The notes below the pieces were generated by a model. It ran no database searches, was not told where the DNA came from, and saw nothing but the letters and a program-made list of their open reading frames with translations. Made by a program: the position numbers and the translations under genes. A DNA stretch of 63,317 nt, counting the filler, from Guillardia theta CCMP2712 (lineage: Eukaryota; Protista; Cryptophyta), in assembly GCF_000315625.1 (NCBI RefSeq). It is 9 parts of 9 records of this genome, joined end to end, with 100 filler letters (N's around TTAATTAATTAA, not from the genome) between each part and the next. Parts side by side here need not be neighbours in the genome. Positions count along the whole stretch, not along the records: positions 8,286 to 24,562 come from NW_005434660.1; 8 more parts are not named here. One strand, 5' to 3'. Positions 1 through 63,317 of the stretch are shown piece by piece. The number at the start of each line of letters is the position of its first letter. The first letter of the stretch is position 1.

Positions 1-205
1 CAGTCTGTTCTTGGAGCTTGTGCAACTTGACGCTTGTCTGACTGAGAAACCGCACCGCTCCGCGGGGGCGACCGAACCATTGCATCCTAAGACCCACTCT
101 CCCCCCTACATATCCCAAGCCCTCCCCCCTCCCTTCCTCCATCCCCAACGCCCTTGGTCGCCCATCTCTCCCAGCCTGCATTCCTATCATCGTATCCCCA
201 TCCTC

Positions 206-256
<51 letters not shown>

Positions 257-356
257 TGCTTCCAGCCCCGGATCCTCCTCCGCCCCTTCCGCCCCCTCTC
301 CCCCGCTGATCCTCAACACTCTTCCCCTCTGTTTCATCAGTCTTCCCTCTGCCGTC

Positions 357-683
357 ATGACCTGCATGGCTCTCGTCCCGGCTGGCTGCGAGCAAGCAGC
401 AAGCTCCGCGCATGCCTCCTCATGTCCGGACTCCGTCGCCGCTCCCGCACACCCGCCCGCCCGCCTCCCCGAGGGCTCTCCTGCATCCCCGTCGATCTCC
501 CCCGCCGGCGGCGTCGAGGAGCACAGCTCCTACTTCCACGTGCTCCAGGCGACCGGCAGGACGATGGGCCCGTCGATCGACGCCATGGGCAACTTCATCC
601 TCTACGCCCCGACCCGCCACGGCCAGGCGGACCAGACAGGCACCTCCCTCATCTCCACCGGCGACACCCAGAAGCAGCGGTAG
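357..683 (+). CDS. Hypothetical 108-aa protein in the tandem unit, copy 1
   Basis: ATG-to-TAG ORF with C/G-ending codons, preserved in all copies. No recognisable domain. Confidence 0.4.
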   Translation: MTCMALVPAGCEQAASSAHASSCPDSVAAPAHPPARLPEGSPASPSISPAGGVEEHSSYFHVLQATGRTMGPSIDAMGNFILYAPTRHGQADQTGTSLISTGDTQKQR

Positions 684-3585
684 GAGAAGGCCGTGAGGTA
701 GCGTAGGAGGACGGGCCGGAGGAGCGGTGTGTGTACATGTAGAGGAGGAGGAGGCCGCTGTGGGTGTATGCGATGAATAAACAACCGAGTCACCATCCCC
801 TCGTCTACACGGCGCGCGTCGGGTCTATCCGCTTCCATCATGATCGTCACGGGCCTGCCGACTTTGCAGTGCGGCTGTCTAGGCGATGGGACTCCCGGAG
901 AGATGGGAGCTGGGGCCTTCGCTGCCTGCCACAGGCAAGCAAGGAGGGTCCAGGCTCCCAGCTCTGACCTTCGACGCCGACCATGCGGGGGCTGCCCGCC
1001 TCTTTACGGTTGATCGGCCTGGACTCGCCGAGTCGGCCGGCCTCAGTCCCCGACGGTGACAAGGCCCTGAGGCTCCAAGCAGGCAGTTCCCGCCCGTCAG
1101 GTTCCAGTCTCCCCCCCGGACTGGCGAGCCCTCGCAGCGGCCCGCCGGGGCGGGATACACTGACCGCCCGACTTGGCAGGCGCTCCAGCCGCTGACCATT
1201 AGTATCGCCTGGTCACGTCGAGGCATCGGCAGTGATTGTCTGGATCAGCCTTCTCTGACTGACAGAACACACCCCTCCGCGGGGATCTTGTCACTCGCTC
1301 GGCCCCCGTACGGTCTCAGTGGGTGTACAATCGGACAGCCGCGACCTCCCGGCTCTTGCCTCCATCTCACACAAGACTCAACCCGGCCCTGTCCGATATC
1401 GCATCGCCTGGACCCTATGAGCCCTGCCAGACCGTGACCGGAGCCCTGCCAAGAGCGCGACGCTTGAGATGTCCGGAGGCTCGCTCCTCAAGGGCTTACA
1501 GTCGCTGACGGACTCTATCGCCTGGGCACGTCGAAGCAGAGGCTGCCGTTCAGAGATATTCCTTGGCCCCGCGACCCGGCTCAGACTCCCATCTCGTACT
1601 CCCGATACTCCCGGGAGAGAGCCGGAGACCGTGCGGGAGGTCAGGGTTTCAACCAATCAGCACTCATGGCGCGATACTCTTGATCACGAGCCTGNNNNNN
1701 NNNNNNNNNNNNNNNNNNNNNNNNNNNNNNNNNNNNNNNNNNNNNNNNNNNNNNNNNNNNNNNNNNNNNNNNNNNNNNNNNNNNNNNNNNNNNNNNNNNN
1801 NNNNNNNNNNNNNNNNNNNNNNNNNNNNNNNNNNNNNNNNNNNNNNNNNNNNNNNNNNNNNNNNNNNNNNNNNNNNNNNNNNNNNNNNNNNNNNNNNNNN
1901 NNNNNNNNNNNNNNNNNNNNNNNNNNNNNNNNNNNNNNNNNNNNNNNNNNNNNNNNNNNNNNNNNNNNNNNNNNNNNNNNNNNNNNNNNNNNNNNNNNNN
2001 NNNNNNNNNNNNNNNNNNNNNNNNNNNNNNNNNNNNNNNNNNNNNNNNNNNNNNNNNNNNNNNNNNNNNNNNNNNNNNNNNNNNNNNNNNNNNNNNNNNN
2101 NNNNNNNNNNNNNNNNNNNNNNNNNNNNNNNNNNNNNNNNNNNNNNNNNNNNNNNNNNNNNNNNNNNNNNNNNNCCCCGTCGATCTCCCCCGCCGGCGGC
2201 GTCGAGGGAGCACAGCTCCTACTTCCACGTGCTCCAGGCGACCGGCAGGACGATGGGCCCGTCGATCGACGCCATGGGCAACTTCATCCTCTACGCCCCG
2301 ACCCGCCACGGCCAGGCGGACCAGACAGGCACCTCCCTCATCTCCACCAGCGACACCCAGAAGCAGCGGTAGGAGAAGGCCGTGAGGTAGCGTAGGAGGA
2401 CGGGCCGGAGGAGCGGTGTGTGTACATGTAGAGGAGGAGGAGACCGCTGTGGGTGTATGCGATGAATAAACAACCGAGTCACCATCCCCTCGTCTACACG
2501 GCGCGCGTCGGGTCTATATCCGCTTCCATCATGATCGTCACGGGCTGCCGACTTTGCAGTGCGGCTGTCTAGGCGATGGGACTCCCGGAGGGACGGGAGC
2601 TGGGGCCTTCGCTGCCTGCCACAGGCAAGCAAGGAGGGTCCAGGCTCCCAGCTCTGACCTTCGACGCCGACCATGCGGGGGCTGCCCGCCTCTTTACGGT
2701 TGATCGGCCTGGACTCGCCGAGTCGGCCGGCCTCAGTCCCCGACGGTGACAAGGCCCTGAGGCTCCAAGCAGGCAGTTCCCGCCCGTCAGGTTCCAGTCT
2801 CCCCCCCGGACTGGCGAGCCCTCGCAGCGGCCCGCCGGGGCGGGATACACTGACCGCCCGACTTGGCAGCCGTTCCAGCCGCTGACCATTAGTATCGCCT
2901 GGTCACGTCGAGGCATCGGCAGTGATTGTCTGGATCAGCCTTCTCTGACTGACAGAACACACCCCTCCGCGGGGATCTTGTCACTCGCTCGGCCCCCGTA
3001 CGGTCTGTGGGTGTACAATCGGACAGCCGCGACCTCCCGGCTCTTGCCTCCACCTCCCACACGACTCAACCCGGCCCTGTCCGATATCGCATCGCCTGGA
3101 CCCTATGAGCCCTGCCAGACCGTGACCGCAGCCCTGCCAAGACCGCGACGCTTGAGATGTCCGGAGGCTCGCTCCTCAAGGGCTTACAGTCGCTGACGGA
3201 CTCTATCGCCTGGGCACGTCGAAGCAGAGGCTGCCGTTCCAAGATATTCCTTGCCCCCCGCCCCCGCCTCAGACTCCCATCTCGTTCTCCCGTACTCCCG
3301 GCGAGAGCCGAGACCGGCGGGAGTTAGGGTTTCAACAAATCAGCACTCATGGCGCGATACTCTTGATCACGAGCCTGGTCGCTCAAAGTTTACTCCTTGT
3401 GCAACTTGACGCATGTCTGACTGAGAAACCGCACCGCTCCGCGGGGGCGACCGAACCATTGCATCCTAAGACCCACTCTCCCCCCTACATATCCCAAGCC
3501 CCTCCCCCCTCCCTTCCTCTATCCCCATCGCCCTTGGTCGCCCATCTCTCCCAGCCTGCATTCCTATCATAGTATCCCCATCCTC

Positions 3586-3624
<39 letters not shown>

Positions 3625-3727
3625 TGCTTCCAGCCCCGGATCCTCCTCCGCCCCTTCCGCCCCCTTTCCCCCGCTGATCCTCAACAACACTCTTCCCCTC
3701 TGTTTCATCAGTCTTCCCTCTGCCGTC

Positions 3728-4054
3728 ATGACCTGCATGGCTCTCGTCCCGGCTGGCTGCGAGCAAGCAGCAAGCTCCGCGCATGCCTCCTCATGTCCGG
3801 ACTCCGTCGCCGCTCCCGCACACCCGCCCGCCCGCCTCCCCGAGGGCTCTCCTGCATCCCCGTCGATCTCCCCCGCCGGCGGCGTCGAGGAGCACAGCTC
3901 CTACTTCCACGTGCTCCAGGCGACCGGCAGGACGATGGGCCCGTCGATCGACGCCATGGGCAACTTCATCCTCTACGCCCCGACCCGCCACGGCCAGGCG
4001 GACCAGACAGGCAGCTCCCTCATCTCCACCGGCGAGATCCGGAAGCAGCGGTAG
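3728..4054 (+). CDS. Hypothetical 108-aa protein in the tandem unit, copy 3
   Basis: Paralog of 357-683 with a few C-terminal substitutions (GSSLISTGEIRKQR vs GTSLISTGDTQKQR) and intact frame. Confidence 0.4.
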   Translation: MTCMALVPAGCEQAASSAHASSCPDSVAAPAHPPARLPEGSPASPSISPAGGVEEHSSYFHVLQATGRTMGPSIDAMGNFILYAPTRHGQADQTGSSLISTGEIRKQR

Positions 4055-5419
4055 GAGAAGGCCGTGAGGTAGCGTAGGAGGACGGGCCGGAGGAGCGGTG
4101 TGTGTATACATGTAGAGGAGGAGGAGACCGCTGTGGGTGTATGCGATGAATAAACAACCGAGTCACCATCCCCTCGTCTACACGGCGCGCGTCGGGTCTA
4201 TCCGCTTCCATCATGATCGNNNNNNNNNNNNNNNNNNNNNNNNNNNNNNNNNNNNNNNNNNNNTTAATTAATTAANNNNNNNNNNNNNNNNNNNNNNNNN
4301 NNNNNNNNNNNNNNNNNNNTAGTCGAGCTATGGGACGAGCACATCTCAGCTAAGAACCGTCAGCTGGCAGGCCTGCTGGGCCCTGACCAGGGACAGGCTT
4401 CTTCCTTGCCCAGCAGGCCTTCAGCTCGGCCTCCCACCCCACCTGCATGCAGGTCAAAGTTCCTGTTCCCCAGGGGTAGGGCGCTGGAGTACCAAGTGCA
4501 GGCAAGCGACCGCTCTCTCACCCTCTTGCCCTTGTTTGCCTCCTCCCTCCCCCTCCACTTCCCCCTCCCTCCCCTTCTACGCTTCATGGATTTTCTTCTG
4601 CTTCCTCCTTCCTTCCTCCTCCCTCCGTCCTTGCTTTCCCCTTCTCGCTTTCCCTTCCTCTTTCCGCTCCTCCTCTCCTCTCCTACTCTCTCACCCTCCT
4701 CTCTCACCCTCCTCTCCTCTCTCTCCCCTTCTTTCCTCTCTCTTCCTCTCATGTACCTGCAGAGGCTCTCCATGGCTCCTTCAACTCTCTTCGCCACGGA
4801 CTACCAGGCCCGCGGGCTCTCTGCTCGTGGAATGGCTCGGTTAGGCCCCAGCTGAGCTCCCAGCTCGCTGACTCCCCGCAGGTCAAAGTCGCTGATCGTT
4901 ACCAGCTCGATCCCAGCACAGACTACCCGCCTGCCGCTGCTTGTCAAACCCCACAAGGTGACAAGTGTTGTTGCCGCCGAGTTGACAGGCTCCCTGACTC
5001 GTCAGCAGGTCCTCCAGTCCGCTCGCTCCTTCGACCAGATTCGCCTGGGCGGAAACCTCTGACCTCCCTCCCGGCGTGCCAGGTGTACCTGTCGTGCTGG
5101 CCCGTGCTCAGCGGCTGCTGAGCCAGGAGCTGCCAGCGCAGTTGACTAGTTTCCGGAGTGACTCCTCATGACAAGCGGCACGTCAGCGGACTGTCTCAGT
5201 CTTGACCCTCCGAGTACTGCTCGGAAACGATGTCGACAAAGTTTCATTCTCTCTCTCTGCGTAGCGCTGAAGGCTTCTTTTCCTTTCTGCTCCTTCCCTT
5301 CTTTCCTTTCAAGTTCCGTACTTCAAGTAAACAGTGTCACTGCGACCAATATTCCACATCCTTCAAGACAGTGTTTGTTGTAAGTTACTAAACTCTTGCC
5401 GTCAGTAACAACGTGACTG

Positions 5420-6400
5420 ACGCGCGGGTACGGTCGAGCCAGGCCCTCGGGTTCCCGGGGCCCTGTTTGCCTCACCGGATGGCCGGGCCGCCCCGCCCAC
5501 AGGCGGCCCGCAAGCGGCCCGGGCCCAGGGGGGCGCAAACTTGGCACTCAAATACGCGACGGTCACTCAAATAACGCCCCCCCGCCTGGAACTTCGGAAC
5601 CTGCCGCAGCCTCGGTGCTCGGCCCACTAAGAACCTGCCCCGGCAGTCGGGACCCCGGTAAGTAGGCCCGGCCCGGTACTCAGTAGCCTACGGACTCAGT
5701 ACGCCGGTTAGGTACGAAAGTTCGGCCAGTTGGAAGGGCCAAGAGGTGGGATGAGGGGATATGTAAAAATATTGAGTGATGAAAGTAGGGGTGAGGGTTA
5801 TTTGGCAAGGGGTCCAGGTACCCCCATGGTCATGAGGTACCCAGGAGGGCGTACTGAAAACTTCATAAGTGAGGGGGTACTTCAGGACAAATTCCAGAAA
5901 AGGGGGTGAGGGTGTTGAATATGTTTCCAAATAACTCAGTGGGGTGGGTGGGGTGGGGCCGCTTATGTATACGAGGATCCTCAGGAAACAGGTGGGGTGG
6001 TCAAATGTGGAGGCCATATGAAAGGGGTGGGGTGATATTTTGGCACCTTCTATGGGGGTGGGATCCTCAAGCAGTACTATTGGTGTGTGTTTCTACAGGT
6101 GCTGGGGGTAGTCAATGACATAGGAAGACGTGGAAGGGTCCTACTGGGTTGTAGGACCTTGTGCTAGGGGGTTGTTCCTCTGTAAATTGTAGCTTTCGGG
6201 GTATGGTAACCTGGAGGGGTGATCGTGAGAGACCATCACCGGTGGTATCCGATCCCCTAACGACCACGATTGGAGTGGAGCTAGGGGCGTAAAGGGGTAG
6301 GGTAATGGTATTAGTAGTCCAAGGGGGTAGATGGACGAAAAATGGGGGTGGGGTGGTTCAAGTTAGGTATACCGGGGTGGGTACAGCTGTGTTGTATGAG
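5420..6400. other. GC-rich short-palindrome island (5420-5710) followed by a GGGT-rich non-coding tract
   Basis: CCGG/GGCC/CTCAGT-rich block, then ~650 nt dominated by GGGT, GGGGT and GTAC words with no credible ORF. Confidence 0.6.
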
Positions 6401-6700
6401 GCCGCAATGGCGATGCAGAGGAGAGGAATGCGGAGGCAGATCAGGAGGAGGAGGAGGAGGAGGAGGAGGAGGAGGAGGAGGGAGGTTAAAGATAGACGAT
6501 CATACAGAGATCAAAGGGAGAAGATTGGATGCTGGAAACTATAGCTGTGTCCAGGAGGAAAACTGGGAGGTTAGGATGGAAGGGAAACGAATCCTGGAAC
6601 AGGTCAGTGGTTGTAAACTCAGCGAGAGCATGTGAGGGAGCAAGGAAAGAAGACAGTAGGGAGACATGATTATGACGGTATGTATGCAGTCTCTTCCAGC

Positions 6701-8030
6701 ATGCAGCTCCTCATGTGCCGGGGTTCCTCGAGAACACTCTGCACCATCGCACTGCTCATCCTCCTGGTCGACTTTCCGGACAAGATCTCCGCCTTTCAGA
6801 CTGGACCCGTACAGGTAGGAGGAACAGGAGGGGTGGGAGGACGAGAGGTGCAGAGGAGGGTTGAGGGTCAGATGAGAGGAGGGTGGAGGCAAGGGAAGCA
6901 GGGCGGAGACCAGGAAATGGAGGGTGTGGAAGAGGAGGTAGCAAGGAGGAGGAAGGGAGAGGAGGAGAGGAGCTGGAAGGAGAGGAGCGGCAAGGAGAGG
7001 AGCGGGAAGCAGATGACATAAGCTCCTGGAGTTGCAATCGGCTGACATGCTGGGTAGGCGCCTGGACTGAGAAGCTCCAGGAGATGTTCGACCACGATGA
7101 ATATGAAGTACGAACTGCGATACTCGATGTTTGACGGCGACGATGGTTGTGTGAAAGTCTTGGCGGTGCGATCGTCAGAGGGATGAAAGATGTTGTCTTA
7201 TCCGATCATCTCTGCTCCTGACGAGTTGAGATGTTTGTTGTCTTATGGTTTGCTGCAGGCCCGAACAAGAGAACAAGGGCAAGAAGATGAAGACCGCGGT
7301 GGCCAAAGGTGAGGCTGAGGGAGGGGAGCAGAGGGTAGATGTAGAAGTGCTGCGTCACTGGAAGACTGGAGCAGAGGGTATATGTAGAAGTGCTACGTCA
7401 CTCGAAGATTGGAGCAGGAGAGGGGAGCGAGAACAGGAGAGGGGAGCGAGAAGAGTAGAGGAGTGAAGAGGATTGTGGGCAGGGGAACAGCTGGAACGAA
7501 AGCTGATCGCAGTCTTGTACAGTTGCTTCCATCCTGTCCGCTTTCACCGTCAGCTCTGCCACCGCCTTCGCTTCTCCGACGGAACTCAAGGACAGTCTCG
7601 CTGACGAGGTGGAGCTCGTTCAGGAGAAGGATGCCTTGACCAAGGTAGAAGGGAGGAGGAGCTGAGTGGCTGCTGGAAAGTTCGTGAGCCTTCCGCAGGT
7701 CAAGGACGCCCTGACAAGCATCAAGATCGATGAGGATGTGAGTTCTTTGCCCTCCGGCCTCCTTCCCCGCTCCTGCTCTCGCTCTTACCGGTCTCGCTAC
7801 CCTCAACCTCTGCTGCTTCTACCTGTCTTCCTCCCCCTTCTCCTGGGCATCTTGCATCTGACTACTCACTGACTTGTGTTGCTACAGCTGAGTCAGAAGG
7901 GAGCAGCTGCTGTCGTGGTGGTGCTCGCAGTGCCCGCACCCGTCCCTTCCTCATCCCTTCACAGGCTGCGGGAGCAGGCGGAGTGTTCATGCTCAAGAGA
8001 GGAGATGGAGGTGCGATAGCCTTGAGGATC
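6701..8030 (+). CDS. Possible multi-exon hypothetical gene(s) with an N-terminal signal-like segment
   Basis: MQLLMCR...LCTIALLILLVDFPDKISAFQ followed by GT donors and short coding-like segments. Structure unresolved. Confidence 0.25.
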
Positions 8031-8044
8031 TCTCAAGTTTCTGA

Positions 8045-8185
<141 letters not shown>

Positions 8186-9500
8186 NNNNNNNNNNNNNNN
8201 NNNNNNNNNNNNNNNNNNNNNNNNNNNNNTTAATTAATTAANNNNNNNNNNNNNNNNNNNNNNNNNNNNNNNNNNNNNNNNNNNNAGCAGAGGAGAGCCG
8301 AGTAGTGGAGAGGAGAGCAGAGGAGAGCAGAGTAGAGTAGACTAGAGGAGAGTAGAGTAGAGTAGAGTAGAGTAGAGTAGAGGAGAGGAGAGTAGAGGAG
8401 AGGAGAGTAGAGTAGAGTAGAGGAGAGGAGGAGTAGAGTAGAGGAGGAGCTTGACATGAATCTCATTTCTCAGCTCGCTCTCTTGTGACTGTGCCAGCTC
8501 TTTCAACTTCTTCATCCCTTTGACCTGTCAGGTGAAGTTGCTCACCTACTACTCTAATTGTCTCCTCCTCTCTCACCGCTGACGCATGCGCCACTGCCGA
8601 TGACTGCACGAATGCAGCGCATTGAATCCTGATGGAAGATGATGCGACGAGAAGAGAAGGAGACAAGAACGCAACAGGACAACAGAAGAATCCAGGGAGA
8701 AGAAGAAAAGGAGGGGCAGGAGAAGGAAGAAAAGGAGGGGCAGGAGGAGGAAGAAGGGGGGGGAAAGGAGGAGAAGGAGGAGAAGGAGGATTACCTCAAT
8801 ATGCTGCAGGTCTTGTCGACGCTTGTGCTGACTTCCGCTAACGCGTCCTCAAGTATTGCAATCTGAAAGACTTAGCGGGACAAAGGGACAAGGAAAGAGA
8901 GGGAGGGAGGGAGGGAGGGAGGGAGGGAGGGAGGGAGGGAGGGAGGGAGGCCGGGCGGGCGGGCGGGCGGGCGGGCGGGCGGGCGGGAGGGCGGGCGGGC
9001 GGGNNNNNNNNNNNNNNNNNNNNNNNNNNNNNNNNNNNNNNNNNNNNNNNNNNNNNNNNNNNNNNNNNNNNNNNNNNNNNNNNNNNNNNNNNNNNNNNNN
9101 NNNGGCCGGCTGGCCCGTCAATGCTTGGACCTCTAGGGTGGAGACTTCGTTGTTGTGAAGGGAAGCCTAAGCAGCGGTGGATCAAACGTAAGGAGGAGGA
9201 GGAGGAGGAGGAGGAGGAGGAGGAGGAGGAGGAGGATGGCGGCGAGGGGTTACAGTCTCAGGTCGATGCTGAGAGGAACTCAGACTTCTTCTCAGGTTAG
9301 CAGCCTGTTCCCAAGTTCAGACTCTCTCCCCACTCTCCTTTCTCTCTCTCCACCCCCGGCCTTCCTCTTACTCCTCCTCCTCCTCCCCCTCTCACTTCTC
9401 GGCTGCTCATCTGCAGTTCGTCATCCTTCTGCTTGATCAGCGCCTGCAGCTCCTCCAGCCTTCACGTCGTCACCAGCACGAAACAACAACCTCCTCGCCG

Positions 9501-10814
9501 TCACCGCAGCCGAAGTCGATGCGTTTCATCCTCCTCCTGCTTCTCCTCCTGCTTCTCCTCCTGCTTCTCCCTCTCCCTCGTCTGCTTCTCTTTCTCCTCC
9601 TCTCGCTCGCTGATTGACTTGAACCTCATCAGTTGCAGAGCATCAAAGGAGGACAAGCCCTACCGGATCTTCCGACACCGGCTGGTCTACCCACATCTGC
9701 GGATTTCCCAGCACCGGCTGGTCTGGTTGTTGTCTCTCGTCTCCGCCCTTGACGGTTTGTGTGTGAGCGTCGAGGCATGAGGGTGAAGTCTGAGAAGTCT
9801 GAGACGAGGAGGAGCAAGTCGCGGGTCGATGCAGCTGCTGGCTCATGATCTTGCTTTCACACAGAGATCGCTCCATTTCCCTCATTCGCTCTCGCAATTG
9901 CCTGCCATGTCCACAGCTCGCTTCCTCCTCCTCCTGTTCCTCCTCCTCCTCTCACCTCGTCTCCTCGAAGGAAGTGTTGAGCGCTTCCAGCAGTCTCTTC
10001 CGCTCATTCTCTCTCCTCACGCTGTGAATGGCGTCAGGTTGGTCGTGGTGAGGAACGAGAACCTGAGCCAGGCCTGCAGCAGTTCGCTCAGCGTCTCCTT
10101 CCTTCGCTTCTCTGCCTTCTCCTTGGTGACCCTCGAGGTCAGACTGACGTCAAGCTCACCCGTGAGTTCACCTCCCCCTCTCTCACTTCCTCTTTTACCT
10201 CCTCGCCCTCACCCTCGCCGCCCATTCGCAGAAGAAGCTTCTCTCCCTCCTCGCCAGCGTCTGTTGAGGATGTTGAGGAGGACGGAGGTGGGGAGGGGCA
10301 GTGCAGGGAAGGGGAGGGGAGGGGAGCGCATCACCAGGGCCGGAAGCTTGAAGACAAGTTTCAATGCCATGTGCGATGTCAGCACTTGCTGGCCCGCCTC
10401 CTTCGCCTGCATGAGTTGTTGCGGCTGCTCCTCCTCCTTCTCCTGCAGGAGCTCAACCGAATGGAGGGAGAAGGTCGGCAGACCTTGAGCGACGTCGGGA
10501 GCTCTCGCATGCCTGACGTGATGACGAGGGAGAGCAGCAGCGTTGAGAAGGCGGAGGAGAGAGCCATGACGATCTGACCGAAAGACTTGAGAGCGAGAGG
10601 CGAAGAGAAGAGGGAAGGTGAGGTGAGGGGATGGGGAGGGAGGATCTCTCAGGGGGGGAGGAGGAGTAGACAGAGAAGGAAAAAGAAGAATGGTTGGTTT
10701 GAGAAGGAGGAGGAGCGAGGGGGGAGGGGAAAGGACCTGCAACCCTAGCACGTGGTTGATCGCGATGGACCCAAGAGTGAAGGCGAGGTATCTCCGCAGC
10801 TCGACGACATTCAT
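9501..10814 (-). CDS. Possible multi-exon hypothetical membrane/coiled-coil protein
   Basis: Coding-like segments (MNVVELRRYLAFTLGSIAINHVLGLQ|; MALSSAFSTLLLSLVITSG; MERSLCESKIMSQQL...) separated by pyrimidine-rich GT-AG introns. Confidence 0.3.
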
Positions 10815-10983
10815 GGGAGGGAACTAACGAAAGGTAAGAAAGAACAAGACCTTGCGCTATCATCAAGGTGTTGAAGATATCTCCTCCTCCCTCTCCTTCA
10901 GATTATCATCAACTTTTCTACTTTCATCATCTCCTGACGGCCTCATCCAGTAAACTCTTCCTCAGTTTCTATTCATCCTCGTA

Positions 10984-11037
<54 letters not shown>

Positions 11038-13082
11038 ATCTTCCATCTCTTCGCCGCTTGCGGTCACCAGCCTGTCTTTGGCTCGGGTCTTGTCAATTTT
11101 TTCTGAAAGACTATCTTAGTTGACTGATTTTGCCACGTCGGTGCTGTATGAGGCCCTTCACATCACTTAAAAAAAACGTCAAAATTGATATCTCCGGAAA
11201 TAGATCTGGTGGCTGGGGGGGAATGCGAGGTAGGAGGTGAAGGAGACTGAGCTCAGATCTCGCTGCTCCTCATGGCTCCTCCTGCTCGCCTTGTAGCTGC
11301 TGCTCTCGCAGGTCCACCTCGCAGGCCTCTAGGCCCCGTGACTGTACCCGTGACTGTATGACCCCACAGGAGCCTGCGTGCTGGCATTCGTCTTTGCCTC
11401 TTCTCAACATCATTCTCGTTCGTCGCTTGAGGCAGCAACAAGCTCCTGCTGTCTGCCCTCTGAAGTTTCTCCAGGAATCCACAAGTGACTTGAAGAAGTC
11501 TCAGGCATCGAGACTTCACAGGTGAGCGATGAGCGATGAGCGATGAGCGATGAGCAATGTGCGATGTGCGATGAGCGATGAGACATGTTCAGATATTCGA
11601 GGCTGAAGGAGCTTTCTCGCCACCGAAGTCAAAGCCTTGAAGGTACTGAGAAACGGGACTGCAAGATTGTCTGAAAGAGGTGGAACTCTAGAGTTTCAGC
11701 CCAACATCTTCGAGAAGTTTGTCTTGCCACAAGCGCTGAATCAAGAGAAGAAGCACGTAGCAGGTGCGAGCGAGAGATCGGAGTGATAAGACGTTGACGT
11801 CGAGCCCCCAAAGAAGAGAGACAAGAAGCATCGGAGCGACCAGATGTGGAAGAGGCAGGCGAAAAGGACAGGGAGGATGTGCGGGAGGATGTGCGGTCTG
11901 CAGCGACTTGGAAGCAAGACCCGCTCCTGGTAAGTGCTCGCCCAGTCGCTGGCCCATGAGATCATTTCCACGTACAGATCCCGTCTGTCGATGCAAGCAA
12001 TGGCGGAGTAAACGACAGGCAAGCGAGGGAAGAGGAGGAGGAGAAGTGAAAGCATGGCAGACAAGTGCTGCAGTGGGAGGCAGACTTGGACTGGAAGCTG
12101 CAGCAGGTCGAGGAGGAGAGGAGAGGGCGTGTTGTCAGAGGCGAGGTCATGTTGCTTGCAGATGGACCAGCAGCTGCAGCGAGAAGTTGAGCGAGAGAAC
12201 CGCGAGCTAACGAGGCGGGGCCGCTAGCCGTCTCTTTCTGGCTCTGACTGAATCCCCGATGTTAGGGAGGAGAAGCTTCTGGTGATTGAGAAGGAAAGGT
12301 TGCGTCAAGGTGATAAGTACATGGCCCCTGTCCTCGGCGTTGACTTTGAGGTGTGCAGGAGCTCCGTTGGCGGTACCCATTCTCTTGTTCTCATTCTCTT
12401 GTTCTCATCCTCTTGTTCTCATCCTCTTGTTCTTATTCTCTTGTTCTTATTCTCTCTCTTCCCTCCTCCTTATCTCCCAACGATTTGTAGTTTGATTTAG
12501 TCAGGCTCGCTTCGTCCTCTGTGCGAGCCTGACTAAATCTTCTCCTTCGTCTCACTTCTCACCCAAGTCACCTCCTCTTGTCTGACTCCTGATTGTGTTG
12601 AAATTTGAGGGGTGAATGTTTTAGGTGTGGACAGCATTTGTTTCTCTCGTCTTTCTCCTCTTCCTCCTCCTTCTCTGCTGTTGTTGGAGATATCTGCAGG
12701 TACCCTTCCCCTTTTCCTCATATCCTTCCTTTTCTTCGTTTTCCTTGTCCTCCTCGTCTTTTCCCTAAATGTTTTAATCTACTGTGTACAGCGTGAGCGT
12801 CTTCGGCACGCTTATGCTCCTGCGGAGACACGAGCAAAGACAGTGGAGGTCGTCGACCTCAAGCGAGGTCAGGCGCTGAGGGTCTCGTTCCTGTCTCACT
12901 CTCCTGCGCAGCAGGGAGCACGGAAGCGGAGCGGCAGCTGAAGGTCGGGCTGACTTTTGGTGTACGAAACTGAGAGGAGGCTGGTAGGAGGGGACGCCGT
13001 CTGTCCCGCTCCACGTCAAAGCAGCTCAACTCAATGACGTGAGGCAACCAAGAGATGGGAAGGGACAAGAGAGGAGGACGAA

Positions 13083-13134
<52 letters not shown>

Positions 13135-13172
13135 GGTGGAGGGTTGAGGGTTGAGGGTTGAGGGCGAGGGTT
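13083..13172 (+). repeat. Telomere-like (TTGAGGG)n heptamer tract
   Basis: About 12 tandem GAGGGTT units with two variants. Confidence 0.9.
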
Positions 13173-14877
13173 CTTGTTCTGACCTGCCTCTTCCATCCAG
13201 CTTCTCGATCGTCATGCCTCCATCCGAGCAGCCAGCGCGAGGATCGTTTCGAGTTCACACGCTCGCGCGGTCACTCGGCAGTTCGAGGAGGAGACGAGAC
13301 GGGTAAGAGGAGGACAGCAAGAGCTGCCAGTGACATCCTGCAGGTCAACTTGCCGCAAGTAAAGGGAGGAGGTGGTGGCGCTGGTGGTGGGGGATGGGGA
13401 GTGCAGGTGGGCGAGCAAAGAGTTTTTTGATTTTTTTGTTTAGTTGTGATCATTGAGCAGGTTCAGCTCCCGCCCCTGCCAATAAGCTCCTACCCCCCCA
13501 TCCTCTCACAACCACAAGACGGCAGCATGCTTGAGTCAGCTGTTGAGTCCGGGCCCAACCTCGCGCCCTCTCCTACCACTCGGCTGTTCTCGCCCGCAGT
13601 CTCTTCCGATCTGCTTTCCTTCCCGTTGCTGAGTCAGCTCTGACAGGAGGAGAAGCAAGGTGAGGCTGGGCCCTCAAGCCGCGTGTCTCCTCCCTCTTCG
13701 TCTCAGCCGCTTCCTTCTTCGTACCTGCATGCCAGCAGATCTCAGGTAGGAGTATTCTACAGCTCGAGGATGAGAGTCTGAAGCTTGCTTCCTCCTGCTG
13801 CCCCTCAGATGGTTCAAACGTCTCCACGCATCCTCGCGTCCCCGCGGCTGCCGCTAGCAGGCGGCGCTGCTTCAGACTGGCTCTTCGGGTCACGGTAACG
13901 CCCAGCTGGATGGCCGAGTGGAGCTTGACGAAGAGCAGGTGGCAGTGGTCAGCTGGGGGGCAGGCTGAGGGGGTCGCTGAGCTCTGCGTCGATGGTGAGC
14001 TCAGAGAAGTTGCCGTGAAGAAGCTGAGGAGAGAAACAGGCTCGTTCAAAGCGCCTTCTGCTGGACAACATGCACACTGGTGAGATGAAGAAAGAGAGGA
14101 GAGACGAGGAGGGAAAGGAGGGGGAGGGGGAGGGGGAGGGGGAGGGGGAGGGGAATGAGGAAGAGGAGAGTGACGGGGATGGCAGTAAGGTTGATGGGTA
14201 TCTCAGGTGGCTGGATGAGCAGGGGAGGCTCAACGTGGAGTGGGGCAACCGGCTTGGGCTGCACGTACTAGTGGTAGGAGGGGAAGAAGCGACGGCAGGG
14301 AAGTGACGGGGGGCAGGTGGACAAGGGGAGGGGAAGGCTCACGGGAATGCGATCCAACGGTAAGGCGAGGAAGGGGAGAGAGCTGGGGAGCGCAGGAGGA
14401 AACGAGGAAGGAGAAGGTGATGAAGAGCTGGTGCAGGGAATGTGCCAGTGGAGGCTCAGCTGCTGAGAGATCAGAGGGAGCAGGTGTGCACTGTCTCCTC
14501 CTCCTCCTCTCACCCCTCGCAGGACCTGCCGCCTGCCTTCTTCTCGCCCAGGGTCTCGACGCTCCCGCTGATCCACGAGGACTCGCGAAGGTCGACAGCA
14601 GCTGCTCGGCATGCCGCTGACTCCCGCAGGTCGGAGGAGAGTGGGAGCCTCGAGTGGAGCTCCATGCTGAACCAGGGAGGTGAAGAGAGCGGCGATGCTG
14701 GCAGTGGCTCACCGAGACGATGAAGGAGATATGGGGGGCGAAGGGAGGAAGAGGGAGAGGAGGAGGAGGGAGAGGAGGAGGGAGAGGAGGGAGAGAAGGA
14801 GGAGGAGGAGGAGGAGGAGGAGGAGGAGGAGGAGGAGGAGGAGGATTCAAGGTGGTATAATACAATCTATCTACAAG

Positions 14878-17800
14878 CTACTCCACGTGCCCACCAGCTA
14901 TCTCAGCCTTAGCGTGACACCAGGTGCCGGAGAAGACCTGCCGGAGGATATCCCTGCTTCCTTGTCAGCACGCCGAGGAGAGCAAGTCATGCGACAGGGA
15001 GGAGGGAGGAGCAAGTGGCGATGGGAAGAGAGTAGGAGGAGGAACGGGAGGAGGAGCAGGAGGAGGAGGAGGTGGTGGAGGGAGAGGCTGCTCACCTGAT
15101 CTCTCGCTCTAGGAGCACGCAGACAGCATGGAAGAACTCTGCTTGCGTGCTGCCTACCCCCTCCCCATCCTCCAAGAGCTCGTTCACCTCCCGCGGGATC
15201 TCTAGGATGATGGCCCCATGGTCCCCCACCTGAGCATGGAAATGACCAGACGCTTTCTGCTGCACGAAGTTGGTCAGCCCGAAGCAAGCTCCGCTGTCCA
15301 GGATCTTGTAAACGTCATCCAGCCGCTTCAGCTTCACCTGCCCCGAGAACACCATGAAGATGCTCGCCGCCTTGTGCGCGAGCGCGAACTCGCTTCCTCG
15401 CTCCAGCCGGTGCACCTTGCCGTACCGGTCGAGGATGCTGGCGAAGGAGGGCTGGCGGTGAGCGGCTTCAGTGCTGCTGCCGGCCTTGTGGAGGGTGATG
15501 TTGCGCTTGAGGAGGCTGAAGACCTGGAAGGCGCGATGAGCCGAGGCCAGCGAGAGCTCGATGGTGTCGTAGAGGACGGAGGAGCCGTCGCCCTCCCTGG
15601 AGACGCGGATGATGAGGGCGGTCTGCTGGTAGCGATCCTTGAAGACGACGCTCTCCAGGCAGGAGAGGGGGATGAGGCGCGACTGAGAGTCGATGACGGG
15701 CCCGTAGATGAGCGGGTCGAGGATCACGAACTTGGTGAAGAAAATGATCCTCATCTTCACCTCCCTGCGGACCGTCGGCTGCCTCAACTTGCACTTGAAC
15801 GTCTTGAGCAGCCGCTCTGTCAGCGGCAACCCGAACATCCTGATGCAGTGCGCCCGTAGCCGCTCCTTTGCGTCCTGCTCGGGGAGGACGGAGCGATCGT
15901 TGAGAGCCTTGAGGGAGGCCATGCGGATCATGTCCATCTGGATGCGGTCGAGGCGCATGGCGAGGAGGATGCTGAGGGACTTGTAGAAGGAGCTCGTCTC
16001 TCCTGCTGTCCGCAGCCCCTCGATCGAGATCTTCTCGATGTCTGCCATCCCCTCCCCGCACCTCATCTTGTTCATCCTCAGCAGCTCGCGGTCTCTCGCC
16101 TGGTCGCTCATGCTCCCCTCCTGCACCTCCTGTGGCGTCATCAGCATGCGGATCGAAAACTTTTTGTTCCTCAAGGGCGATGAGATCTTGTACATCTCTT
16201 CCTCCTCCACCACACTCATGTCTCCTTTCTTGATGATCTTGGATGCTTGTTGGATCTGAAACATCCACTTCTCACGCTCCTGCTCGCTCGATGCGCTGCA
16301 GTAGAAAATACGATTCTGCATGACATCTTGGATCGCAAACGCCCACACACACGAGTTGTCCGTGTGCTCCGACACTTTGCAGTCGCGCAGGTTCACGATG
16401 CCCTTGGCGCCCTGGTTGCTCTTGAACGCTTCCTCGCTCGAGTAATACTCCAGCTTCTGCCCCTTTAGCACGAAGTAGCGATCCTTCCAGGCTACGTTGT
16501 ACCATCCCCGCTTCTTGAGCACGCCTCTGCGAGGGATGTCAGAACCTTCATAAGTGATTTCTCGCCTCCCCGCAACAGAGGGAGAAGATGAGAGGGCAGG
16601 AGGAGAGACGGCAGGAGGATCGACTTACTGTAGGACAGAGCGGCAAAAGGAGAGCTGGACCATGCTTGTAGTCTGTCCTTCCTCCTGGTATGCGCGCAAG
16701 GCACATCCTCGCTTGACGAGGCAGACGACCCGCGTGTTGTCCTCGCGAGCTCGCAGGCTCATGAAGTTCCCGTCATAGAGAAAGTCTGACCCGGGCACGA
16801 AGGAGCCGGAGCCGAAGATGCAGAGGATGGGGACGCGGAGGTTCTGCCGGTTGTTCTCGTCGGGGATGCTGTTGCCGAGGCTGTGAAAGTGCGCCATCCC
16901 GCTGCTGTCGTCCTGCACGATGCCCTCGACGGCCCCCTGCTGGATGAAGTAGACATAGTCGTCTCGGAACGACTCCTTGGTCAGGAACTCTCCCTTGCGC
17001 AGGTTCAAGGTGATGGCGAACTCGTTATGCACGAACATGAGCTGGAACGACTTGATCTGCGCCTCGATCAGCCGGTCGCTCGCCTCCCCTTCAAAGCAGA
17101 GGTGCTTCATCTCCGGCTTCAGGTGGACTTTCATGTGGAACGTCGGGTCTACCAGCTGGTTGGAGCTGTCCTTGTGCAGCATGTCCACGTTGCGCTTGCG
17201 GAAGATGATGACGTTGCTGCCCTCGTAGAAGGACGTGTGGAACATGACGAAGAAAGCAAGCTTCCGTTTCGCATTCATCCCGAGGGTCTGGAGCAAGTTT
17301 ACAGGTCAACCTTGGAAAGGGAGAACAAGACAAGGGGAGGCGGGGAAGAAAAACTGACCGGGTGAATGTAAAAGTCTATCCTGACGTCTGTCCAGATCAA
17401 GATCTGAGTGTTGAGCTCAATGTTGACCCCATAGCGCTCTGATTTGGTCTTGACAATCTCTTGCGGAGGCCCGAAGTCAAGAGAGTCGTGCACGACCGTC
17501 CTTTGACACCTCACGACGAAGCTGCAAGTGCTAGAGTGAGCAGGCAGCCTAGAGGACAGAGAGAGAAGAGAAGGAGAGCGAAAAGAAGGATTATGAAGAA
17601 GGGAGTGAGGAAGGTGAGAGGAGGAGAGGGAGGCAAGGCAAGGGAGTTCAAGCAGAGCAAGCGAGGGGCAGGCCCTTCACCTCATGCGCAAAGACTTGTA
17701 CTTCTCCATGAAGCGATTGCAGTGCAAGGTGAGTTTCTCCATGAACCGATACTTGACACTCCAAGGGTCTACCCCGCTGTACAGCACGGCCTCGAGGTAG

Positions 17801-20620
17801 TAGACGTACCGGAGCTGGCTCGGGCCCTGCACCCCCTGATTGTGCTTCACGTTCCTCCTCCCCACCCCGTCCTCCATGTCCTCGTCTAGCCCGTCCTCGG
17901 GGTTGTAGTCCTGCGTCCTCCGGTACGTGAAGAGCTCTAGCGCGTCCAGCGCGCATCTTCGATGCCCAGTCCAAAGGAGGAGGGCGGCGATCATAACGCC
18001 CGTCCTCCCCTTCCCTCCCTTGCAGTGCACTGCTATCGTGTTCTGCCGGTCCCTCGCCATCCACGCGCAAGACTCCTGGCACATGAAGACGAGCTCCGAC
18101 AGGAGGGGAGGCGCGTGATCTTCGAACGGGATCCTCTGCACTTGGTTGAAGAGCAGCTGCGGGTGATAGTTCCCCATGACGCCGTCGGATGAGTTGTAGG
18201 TGTCGCAGAGGTTGAAGATGAAGAACTTCCCGTAGTGCCGCTGAGAAAGGAAGCGCGAGACGATGTGAATGTCGTTACGGAAGGCCGTGTGACCACCAAA
18301 TGCAGGAGCTGACATGGCGATGATCCTATCTGTGATGTACGTGAGGTCCAGGTTGTAGCCATGCCTCTTGTATCTTCTCTTGTTCTTCCAAAACTTGTCA
18401 GATGACAGGCACATCATTCATCGTCCTTACCTGAGAAACTGCCTTCCTCAGCTTCTGGTTGACTGCTCCGCTCAGCATTCTCGCCCGCCTCACCGTCACA
18501 AGGACGCGCACAAATCGCATGACCATCGCAATCCTGGAGAACACTCGCAAGCTCGTCGCAGTGTTCTTCGTAGACTGAAGGCTGCTGGCTACTCCGCTTT
18601 GAGACTCGAAGATGTACTTGGTGACCTGCGAGGCAACAAGTATCAGACATATCATCATCAAGTATCAGACATATCATCATCAAGTATTAGACATATCATC
18701 ATCAAGTATCAGACATATCATCATCAAGTATCAGACATATCATCATCAAGTATCAGACATATCATCATCAAGTATTAGACATATCATCATCAAGTATCAG
18801 ACATATCATCATCAAGTATCAGACATATCATCATCAAGTATTAGACATATCATCATCAAGTATCAGACATATCATCATCAAGGCTCGGGCCTCACCAGGA
18901 CCCCCGTGCTCAACCAGATGACCACGAAGTCAAAGATGTTCCACATGTTGGACCAGAAACGCATGCGCTGGGCGATCTGCCGCAGTGAGAGCTCGAGAAG
19001 AAAGAGAGACATCACGGTGAAGTTGATCGCAGTCTGCCAAGGCTGCTCAGAGTCCGACGAGTAATAGAAGGTGTAGATCATGATGTTTGAGAGGTCCACC
19101 ATGACGAGCACCAACACCATGATGTTCACCCACATAGACTCCATCGCCTTCTCCAGCCTCTCTCGCCAGTAGAACTCCGACGGCTCTTCCCCGTAGTCAA
19201 TGTCTTTCTCTTCGGCCTCTGCAAACAGGTCCTCGATCTCGGGCATCTGCAGCTCCGGTGTCCAGGAGGGGAACTTTGAGATCGACTGAGATTCCTTCCT
19301 CGCAGTTTCCAGCGGGAGATCCTGATTCTGGTACGACATGGACCCTGCTAACGAGTGGCTGCTCTTGTGGAAGAAGTAGCCCGCCGCGATCGTCGAGGTC
19401 CGCTGCAGCATCGAATCGCTCATGTCGCGGCTTTCAGGCCGAAACTCACAGAGAGAAAGAGACTTGGACAAGGAAGGAGGAGACCAGGTTCTATTTATCG
19501 GCTGCATCTGCAGCTCAACATCTACCTCACATGGCAACCCGTCATGCCCCATGACCGGATCCCCAGACAAGGTGCTGAGAACAAACGTGAAAAGCTTCGG
19601 CACGTTCTCGAGGGAGCAGAGGACAATCAAGTCCACAGAGACCTTCCCCACATAATCGTTGGCACTTAACAGGTCCCAGTCGAAACATTCGATCACCAGT
19701 GCGATGCCACACGACGCTCCCTCATTCACTTGCAAACTCTTGGCAAATTCTAACTGCATCTCGTGTACGAAGAACTCGAAGCTTTCATGGTACGCGTGCT
19801 CGTAGACATTCTTTGCAACATGTGTGGACGTCTTCTGCTGATCGAAGGAGAGCACGAGGAAAGGATCGCATCTGGCATTAGCGTCCATCTGTGGAAGATG
19901 TCGCACAGCGAGCTTCCGGGCATGCAGCATCATGTGCGAGGGTGGTGGGCCTGCTCTCTGGTCCGGAACGAGGCCATCTTCAAGGATGTCATGCTGTTCA
20001 ATGTAACGAGCCTCAGTGAAAGGATAGATGAAATCCCCTGCCGACAAAGTTTCCGTGCCCTGAAGTTTCCTCTTCTGCTTTCTCTCTACTGCTTCCGTGG
20101 TGTCATCGGAATCTTGTACCGCAGCCCGAGAAGGAGCTGGAGTAGCGGATAGAGAGCTCATGTAGTCAAAAACAATGTCTCCACGTATGTTTCCTTCAGC
20201 CATCACTGAACGCTCTGATTCTGCCCCATCAACCACAATATTCAACAGCCTTTCCTCGGAAAAAATGTGCCTCGAATGCAGGCAATCGCTGTCAACATGC
20301 AAGGGATCAGCATGGGGGTCAGCACCATTGGATGAGGGGCACTTTGCTTCTTTCTCCTGTACAGTGCCTGAGGGCTCAAGAAGTTCAGCCTCTGATAGCT
20401 CGCCGTTGATATGACTGTTGGTCCCTTGCTGTGAATCTGCCAGCCACCACAATGCGCCCGTTTCAACTTGGGCTGGTTGCGTTGCTAGTGGCAGCTGGAT
20501 GACAGTTGTAGTTGTCGAGTTGACAGACTCGTTTCCGCGTCCTAGTCCTTCAGATTCGCCCTCCGTGCTGCGAGATTCATACTTTGGAACCGGGAATTGA
20601 TCACGAACTTTTGACAATCG
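14878..20620 (-). CDS. Multidomain voltage-sensing phosphoinositide phosphatase (VSP/TPTE-like): C2 - VSD - PTEN-type phosphatase - PTEN C2 - CNB-like - PH - GRAM-like - CNB-like
   Basis: In-frame exons: 20620-18896, 18625-18431, 18384-17681, 17521-17359, 17287-16629, 16526-15096, ~14953-14878. Motifs: S2 FLLELSLR, S3 WNIFDFVVIW, Arg-rich S4, linker SQ|NKRRYKRHGYNLDLTYITDRIIAMS, PFEDH, HCKGGKGRTG, PSQLRYVYY, PH WKDRYFVL...EREKW. True start and last exon are uncertain. Confidence 0.9.
18638..18882. repeat. 22-bp minisatellite (TATCAGACATATCATCATCAAG) x~11 filling a VSP intron
   Basis: Direct reading. Lies inside intron 18626-18895, between the S3 and S4 exons. Confidence 0.95.
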
Positions 20621-20789
20621 CTGGGGCGAGATGGAGGGGAGTGGCACAGGCGCTCTGTTGGGATGGGTGTGAGAGCTATGGGTGGGGATGATGACTGTCA
20701 TTCTCTCTCTCACTCTCTCTCGTCCTCCTTCCTCTCCCTCCTCCTCTTCTGCCTCCCTGCCCTCCCTTCCCCTCATGCCCTGAACACCT

Positions 20790-23000
20790 CTAACAAACAA
20801 TTTACCCACCCTCTCTCGACCACCCCTCTCGACCACCCCTCTCGACCACCCTACCTCCATACGCCCCCTACCACCTACGGTTACCACTTGTCCTTTTCCT
20901 ATCCCACCCCCCCATACAGCCACATCTCACGATTGTTATGACCCCCCTTCCTACCCACCCCGAGATCCGTTTGATAACAGTACCCCTTCGAAGAAGTCAG
21001 CACCCGTTGAAAATATCAACAATATAAACCACACCTGTGTCCAGGTACCCCTACCCTCAATTTGACTAGCATTATCATCTCTACCCCCACACCCTACCCC
21101 CCTATTCCCCAGTCTTTCTCGGTCAGAGCCTAGGAATGCCTTGCGTGAATCCACTCCCCTACTTCTTGTCTCCGTACCCTACTGAGAAATCCAGGACCCC
21201 TCATTCTCAGACATAGCACCCTCGTTTCAATTCTTGTACCCTCATTTACACACCCACCAGGGAAAATGTATCATACACACGTGGTTCAGTACCCCTCCCC
21301 ATAGCTTGAAAAACGGGGTATTCAATTTCCTATTCATGTACCCCTCCCACCAATTGAAAGTACCCCACCATACCAATATCGTTCTTTTCCAACCACCGAC
21401 CATAGTAGACGACATACCCACGCCATTGGGGCATCCTCCCCTCAATATTCTTTTCTACCCACATGTTTCCCATGTGATCACCCACCCTCTAGCAATTTCG
21501 GTACCATTCGGGTCTCCGGAGCTGATTTGTAAAACCACCTCGTCTACCCCACTTACACTCAGCCTGTACCCCACCCACCCTCTTTCGATGAATCTTGATT
21601 GGTCTACCCTACCCCTAGACTCCATGACTCTTCCCCCATGGCTGGTAGAAAACCACCCACCCCGTGGTCTTCGGAGTTAAAACACTCGGTAACTTTCATC
21701 TCCATACCACCATATCAACACTACTACTGTACCCCCCCACCCCCCACTTCGACCTCGAATCGATTGAAACCCCACATGCCGAGGTATACCCACCCCAGGA
21801 GGACCTCAGCGTTAATAACCCCCCGGTACATTTGAGGATAAATTGTCGGACATTAACATTTGAGTACCGGTACCATTCCATACCAAGTTTTCACTACCCC
21901 TAGGAGGGCCATCAAACCCCTCTATCTCCCACCCCTACCTACCTTTCAAGGCCTCTTCATCCGACTCTTCCCGGCATTATACACAAAAAATGGTTTCACA
22001 CATTTTATCTGGCCCACCCCTACCCTCTACGGTTCAGACCGTATTACCATATGGGAGATCACCCGTCATTTACACCCAGGACCCTACCCCACCATACCTG
22101 GATGACCTTTCGAGTAAAGCAATCATCAGAGACCCGACTACTACATCGAATCCACTTTTGACCACCTCTATCAAAATACCCCACTCCTAGTCCTTTACCC
22201 TACCCAGAATCCATGAGGAGATTTTACTTGAACTAACCGGTACTGAATAACCCCTACCCCTAATCAACAATAATTATGTAACCCCCACCCCTAAATATGC
22301 CCTCGTGAGTTAAACTTTCTACCACCCCACCCCCTCGCTCGCCCTCACTGATTTTTAACTTCTCAGTGATGGCAGTTATTTAGTAACGGCTACAGTCGGG
22401 TTACCGTGCCACCGTGAACTTCGGAACCGGGCGGGCCGGGCCGCTCAGCCGCAGCCGCAGCGGTCAGTGACGGTGGGCCGCGACCACCACCGGCCCGGCC
22501 CGGCATGATCATCGGACCGTCACTGGCACGTACGCGTGAACTACGCCGCGGCGCCGGCCCCGCCGGGGCCTCAGTGAGACCGCCGTCCTGAGTCCGCATT
22601 CACCGTGTCGGAGCCCGGCCTGGGCCTCGCCTGCCAGCCTAGTACGGTGCGGTACAGGCACTCCGCCGATCGCCGCACCGTGCGGCGGCCGCGGGCGTTT
22701 CAAGTACTCGACCGTCTCACTGTGACTGGCTCGGAGAGTGGCAGGAAATCCGAGTGAGCTGAGTCCGCCAGTCATGCAAGCAAGTTGGCCCGGCGCCGGG
22801 GACCGTGCGTGTGACCGTCGGGCCCGTCCAGGCTCCAGGCTCGGTCCGTCACAGAGACCGCCGCGCCGTCACGAGTCACTCCGAGTCAGTCGGGCCGCGC
22901 GGGGCCCGGCGGCCGCCCGGCCCGGCGGCCGCAGCCAGCGCAGTGCTGCCGCGTGCCCGGCGTGGCAGTACTCGACTCCGGCGACGATGGCATGGCGGAC
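20790..23000. other. ACCC-rich non-coding tract (20790-22340) adjoining a GC-rich palindrome island (22400-23000), upstream of the VSP gene
   Basis: TACCC/CACCC words throughout the tract, then a CCGG/GGCC/TCAGTGA/GAGTCA-rich block. Confidence 0.6.
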
Positions 23001-23233
23001 TCAGAAGCACTGCGGCATGGGGCTGCTTCAAGGCTTCAAGGCTTCAGGGCTTCAGGGCTTCCGAAGTTCAAGGCTTCAGGGCTTCAAGCCAGAGTCTGAC
23101 AAGGGAGCACGAACACAGCGGCGTCGCTTTTGGACGGGACTCCCTCCTGTCTCCGATCTCCCGTATCCGCAAGGCTGACTCAAGTGATCCGATCGGAAGC
23201 GCCTTATCGTGCTGGAGCCTTGGGTCGGCATCT

Positions 23234-24420
23234 TCAAGCTTTGCACGTGTAGAGAAACCATCTGTTGTCCTCATCATACGTCTCACAGCTCACTTCCCTC
23301 CATAGCTGCTCGCCCTCTGCTGATGCTTGTCGCAGGAACGGCATCCGGTAAGTCGGCTCCTCATAGGAGACCACCAGGTATACCCCGTCGCTCTTGAGTC
23401 TGCGAGAGCATCAGTGCCGTGAATGAGCAATCCCATGCGCTCTGACATTCTGCGCAGCTCCACCAAGACCTTCCTTCCTTTCTCCTCTGCTTCTCTCGCC
23501 GCTCTCTTCAGGAAGGGATCTTGTGCCTCCTGCAATCCTCCGGCTCATGAGAACAGATCCGCCCCGGTGGATCGCCAACCTTCTTGCCACTTCGCTTCCA
23601 CAGCTCTCGCCGATCATGGACGGCCAGGACGGAGTCGAGGAGCCCCTTGTCGACGACCTGGCGCGTGTGAGAGGAGCGGGTGAACAGGAGAGGCGAGCGG
23701 ACAAGAGCGATGGAGGCGTCGGAGAACGCGAGGGCTGCTGCGTCCATGTGGAAGAGGTGCAGAGTTTGCTCCTTCGCGCCTGCGCATTGCTCCCGCTCAG
23801 CCTGCAGGGTCCCGTCACCCCCCTCACCCCCAGCAAGACGAGAAAGGTGAATTGCAGCAGCGTCTGCACTCAGTCGAGGGGGGCAGAAGAAGGAGCATGT
23901 CAACTCTTACCTGGAGCTTCTTGATGACGACTGGGCTGAAGTCGATGCCGATCACTCGCGTGTATCCCTCTACAGCCTTGATCACGTCCTCACTCTACAG
24001 CCACCCACCCACCCACCCTCCCTCTTTCCCTCCCCCTACAGCCACACTCCCTCCCCTCGCTCGCTGCCTTCACCCGCCTTCACCGTCGCAGAGGTCCCAG
24101 ATGAGACGAGAGCTGCCGCATCCAACATCGAGGATTCTGTCGGAGGAGCCAACGCCAGTTCGCTGCTTCCGAATGAGCAGAGGATGAATGAGCAGAGGAT
24201 GAATGAGCAGAGGATGAATGAGCAGAGGATGAATGAGCAGAGGATGAATGAGCAGAGGATGAATGAGCAGAGGATGAATGAGCAGAGGATGTGAGCAGTG
24301 GATCTCACCTTGATGGCTTCAATCATCACATCCTGCCCTTTGCTTGGAAACCACTCGAAGTGACTCACTTGTGAGCTGCCTGATGCTTTTGCATCTACCA
24401 CTATGGTCAGCTTAATATCA
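23234..24420 (-). CDS. Class I SAM-dependent methyltransferase, EEF1AKMT4/METTL13-N-like (5' end probably in the gap)
   Basis: Spliced motifs FEWF, GYTRVIGIDFSPVVI, MDAAALAFSDAS, VVDKGLLDS, LKSDGVYLVVSY...FLYTCKA*. Confidence 0.8.
24171..24291. repeat. 15-bp intronic minisatellite (GAATGAGCAGAGGAT) x8
   Basis: Direct reading. Lies near the donor of a methyltransferase intron. Confidence 0.93.
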
Positions 24421-24453
24421 CAGTACAAACAATTGCTCCTCTACTTCCATTGC

Positions 24454-24517
<64 letters not shown>

Positions 24518-24662
24518 GCCATCATCATCATCGCCATCATCATCATCGCCATCATCATCATCNNNNNNNNNNNNNNNNNNNNNNNNNNNNNNNNNNNNNN
24601 NNNNNNTTAATTAATTAANNNNNNNNNNNNNNNNNNNNNNNNNNNNNNNNNNNNNNNNNNNN

Positions 24663-25460
24663 AATCTCCCTATTTTCACCTCAAGAGTACCAGAGCTGGA
24701 GGGGTGGTAGCAAAGTGGATGGGGTTTTGACTGGATACAGGGTAGGTAGGGTAGCATTACGAGAGATAGCTTGGGTGGTAGGGTCCTGCCCCCGAAGGGG
24801 GCAGGAAAAGATCTCTAGGAGCAAACATGGTCATGTAGTAAACTTGGTACTTCCGACAATCGTAGGGGCAAGAAGGAGGGTGGGTAATGAGATTGAAGAG
24901 GAAGCTTTCATAGCGACCAATGCATACGATTGGGCTCATAGCAAATTTGACAGTAGGTGAGTGCTTGCGATGGTGTCTTGAACTTTGCCTGAAGCTGATT
25001 GTTATTCCACAGAGGGTCCTTAAATCGAGTTTGGGGGGTCGTAGCTACGGTATCTTGAGGTTATGACCATCTGAGTTATATATAAGCTCAATCAGCAAAT
25101 TGAAAACAGATCTTTTGAGATAAATGCAAGGGAAAGGGCAAGTTTATCGGGAAAAAAAAACGCCAGAGTGAGCTGCAACTTGCAAAGCCTTTTCGACTCT
25201 GGCTCCATCCGGCCGCCCGGCCGCGCCCGGAGCCGTCACCGCCCGGCCCGGCCGGCTCCGGGGCCCGGTGATGACGGTGCCATCCGGTACCGAGGGCGGT
25301 GACTCAGTCACTCGGAGAGTCGGCCCCGGTGACCGTCTGAGCCGGGCTGAGCTTTCACAGCAATGAGGCTTCCTCGGAAAACAGCAAGTTCACTTCGACG
25401 GAGAGTTGGAGGCCCTGGGTCCGATCCGACCATCGAGGGTTGGTCTGGGCCGCGCTGCAG
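24663..25460. other. GGGT-rich tract followed by a GC-rich palindrome island
   Basis: Same word composition as the blocks at 5.4-6.4 kb and 20.8-23 kb. Confidence 0.5.
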
Positions 25461-26087
25461 ATGATCGCGGTGCTTCCACCGTGCGAATCTCCATGTTCAG
25501 ACTACTTTCATACGGTAGTACACGGGCGCGCCATTGCCTTGTGTTGGCACCGGACAAGACTTTGCACTCTCTTGCTCAGCGGTAGTCTCCGAGTATGCAC
25601 GGTGTAGAGCCGATAGCAGATGATCGACCAGTATCCGCATCCTTCTCTCTCGTTCTGTAGACGCCTGTCGAATGCCATTGCTCAGATGTCCTAGATTCAC
25701 GATGTCTCTCCACACGGACGCGCCCAGCGCTCCATGGCTATCTGTCGGATGCATGGTTTGATACCGCAGCAGCGTCACTCTCAGGGGGCTGAGTTGTATA
25801 CGCAACGGCGAGCGGGAGTATGGAGGATGAGACGGTGAGTTTGAGAGATCAGGTTCGGCTGAGGTTCTCAGCACAGGCTTAGAGCACCGAGGAGGGTGCC
25901 CCGGATGCGACTCAGCCTCGGACACATTGGACGCGTGTTGATATGTCACCTTCACACGGCGAACATCATATCTAGCAATAGCTCTATGTATAGCATGAGC
26001 TTACACGATCGATCTCGATGCGATCACTCCAGATTCCTGCAGTCCGTTCTGGCGCGGAAGCCCGATGATCAGCCTCCAGAAGCCGGA

Positions 26088-26726
26088 TCAGCCATGACGA
26101 GGTTCAGTAGGAGCCGTGTAGCTGATAGAGACTCCTTCATCTTCCATTCTCCCGCTTGGTTGCATGTACCACTCCAGCCAGTCCGGATCCACCACCACCC
26201 TATCGTGCAACCCGCCCTCAGAGCCCCCTTGCAATGCCATCGGGAGCTCATACAGAGGTAGCAGCTCGCCTGGGAGATGGTCGCTCGACATCATCTCTAC
26301 GGGCATCTGCATGCTTGGCTGCAAGACAGCGTCTTCGCGCACATGGTGTGGNNNNNNNNNNNNNNNNNNNNNNNNNNNNNNNNNNNNNNNNNNNNNNNNN
26401 NNNNNNNNNNNNNNNNNNNNNNNNNNNNNNNNNNNNNNNNNNNNNNNNNNNCGGGGGTCGCGTCTTGGCTAGTTGGGTGCATGTTGTGCAGCCAAGCGGC
26501 GCGCACATGGCCATCTTGGGATTCCCAGCTGCCGGCATGCTCCCTTCAAGGCAGTCAGCGAGATGCCCTGTGCCAAGCAGGAAGTCACTCGGCCGTCCAT
26601 AGAGAGGAGGGGGAGACGCACCAGTCTTTCAGCTACCTGGGCTTGAGGCAATCCAGCGTTTTGCTGGAGCAACTCGATGGTGACGAGCCGAGGACGAGAC
26701 AGCACGAAGACACCGTTGTTAGCCAT
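26088..26726 (-). CDS. RWP-RK domain transcription factor, copy 1
   Basis: VTIELLQQNAGLPQAQVAERL|intron|GISLTALKGACRQLGIPRWP fits the RWP-RK consensus. May have upstream exons. Contains a gap. Confidence 0.82.
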
Positions 26727-27695
26727 TTGAAGGTTGCGTGTCAGTGTAGCTGAGGCTATGCTGATATGTGAGCAGAGCTCTCACTTGCCTGCCCTCCGAC
26801 ACTGATTCTGTCTGTGATTGGGATCTGGGGACTTGAGCGCAGTAGCTTGCTTCGAGACAAGTAGCCTGAGGTTAGGATCGTCGTGGTCTTTTCTGCTCTG
26901 CTTGCTCTCTAGCTGATACCTGTCAGGATCCTCTTCGCCCCTGGTCTCGTTTTTTCTCCTTTCTGCCCCTGCGCCCCGTCAACTATGAATCCCGATTTCG
27001 CGTCCAAATCGCTTCACCCCCACCCCCCCCATTCTGCATCCGATCCTCGTGTGAAGCCTGGGACTACCCCCTCCCCCTGTCCCTCCCCCGATGAGATCTC
27101 ACAATAATGACCAGATGTTTGTTCTTTACTACACACCTTGTCCACGAAACAGAGTCTTCGTGGCGGCCACATACGGTGCTTACCGCTAGAGTTCGTCATT
27201 TCATAGTCTAGCGTCTCGGCGACTGATCAGTCACTATTTATCTGCCCCGCCGGGCTGCTGACGCAGTGGGAAAAAACGTTGACCTCGAGAAATAAAAAGA
27301 ATCCTACGGCATGATTTCAATTCTCTCTTGAGCACCTATTCGATGCTGACTTTATCGCGATGAAGCTACCCCTATCTATCCGGAGCATCAAAGAATGGAG
27401 ACTTGGCTCCTGCCAGCAACGACGACCGCCCGCCCGCCCGCACGCACGCACGCACGCACGCACAAGCAAAATGGCGTCACAAGACTCAGATGATCGACGA
27501 TGCTGGAGGAGGACCCACGCGTTGACTGATGTCAGCAGCAGTGCTGTTGATCACTTAGATTCGGCTCTTTCTCTAAATCATGCAACTCAACGGAGCCCTT
27601 TTCAAGATTGCTTCTTCCAAGAGTGAGCTTGCTCAACACAGCCCAGTGGCCTTGCGACCTTGAGCGGGATCTTCCGTTGGGAGAAGATGTGACAA

Positions 27696-28244
27696 TCAGG
27701 TATCGGTGAACCCAACTGCTGTTCCCATGGTAGGCATCGGAACCCAAGTATCCATCATCACTTTCGAGACGGTCAGGGCCAGGCGAGTCACGCTGAGATA
27801 ATGCCTGGCACGGTTTATGGGGCCACCCAGTCTTTTGACTGCATGACTGCACAAGAGCCTCGAGAGATGGAGGAGTCCGATCTTTACCATCGACATCTTG
27901 TTCAGACTGCTTTCATACACGGGCGCGCCATTGCCTTGTGTTGGCACCGGACAAGACTTTGCACTCTCTTGCTCAGCGGTAGTCTCCGAGTATGCACGGT
28001 GTAGAGCCGATAGCAGATGATCGACCAGTATCCGCATCCTTCTCTCTCGTTCTGTAGACGCCTGTCGAATGCCATTGCTCAGATGTCCTAGATTCACGAT
28101 GTCTGAGTATGGAGGATGAGACGATGAGTTTGAGAGATCAGGATCGGCTGAGGTTCTCAGCACAGGCCTAGAGCACTGAGGAGGGTGCCCCGGATGCGAC
28201 TCAGCCTCGGACACATTGGACGCGTGTTGATATGTCACCTTCAC
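27696..28244 (-). CDS. Hypothetical ORF in the RWP-RK tandem unit (paralogs 25497-25955 and 30063-30611)
   Basis: Open in all three copies. A 108-nt indel between copy 1 and copies 2/3 is in frame. Confidence 0.3.
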   Translation of the reverse strand: MKVTYQHASNVSEAESHPGHPPQCSRPVLRTSADPDLSNSSSHPPYSDIVNLGHLSNGIRQASTERERRMRILVDHLLSALHRAYSETTAEQESAKSCPVPTQGNGAPVYESSLNKMSMVKIGLLHLSRLLCSHAVKRLGGPINRARHYLSVTRLALTVSKVMMDTWVPMPTMGTAVGFTDT

Positions 28245-28376
28245 ACGGCGAACATCATATCTAGCAATAGCTCTATGTATAGCATGAGCTTACACGATCG
28301 ATCTTGATGCGATCACTCCAGATTCCTGCAGTCCGTTCTGGCGCGGAAGCCCGATGATCAGCCTCCAGAAGCCGGA

Positions 28377-29089
28377 TCAGCCATGACGAGGTTCAGTAGG
28401 AGCCGTGTAGCTGATAGAGACTCCTTCATCTTCCATTCTCCCGCTCGGTTGCATGTACCACTCCAGCCAGTCCGGATCCACCACCACCCTATCGTGCAAC
28501 CCGCCCTCAGAGCCCCCTTGCAATGCCATCGGGAGCTCATACGGAGGTAGCAGCTCGCCTGGGAGATGGTCGCTCGACATCATCTCTACGGGCATCTGCA
28601 TGCTTGGCTGCAAGACAGCGTCTTCGCGCACATGGTGTGGAGTTATGGACTCACAAGAAAAGAAGCTGCTGGAGGGAGCAGCAGAGGGGTCGTCGGGGGT
28701 CGCGTCTTGGCTGTTCTCTTGTTGTTGTGCAGCCAAGCGGCGCGCACATGGCCATCTTGGGATTCCCAGCTGCCGGCATGCTCCCTTCAAGGCAGTCAGC
28801 GAGATGCTCTGTGCCAAGCAGGAAGTCACTCGGGCCGTCCATAGAGAGGAGGGGAGACGCACCACCCTTCAAGGCAGTCAGCGAGATGCCCTGTGCCAAG
28901 CAGGAAGTCACTCGGCCGTCCATAGAGAGGAGGGGGAGACGCACCAGTCACTCGGCCGTCCATAGAGAGGAGGGGGAGACGCACCAGTCTTTCAGCTACC
29001 TGGGCTTGAGGCAATCCAGCGTTTTGCTGGAGCAACTCGATGGTGACGAGCCGAGGACGAGACAGCACGAAGACACCGTTGTTAGCCAT
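28377..29089 (-). CDS. RWP-RK domain transcription factor, copy 2 (internal intron/exon duplication)
   Basis: Same motif as copy 1. Intron and start of the next exon are locally duplicated at 28784-28990. Confidence 0.8.
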
Positions 29090-30743
29090 TTGAAGGTTGC
29101 GTGTCAGTGTAGCTGAGGCTATGCTGATATGTGAGCAGAGCTCTCACTTGCCTGCCCTCCGACACTGATTCTGTCTGTGATTGGGATCTGGGGACTTGAG
29201 CGCAGTAGCTTGCTTCGAGACAAGTAGCCTGAGGTTAGGATCGTCGTGGTCTTTTCTGCTCTGCTTGCTCTCTAGCTGATACCTGTCAGGATCCTCTTCG
29301 CCCCTGGTCTCGTTTTTTCTCCTTTCTGCCCCTGCGCCCCGTCAACTATGAATCCCGATTTCGCGTCCAAATCGCTTCACCCCCACCCCCCCCATTCTGC
29401 ATCCGATCCTCGTGTGAAGCCTGGGACTACCCCCTCCCCCTGTCCCTCCCCCGATGAGATCTCACAATAATGACCAGATGTTTGTTCTTTACTACACACC
29501 TTGTCCACGAAACAGAGTCTTCGTGGCGGCCACATACGGTGCTTACCGCTAGAGTTCGTCATTTCATAGTCTAGCGTCTCGGCGACTGATCAGTCACTAT
29601 TTATCTGCCCCGCCGGGCTGCTGACGCAGTGGGAAAAAACGTTGACCTCGAGAAATAAAAAGAATCCTACGGCATGATTTCAATTCTCTCTTGAGCCCCT
29701 GTAATTCGATGCTGACTTTCATCGCGATGAAGCTGTCCCTTTCTATCCGGAGCANNNNNNNNNNNNNNNNNNNNNNNNNNNNNNNNNNNNNNNNNNNNNN
29801 NNNNNNNNNNNNNNNNNNNNNNNNNNNNNNNNNNNNNNNNNNNNNNNNNNNNNNNNNNNNNNNNNNNNNNNNNNNNNNNNNNNNNNNNNNNNNNNNNGTC
29901 AGCAGCAGTGCTGTTGATCACTTAGAATCGGCTCTTTCTCTAAATCATGCAACTCAACGGAGCCCTTTTCAAGATTGCTTCTTCCAAGAGTGAGCTTGCT
30001 CAACACAGCCCAGTGGCCTTGCGACCTTGAGCGGGATCTTCCGTTGGGAGAAGATGTGACAATCAGGTATCGGTGAACCCAACTGCTGTTCCCATGGTAG
30101 GCATCGGAACCCAAGTATCCATCATCACTTTCGAGACGGTCAGGGCCAGGCGAGTCACGCTGAGATAATGCCTGGCACGGTTTATGGGGCCACCCAGTCT
30201 TTTGACTGCATGACTGCACAAGAGCCTCGAGAGATGGAGGAGTCCGATCTTTACCATCGACATCTTGTTCAGACTGCTTTCATACACGGGCGCGCCATTG
30301 CCTTGTGTTGGCACCGGACAAGACTTTGCACTCTCTTGCTCAGCGGTAGTCTCCGAGTATGCACGGTGTAGAGCCGATAGCAGATGATCGACCAGTATCC
30401 GCATCCTTCTCTCTCGTTCTGTAGACGCCTGTCGAATGCCATCGCTCAGATGTCCTAGATTCACGATGTCTGAGTATGGAGGATGAGACGATGAGTTTGA
30501 GAGATCAGGATCGGCTGAGGTTCTCAGCACAGGCCTAGAGCACTGAGGAGGGTGCCCCGGATGCGACTCAGCCTCGGACACATTGGACGCGTGTTGATAT
30601 GTCACCTTCACACGGCGAACATCATATCTAGCAATAGCTCTATGTATAGCATGAGCTTACACGATCGATCTTGATGCGATCACTCCAGATTCCTGCAGTC
30701 CGTTCTGGCGCGGAAGCCCGATGATCAGCCTCCAGAAGCCGGA

Positions 30744-31235
30744 TCAGCCATGACGAGGTTCAGTAGGAGCCGTGTAGCTGATAGAGACTCCTTCATCTTC
30801 CATTCTCCCGCTCGGTTGCATGTACCACTCCAGCCAGTCCGGATCCACCACCACCCTATCGTGCAACCCGCCCTCAGAGCCCCCTTGCAATGCCATCGGG
30901 AGCTCATACGGAGGTAGCAGCTCGCCTGGGAGATGGTCGCTCGACATCATCTCTACGGGCATCTGCATGCTTGGCTGCAAGACAGCGTCTTCGCGCACAT
31001 GGTGTGGAGTTATGGACTCACAAGAAAAGAAGCTGCTGGAGGGAGCAGCAGAGGGGTCGTCGGGGGTCGCGTCTTGGCTGTTCTCTTGTTGTTGTGCAGC
31101 CAAGCGGCGCGCACATGGCCATCTTGGGATTCCCAGCTGCCGGCATGCTCCCTTCAAGGCAGTCAGCGAGATGCCCTGTGCCAAGCAGGAAGTCACTCGG
31201 CCGTCCATAGAGAGGAGGGGGAGACGCACCAGTCT
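30744..31235 (-). CDS. RWP-RK domain transcription factor, copy 3 (5' part in gap)
   Basis: GISLTALKGACRQLGIPRWPCARR. Confidence 0.8.
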   Translation of the reverse strand, partial: RLVRLPLLSMDGRVTSCLAQGISLTALKGACRQLGIPRWPCARRLAAQQQENSQDATPDDPSAAPSSSFFSCESITPHHVREDAVLQPSMQMPVEMMSSDHLPGELLPPYELPMALQGGSEGGLHDRVVVDPDWLEWYMQPSGRMEDEGVSISYTAPTEPRHG

Positions 31236-31379
31236 NNNNNNNNNNNNNNNNNNNNNNNNNNNNNNNNNNNNNNNNNNNNTTAATTAATTAANNNNNNNNN
31301 NNNNNNNNNNNNNNNNNNNNNNNNNNNNNNNNNNNTCTTGTAACCTGGGGGGGGGGGGGGGAGGGAAGGTTTAGTCGTC

Positions 31380-33656
31380 AACCTGACTGAGACGGAGGTT
31401 GGAGGCGAAGGGTCCAAATGGAGACCATCCTTGGGACCAGAGGAAGTTGGTGACTATCCTCTGATGCTGCTGCGAGTAGCGAGAGAAAGGAGGAGCGATG
31501 GCTCCCAGCGTCGCACACACGCCAGCGAGGATCGCCTTGCTCGGGTTGGTAGCAGTGAGAGACAGCTGCTCGTGCTCGTAGAACAACGACTGCGCTCGCC
31601 AACATCAGTGACCCAGCATCGCCACCTCCTCCCCACCTGCTGTGTCACGTCGCCATGCTGGAGAACAAGCACGCCTCTGCTGCTGTACGCCAGCGTTCCT
31701 TCTCCTCCTCCCTCGCCATCTGCGAGCAGCCGCGTTACCCCTCCCCTCCCCTCACCCACTCCTCCTCCTCCTCCTACCAAGAATGAGAGGAGCGCTGGGA
31801 CGCTGCAGGGACAGGACGTAGACAGGCAAAACTCTAGTGCCCCCGCTGATCCCTCGCTTCCTTGCACTCTTGCGAGCTCCACCAGCCTTGTTCTTCTCTT
31901 TCTCCTCCGCCTCCTCCTCCTTCCCCTCGAAGAACTTGTGCCTAAGCGGGTGCCTGGCGTCGAGGTCAAACGATTGAAGAGGACGAGGGGCAGGGGAGAG
32001 GGAAGGACGCGGAGGAGGAGGAGGAGGAGTAGGAGATGAATGTTTTACCCAGCATCAAGCAGCCCCGCTGTCAAGTAGTCGCCAGATCGCTCAAGCTCAA
32101 GAAAGAGAGTCTGCAAAGCGATCAAGTGAGGCACGCATGCAGGAGGAGCAAGGAGTAGAAGCAGTAGGAGCAGCCACCTTGCTGTCGAGGTAGTGCTTGT
32201 AGTTGGACACGAGCTTCTTGTTCACGTGTGAGTGCGACGTGTCAGTCCTCGTCGCCTTCTCCACCGCGATCGCGACCCTCTCGTGCTCCTGCAGGTTGTG
32301 CAGCCCAGACACGAAGTGGATCGTCTGGTCCGGCAGTGCCAGCCGCTTCACCTCCTCCTCGATCCCCTTCACGTCGATGGAGAACGCATGCCCCTCCTCC
32401 AGCGGGTTGAAGTTGCGATGGTCGCGCAGCACCATCAGGGCCACCAACACCTCCTCCGACCCATCGAGCTCGTCCAGCAGCACGTCGGGCACGAAGAGGT
32501 GCGACACGGCTGACTGCACCATGCTCGCGAGCCGAGCCTCCAACGGCCACGTGCGGGAGGGCGAGGAAGCCTCCAACTCCCTCCCCCAGCTGAACCAGGC
32601 GCGAGGGATGCTGGTCGTGATCACCGCGCCCTCGCCAGCTCTCATGCTCCCGAACTGCGTCGGTCCAGCGTTGAGGTCCAGGAAGGCGAAGCGATCGTAG
32701 CAGAGGAAAGCGTCGGCCCCGAGCTCCTCCTCGGGGTCAACGAAGTACCTGTACACAAACTGCGAGCCCACTGCTCTCCTCAGCTCGCTCCCTTTCTTCC
32801 CCGCCATGCTCCCCTGCAGCTTGTCCAGCAGCCCCTCAGGAGCGAGCTCGAGCTTGTCGAGGTTTGCGATGAAGAGCGTGTACGACTGTACTGAGTTCTC
32901 CCCCTCAGAGCTCTTGGCCCCTCCTCCCCGGTGGAACCAGCTTCCCTCCTCCGGCTGCTTCTTGTCGCTGTCAGTGTCGAACTTGTACCTCTTTCCCCCC
33001 GCAGGCGCGTACGTGTCGTATATCTCCTTGAGCCTCTGATACACCCTCCCTTCGATCGGAACCCTGTACTCCAGCAGCTCCTCCTGCTCCTCCTGCCTCG
33101 CCCCCTCCTCCATAGTTCTCACGTCTCCCTTGGCATCTCCTGCCTTGCTCTTGCTCTCCTGTAGTGTCATCGAGGTCTTCACCGCATGCTCGAGAGCGCT
33201 CTTGAACTTCGCGTCGACATGAGCGACATGGAACCACAGGTCGTAGGAGACGTGCAGCTTCTCGCCGGTCTCCATGCAGGAAGGCTGCAGGGAGGGCATG
33301 GACTTCATGAGCAAGTCTTCGAACTCGGAGGCCGAGAGGGAAGTGAAGACGTTGTTGGAGTTGTAGTCCAAGTTGATCAGAAACACGTTCACCACCAGCG
33401 GGATCTTCATGGGAGCATGCTCCCGCCCGAAGGCAAACCTCGGAAGATGCTTGGGGAGGACGGGGCGGAGAGGCGAGATGAAAGCCTCCTTCCCTGTCGC
33501 TGCCTCCATCGACTCTTGCGGGATCAGCACGAGAGAGAAGAAGAGGAGGACCAACGTGGTTCCAGCAAGATCCCTCGCCCCTGCCTGTCTCCCTTCAACC
33601 TCCTGCATCTCGATCGGCAGCTCTTCCTCTGCTTCTGTTTCCTCTAATACCCTCAC
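31380..33656 (-). CDS. KNS3/SPOT1-family (At4g16180-like) secretory-pathway protein, 3' end in gap
   Basis: Hydrophobic signal segment, then PLVVNVFLI, PSCMETGE, RFAFLDLNAGP, and downstream ILAGVCATLGAIAPP...NFLWSQGWSPFGPF. These match remembered motifs of the plant family. Confidence 0.72.
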
Positions 33657-33996
33657 CAGTGCACAACGAAAACAACAAGAATCTTCACCTACTCCTCTCC
33701 TCTTCCCTCACCTCTCCTCTTTCACTTCCCTTCACCTCACCTCTCCTCTCCTCTCCTCTCCTCTCCTCACCTCACCTCACCTCTCCTCTCCTCTCCTCTC
33801 CTCTCCTCTCCTCTCCTCTCCTCTCCCTTCAATCATGCTTCCACCATTTTCTGCCACGCCATCGCTGTTACACTGGTAACCGTCAAGTCTGGTACCATCT
33901 CAGGCTCGCCTCATCGCGACTTTGCTTGACTAAAATTTATTACTCACTGTTTGCCATCCAACGAGACGTCAGCTAAGCTGCGAAGAACAGACCCCA

Positions 33997-34362
33997 GTCC
34001 TCTCGTCCTCAAGCTCGTCCTCTCGTCCTCAAGCTCGTCCTCTCGTCCTCAAGCTCGTCCTCTCGTCCTCAAGCTCGTCCTCTCGTCCTCAAGCTCGTCC
34101 TCTCGTCCTCAAGCTCGTCCTCTCGTCCTCAAGCTCGTCCTCTCGTCCTCAAGCTCGTCCTCTCGTCCTCAAGCTCGTCCTCTCGTCCTCAAGCTCGTCC
34201 TCTCGTCCTCAAGCTCGTCCTCTCGTCCTCAAGCTCGTCCTCTCGTCCTCAAGCTCGTTCCCTCGTCCTCAAGCTCGTCCTCTCGTCCTCAAGCTCGTCC
34301 TCTCGTCCTCAAGCTCGTCCTCTCGTCCTCAAGCTCGTCCTCGCGTCCTCAAGCTCGTTCTC
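33997..34362. repeat. 20-bp minisatellite (CTCTCGTCCTCAAGCTCGTC) x~18
   Basis: Direct reading. Confidence 0.95.
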
Positions 34363-34578
34363 TCACCAAAGCGTCCGGGTGATCGTACAGTAGAAGAGTA
34401 CGAGCGCGCCTGCCGTCAGTGCAGAGTCAGAGAAGAAGGTGACTTGTAAGCACATGGGAGAGGAGAGGCTTACCTTACCATGGCATCTGGACTCCAACTT
34501 GAAAGTCGCTCACTCGGCAGGAAGCTTAGCGGACCAAGAGTTGAGGACACGCAGAAACAGCGTCAACGAGCGACGACG

Positions 34579-34770
34579 GTGTGACTGGGTTCAACTTTCA
34601 GTCTGACGTCCAACAAGTGTGACTGGGTTCAACTTTCAGTCTGACGTCCAACAAGTGTGACTGGGTTCAACTTTCAGTCTGACGTCCAACAAGTGTGACT
34701 GGGTTCAACTTTCAGTCTGACGTCCAACAAGTGTGACTGGGTTCAACTTTCAGTCTGACGTCCAACAAGT
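34579..34770. repeat. Perfect 38-bp tandem repeat x5 (GTGTGACTGGGTTCAACTTTCAGTCTGACGTCCAACAA)
   Basis: Copies start at 34579, 34617, 34655, 34693 and 34731. No spacers. Confidence 0.97.
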
Positions 34771-34885
34771 GGCTGTTTGTACCATAAATACCCTCGTCTT
34801 ATGTCTTGCTGGATCCCCATCGACTTCCGTGGATCTGCTTGCCATCACTGAATCTTCATCGTCATCGCAGGTAATCATAGCTGTA

Positions 34886-34949
<64 letters not shown>

Positions 34950-35221
34950 GGTCTCACGCACAGTCCGACGTGCCCCCGGTAACACTGAGCGATATTCGAA
35001 AGATTTGAAGAAGCTGCAAGCACGCAGCCATCCTCAATCGCTCAAGTGGACGAGGAACCAAGTGTCTGTTCCCCTTGCGTCTGAGTTCGACGAGCTCAGT
35101 TGCTTTCTTCAGTCTCCCGCCGAGCGCCTGCAGCTTGTCGAGGCTTCACATGCGGCGCCAGAACGACAACCAAGGGGGTCGAGCTGAGAACACGCGCAGT
35201 CGATGGAGGACAAGTCGGGCA

Positions 35222-36860
35222 TCAAAGCTGTTGGTACATCCGAATGATCTTCTCCAGCAGGGGGCAGACAAACTGTCTTTCATGAGGGAGCTTGCTGCTT
35301 ACAGTCACGACCAGCCGCAAGGAAGAGAAGCGAGTGAGACTGACCTCAACGGACAGCTCGCATCGCTCTTGTACACACCGATGCACAAGACCCGAGCTAG
35401 TGACCATGGCATATTGGATCCTAATAAACCTGGAGTCAAGGCAGGTTGTGCTTGCAAGGCATTACCAAGCACTACCCGCCAAACAACAACCACGTCGTCA
35501 TGGCTGGAAGTCATCGCGCACCATGCATTCTGCGCCTTCTCTCAGGCACAAACCTTGACCTGCTTGCCTCACCTTCTCGTCCAGGGCGACCGAGTGGAGG
35601 CGACAGCCTGTTGGTTTCCTAGTGCAGAGAGCTTGAGCGATCTCGACTGGAAGAGAGGCTTCGCTCTTGCTTCCTCCTCTTTGACAGCAGGTCATCTTGC
35701 CATCTTCTGAGAGCCACCACACGAAAGCTGAAGCAAGCCTTCCTGAGACACAGCATCATGCCATGTCACCTCCTCCCGCCTTCACCGACAAACATGGATG
35801 GCCTCGCCATCAGCCGCTGACCTGCGTCACCATCACCATGCTCTACGAGCCCCAACGGCTCCTACCACACCTCGCAAATGCGACGCAACGCTGACGGTCC
35901 AGACGGGAGGCAACTCTAGAGTCCATAGCTCGTCGGTGCCTGACGAGCAGGCGATCTTGAATATCTTGCTGGTGGCGTTGGAGTCCCAGTGAGCGAGGAA
36001 CATCTCTCCCGTATCAGACGCAACAAGCGACACGACGTCAGTCTGTGCAAGCCCCAGACCGTCTAGTCTGACTCGAGCGAGAAGTCGAGCGTCTTCCACT
36101 GAGATCACAAGCAGCGTACGGCAGGCATGGTCCTACAAGGGAAGAGTGATCCGAGAGCGAGGCCCTCCTAGAGACACTGAGAGGTGTCGCAAGTGATAGA
36201 GACGTGCAAGTTCTTCAGCTACCAGCACGAGGATCTTGCGCGAGCATGCAGAGCAGATGAATCCTCTCTCCGCAGAAGCGTTCCCTAGTCGTGATCAGAC
36301 ATGAAATCTTTCGCATGGTTACCTGGCAGTCTGATTGTCTTCAGCATGCTGCCGGTCTTGACTCGAAACATCACGACTCGTTCCTGAGCGATCATCCCTG
36401 ATCCTCCGAACCTATCCGCCACCAACAGCTTGCTCCTGCACCGACTGAGGGCGAACGCGGTCGGTTCTCGCAAGGCCTGGTAACATCGTAAGACGGAGAT
36501 GCGCAGCAGGAGGATGGACCTGCTCCCCCTTGCCCTGGTAGGACATGAGGATGTCGCCGTCCATGCTCACCTCCAGGAAAGATCAGATCGGCCTGGCGTC
36601 GCTCGCTCTCACCTTCACCGCCCTCCCAGGCTCGAAGCGCGAGCCATCGCCGCTGCCAGCCTTGCGCTTCACTTAGTTCGCACCGCATGCAGCGCACCCA
36701 TCACCTGCAGCAGGAGGAAAAGCGATGCGCTGCCATCGCCTTCTACCTGCCATGGCCGTCGCAAGCTCTTGCTCCCCACCAAGCTGCCCGCATGCATGAA
36801 CTCCTTTCTGCAGTGCATTGCGGGGGATTCGAGATAGCTGGTGTACCCGGTGTCGTTCAG
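35222..36860 (-). CDS. Possible multi-exon protein with beta-propeller/NHL-like segments
   Basis: Fragments SLRRPWQVEGDGSASLFLL, PTAFALSRCRSKLLVADRF...RVVMFRVKTGSMLKTIRLP, LVASDTGEMFLAHWD. Structure unresolved. Confidence 0.3.
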
Positions 36861-36997
36861 ATGACGGGGTTAAAAATTCAGTGAAGTATGGCAGTCAGAA
36901 TGATCCGGTGGACCGACTAGGCTGCCAGGCCTGATCAAGGGACCACATTTATGGATTCTCTACTAAAACAACAAGACAGGCTTGTCGGAGCAAGACC

Positions 36998-38501
36998 TCA
37001 CATGAACATATCGTCGCCACCTGCAGTGAATGTCAGCGTCGTGACCGTCTTAGGTGACCTGCTTGACCTGGCGGCTGGAAGATGTCGTCTGGAATCTCTC
37101 GCCTTGTCCATCCAAACGCAGGACCATTCTAAGAGAAATCACGAGGTCAGTGACGGCACGTGACGGTCGGCAAGCAGCACAAGGTCACCGGGTTGGGAAA
37201 AACGCCGGGAGGGCCAAAGGGATCCACGCGAGCTCCTGGAGGAGCCGCCAAGCTCCCTCCTGCTCACCGAGGTTATCTCCCTGACTGCCCTCGCACTGTC
37301 CTGCCTGCAAGACTTCCACCGCCTCCCAAGGGCCCGACGCCTCCTAATGTGTCGATCAGTCGAACAAACGGAAAAGTCGCTGACACCGAATGCCGGATGC
37401 CGAGGCCCAAAGAGATTTCCCTCGGCTCCCATGCCTGGCATGACCTGCTCGGCTTCAGAGCAAGCAGGCAACGAGCAGCAGTGCCACCGGGTGACCGGGG
37501 AAGAGACCTCCTCCCGGCATCAAGTCTGTTCTGCCTAAGTCCGTATACACCTGAGCAAGGTTCCCTCCGAGTCCTCCTGGATGTCCGACATGCTCTGGCC
37601 TCCAAGGAAACGATCCGCTCCTCGGAACTTCTTCTGCTTGCATAGCACAGCCATGTTGTGAGCTGACGAAGGATCAGCGCGATGTGTCAAATTCAGCTAC
37701 AACAACCTGGACGGTTTCTTTGGAACGAGGGACGGTAATAGCTTGTAAGTGATGTTGATGCGAACAGCTCGGAGAAGAGCTTCAAGATCGGTATAAATCT
37801 TTCAAGCTCCATCAGTCACTAGAACCGAGACAAAGCACTGTGATCTACCTTTTCGTAGTCAGAAATAAGTCTCTGAGAATGCAGAGTCTGAACGAAGTCG
37901 GAGATTCTTGATGATTTGAGAGTGTCAGTCAAGGGTGACTTAATACGACAAGAATGTTCACGAAGAGAGGGGAGCCACCTGAGCTCCAGAAAGAACACGT
38001 CCTGGACATTGTCTGAAGCTGCATGGACAAGCAGGAGGTCCTGGAGCCCCACAAGTTTGACATTGACCTGAACCTTCACGTTCTTACCTCCATCGTCACA
38101 CATTTCACGGTGAATAACGCGAGGGACGAGGCATGACGGTAGAAGAAGGAGAACGCATCCTGGCAGCTATACGAAGAGTGAGATCGCGTCATCTAGTGAG
38201 GGTTACTGAACCCGTTCCAGTCGCTTGGGAAGGGGACGGGGGTCGAAGGGGCAGCTGCAGACGTCATTGAGGGGTTTAGATGAGCAAGACTCATGCCGTA
38301 CCCTTGATGGCTGCAGCTCTCGATTCTTCAGCAGCCACGAAGCGAAACCCTGTCAACTGTAAGCCTGCATAGACATGCTGAGGTCATGCTACAACCATCT
38401 TTCTCGAGACAGGCGTGAACGGCAAAAGCCAGTGCGTCTGCTTCAGAAGTGAACTCTCCCTTTTCAGGAAGTTGTTTGATCGCTGACTTGAGTGCTTCCA
38501 T
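36998..38501 (-). CDS. PSMF1: Proteasome inhibitor PI31 (PSMF1)
   Basis: N-terminal FP-domain motif DALAFAVHACLEKDG; C-terminal GNLFGPRHPAFG, PPGARVDPFGPPG and ...DDMFM* (HbYX-like end). Confidence 0.85.
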
Positions 38502-39063
38502 GCCTATCAAGATCACACGCTGAGAATGTGCCCATTTGTTTTTTTCGTCACCGGGACATAAGAACCAGCTATGGCTCATTCCAAACCTCACACTCTCTCT
38601 TCTCCCCAATCTTCTCCTCTCCTCTTGCTCAACCATCCAACTAAAGTCACATCTCCAACTCCTCGCGGTCTTCTCACTCTCTCCTGCCGCCTGTCCCCTA
38701 TGTGCGACTGAATTTTTTGCTCTCAATTTCGCCCTCTTCAACTTCTACTGAGCGGAGGAAGAAGGTGGGAGCATTGGAAGAGGATCTTCGCTCGATGGCA
38801 GGAGAACAAGGAGGAGAAGCACAAGGAGGCGCCAGGGGTGGGGGAGGCGTTGTGGGGCTAGCGAGGACCAGGGGGAAGGTAGCAAAGGAGTGCAGCCATA
38901 GTTTGTTTGTTTTCACAACCTGGGGCGGGCATGGTTTTGAGGTTGTTGTGTTGGGACTGACTTGCGGGTGAAGAGACAAGGGAGGAGAGGAGGGAGAGGA
39001 GGGAGAGAGAGGAAGGAGGAGCGAGAGACGTGTAGCAAGGGAGAAACATAAGGGAATCGAACA

Positions 39064-39092
<29 letters not shown>

Positions 39093-39096
<4 letters not shown>

Positions 39097-40508
39097 CATG
39101 TTGAACATCCCTTCCTCGAAGCGAGCAGGTACGCGGTGTTTCAGATTCCAAGTCACTCAGTGAACTCTCAGCTCTGCTCTCTGCGTGCCTCCTCCTTGTG
39201 TCCCTGGCAACCTTGGCAGGTTCGTCGCATCGTATGACGTCCAAGCATCAAGTGACCATTGCGCAGTCATAACGCGGGAGAAGACCTTTAGCTGGCGAGG
39301 GCAGAGCCTTGAGTCTATTCCTCCAAGCATCGCTTACTTGCCCAATGGCGCCTTTCCTGTGACTCCCGTGGAGAATGCAGCAGCGTCAATGCCTCGGGTG
39401 GTCTATCAGGCCAATGGGCAGCTGCCTGAGCCGCGCACAAACCCGACGCAAGGCATGGTCAGGCTTCCCTACAAGCACAACGGCCAGGTCGATCTTCGTG
39501 GGGACTCGTTTGCCCCTTCCTGTAGCTGATTCTACTGGTTCAGTTCCCTGAAGCAGCGAAGCCAAACCCTGCTGAGGATCTCATACCTTTGAATTACCGT
39601 CAGAATGGACAGGTGAATCTCCTCGGACACGCTCTGCTCTAAAAGCAGGCAGTTCCCTGAAGCTCGTCCTCCAAACCCAGCTGATGGGTTGGTTCCGATG
39701 CAGTACGGGGACAACGGTCAGGTAAGTCAAGAGTGCTACTCTCGCGCTGCTCTCTGACTTGGCTCTTACACCATACCGCAGTTTCCTGAAGCAAGGCGGC
39801 ACAGCCTGCCAAGCGACATCCATCCAGTCAGTTACATGAGCAATGGACAGGTGCGTGTGGTAGCTGTCACTTGTGAGAACTTATCGCTCTGTTCATGTTT
39901 GGTGGTGAGCAGTTTCCTGAAGAAAGGAGACAAAATCCTGCTGACGAGATGGTTCCGCTCTATTATCGTGACAATGGACAGGTAGCTGTGTTATCTATCA
40001 TACTTCATCTTTAACAGTGTATGTGGTCGCCTTTTCTGTGCAGTTTCCCGAGCCGAGCGACCGCGATTCTGCAGGAATCTTAAAGCCTCTGTCTTACCAA
40101 GCGAATGGGCAGGTATGTAATATGATGTTGCTTGACGCGAGTGCTGCGTTGACTGCCCTGACGTCTGTGGTCTTGTAGTTCCCTGATACGGACCAACCCG
40201 GTGAGCTCGAGCTAAATCCCATCTTCTACCTCGACAACGGGCAGGTACTGCTGTCGTACTTCGACTGAGTATCATGACTTTTATGTGTTTGTTAGTTTCC
40301 AGAGACACGGGGATCTATGGCCTTGAAGTCAAGAATCCTTGGCGGCTTTAAGGTTGCCTGTGCTAGAACCTCAAGTCAGCGATTGACTGCAGCGTCTCAG
40401 CATGTAGCAGCAGCTCGTGTTGGCCAGCGCCCCTACTTGAGGGGACCTGCCCTTGTGCGAAGAGGCTTGGCAAATGTTGTGTGGATGCCTATTCAAGTCG
40501 ATCACTAG
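39093..40508 (+). CDS. Unknown repeat protein with ~23-aa FPE-x(n)-P-x-x-Y-x-x-NGQ repeats, one repeat per exon
   Basis: Phase-0 exons 39544-39612, 39653-39721, 39782-39850, 39913-39981, 40044-40112 (69 nt each) and 40179-40244 (66 nt), separated by 40-66 nt GT-AG introns. Gene ends uncertain. Confidence 0.8.
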
Positions 40509-40855
40509 TACGAAAGTTAGCTACAGAGGGTCGCGGAAGGGGGCTGCTGTCCGGAGGGCCGCGTGCGGCAACGTCGGTGTGTTCCTTTGGCAGTTAGATC
40601 AGTGCGTTATTGTGCCGTTTTAAACAACCGGGCCAAGTGCGTGGGTGAATGTCCTTACTTACTAGCTCTGCTTGCTGGCATGCACGAGCAGAAGCGGGCT
40701 GGGCCTGCTGCTGCTGCTGGTCGGATGCCGGGATTCGATCATGCCTGCCCACACTCCGAGGCCGGGTCGGGCCCCGGCATTCTGGTCGCCCCGGCGGCCC
40801 GACTGGAAGCTCCGTCAAGAGTCACTGAGGTCATGCGGCGGCCACCTGAAGCTTC

Positions 40856-40905
40856 CTTTACTCAAAGTTAAGTTAAAAATCAGTACGAGGACAATCAGGA
40901 GAGTC
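40856..40905 (+). repeat. Dispersed ~50-bp element (core AAGTTAAAAATCAGT), copy upstream of the 41011 gene
   Basis: 40856-40886 is the exact reverse complement of 57990-58020. Similarity extends a further ~20 nt. Confidence 0.8.
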
Positions 40906-41010
40906 GAGGTCATCAGTTTCGAGGAGGTGTGAAGTTTTGAAATTTGATTCTGAGATTTGAATATAGACCCGCGTATTTCGATTTCTCGCCTTTAGTGCCT
41001 TAGTCAAAAA

Positions 41011-44000
41011 ATGGCGGGAAGATGCCGAGTGTGTGGGAGAAGAAGCGAGGAGGAGGTCTGTGAGGCTTGTGCGGAGCTTGACTGCTCTTCTCCTCTCCTT
41101 GTCTTCTCCTGCTCCCAATGCGGAAGTGAGAACCAGATCGTTGAGAGCGACCAGCTGCTCTGCGAGGTTTGCGGCCACTGCGACGAGCACGTGAAAGGAG
41201 CTGAGACGCGGAGAGGAGTGAAGGATGAGCAGCTTTCGATCGGAGCTTCAGACTCCGGCACTATCGATTCATTCTTCTGTTCTACTTGTTCCGCCTTCAA
41301 TCAAAATGTCCTCATTTCCCAGCAAGGTGCTTGCTGCGAGGTGTGCGGGTCGCGGGAAGCCAACCCTCGTTCAACCCTGAGGGTGGCAAGGAAGCTGATT
41401 CAACCACCTGTCAGCTCTCTTGGAGATATTCCGGAGGAGCCGCAGGTGCTTGATCGTTTCTTTCCCAAGCAACCAAAGCATGATAATGAGCCTAAAAGTA
41501 CCCTATCAAAGCTCAGATTGGAGCAAACGATGCCAGCTGCAATAGCTTTTGATACAACCAACACAGTATCATCATCTATTTCTGATCTGCTGCAAGAAAA
41601 TGCACAATTGAAACAGAACATCATTGAACTGCAGAACAGCTTGTCATTTTCGGAGGAAAAATTGAAATCAATTGGAATTGACCTTCATCACGTAAAGCTT
41701 TCCCTGGACAGGGTTGAGAAAGAAAACTCGAATTACACATCATTTCATGCCAACATCGCCAAACTACTGCTAATACCCAGCAACGAACCAAAAGATATAA
41801 TCCATGTGAAAATAATCGAGAAACTGAACCAGCTTCTGACAGACCAAAAAATGATGCAAACAAACAAAAGGAACATGAACGATAATGACATCAACATTAG
41901 CAAAAACAAATCCGAGCAACAATCCAAACAGAACAATGCACAGGAGCTGCGAGAGGCAGAGAAGGAGAGGGAGGAGCTGAGGGCGAGGGCGGCAGAGGCG
42001 GCGAGCGGCTCAGAGGCGGAGGTGTCGGGGCTACGGGCGAGGCTTGCAGAGGCCGAGGGAGAGCGGGAGAGGGCGCTGGAGGCGCAGAGGAAGGAGGAGG
42101 CGAGGGCGGCCAAGGCGGAGAGGGATCTGGAGGGCGAGCGCAAGGCAGGGGCGGAGGCGTACGAGGCGTACGAGGCGCTTGCACAGGAGCTGCGAGAGGC
42201 AGAGAAGGAGAGGGAGGAGCTGAGGGCGAGGGCGGCAGAGGCGGCGAGCGGCTCAGAGGCGGAGGTGTCGGGGCTACGGGCGAGGCTTGCAGAGGCCGAG
42301 GGAGAGCGGGAGAGGGCGCTGGAGGCGCAGAGGAAGGAGGAGGCGAGGGCGGCCAAGGCGGAGAGGGATCTGGAGGGGGAGCGCAAGGCAGGGGCGGAGG
42401 CGTACGAGGCGTACGAGGCGCTTGCACAGGAGCTGCGGGAGGCAGAGAAGGAGAGGGAGGAGCTGAGGGCGAGGGCGGCAGAGGCGGCGAGCGGCTCAGA
42501 GGCGGAGGTGTCGGGGCTACGGGCGAGGCTTGCAGAGGCCGAGGGAGAGCGGGAGAGGGCGCTGGAGGCGCAGAGGAAGGAGGAGGCGAGGGCGGCCAAG
42601 GCGGAGAGGGATCTGGAGGGGGAGCGCAAGGCAGGGGCGGAGGCGTACGAGGCGTACGAGGCGCTTGCACAGGAGCTGCGGGAGGCAGAGAAGGAGAGGG
42701 AGGAGCTGAGGGCGAGGGCGGCAGAGGCGGCGAGCGGCCTCAGAGGCGGAGGTGTCGGGGCTACGGGCGAGGCTTGCAGAGGCCGAGGGAGAGCGGGAGA
42801 GGGCGCTGGAGGCGCAGAGGAAGGAGGAGGCGAGGGCGGCCAAGGCGGAGAGGGATCTGGAGGGGGAGCGCAAGGCAGGGGCGGAGGCGTACGAGGCGTA
42901 CGAGGCGCTTGCACAGGAGCTGCGAGAGGCAGAGAAGGAGAGGGAGGAGCTGAGGGCGAGGGCGGCAGAGGCGGCGAGCGGCTCAGAGGCGGAGGTGTCG
43001 GGGCTACGGGCGAGGCTTGCAGAGGCCGAGGGAGAGCGGGAGAGGGCGCTGGAGGCGCAGAGGAAGGAGGAGGCGAGGGCGGCCAAGGCGGAGAGGGATC
43101 TGGAGGGGGAGCGCAAGGCAGGGGCGGAGGCGTACGAGGCGTACGAGGCGCTTGCACAGGAGCTGCGAGAGGCAGAGAAGGAGAGGGAGGAGCTGAGGGC
43201 GAGGGCGGCAGAGGCGGCGAGCGGCTCAGAGGCGGAGGTGTCGGGGCTACGGGCGAGGCTTGCAGAGGCCGAGGGAGAGCGGGAGAGGGCGCTGGAGGCG
43301 CAGAGGAAGGAGGAGGCGAGGGCGGCCAAGGCGGAGAGGGATCTGGAGGGGGAGCGCAAGGCAGGGGCGGAGGCGTACGAGATTTGCAGTGATTTTGACG
43401 ACCTTCAGAACAATGTTGGGAGTTTTGAGTCTGAGGTTGTTTACCTCAGGTCCCGATTGCGTCAGATTGAACGTCTTCTTGATGGCCTTCCATGTGACTA
43501 TGTTTCACTTGTTGAAGACACTGAATGTTTGAGAGAAGATCTTCAAAGGCGAAAGGATGTGTTTGTCAAAGAATTTCAGGAATTCACAAGAGAGAAGGAG
43601 AGTTGGGAGATCGAGAAAGCGGAGCTGATGACAAGTTATCTTTCCATTCAACGATGCCCCTCTCATTGTGTAATTGTATCGCGAGAAGTTCTTGACCAAG
43701 TAGACATGCTCACTGACCAAGTTTCAGAGATCACAAGCGACATTTATTCGTTTAAACACAAGTGCATAGCAAGATTGTCTGCTATCAGCAGAACTTCGAA
43801 GGATTCGTACAACTATCAAGCAGGGATGATTCAGGAAATTCCAAACGTTGTTGAGGAACTCAATGCCAGCTCTTTCTCTGTGGTTCTTTCCGACGCTCAT
43901 TCCAAGTTAACGACTGCGTTTTCTGGGTCCACGCAGACTGAGGGAATCGACCCGAGTACCTTATCGCCAGGTACGCAACCAGTAACGAACAAGCTTCGCC

Positions 44001-44662
44001 TCGCAGCCTCCTCACCATGTCAACGATCAGCAGCAGAAGAGTTCGAGGCGACATTGTCATCCATGCGTGAAGGCAGCCCAACATCGCTCAAGTTCGTCGA
44101 GGAGGCGCTTCGCGAGTATCCGCGGGTGGTTCTCGACGCTTCTCATGACGAGAAACTTGTGAAGGAGGAAGTGACGGCTGGCCCGCCACCTTCAGCCTTC
44201 AAGGCTTGGAGTCTCTTCCTCTTGGCGTTCCTTGCTTGTCTTGCCGTCGGGTGTCTTTTCACCCCGTGGCCTCATCAGCTGAGCTCCTTCAGCTCTTGCC
44301 TGGTGCAGCTGACACCCTCGAGCGCTCCTGCTCCTCCCAGCCCTTCACAGGACCGCGTGGAGCCCAGGGCGTGCGACCGACTAGTCGGCAAGGCGGAGCA
44401 AAACCTTGCCGAATGCCTCGAGCGAGAGCACAAGAGTCGAGTGATGCTGAAGCAGTTGCAAGTCAACTCGACCCAGTTGCATGAAGCCCTCCACTCATGT
44501 CGAACAGAACAGGCGATGGTGAAGGCGGCAGATGTTTGTCAAGATTCACGTCATCTGCTTTCAATTGCAGCCGCTGATGCCAAGGAGATCAAAAATGAAC
44601 AAGTGAAGCAGGTAAGGAACAAATTGACACGTCAACTCGCGATCTGGTCCAGATTTATGTGA
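41011..44662 (+). CDS. Large coiled-coil protein: N-terminal CxxC zinc ribbons, six 81-aa tandem repeats, C-proximal transmembrane helix (1-nt frameshift near 42738)
   Basis: CRVC/CEAC/CSQC/CEVC/CSTC/CEVC; E/A/R-rich heptads; [20 protein letters not shown]. The two ORFs join if the extra C in GGCCTCAG is removed. Confidence 0.8.
41938..43381 (+). repeat. Coding 243-bp tandem repeat x6
   Basis: GCACAGGAGCTGCG recurs at 41938, 42181, 42424, 42667, 42911 and 43154. Copies are nearly identical. Confidence 0.96.
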
Positions 44663-44889
44663 TCTAACAAGAAGCTAAACCCACAATTCGCATCTCTTCC
44701 TCTTCCCCTCTTCTCTTCAACATCATCAAAGTTGCATCTTGCCAAGCAACGCCATGCTGACATCTTTCTGAAACGCTCCAGTCTGCTCGACCATGACGTC
44801 GCACGTGTTCCTTTTGTCACTCATGAGTTGGTAATGAGAGGCGGAGGGAGAAGGAAAGAAGAAGGGGAGGGGAAGAGGAGTTTCAAGTC

Positions 44890-46684
44890 TTACGCTCGTT
44901 GGTTGACGTTCTTCACGATACCAAACTTGAGGCTCCCGTCTGACCTCGGCACAACGCACATCTCGCCAATCTGCCGCACAAGGTCACGACCGTCTCTCGT
45001 CTCCCCAGGCTCAACACCTGGAAGAAGCCTCCTCCCATCACGAACTGAGCGCCTTCGCTCCACTGTGACCGCAGGTGAGTCTGAGCATCTCAACCTTCCC
45101 CTCACCTGTCGCGGGATGTTGTCTCCTACTGTGAACTTGGACGCTGCCATTCTCGCCTCCCACTCGGGTCCGAGCCGCTGCAGACACTCGCGAGCTGAGG
45201 GTCTCGCCTTGGCGTTGGCCTGCAGCATGTCGGACAGAAGAGAGAGAAGGTCGGGAGTGTTCAGGAGCGCCTTGCACTCCGCGTTGAGGCCCTGCTGGTC
45301 GAAGGATGCACTCTTAGAGTTGGCCCGGTTCTCGCACCACGCGCGGAGGTCGTAGTTGAAAGACGGGATCTCCCGCGTGGTCACCAGCCCGAGCGTTTGG
45401 ATTCCTTTCTCTCCTGCCACCAGCGAGGGCATCAGAACTCTCAGAGCCGTGATGCCGACGGTGTAGATGTCGTACGACTCCGGCTTGAAGAAGTCTGGGT
45501 CTGGTGCTTCTGGCGGCGCATAGATCTCAGTGTAGTCATCCATGAAAGGCTTCTTGCCCTTCTCTACCGCAGACCCGAAGTCGATGATACGGAAGGGAGA
45601 GAGCTTGTCGTTCTCGACCAGCATGATGTTGCGCGGCTTGAGGTCTCGATGGATGATCCCCTTGTCATGCAACACGGCAAGAGGCAGCAGCGACTCGCCG
45701 AGAACTTTCTTGCAGAGGTTGATCTTGAGGTACACCACAGCTCCGCTCTTGAGCTTCACTGGCTGCGTGTCTCGCACGTCGAGGGTGCTGGCGAGGATGG
45801 GTGACATGCCGCCGCCTCGGTCGAAGAACGTGTCTAGAGTCTTGCCTTGCACCTGCGACCACACGAGCCCCTGCTTCGACCCGATCCCAGGCGGCAGCTG
45901 CCGTTCGATGGGCGTCAGATCGACTGTGCCCAGGAAATCGGCGACGCCGGGGATGCCCCCGAAGGAGGCGATCTTCTTGTTGATGAGAGTCTCTCCCTGA
46001 AAGGCCCGGATGGAGTCGGGGTCAGTGTTGGGCAGCTTGACCACCACCTTGATGTCCTTCCTCGCCGCGTCTGGGTTTGTCCGAGTGTCGTAGGTCCCGA
46101 TGAACACATACCCGAAGCCTCCTCGCTGCATGTTCGATCCCCCGCCTGCTCGCCACGTCACCGTCAGCCGCTGCGCATCGAGGGTGCCGGCAGCCATCTG
46201 CTGCTCGTTGGCACGTGACGCATCTGACTTGGCCTTGTTCTGCATCCAGAGCGGGAGGCCAAAGGTGGGCCGGTCGATGGTTTCTGTCATGGAAGGCTTG
46301 GGCTTGGTGAGGGTCGGCTGGGGTTTGGGAGCGTATCTGGCCTGATACTCTTCCTCCCATATCGTCTCTTGAGTCGCCGTGTTGAAGTAGTACTTGTCGC
46401 CCGTCGCCTGTGCTCCATCGTCACCTCTGGCGTTGACAGGCAGGAAGACGCACCGGGTCCTGGTACTGCTCCCACGTTCCGTCTTGACGCTACAAGGGCA
46501 GCATGTGAGCAACGCGTAGAGGAGGAGGAGGAGGAGGAGGAGGAGGAGGAGGAGGAGGAGGAGAAGGAGGCGGAAGGGGGGGGGGTACGGGGTGAAGACT
46601 CACCGAGGTGGGACGAAAGTCTCTCTTCATCCAGAAGGGATCATCCTCATCCTCGTCTTTCTTGAACATGTCGAAGAGGCCCAT
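44890..46684 (-). CDS. Ser/Thr protein kinase, STN7/Stt7-like, with an N-terminal WW domain
   Basis: WW-like TGDKYYFNTATQETIWE; GGFGYVF, VVVKLP, HRDLKPRN, IIDFG, YAPPE; STN7-like YDIYTVG...MPSL...YDLRAW. Gene ends uncertain. Confidence 0.8.
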
Positions 46685-47007
46685 CGACACGGCGACTGGC
46701 TTGCGACACTGACAGCAACGGTGATTTAATGACAAAGAAGAAAAGGATGTGATGAATGCTGTGATGACTCTGATGTTGAAAATGGCAATCGCGAGTAAGA
46801 TGATGATGATGATGGTACGGAGAAAGTTGTGGTTGTGGTGATAGAAATGGTGATTATGATTGTCATCAAGATGATGACAACGATCGTAATGATGATGTTA
46901 ATGGTAGCTGTTTAAGCTGCTATTGAGAATTGAATGATAACGATGATGACGATAGTGATCACTATTTTGACAACGATGATCAAGACAACTTTGATGGTGG
47001 TGGTGGT

Positions 47008-47370
47008 GATGGATCTAGTTTAGATGATGGTGATGGTGATGGTGATGGATCTAGCTTAGATGATGGTGATGGTGGTGGTGATGGATCTAGCTTAGATGAT
47101 GATGGTGGTGGTGATGGTGATGGATCTAGCTTAGATAATGATGATGGTGGTGATGGATCTAGCTTAGATGATGGTGATGGTGATGGATCTAGCTTAGATG
47201 ATGATGATGATGATGGTGATGGTGATGGATCTAGCTTAGATGATGGTGATGGTGATGGATCTAGCTTAGATGATGATGGTGGTGGTGATGGATCTAGCTT
47301 AGATGATGATGGTGGTGGTGATGGATCTAGCTTAGATGATGGTGATGGTGATGGTGATGGATCTAGCTTA
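47008..47370. repeat. Minisatellite with core GATGGATCTAGCTTAGATGAT x~11 and variable GAT/GGT linkers
   Basis: Direct reading. Confidence 0.9.
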
Positions 47371-48023
47371 NNNNNNNNNNNNNNNNNNNNNNNNNNNNNN
47401 NNNNNNNNNNNNNNTTAATTAATTAANNNNNNNNNNNNNNNNNNNNNNNNNNNNNNNNNNNNNNNNNNNNGGAGAAGGAGAAGGAGAAGGAGAAGAAGAA
47501 GAAGGAGAAGGAGGAGAAGAGAAGAAGACGAGAAGGAGAAGGAGAAGGAGAAGGAGAAGGAGAAAGAAGACGAGAAGGAGAAGGAGAAGGAGAAGGAGAA
47601 AGAAGACGAGAAGGAGAAGGAGAAGGAGAAAGAAGATGAGGAGAAGGAGAAGGAAAAGGAAGATAAGGAGAAGAAGATGAGGAGAAGGAGAAGGAGAAGG
47701 ACGACAAGGAGAAGGAAAAGAAGATAAGGAGAAAGAAGACAAGGAGAAGGAGAAGGAGAAGGAAGATGAAGAGAAGGACGACAAGGAGAAGGAGAAGGAA
47801 GACAAAGAAAAAGAGGACGAAGACAAAGAAAAGGAGAAGGAAGACAAGGAGAAGGAGAACGAAGACAAGGAGAAGGAGAAAGACGACGAAAACAAGGTTA
47901 AGGAGGACAAGAATGACGAAGAGAAAGACAACACACAGCTGGTATCCTTTCCCTCCCTCCCTCCCTCCCTCCCTCCCTCCGTGATCCCACCCATCCTCTA
48001 CTGTACCACTGACTATTCTGTAG

Positions 48024-48801
48024 CAATCACATCCTGACTGCAGCCCCTGCCCTTCGGGTGAGTATGAGAAGGAACCTTGTACAGCAGAGAAGAGCCGTGT
48101 CTGCAGCCCCTGCTCGTCGTGCCCCTCCGACCACTACCAGACCGAAGCATGCTCGGCTACGGCAGACACCTCCTGCTCCCCTTGCTCCACCTGCGGGCCC
48201 AACTCTTACGCCAAGTCCTCCTGCACCACCTCCAGCGACACTGACTGCGAGGCCTGCAGCGACCTGACTTGCCCGGCGGGACAGGAGAGGTGAAGAGGAG
48301 GCAGGACCGTCCTCCCCCGCGTCTCACATTCTGACAGGAAAGGATGTGGCAACGGTGCTGAAGGAACTTGTGAAGCCACGCCAAGCCCACCACCACCTCC
48401 CCCCCCTCCTCCTCCCTCCGCCTCATCGCCTTCCTCCCCTGTCTCCCCCTCATCGGGCAATGTGGAGCGAGCGGTGGATCTACGGGTAGCAAGGGACCAG
48501 TACCTCAAGGCCGCCAATGAGGTCAAGATGGACACCGGGCCCTTCAAGGCTGCTAAGGATGCATACGTTGCTGCTGCTTCCTCCTACACAAGGTAATCTC
48601 CTTCCTCCCTCCTCTCTCCTGCTTTTCTCCCTTTCCGTGTATCCTTCCTGAACTTCTGCTTCCTGCCTCCCTCCCCCATTGTTGACTCGTTTGTTCAGGT
48701 GGTTGTTCGGAGGAGGCGGAGGAGGCGCTGGAAGGAACTTGACCAAGATGTCTAACAACCTGTATGCCGAAGCCAAGACCACAAGGAGAGGAAGGAAGTA
48801 A
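48024..48801 (+). CDS. Cys-rich TNFR/NGFR-like repeat protein, 3' exons
   Basis: CSPCPSGEYEKEPCTAEKSRVCSPCSSCPSDHYQTEACSATADTSCSPCSTC...CTTSSDTDCEAC, then a Pro-rich linker and short tail across two GT-AG introns. Not in the ORF track. Confidence 0.75.
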
Positions 48802-49809
48802 ACCCAGATGATGTGAGAACAACGAGAGATGTTGTGCAAAGATATGAGGCACAGCATTCCAACCACAAGAGATTCTGCTCATCTGGCATCTATGAGGTTA
48901 ATCGTGACAATAAATATAATAGTTTGCGATTCTCGTCCTATACTCTCATCTTTTACATCCGTGCTCCAGCAAACCACAGGCTTGGTTATCTACATGATGG
49001 CTTTATATACAACAAACATGAAGTAACTCATCATAGGGGACAGCCAGGCCCTACACTGAAACAGGAGTCGTCCTCCCATCCCGCTTCTTGCATACATATT
49101 CTGCGCTTTTTGTCATATACAACTTTCTGCATAACCGTGCTGTTGTGCTTGATGTAAGAAGAGATGGTATCAAGCTTTGCAAGTTGGCTCTTGAGGCTGT
49201 CACTCGAGTCGCTGGAGGAGAAGTTCACACTGCGCTCAGTCTCCTCCTCCGCTGCCTCGATCTCGAACCTCACGCAAACAGTAGCGTGATTCGAGCTGTA
49301 CGAATCGAGAGAAACCGCCGGCTCGCTGTCTTCTGTCGGCATGCAGGGCAACTCTAGAACATGTGATGAGGCTCCACTCCCTACAGTCCACGCAGCATCG
49401 GTATCCTGCTGCGCCCAACTCCAGGTTCTTTTCCTGTTGGTAGTTTGACTTTCGATGATGTACATCAAAAGTCCGCAGAAATCAAGATTCTGCGATGAGA
49501 GGATTGGATCTGTTTCACAAACGACGGACTCTCAACTAGTCCTCTCGGTCAATGTCGTTTGAATGAGCCTGTGCTTTCGTTCGAGAACTTGAATGGGAGA
49601 CTGAAGGAGGGCAGGATCGAGAAGAGCGAAGGTTGAACTCAATTGCAGCAAAGGAGGTGACTACAAGATACAAGGAGGACTCCGAGCTAGAGGGAAGCGC
49701 AAGAAGCAAGTAGCAGGAGGAAGGAAAGACGCAGGAGGAAGGAGGAAGGAAGAGGGAGGAACAATGGGGAGGAGGAGAGCAGGGGCAGGTTAACCAAGGA
49801 GGAGGAGAT

Positions 49810-51290
49810 CCGATCTTGTGGGGGAGATGGCCGGGAGCTCGACCTACCCAGTCGGAGTGGTACCCCTTGAATTGGGTACCCCCACCCCTAGGGGGATCAG
49901 TTCTCCTGCTTTTTATATCCCCACCCCTGATATTCCCCAAAATTGCACCACCACCAAACCTCCAGTACCCACAAATTTGTTCAAGTACCCCCAATTATTC
50001 TCTATAAAGTACCGGTTTGTGTTGAATACGTGATGGCCCCCACCCAGTGGAACGTGACCACGGTGTACAGGACCCATCTTGAAACTGTCGCAGTTACAAG
50101 GTGTAGACCCTCCACCCCCCTTGTTGTACCCCACCCCCACATCACCTGGTGGCCTCGTGTCCTCCTTCCCTAGTCGCTCACGGGACTGTTTGAAGCAGTT
50201 TGATCGGGGGAAGGGGGTGGTACAGTAGGGTGGGGTGATCACATACACTTTTCTGGGGTCATAATTGGAAATGAGGGGGTACCTGAAACAGAAAGGGTAC
50301 GGGTGGGGTAGTTTGGGATTATAAAAGCGGGTAGCAGAGGCCCTGAAGGTGGTAGCAATGTAGTAAACATGTTTATGGGGGGTCAAAGCATGGAAAATGT
50401 GGGGTGGTCATTAATACCTGGGGGTGGTAAGCCCTATCACCACCCTCCTAGGCCATGCGAGGTACGTGCAGGGATGACTAACTCCCCTGCTGGTCACGAA
50501 CCCTGCATGCTAACCCCATGGGATAGGGCTAATGGGGGGTAGGGGTGCTTCATACACCCACTCATCTCCGGTTAACTCGTCTGAATTTCCCATAGCTCAA
50601 GGGGGTAGGGGTACCTCAAAGACCCCCACTGGCTCCCTCATGATGAGTAAAGAACAGCCTTGCAGCAGTCGGGAAACTCGGACACCACCACCCTATTACA
50701 GGAGTACCCCTATACTCACCTTTTTTATCAGGGTGGGTGGTAGAAGAGCGACCGAAGGGCGGCTGCTCCATGGCCGCTAAAACTACTTTTAATAATCTTA
50801 AAATAGATGTAGCAGAGATATTTCAAACCACCTCCTTTGAGTGGTCTGTCCGTCACTCGCTGTCCTTCCATCCCTCCCCAATTAGCTCCGGGGCGAGCTG
50901 GCTTTCACTAACCTCCGGAGTAGTACAGTCCCTTACTCCCTAGTTATAAATTTCTGCCTTATCACTTTTCCTAAGAACATCGCAGAGGCGGGCTGGATAG
51001 ATACGGGGGCAGGAACTCGGGCTGTAGCCCCGGATACCACGGAGGTCTCGGGCTGACGATATGGCGGTCACGCGGCCAAGTAGTGCTCGCCGAGGCAGGC
51101 CCATGGCTGCTCTGATGAGTAAACTTTAGTCGGGCCCCGGGTCCCCGGGGCTCACATCATCGTAGGGACTCATCACTCAGTAATCATGATGGGAACATAG
51201 AGCCGTTACAACGGAATGACATTGTAACGTCTCTAACGACCACTCGTTACGAATCCTGGACCGGGCATGCGTGGGGGCCATAGGACGAAG
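49810..51290. other. GGGT/ACCC-rich tract with strand switches, followed by a GC-rich island
   Basis: Same word bias as the other blocks. C-rich and G-rich subsegments alternate. Confidence 0.55.
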
Positions 51291-51567
51291 GAGCCCCTGG
51301 AGTGACAGAGGAAGAGAGGAGAGAGGAGAGAGAGAGAGAAGAGAGAGAGAGAGAAGAGAGAGGAGATCGAGCTGAAGACAGAGCAGCCCTTGAGAAGACT
51401 GCGTTAAAGGGGCTACAGGTCACGGGTGAAGGAGGAACTAAGGTAACAGAGGTAGCAGTTCAAAGGACTTGAAAGAGGAGCCTCTGGTCGAGAAAGGAAG
51501 TCTCGACGTCCTCGTACATCAGCACTACATCGTCCTGCTCACCTTGCACATCCTGTGGTCTACATCA

Positions 51568-53022
51568 ATGCCGCACTTTGCTAGCGCCCTTGAAGGTAGG
51601 CTCCCCGCCGGAGCCGCGGGAATCCGTCTCAAGTCGATCCAAGGCTTGCTCTCCCTCCTTTTGCTGGTTTTTGTGCTCTCCGCTCATGCTCTCCCTGCTC
51701 CTGCTCGGAGATCCATCCTCAGGCCTATGGGCGCCATCGACGCTCGCCATGCTGGCATGCAGCGTCAGTGCAGGCTGACATGCTTGCGGGGGGGGCAAGA
51801 TGCGCAAGGAGAAGAGACGGAGGGGGAGGTGAACCGTGAGAGCAAGGACGGCAGCGCTGAGGAGGAGGACGGAAGCTCCCCAGGAAGTGCGGGCGCTGAT
51901 GCGAGCAAGGAGGATGGGGAGCAGGAGGCGGAGAATGAGCAGGAGGGTGCGGGTCAGACTCCGGCACCCTTCGTGCATAGAGCAGCGTTTGGTATCCCCG
52001 TGCCCAACGAGCTCGCAGCGTCCGTTGTGAACCTGCTGATCAGCGTGGGCTGCATCCTGCTCACTGCCGTGCTGAGGGCAGGGTACCTGTACAGGGGGCA
52101 GCAGCCGCCCAATCCAGGGGCGATGCAGGTGACCATGAACGTGCTGATGGGGATGAGCAGCGTTCAGTTGCTGTTCATCGTGCACAGGCTGCTGGTCCAG
52201 GCGGCTCCCACGATCAAGAACGTGTACAGGGACGTGTTCCAGCCCGGTGAGCCCCCGAAGACGAAGGAGGAGGCGATGGCGAAGAGGAGGAGGCAGCGGG
52301 TAGCGCTAAGGGTCATGCGGACAATATCTACCATCATGTTCATGGCGCTGTACAGGGCCAGAGGAAGGATGAGCAAGAGCGATGGAGGAGGAGGAGGAGG
52401 AGGAGGAGCGCAGGCAGCAGCAACGGTAGCGTCCTTGGCTTCCACCTTCTCCTCGCTCAAGAGCTCGGCGAGATGGATGTGGATGTCGGCGCTTGAGAGT
52501 ATCTTCACGCTCCTCGGAGACGAGCTGGCGCTGCTGGGCCTTTACGTGGCGGAAGGAAGGGAGCTCACGGATGAGCAGAAGGCGAGGGTGGCGCAGCTTG
52601 TGAAGGAGCAGGAGGAGAGAGAGGCGGCAGAGAATGGCGAGAACCTTGGGGACGGCAAGGAGGAGGAGGAGGGAGGAGAGGAGGAGAAGGAGGGGAGTGG
52701 AGAGCAGAGGGAGGGGATGGAATTGAGGAAACCTGGTCTGGAGGGACTGCTGTCTGGAATTGGCTCGTTCTTTGCAAGGAGGAAGGAGGAGGCTGCTGCT
52801 GTTGCCAGCCCTCCCCTGAGAGAGGAGGAAGAGGAGGTGCGAGAGAAAGTCAGGAGCGACTCTTGCCCTGTTGACAGCCGCGGGGAGGAGGTGGCAGCGC
52901 CCGGTCTGCGAGGAAGCGAGGAAAGAGCTGAAGTGCAAGCAGAGGAGGAGGAGGAGGAGGTGAACGCTGGCCCTGATCTAAGCTTGCGGAAGGAGAGGAG
53001 GAGGAGGAGGAGCAAGGTTTGA
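51568..53022 (+). CDS. Hypothetical multi-pass membrane protein with a signal peptide and an LRGG motif
   Basis: Long ORF; LLSLLLLVFVLSAHA signal-like segment; RLTCLRGG; several hydrophobic helices; acidic tail. Confidence 0.65.
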   Translation: MPHFASALEGRLPAGAAGIRLKSIQGLLSLLLLVFVLSAHALPAPARRSILRPMGAIDARHAGMQRQCRLTCLRGGQDAQGEETEGEVNRESKDGSAEEEDGSSPGSAGADASKEDGEQEAENEQEGAGQTPAPFVHRAAFGIPVPNELAASVVNLLISVGCILLTAVLRAGYLYRGQQPPNPGAMQVTMNVLMGMSSVQLLFIVHRLLVQAAPTIKNVYRDVFQPGEPPKTKEEAMAKRRRQRVALRVMRTISTIMFMALYRARGRMSKSDGGGGGGGGAQAAATVASLASTFSSLKSSARWMWMSALESIFTLLGDELALLGLYVAEGRELTDEQKARVAQLVKEQEEREAAENGENLGDGKEEEEGGEEEKEGSGEQREGMELRKPGLEGLLSGIGSFFARRKEEAAAVASPPLREEEEEVREKVRSDSCPVDSRGEEVAAPGLRGSEERAEVQAEEEEEEVNAGPDLSLRKERRRRRSKV

Positions 53023-53450
53023 TTTTTCTCGCTCTCTGGAGCACATGACGGAGATTGCAGGAGAGGAGAAGGAGGTGACGCCAGGGCCGCAAAGTATCAC
53101 TGACATGATCCCTTCCAAGGTGAGGAGGGGAGGTGAAGGGAGGGAGGAGGGAGGAGAGGGCTTCTTCGAGCGAGGGCAGGATGGAGAGAGGAAAGGGGAG
53201 GGAGGAGTGAAAAGGAAGGGACCGGGATGTTGTAGTAGGAGGAGAGAAGAAAGGGTAGGAGGAGAGAGAAAAGAGGAGGAGGAGGAGGAGGAGAGAGAAA
53301 AGAGGAGGAGGAGGAGGAGGGAGGAAGTAGCGGTGGAGTACGAATACTGGNNNNNNNNNNNNNNNNNNNNNNNNNNNNNNNNNNNNNNNNNNNNTTAATT
53401 AATTAANNNNNNNNNNNNNNNNNNNNNNNNNNNNNNNNNNNNNNNNNNNN

Positions 53451-56159
<2,709 letters not shown>

Positions 56160-56423
56160 TGGGGATGTGTCGATACTTCATATCTATTCGATTCTGTTAG
56201 AGTTGATTTGTACTTTTGTCTTCAATTATCGTGAACGGACTAAATTGTCCCACAATTCTTGCTTCTTTTGCACGCCAAGCATGAGTCACTTGCAGAGCAC
56301 GAGTGCAGAGGAGGTGTAGAGAAGCCCACAAGAGTCAGAGCCCACTCACAAGAATCAGCCATCAAAACTCAAAGTGGCATTCGCGAAATCTGTTCATTAT
56401 AAAACAGCGCTCGTGCTACTCCT

Positions 56424-57421
56424 TTACTCGTCAGCCTGGGCCTTCTGGAAAGACTCCATCTTCTGACGGATGCGGTCCTGTCTCTGAGAGGCGCAGAGCT
56501 TGGCGCGCTTGATCTTCTTCTTGGGCGGCAGCTTCTTCTCGGTCTTGACGTGAGCTGCACATCAGAGTCAGGAAGCAGTTCAACGCGAGCACACGATCGT
56601 GCAAAGAAAGGAACAAGAAGCTCAACACAGGACAAGAACCTACCAGGATCCTCCCTGATCTTCTCGTAGACAGACTCCCAGACCTCCTCCATGTTCTCAG
56701 CGTTCACATCGGCCTCGTGGTACTTGCTGAAGTGGGTCTTGTAGAGCTCGGGATCCTCCTCCTCGAGATGCTCCATGTAGCCAGCGACGTGCTTGCCGAG
56801 GATGTACTCGTGCACGGTCTCAGCAAAGTCCTCCTGGTCTCCGCATGGGTAGCGGCGGACGGAGTGAGGGATGTCGAGTCCACCGTCGAGAGCTCCCTTG
56901 AGAGCACCGAAGATGCGAGCACCAGTGCTGGTGGTCTGGAGACCGACGTCAAGGCAGACGCGGAAGGGCTCGGGGTCCTTGCTCTTCTTGTCCTTCTTGC
57001 CCTCGTTGTTGGACTTGACGGTGTAGTCCTCTCCGCTAACCTCCTCCTGGCCCTTGTAGAGCTCGTCGAGGTTGAGCTTCTTGAGCACACGGCGAGCGAG
57101 CAAGAAACCGGTAGCGTAGCAAGCAGTCCAGTTCTTGAGACCAACAGCGCCGGGGAGTCCGTACTTCAGGGGGAGTTCCTTGGAGCAGGCAGCAGCAAGG
57201 ATGCGGTCACCCTTGGTGGTGGCCCAGGCGATCTGGCAGTAGACGTAGCGGTTGGAGGTACGGACAATCATGCGGTACTTGGGGGTGTTGAACTTGTTCT
57301 TGTCCTGGGTGATGAGCCTCTTCCTCGCCCTGTAGTCGGTCTTGCCTTCCCTCCTCCTCCTCCTCTTCGTCTGGTACCGCTTGAAGTGAGCATTGTTCTT
57401 CACGAGCTTCACGAACGCCAT
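56424..57421 (-). CDS. RPL5: 60S ribosomal protein L5 (uL18)
   Basis: MAFVKLVKN...RRRREGKTDY...QDKNKFNTPKYR...TSTGARIFGALKGALDGGLDIPHS. One intron (~56556-56643). Confidence 0.97.
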
Positions 57422-57706
57422 GGCCTCTGCAGGATGGTCGACCGGTCGGTCTTGTTCGCTTCCTCCTGCCCCGCGCGTGCCGCTTTTTTTACCCTCTACC
57501 CCCCACCCCGTTTCCCCCCACCCCCTTCTGATGTTTCACCACCCTGTACTACCCTACCCTTTGCACATAAAACCCTGCTCAGAACTTGACCTACCTACCC
57601 ACAATTNNNNNNNNNNNNNNNNNNNNNNNNNNNNNNNNNNNNNNNNNNNNTTAATTAATTAANNNNNNNNNNNNNNNNNNNNNNNNNNNNNNNNNNNNNN
57701 NNNNNN

Positions 57707-57822
57707 GCCTGTTCTAGACCAATATGTAGTGATGCCCAGATGCCTTGTGAGGATTACTAGTACGATCTTGAGGCACACTCGGATGCTGGAAAGCCCTCAT
57801 CCCTCCTCGTCGCCGCGTGACT
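57707..57822 (+). repeat. 116-bp direct repeat, identical to 59612-59727
   Basis: Exact match by reading. The left copy begins at a gap edge. Confidence 0.92.
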
Positions 57823-57969
57823 ACCCACCTCCTCCCCACGCATTTAGTGATAAGAAACCGATTGAACCCATCATATCATAGTATGCAGCTGCCAGTACAG
57901 CCGAGTCACAAGCTTAGAGTCGACTTGCCCCACGGAGTACCCGTTTCACTGGCGTAGAGTGAAGGATAG

Positions 57970-58020
57970 GACTCATCTTGATTGTCCCCGTACTGATTTT
58001 TAACTTAACTTTGAGTAAAG
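57970..58020 (-). repeat. Dispersed ~50-bp element, second copy
   Basis: GTACTGATTTTTAACTTAACTTTGAGTAAAG is the reverse complement of 40856-40886. Confidence 0.8.
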
Positions 58021-58537
58021 AAGATCACTTATTGAGACTGGGCAAGAAAGAGGAGAAAGTGAAAGAGAGAGGAGAGAGGAAGGAACTTGAGGTGACCCCA
58101 TACTTATTCAGTGTTAACTAGGGGTAGTGCGAATGGTCGCAATAGAGAACCGGTCCAGTACAGTTACAACTTTCACTCAGTCTCTCAGTTTGGGCCGGGT
58201 TAGTCTGGGCCCTCTGATCATATCAGTGATCCATGTGGCATCCGTCCGAGACAGCAATGCCGCAAGAGGAGGAGGCTGGAAGGATCAGACAAGACGAGAG
58301 AGGAAGGAGGAGAGGAAGGAGATGTGAATGTAGACATTGAGCCAGAGCACAAGTTTGTTAGACTGGTACTAGTTTTACAGGAGAGTTTTCAACGGTTACG
58401 GTCGCAGCTTTCTGTGAGGACTGACGTGAGTAGAGTCTCCATCTACCTGTCAGTCACTGACGGTCCCCGAAAGAGCAGGAGAAAGACTTCAACCTTACGT
58501 GATCAGCATATTCCCTCCTCCCATATGCTCCCTTCCC

Positions 58538-59584
58538 TCAGCGGCATCCCTTGCATCCCGATCGCCGCCGCCCGTGCTCGCATATGCTCCTGCCCCCGCA
58601 TCCCTTGCATCCCGATCGGACCCGCCCGTGCTCGCATATGCTGCTGCCCCCGCAGCCCTTGCATCCCGATCGGACCCGCCCGTGCTCGCATATGCTGCTG
58701 CCCCCGCAGCCCTTGCATTGCGATCGCCGCCGCCCGTGCTCGCATATGCTCCCTCCCCCGCACTCCTTGCATCCCGATCGGACCCGCCCGTGCTCGCATA
58801 TGCTGCTGCCCCCACATCCCTTGCATCTCGATCGCCGCCGCCCGTGCTCGCATATGCTGCTGCCCCCGCATCCCTTGCATCCCGATCGCTGCCGCCCGTG
58901 CTCGCATATGCTCCTGCCCCCGCATTCCTTGCATCTCGATCGCTGCCGCCCGTGCTCGCATATGCTGCCTCCCCCGCATCCCTTGCATCTCGATCGGACG
59001 CGCCCGTGCTCGCATATGCTGCTGCCCCCGCACTCCTTGCATCCCGATCGCTGCCGTCCGTGCTCGCATACGCTGCTGCCTCCGCACTCCTTGCATCTCG
59101 ATCGCACCCGCCCGTGCTCGCATATGCTGCTGCCCCCGCAGCCCTTGCATCTCGATCGCTGCCGTCCGTGATCGCATATACCGCTTCCCCCGCATTCCTT
59201 GCATCCCGATCGCTGCCGCCCGTGCTCGCATATGCTCCTGCCCCCGCATCCCTTGCATCTCCATCGGACCCGCCCGTGCTCGCATATGCTCCTGCCCCCG
59301 CATCCCTTGCATCCCGATCGGACCCGCCCGTGCTCGCATATGCTGCCGCCCCCGCATTCCTTGCATCTCGATCGCCGCCGCCCGTGCTCGCATATGCTGC
59401 CGCCCCCGCATTCCTTGCATCTCGATCGCTGCCGCCCGTGTTCGCACACCCCCTTCCGTCCTCGTGACTGGCCTGACCCGTCCTCTCCCCCCTCTCCTCT
59501 TCCTCCTCCTCCTCCTCCTCCCTTGTCTGATCCCTCCGTCTTCCTCCTCTTGCTCGACCTGTCGCTGCTGTCTGTTGCCACCAT
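58538..59584 (-). CDS. Cys/His repeat protein with 17 copies of CEHGRxRSxCKxCGGxSI (putative zinc-binding, nucleic-acid-binding)
   Basis: 54-bp coding repeat; invariant C, H, C, C; N-terminal KRRK NLS-like motif; intronless. Confidence 0.82.
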   Translation of the reverse strand: MVATDSSDRSSKRRKTEGSDKGGGGGGGRGEGGEDGSGQSRGRKGVCEHGRQRSRCKECGGGSICEHGRRRSRCKECGGGSICEHGRVRSGCKGCGGRSICEHGRVRWRCKGCGGRSICEHGRQRSGCKECGGSGICDHGRQRSRCKGCGGSSICEHGRVRSRCKECGGSSVCEHGRQRSGCKECGGSSICEHGRVRSRCKGCGGGSICEHGRQRSRCKECGGRSICEHGRQRSGCKGCGGSSICEHGRRRSRCKGCGGSSICEHGRVRSGCKECGGGSICEHGRRRSQCKGCGGSSICEHGRVRSGCKGCGGSSICEHGRVRSGCKGCGGRSICEHGRRRSGCKGCR

Positions 59585-59754
59585 CAGCTGCCCTGCGCTG
59601 CTGCCGCAAAAGCCTGTTCTAGACCAATATGTAGTGATGCCCAGATGCCTTGTGAGGATTACTAGTACGATCTTGAGGCACACTCGGATGCTGGAAAGCC
59701 CTCATCCCTCCTCGTCGCCGCGTGACTCGCTTCGCCCACATCCCCCAGCACGCC

Positions 59755-60750
59755 ATGGCGGGAGTCCTGCTGGGAGCAACATGGGCGAAGGCTATGGAGC
59801 CTATCATGATACACCTGAGCTCCTCCTCCTCCTCCTCCTCCTCCTCTCCATCTCACCCTCCTTCTTACGAGTACTCTCTGCCCTGTGCTGTAGCAGTAGC
59901 CGAGGGCATGAAGCTGATGTCCTGCCGGATTCTTCTGTTGAGGACTCCTTTGGCGCACCCTCTTCCACCCCTCAACTCGAAGGATTCTATCCCCTACATC
60001 GTCCCTGCGATCCTCCTTGCTATCGCCAACCAGACTCTCTTCATCGGCATCTCTTACCTTGGCAGCGTAATGTATCAGATCGCACTGCAGGGGGTCTGCA
60101 TGCTGGTGACCGCCGTCCTCTCGCAGACAGTTCTCGGCCACATCCTCACTAGGAGACAAGTGTTGAGCATCGTCCTTCTCACTTTCGGCTTCTGCCTGCT
60201 GGTACCCAACGTCGACCGTCTTGGGAGCTCGTTCTCATCTGCCTCAATCCTGACCAACCCTGGGCTCTACTCTGCTATCCTTGGAGGCTTCTGCACAGCA
60301 GCGCAGGGGATTTACTTTGAGAAGGCTTCCAAGGCACAAAACCATCACATCTTTCTGCAGGGGATGTTCTTCTCCTTCTACGGCCTCCTCGCCAACATTG
60401 TCGCTCTCCTCCTCCTGAGCATCTTCCACGTCTCGAGCTCTTCCTCCCTCCTCCATCCCTTCCACGGGTACAGTTGGAGTACGCTCGGAGCGATAGCAGG
60501 GATCGCCATGGCGGACATATCGATGAGCTTTGTGTTCAAGTACTTCGACTCCAACACGTACAACTTCTGCCGGGTGTTCGCGACCTGGATCCAAGGGTTT
60601 ATCACCTTCAGCGGGGTCACAGGAGAGGAGAAGAAGGTTTCTAGTCACTTTGTGCTCGGTTCCATCCTCGTCTCAGCTGCAAGCATCATGTATCGATCCA
60701 AGAGCTCTAAACCGATCCTGCTCTCATCCTCCTTCTCCTCTCACTGCTAG
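59755..60750 (+). CDS. Nucleotide-sugar transporter, SLC35A (CMP-sialic acid/UDP-Gal) family
   Basis: Multi-TM protein with AVAVAEGMKL, YIVPAILLAIAN, YQI, GIYFEK, FHGYS, VFKYFDS. Confidence 0.85.
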   Translation: MAGVLLGATWAKAMEPIMIHLSSSSSSSSSSPSHPPSYEYSLPCAVAVAEGMKLMSCRILLLRTPLAHPLPPLNSKDSIPYIVPAILLAIANQTLFIGISYLGSVMYQIALQGVCMLVTAVLSQTVLGHILTRRQVLSIVLLTFGFCLLVPNVDRLGSSFSSASILTNPGLYSAILGGFCTAAQGIYFEKASKAQNHHIFLQGMFFSFYGLLANIVALLLLSIFHVSSSSSLLHPFHGYSWSTLGAIAGIAMADISMSFVFKYFDSNTYNFCRVFATWIQGFITFSGVTGEEKKVSSHFVLGSILVSAASIMYRSKSSKPILLSSSFSSHC

Positions 60751-61993
60751 CTGGGGGTGATGGCTGGTTCGAGGATCTAGAGCCTGGTAGTCGATTTCAT
60801 CCATCGGCATGCTCGGAATGTTGCTCTGCACACATGTTCGGCCTTGGATCCTCTTTTGTCTGACGTGATTATTCTTCTTTTCAGTGAGTTTTGGTGTCTT
60901 TTCGACATTTTGATGTGTCGATGGCATTTTTGCTGTTGCTGCGTCAAAGTTGTCTTGCTTTTCTTGTGACAGTTTTTTTCCTTGTCACGGCTACAGTTTT
61001 GAATCGCTTGATGACTTTTTGATTCGTTCTATATTACATCGCATCACCGTCTTCACAACCTCAACATCTCCATCCCGTTCCCTCGCAGTCTCAGCAGTGA
61101 CAGGTACTTCCCGCAAACCACCTTGTCAACTTTGTAGCTGAGAGGGGCAATCTCTCCAGCAGGGAACTGGTCTGTAACTGAATGTATCAGCTCAAGGAAC
61201 CATGTAGAACGGAGGGAGGAAGTAGCAAGAAGAGGAGGAGCGGAGGGAGAGGGGAAGGGAGGAGGAGGGTTTAAGGAGATCGTGGGGAGAGCATGGGAGG
61301 TTGAGGTGCAGGAATGCTGATATTGAGGAGATACAGCAGCAGAAGAATACAAGGAGGAGGAGGACGAATAAGCAGCAGCAGAACAAGAACAAAAACAAGA
61401 AGCAGAACTACAAGAAGCAGAGAGGAGGAGGAGGAGGAGGAGGAGGAGGAGGAGGAGGAGGTTGGAGATGACGATGAAAAAGAAAAAGAAGCGAAGAAAC
61501 AACAGAATAAGAGACCTGGGTTGAGCTTGTCTTCCTTCGGGTCATAAATAGATCCATATACCAGCAGAGTCCCATCCTCCTGCACTAGCCACGTCTGCAA
61601 CTTGGAGCAGGCGATCCTGCTGGGGCTCGTTGACCCTACCGCAGCTGCAGTAGGNNNNNNNNNNNNNNNNNNNNNNNNNNNNNNNNNNNNNNNNNNNNTT
61701 AATTAATTAANNNNNNNNNNNNNNNNNNNNNNNNNNNNNNNNNNNNNNNNNNNNCCTTCTCCTCCTCCTCCTCCTCCTCCTCCTCCTCCTCCTCCTCCTC
61801 CTCCTCCTCCTCCTCCTCCTCCTCCTCCTCCTCCTCCTCCTCCTCCTCCTCCTCCTCCTCTTCCTCCTCCTCCTCCTCCTCCTCCTCCTCCTCTCAATCA
61901 TTCTCCCTCGCAGGCAAGCACGGAGAGGAGCTAGTACTCCACAGCCTCGGCTTCCTTCTCGCCTCCTCCCCGCTGGGGGTTGGAGACTGTGAA

Positions 61994-62811
61994 TTGATGG
62001 ACCTGCTCTCCTGCAGAGATTCTGTCCTCGCCGAGCACAGTATCGGCAGCTTCTCTCCTCCCCAGAAGAGGCTCCCTAGAGCCCGATGGGCCTCCTTGAA
62101 ACTTGACCTGCTCGCTCTCTCCCTCCTCCTCGAAGTCTCCTCCCCTGCTGGAAGGGTCTGGACCCTGAGCCATCTGGTGCTGGAAAGGATCCTGGAGGAC
62201 AGAGTGGTAGGGGAGAAGACGCTAGCTTCCTCCCTCAGGGTCTTGAAGAGCATGTACACGGGGGAGCTGACCGAGGACATGGGAGGAAGGATAATAATGC
62301 AGCGCGCGCACGAGGACACGCTGGGAGGAGGAGGGATCAACAGGAGGAAGCTGCATCTGCTTCCTCTTCTCCTCCGCAAGCTCATCAGAGCTGAAGGAGG
62401 GCACTGGGCCGACAAGCTTGCTTCCTTCTTGAGCAACCCGAGCTTCATGGAGCAGAAGCGGCGCTGTGGGAAGGAAGAGGATGTGGTGGAGGAGCTTGCA
62501 GCAGGGGTGTGGAGCATAGCGACTATGAGGGGTTCGAAGAAGTCTTTCGTTGACAGCTGCGTGAACAAGCTGCTGGCCATCGCACGGCAGCAGGAGATGC
62601 GCGGGACGTTCTCGATGACCACGTCCGGGCCCAGCAGGAAAATCGTCGGGACCAAACTCTGCCTGCTGGAGTGGGAGGTGGAAAGAACTTCCCTGCTGTG
62701 CCTCCAGCTGAAGAAAAACCTCCTCACTCGCTCGCACGACCCGAGCATGGCGACGCTCGGATCACTTCCTGACATCCCGTCCGTGACGAAACTGCGAGAG
62801 GAGAGACAAAA
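61994..62811 (+). CDS. Hypothetical protein exon, possibly part of the downstream ABC gene
   Basis: Long coding-like frame ending at a GT donor before a (CT)n intron. Confidence 0.4.
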
Positions 62812-62867
62812 GGTCCTCTCCCTCCTCCTCCTGCTTCTCCTCCTTCCTCGTCCTCCTCCTTCTCCTC

Positions 62868-62965
<98 letters not shown>

Positions 62966-63160
62966 CTCCTCCTCCTCCTCCTACCCCCCACCCCCCCTCC
63001 CTTCCTCCTCTCTCTCCGTCTCTCCCCTCTCTCTCCCTCCCTCGTTCCGCTTGCCCACCATCCCCTCTCACTCGCTCTCTCCCTCCTCACTGTCTGATCT
63101 CTATCTTCTCTTCAATCTTAAATTCCTCCCTCCTCCCCTCCTCCCATGTCGCGCCTCTAG

Positions 63161-63288
63161 CTGGGAGAACGAGGGCTGAGGCTGACGGGGGAGAGCGTCA
63201 GCGGGTTGCCCTTGCTCGTGTGCTCCTGCGCGCATCGCCGATCCTGTTGTTGGACGAGGCGACTTCCGCGCTTGACACGACGACAGAA
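63161..63288 (+). CDS. ABC transporter (ABCB-like) nucleotide-binding domain exon
   Basis: [10 protein letters not shown][G][28 protein letters not shown]. Needs one extra G in the 63187-63191 run to stay in frame. Confidence 0.82.
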
Positions 63289-63317
63289 GTGCATGTGAGA
63301 TGAGCGAGACTGAATCA

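What the first reader, a model, noticed from the sequence alone, without database searches (positions are those of the whole stretch)
14878..20620. Voltage-sensing phosphatase fused to Ca2+-type C2, PH, GRAM-like and two cyclic-nucleotide-binding-like domains
Seen: five separate ORF-track fragments join in frame through canonical GT-AG introns (270, 46, 159, 71, ~102 nt) into one protein of well over 1500 aa. Domain order: N-terminal C2 with acidic loops (MDANARCDPF, DWDLLSAND), S1-S4 voltage sensor, SQNKRRY linker, phosphatase HCKGGKGR, PTEN-type C2, CNB-like, PH, GRAM-like, CNB-like. Established: characterised VSPs (Ci-VSP, TPTE/TPIP) are VSD+phosphatase+C2 only, and HCKGGKGR is the VSP rather than PTEN (HCKAGKGR) signature. 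Inference: an algal single-chain integrator of membrane voltage, Ca2+, phosphoinositide sensing and possibly a small ligand. I know of no described VSP with this architecture.
Basis: partly seen in the sequence, partly recalled or inferred. Interest (0 to 1): 0.92.

Follow-up and report, generated by a model that had tools for sequence, protein, structure and literature searches.

The report
Multi-domain voltage-sensing phosphatase of a cryptophyte
This is a real, expressed seven-exon gene of the alga Guillardia theta that joins a voltage sensor and a PTEN-like lipid phosphatase (a voltage-sensing phosphatase core) to a calcium-type C2 domain, a PH domain, a second PH-like domain and two cyclic-nucleotide-binding-like domains. 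The layout is conserved in related protists, and I found no paper that describes it.

Summary
On the minus strand, 14878-20701, lies one gene of 7 exons and 6 GT-AG introns (270, 46, 159, 71, 102 and a sixth of 142 nt). All six joints are seen spliced in transcript-like contigs of two independent studies, with no mismatch to this locus. The product is about 1,677 aa.

HMMs, solved-structure searches and AlphaFold/Foldseek support this order:
- an N-terminal C2 with all five synaptotagmin-type Asp;
- an S1-S4 voltage sensor;
- a basic linker (SQNKRRY...DLDLTY);
- a PTEN/VSP phosphatase (HCKGGKGRTG; best solved match Ci-VSP, 1.4e-36);
- a PTEN-type C2;
- a CNB-fold domain;
- a PH domain (9.6e-14);
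- a helical linker;
- a second CNB-fold domain.

Both CNB domains lack a canonical phosphate-binding cassette, so cAMP/cGMP binding is doubtful.

The organism is Guillardia theta CCMP2712. Its public annotation holds only a 250-aa partial model of this gene. The genome has about five paralogues with the same plan. Collinear homologues occur in the cryptophyte Teleaulax, and the C2-plus-voltage-sensor part in Hanusia. Many unnamed marine metagenome proteins also share the plan.

My literature searches found no description. I rate it a new variant of a known kind (VSP). Its function is inferred, not shown.

The parts
18896..20701 (-). Exon 1 (CDS from the candidate ATG at 20701; the ORF is open to 20923). 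It encodes a low-complexity N-terminus, the C2 domain, and S1, S2 and most of S3.
   Evidence: ORF; model; RNA contigs reach about 20760-20780.
19628..19924 (-). N-terminal C2 domain with a complete five-Asp Ca2+-ligand pattern (D-x6... loop 1 at 19859-19888; D-x-D-x5-D loop 3 at 19655-19684).
   Evidence: Pfam C2 1.3e-9, 38.6 bits against a cut-off of 22. It aligns to dysferlin and synaptotagmin-1 C2B with the Asp positions matched. Conservation in paralogues is shown.
18476..19135 (-). Voltage-sensor domain S1-S4, interrupted by intron 1: S1 19067-19135, S2 18968-19030, S3 18623-18946 (split by the intron), S4 18476-18550.
   Evidence: Pfam Ion_trans 3.1e-7. PDB hits to Cav/Nav/NavAb voltage sensors and to the Ci-VSP VSD 4g80. 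Read in the family alignment: a conserved S1 Asp, S2 F-x-x-E-x-x-x-R, an S3 Asp, and S4 Arg at 3-residue spacing.
18626..18895 (-). Intron 1 (270 nt, GT-AG), almost filled by a 22-nt tandem repeat of 11.2 copies (18637-18882).
18431..18625 (-). Exon 2: end of S3, the S3-S4 loop, S4 and the start of the linker.
18385..18430 (-). Intron 2 (46 nt, GT-AG). An alternative in-frame AG lies 9 nt upstream.
   Evidence: The spliced form recreates SQNKRRY, as in Ci-VSP.
17681..18384 (-). Exon 3: the basic phosphoinositide-binding linker (18331-18436 including exon 2) and the PTEN/VSP phosphatase domain. It holds FEDHAPP at 18106-18126, the CX5R motif HCKGGKGRTG at 17998-18027, and a TI-loop region at 17797-17835 with an acidic insert before it.
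   Evidence: PDB: Ci-VSP 1.4e-36, TPTE2 5.5e-33, PTEN 1.5e-31. Pfam DSP/PTP families.
17522..17680 (-). Intron 3 (159 nt, GT-AG).
17359..17521 (-). Exon 4: first half of the PTEN-type C2.
   Evidence: Family members hit PTEN_C2 over this part.
17288..17358 (-). Intron 4 (71 nt, GT-AG).
16629..17287 (-). Exon 5: end of the PTEN-type C2 (to about 17120) and the first CNB-fold domain (about 16685-17086; cassette region 16742-16813).
   Evidence: Pfam PTEN_C2 4.8e-7; cNMP_binding only 0.006 and 16.9 bits, below the 27.5 cut-off. 12 of 26 homologues hit cNMP_binding. AlphaFold model pLDDT 67.5, with all top-50 Foldseek matches being CNB domains.
16527..16628 (-). Intron 5 (102 nt, GT-AG).
15095..16526 (-). 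Exon 6: PH domain (16238-16525), a linker with two long helices, a PH-like ('GRAM-like') sandwich (about 15467-15880) and the second CNB-fold domain (15095 to about 15466; cassette region 15227-15292).
   Evidence: Pfam PH 9.6e-14. Nearest solved PH domains are myosin X, CERT, FAPP1 and Akt2. AlphaFold pLDDT 86, pTM 0.79. VIA-align Z 12-13.5 to PH domains over model residues 67-204. Foldseek matches to PKA-R, PKG, SLC9C1 and EAG CNB(H)Ds. 17 of 28 homologues hit cNMP_binding and 0 of 28 hit GRAM.
14953..15094 (-). Its donor overlaps the apparent TGA stop.
   Evidence: RNA contigs of X1 and X2 jump from 15095 to 14952; loose ends of raw RNA reads in X17 at 14956.
14878..14952 (-). Exon 7: the C-terminal tail with the conserved F-(P/S)-G-T-W motif (14920-14952) and the stop TAG at 14878-14880.
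   Evidence: Homologues carry FPGTW at the same place.

Best explanation
This is one nuclear gene of Guillardia theta encoding a protein of about 1,677 aa that belongs to the voltage-sensing phosphatase (VSP) kind.

Shown here:
- The gene is transcribed and spliced as modelled.
- It encodes an S1-S4 voltage sensor joined by a basic linker to a PTEN-like phosphatase with intact catalytic motifs and a PTEN-type C2.
- This core carries an N-terminal Ca2+-type C2 and a C-terminal extension: CNB-fold, PH, helical linker, PH-like sandwich, CNB-fold, and an FxGTW tail.
- The whole plan is conserved in paralogues and in other cryptophytes and marine protists.

Inferred:
- Depolarisation moves S4. As in Ci-VSP, the linker then brings the phosphatase onto the membrane, where it dephosphorylates PI(4,5)P2 or PI(3,4,5)P3. 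The Gly in HCKGGKGR suggests a VSP-like 5-phosphatase preference.
- The C2 adds Ca2+-dependent membrane docking.
- The PH domain, which has a K-x-G...K-x-R-Y signature, reads substrate or product lipids and so gives feedback or localisation.
- The two CNB-fold domains plus the PH-like domain form an allosteric or autoinhibitory module. Its ligand, if any, is probably not cAMP or cGMP.
For: Splicing and continuity: all six introns are skipped in the RNA-type contigs of X1 and X2, which match 100%.

Domains: Pfam; phosphatase against Ci-VSP at 1.4e-36 with the linker and CX5R motif aligned; voltage-sensor hits and conserved charges; the five C2 Asp; fold models and searches.

Family: collinear homologues P0157, P0230 (Teleaulax), P0158, P0159, P0161 and P0010. 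P0157 aligns in one stretch to human TPTE2 residues 25-502.

Paralogues on C150, C21 (two), C4 and C190 show the same order of parts. The extended family forms a clade with 100% SH-aLRT, and all VSD-bearing phosphatases lie on one side of a branch with 82%.
Against: - No functional data exist. Voltage dependence, substrate and ligand binding are all inferred.
- S4 has non-Arg residues at two of the seven 3-spaced positions, and exon 2 alone finds nothing in the PDB.
- The S1-S3 part is no closer to Ci-VSP (0.003) than to channel voltage sensors (1e-6).
- The G. theta CNB domains are below Pfam's cut-off. CNB2 lacks the cassette Glu and Arg, and the Arg is lacking in the whole family.
- The TI-loop residues (Q-G) match neither PTEN nor Ci-VSP, and an acidic insert precedes them.
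- No single contig spans the full mRNA, and the 5' end and start codon are uncertain.
- No animal VSP was in the tree.
Confidence: 0.8

Rival explanations
1. Gene-model artefact: a VSP-like gene followed by a separate CNB/PH gene, or exons of paralogues joined wrongly.
For: No single RNA contig spans exon 1 to exon 7; the two contigs overlap by only about 22-30 nt. The public annotation has only a 250-aa partial model.
Against: One contig in each of two studies runs from exon 2/3 (phosphatase) through every C-terminal domain to the stop, with 0 mismatches and in-frame splicing. Intron-free or transcript-derived homologues of 1,188-1,638 aa are collinear over the whole length. Five paralogous loci keep the same order.
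Confidence: 0.03
2. The S1-S4 domain is mainly a membrane anchor, or a proton or ion path, rather than a switch. The enzyme would be controlled by Ca2+, lipids or a ligand of the CNB-fold domains, with little or no voltage control.
For: S4 carries fewer regularly spaced Arg than Ci-VSP. A conserved Asp sits in S1; a review notes that Ci-VSP lacks such a residue while Hv1 uses one (PMC10377628). Four extra regulatory domains exist.
Against: S4 Arg at 3-residue spacing, the S2 F..E...R motif and the S3 Asp are conserved across the family. The S4-to-linker distance and the SQNKRR motif are invariant, as expected if S4 motion is transmitted. There is no Hv1-type R-x-W-R motif.
Confidence: 0.13
3. 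The CNB-fold domains are true cAMP or cGMP sensors, which would make this a cyclic-nucleotide-gated VSP.
For: The CNB fold is supported. Many family members pass Pfam cNMP_binding, the best at 1.3e-9. Most members keep the F-G-E start of the cassette in CNB2, and CNB1 keeps an Arg near the cassette end.
Against: CNB2 has no cassette Arg in any of the 28 aligned members, and G. theta also lacks the Glu (FGL). CNB1 has G-S-D or G-A-S instead of G-E. Neither G. theta domain reaches Pfam's cut-off. The best fold matches of CNB1 include cAMP-independent, nucleoside-binding trypanosome PKA-R.
Confidence: 0.2
4. A catalytically dead or decaying copy of an expanded gene family.
For: There are several paralogues, and one of them (C4) shows stops inside matched stretches.
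Against: This copy has an uninterrupted 5,031-nt CDS. Cys and Arg of CX5R and the Asp of FEDHAPP are intact. It is present in transcript-type assemblies from several studies.
Confidence: 0.03

Closest known systems
Ci-VSP / TPTE / TPTE2 (voltage-sensing phosphatases of animals)
   Same: S1-S4 voltage sensor, then a basic linker (NKRRY..DLDLTY), then a PTEN-like phosphatase with the identical HCKGGKGRTG motif, then a PTEN-type C2. Ci-VSP is the best solved match of the phosphatase. The homologue P0157 is collinear with TPTE2 over the VSD, phosphatase and C2.
   Different: About three times longer. It has an extra N-terminal Ca2+-type C2 and about 650 aa of C-terminal CNB-fold, PH, PH-like and CNB-fold domains. 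S4 has a sparser Arg ladder, the TI-loop residues differ, and there is an acidic insert in the phosphatase. The host is a unicellular alga.
PTEN
   Same: Phosphatase plus C2 core and the N-terminal basic motif; match at 1.5e-31.
   Different: PTEN has no voltage sensor and has Ala rather than Gly in HCKAGKGR. PMC6182344 names A126 and the TI loop as specificity determinants.
SLC9C1 (sperm Na+/H+ exchanger)
   Same: A non-channel effector that combines an S4-type voltage sensor with a cytosolic CNBD (PMC6052114). Its CNBD is among the fold matches of CNB2.
   Different: The effector is a transporter, not a lipid phosphatase, and its CNBD binds cyclic nucleotides through a canonical cassette.
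KCNH (EAG/ERG) cyclic-nucleotide-binding homology domains and cAMP-independent trypanosome PKA-R
   Same: A CNB fold with a degenerate cassette that does not bind cAMP or cGMP. Both appear among the fold matches.
   Different: The protein context is different, and no sequence-level relationship was shown.
Short protist VSD-PTEN proteins (e.g. Triparma retinervis, Pycnococcus provasolii, Prymnesium parvum hypothetical proteins)
   Same: VSD plus phosphatase plus C2. Their phosphatase domains sit on the same side of the tree as this family.
   Different: They are 500-700 aa and have no CNB or PH extension. As far as my searches show, they are also uncharacterised.

Membership tests
Voltage-sensing phosphatase (VSP) | N-terminal four-helix voltage sensor with periodic S4 Arg and S2/S3 counter-charges | tested here: met
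   Pfam Ion_trans 3.1e-7. PDB matches to Cav, Nav and NavAb voltage sensors and to Ci-VSP 4g80. S4 Arg at 3-residue spacing, S2 F..E...R and the S3 Asp are conserved in 16 sequences.
Voltage-sensing phosphatase (VSP) | Sensor joined directly to the phosphatase by a basic phosphoinositide-binding linker | tested here: met
   Splicing of the 46-nt intron gives SQNKRRYKRHGYNLDLTYIT, which aligns residue for residue with the start of the Ci-VSP catalytic fragment.
Voltage-sensing phosphatase (VSP) | PTEN-like CX5R phosphatase with Gly at the VSP position (HCKGGKGR) followed by a PTEN-type C2 | tested here: met
   Ci-VSP 1.4e-36 with the motif identical. Pfam PTEN_C2 4.8e-7. P0157 is collinear with TPTE2 residues 25-502.
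Voltage-sensing phosphatase (VSP) | Sensing currents and voltage-dependent phosphoinositide dephosphorylation | not testable with these tools
   This needs electrophysiology with lipid reporters.
Voltage-sensing phosphatase (VSP) | Common descent with animal VSPs rather than an independent VSD-PTEN fusion | tested here: inconclusive
   In a quick ML tree of 53 phosphatase domains, all VSD-bearing proteins lie on one side of a branch (SH-aLRT 82). No animal VSP sequence was available for the tree.
Ca2+-binding C2 (synaptotagmin type) | C2 fold with five loop Asp | tested here: met
   Pfam C2 38.6 bits against a cut-off of 22. Asp positions match synaptotagmin-1 C2B and dysferlin. The full set is kept only in copies C14, C150 and C21(+). 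Ca2+ binding itself was not tested.
Cyclic nucleotide-binding domain (PF00027) | Sequence match above Pfam's gathering score | tested here: not met
   CNB1 scores 16.9 bits against a cut-off of 27.5. CNB2 has no hit at E<=0.01. However, 12 of 26 and 17 of 28 homologues match at E<=0.01.
Cyclic nucleotide-binding domain (PF00027) | CNB beta-roll fold with flanking helices | tested here: met
   CNB2 model has pLDDT 86, with Foldseek matches to PKA-R, PKG, SLC9C1 and EAG. CNB1 model has pLDDT 67.5, with all top-50 matches being CNB domains.
Cyclic nucleotide-binding domain (PF00027) | Phosphate-binding cassette with Gly-Glu and Arg-(Ser/Thr)-Ala | tested here: not met
   CNB2 has FGL and no Arg; the Arg is absent in all 28 aligned members. 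CNB1 has G-S-D, and the family has G-A-S. An Arg is present in R-A-R, but its register is uncertain.
PH domain (PF00169) | HMM match above cut-off | tested here: met
   52.2 bits against a cut-off of 25.1, E 9.6e-14. Solved relatives are myosin X, CERT, FAPP1 and Akt2.
GRAM domain (PF02893) | GRAM HMM match | tested here: not met
   0 of 28 family members hit GRAM at E<=0.01.
GRAM domain (PF02893) | PH-like beta-sandwich with a C-terminal helix | tested here: inconclusive
   Z is 12.3 to the Lam6 GRAM/PH-like domain but 12-13.5 to ordinary PH domains. The PH superfold is supported; GRAM specifically is not.

The most novel reading that the evidence does not exclude
Cryptophytes and allied marine protists have a distinct class of voltage-controlled lipid phosphatase. 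In it, sensor movement is gated or tuned by Ca2+ (C2), by its own lipid substrate or product (PH), and by a CNB-fold module that binds a non-cyclic-nucleotide ligand or acts as an intrinsic-ligand autoinhibitor. In a phototactic alga rich in channelrhodopsins, this would turn light-evoked membrane-potential changes into phosphoinositide signals at the flagellar or plasma membrane.
Probability: 0.2. Interest if true: 0.85.

Novelty: new variant of a known kind. Interest (0 to 1): 0.62.

Why it matters
VSPs are the classic example of an enzyme driven directly by membrane voltage. The ones studied so far are animal proteins made only of a sensor, a phosphatase and a C2 domain. A conserved algal family that adds Ca2+-, lipid- and ligand-type regulatory domains would show that voltage-to-lipid coupling is old and widespread in eukaryotes, and that it can be combined with other inputs in a single chain. 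It would give experimenters natural variants for asking how the sensor-enzyme coupling can be modulated. It would also suggest a route from electrical signals, such as photocurrents, to phosphoinositide signalling in protists. Finally, it exposes an annotation gap: the G. theta gene is represented publicly only by a 250-aa fragment.

Tried and rejected
- Exon 2 (S3b-S4) alone finds nothing in the PDB even at E 10, so S4 was judged from the family alignment instead.
- The raw RNA run X17 covers only the 3' end (14801-15400) and so cannot test the internal joints.
- The ESM Atlas feature search gave only weak CNB leads (0.78, below the 0.9 level of trust).
- A search with the N-terminal C2+VSD part found only two proteins in its length range and no G. 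theta model.
- The last protein search was meant to fetch animal VSPs for the tree. It returned protist VSPs instead, so the tree has no animal VSP.
- Seven neighbouring ORFs in 8286-14700 and 20950-24562 have no Pfam match.
- The spliced full-length protein could not be handed to the fold or database tools, which take unaltered window pieces only. Every domain was therefore tested exon by exon, and no full-length model was made.
- An alternative 37-nt intron 2 was considered. It was rejected as the main form because the contigs show the 46-nt joint and only that joint recreates SQNKRRY.

Full report
**What is there.**
The finding lies on the minus strand. ORF listing and direct reading show six long open pieces in three frames. 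Joining them at GT..AG sites gives an uninterrupted frame. The introns are:
- 18626-18895 (270 nt)
- 18385-18430 (46 nt)
- 17522-17680 (159 nt)
- 17288-17358 (71 nt)
- 16527-16628 (102 nt)

**Transcript evidence.**
A search of public runs found 15 holders in 6 studies. I laid four runs on 14801-20800.
- In runs X1 (study P1) and X2 (study P2), contigs skip all five introns at the predicted bases and match the locus with 0 other letters. They therefore come from this copy and not from a paralogue.
- Run X12 is collinear with the genome, so it is DNA-like.
- The same RNA-type contigs jump from 15095 to 14952. This reveals a sixth intron of 142 nt, whose GT donor overlaps the apparent TGA stop. 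Loose ends of raw RNA reads in X17 at 14956 agree.
- The CDS therefore continues into a 25-codon exon 7 and ends at TAG 14878-14880.
- One contig of about 3.07 kb covers the phosphatase exon through every downstream domain to the stop. A second, of about 2.07 kb, covers the 5' end (to about 20760-20780) to exon 2.
- In X2 the 3' contig holds 22 nt of exon 2, and the 5' contig carries 8 nt of exon 3 beyond the joint, so the two overlap across intron 2.
- No single contig spans the whole mRNA, and the start codon is not fixed. The ATG at 20701 gives 1,677 aa, and the ORF is open to 20923.

**Organism and annotation.**
A 250-aa database protein that is 100% identical to exons 5/6 is GUITHDRAFT_151194, a partial model from Guillardia theta CCMP2712. 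The window maps to contig C14 of an 87-Mb, 669-contig assembly. No annotated G. theta model covering the N-terminal half turned up.

**Domains, in order** (coordinates).
1. N-terminal C2. Pfam gives 1.3e-9, above the cut-off. Alignment to synaptotagmin-1 C2B and dysferlin places Asp at all five Ca2+-ligand positions.
2. Voltage sensor. Pfam Ion_trans scores 3.1e-7. S1-S3 match Cav, Nav and NavAb sensors (1e-6 to 1e-4) and the Ci-VSP sensor (0.003). In a 16-sequence family alignment the following are conserved: the S1 Asp, S2 F-x-x-E-x-x-x-R, the S3 N-x-F-D, and S4 Arg at 3-residue spacing (five Arg in seven positions). The distance from S4 to the linker is also conserved.
3. Linker and phosphatase. 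The best solved matches are Ci-VSP (1.4e-36), TPTE2 (5.5e-33) and PTEN (1.5e-31). NKRRY..DLDLTY and HCKGGKGRTG align identically to Ci-VSP. The Gly/Ala position and the TI loop are specificity determinants according to PMC6182344. Here the TI positions read Q-G, which is unlike both Ci-VSP and PTEN.
4. PTEN-type C2, at 4.8e-7.
5. CNB1. The G. theta sequence is sub-threshold (0.006), but 12 of 26 homologues hit cNMP_binding. A moderate model (pLDDT 67.5) has only CNB domains among its top 50 Foldseek matches.
6. PH, at 9.6e-14. The nearest solved domains are myosin X PH2, CERT, FAPP1 and Akt2. From my own knowledge, its beta1-beta2 region has the K-x-G...K-x-R-Y pattern typical of phosphoinositide-binding PH domains. 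This is an inference.
7. A segment modelled with 28 homologues (pLDDT 86, pTM 0.79). It shows two long helices, a seven-strand sandwich with a C-terminal helix, and then a CNB-type roll with helices.
   - The sandwich matches PH domains at Z 12-13.5 and the Lam6 GRAM/PH-like domain at Z 12.3.
   - None of 28 members hits the GRAM HMM. It is best called PH-like.
   - The last domain matches PKA-R, PKG, the SLC9C1 CNBD and the EAG CNBHD, and 17 of 28 homologues hit cNMP_binding (best 1.3e-9).
   - The cassette Arg is missing in every aligned member, and G. theta also lacks the Glu.
8. The exon-7 tail carries F-S-G-T-W, matching the FPGTW of homologues. This independently supports the sixth intron.

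**Family.**
- An exhaustive profile-free search with exon 6 found 436 proteins. The best of these that cover the PH-like/CNB2 part also carry PTEN_C2, a phosphatase or Ion_trans.
- Collinear full-length relatives include a Teleaulax amphioxeia transcript protein (P0230, 1,475 aa). They also include metagenome or transcriptome proteins of 1,039-1,638 aa.
- A Hanusia phi protein has the C2+VSD part.
- They share C2 (often), VSD, phosphatase, C2, CNB1, the PH-like domain, CNB2 and the tail. The PH domain between CNB1 and the PH-like domain is an insertion of the G. theta copy.
- P0157, the closest contiguous relative (45% identity), aligns in one stretch to human TPTE2 residues 25-502.
- Within G. 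theta, six-frame searches show the same order of parts on C150, on C21, on C4 and on C190.
  - The C150 copy is 96% identical in the phosphatase exon and 74-78% elsewhere.
  - C21 holds two copies head to head, each with the PH domain after CNB2.
  - The C4 copy has stops inside matched stretches.
- The five-Asp C2 set is kept only in C14, C150 and one C21 copy.
- A quick ML tree of 53 phosphatase domains makes the extended family a clade (SH-aLRT 100). It puts all VSD-bearing proteins on one side of a branch (82).
  - Rows were chosen by hand.
  - No animal VSP was available.
  - Five rows have long branches.
- Ordinary-size VSD-PTEN proteins are common in protists, including Triparma, Pycnococcus and Prymnesium.

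**Literature.**
Five full-text searches and three papers gave no description of a VSP with CNB, PH or GRAM domains, nor of a cryptophyte VSP. One paper mentions VSPs in choanoflagellates (PMC12223298). SLC9C1 is the known case of a non-channel protein combining a voltage sensor with a CNBD (PMC6052114). The library does not hold most subscription journals, so absence here is not proof.

**Mechanism (inferred).**
- By analogy with Ci-VSP, depolarisation drives S4 outward, and the basic linker couples this to the phosphatase at the membrane.
- The intact Cys, the Arg of CX5R, and the Asp of FEDHAPP argue for activity.
- The C2 could add Ca2+-dependent docking.
- The PH domain could read substrate or product lipids.
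- The CNB1 ... PH-like-CNB2 module is conserved as a unit and has degenerate cassettes. It most likely acts as an allosteric or autoinhibitory module, or binds a ligand other than cAMP or cGMP.
- None of this has been tested.

**Verdict.**
I file it as a new variant of a known kind: a VSP with a conserved regulatory extension. It is not unique to this gene, and it is so far undescribed in the papers I could search.

Noticed in passing
window 18637-18882: Intron 1, which splits helix S3, is almost entirely a 22-nt tandem repeat (11.2 copies, 97% matches). It breaks the DNA and RNA assemblies at that place.
   Followed up: partly
window 18385-18430 (and 18394): A second in-frame AG lies 9 nt upstream of the intron-2 acceptor. 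It would give a 37-nt intron and insert three residues before NKRRY. Both RNA assemblies break their contigs at this joint, which may reflect alternative splicing. Only the 46-nt form was seen.
   Followed up: partly
G000 C150:26666-31418; C21:455730-460117 and 461991-466913; C4:1133922-1137982; C190:31767-37109: There are about five paralogues with the same domain order. The C150 copy is 96% identical in the phosphatase exon but only 74-78% elsewhere. The two C21 copies lie head to head and carry the PH domain after CNB2 instead of before the PH-like domain. The C4 copy has stops inside matched stretches.
   Followed up: partly
proteins P0269, P0304, P0312 and about 100 others: VSD plus PTEN-like phosphatase proteins of ordinary size (500-700 aa) are widespread in protists and algae (Triparma, Pycnococcus, Prymnesium, MMETSP transcripts). 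They are annotated only as hypothetical proteins or as PTEN-type phosphatases.
   Followed up: partly
protein P0240 (cluster of P0158): A 413-aa fragment of this eukaryotic family is labelled as coming from a Promethearchaeia archaeon MAG. This is probably a mis-binned eukaryotic contig. Members of that cluster are single 1,638-aa ORFs on metagenome contigs of up to 31 kb, so they come from an intron-poor organism.
   Followed up: no
window 14740-14845, 15030-15081 and 20806-20851: (GGA)n/(CCT)n-type and 13-nt repeats flank the gene and lie in intron 6. The RNA contigs end at them, which is why the UTR ends and the start codon stay uncertain.
   Followed up: no
window 8286-14700 and 20950-24562: The flanks are rich in purine/pyrimidine microsatellites. 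Seven of the longer ORFs there have no Pfam match, and no neighbouring gene was identified.
   Followed up: partly
window 14801-15400: The raw RNA run X17 (2026) covers only the last few hundred bases of the gene, all with the first mate on the minus strand. This looks like a 3'-biased library. It supports expression, the 3' end and the sixth intron, but nothing upstream.
   Followed up: no
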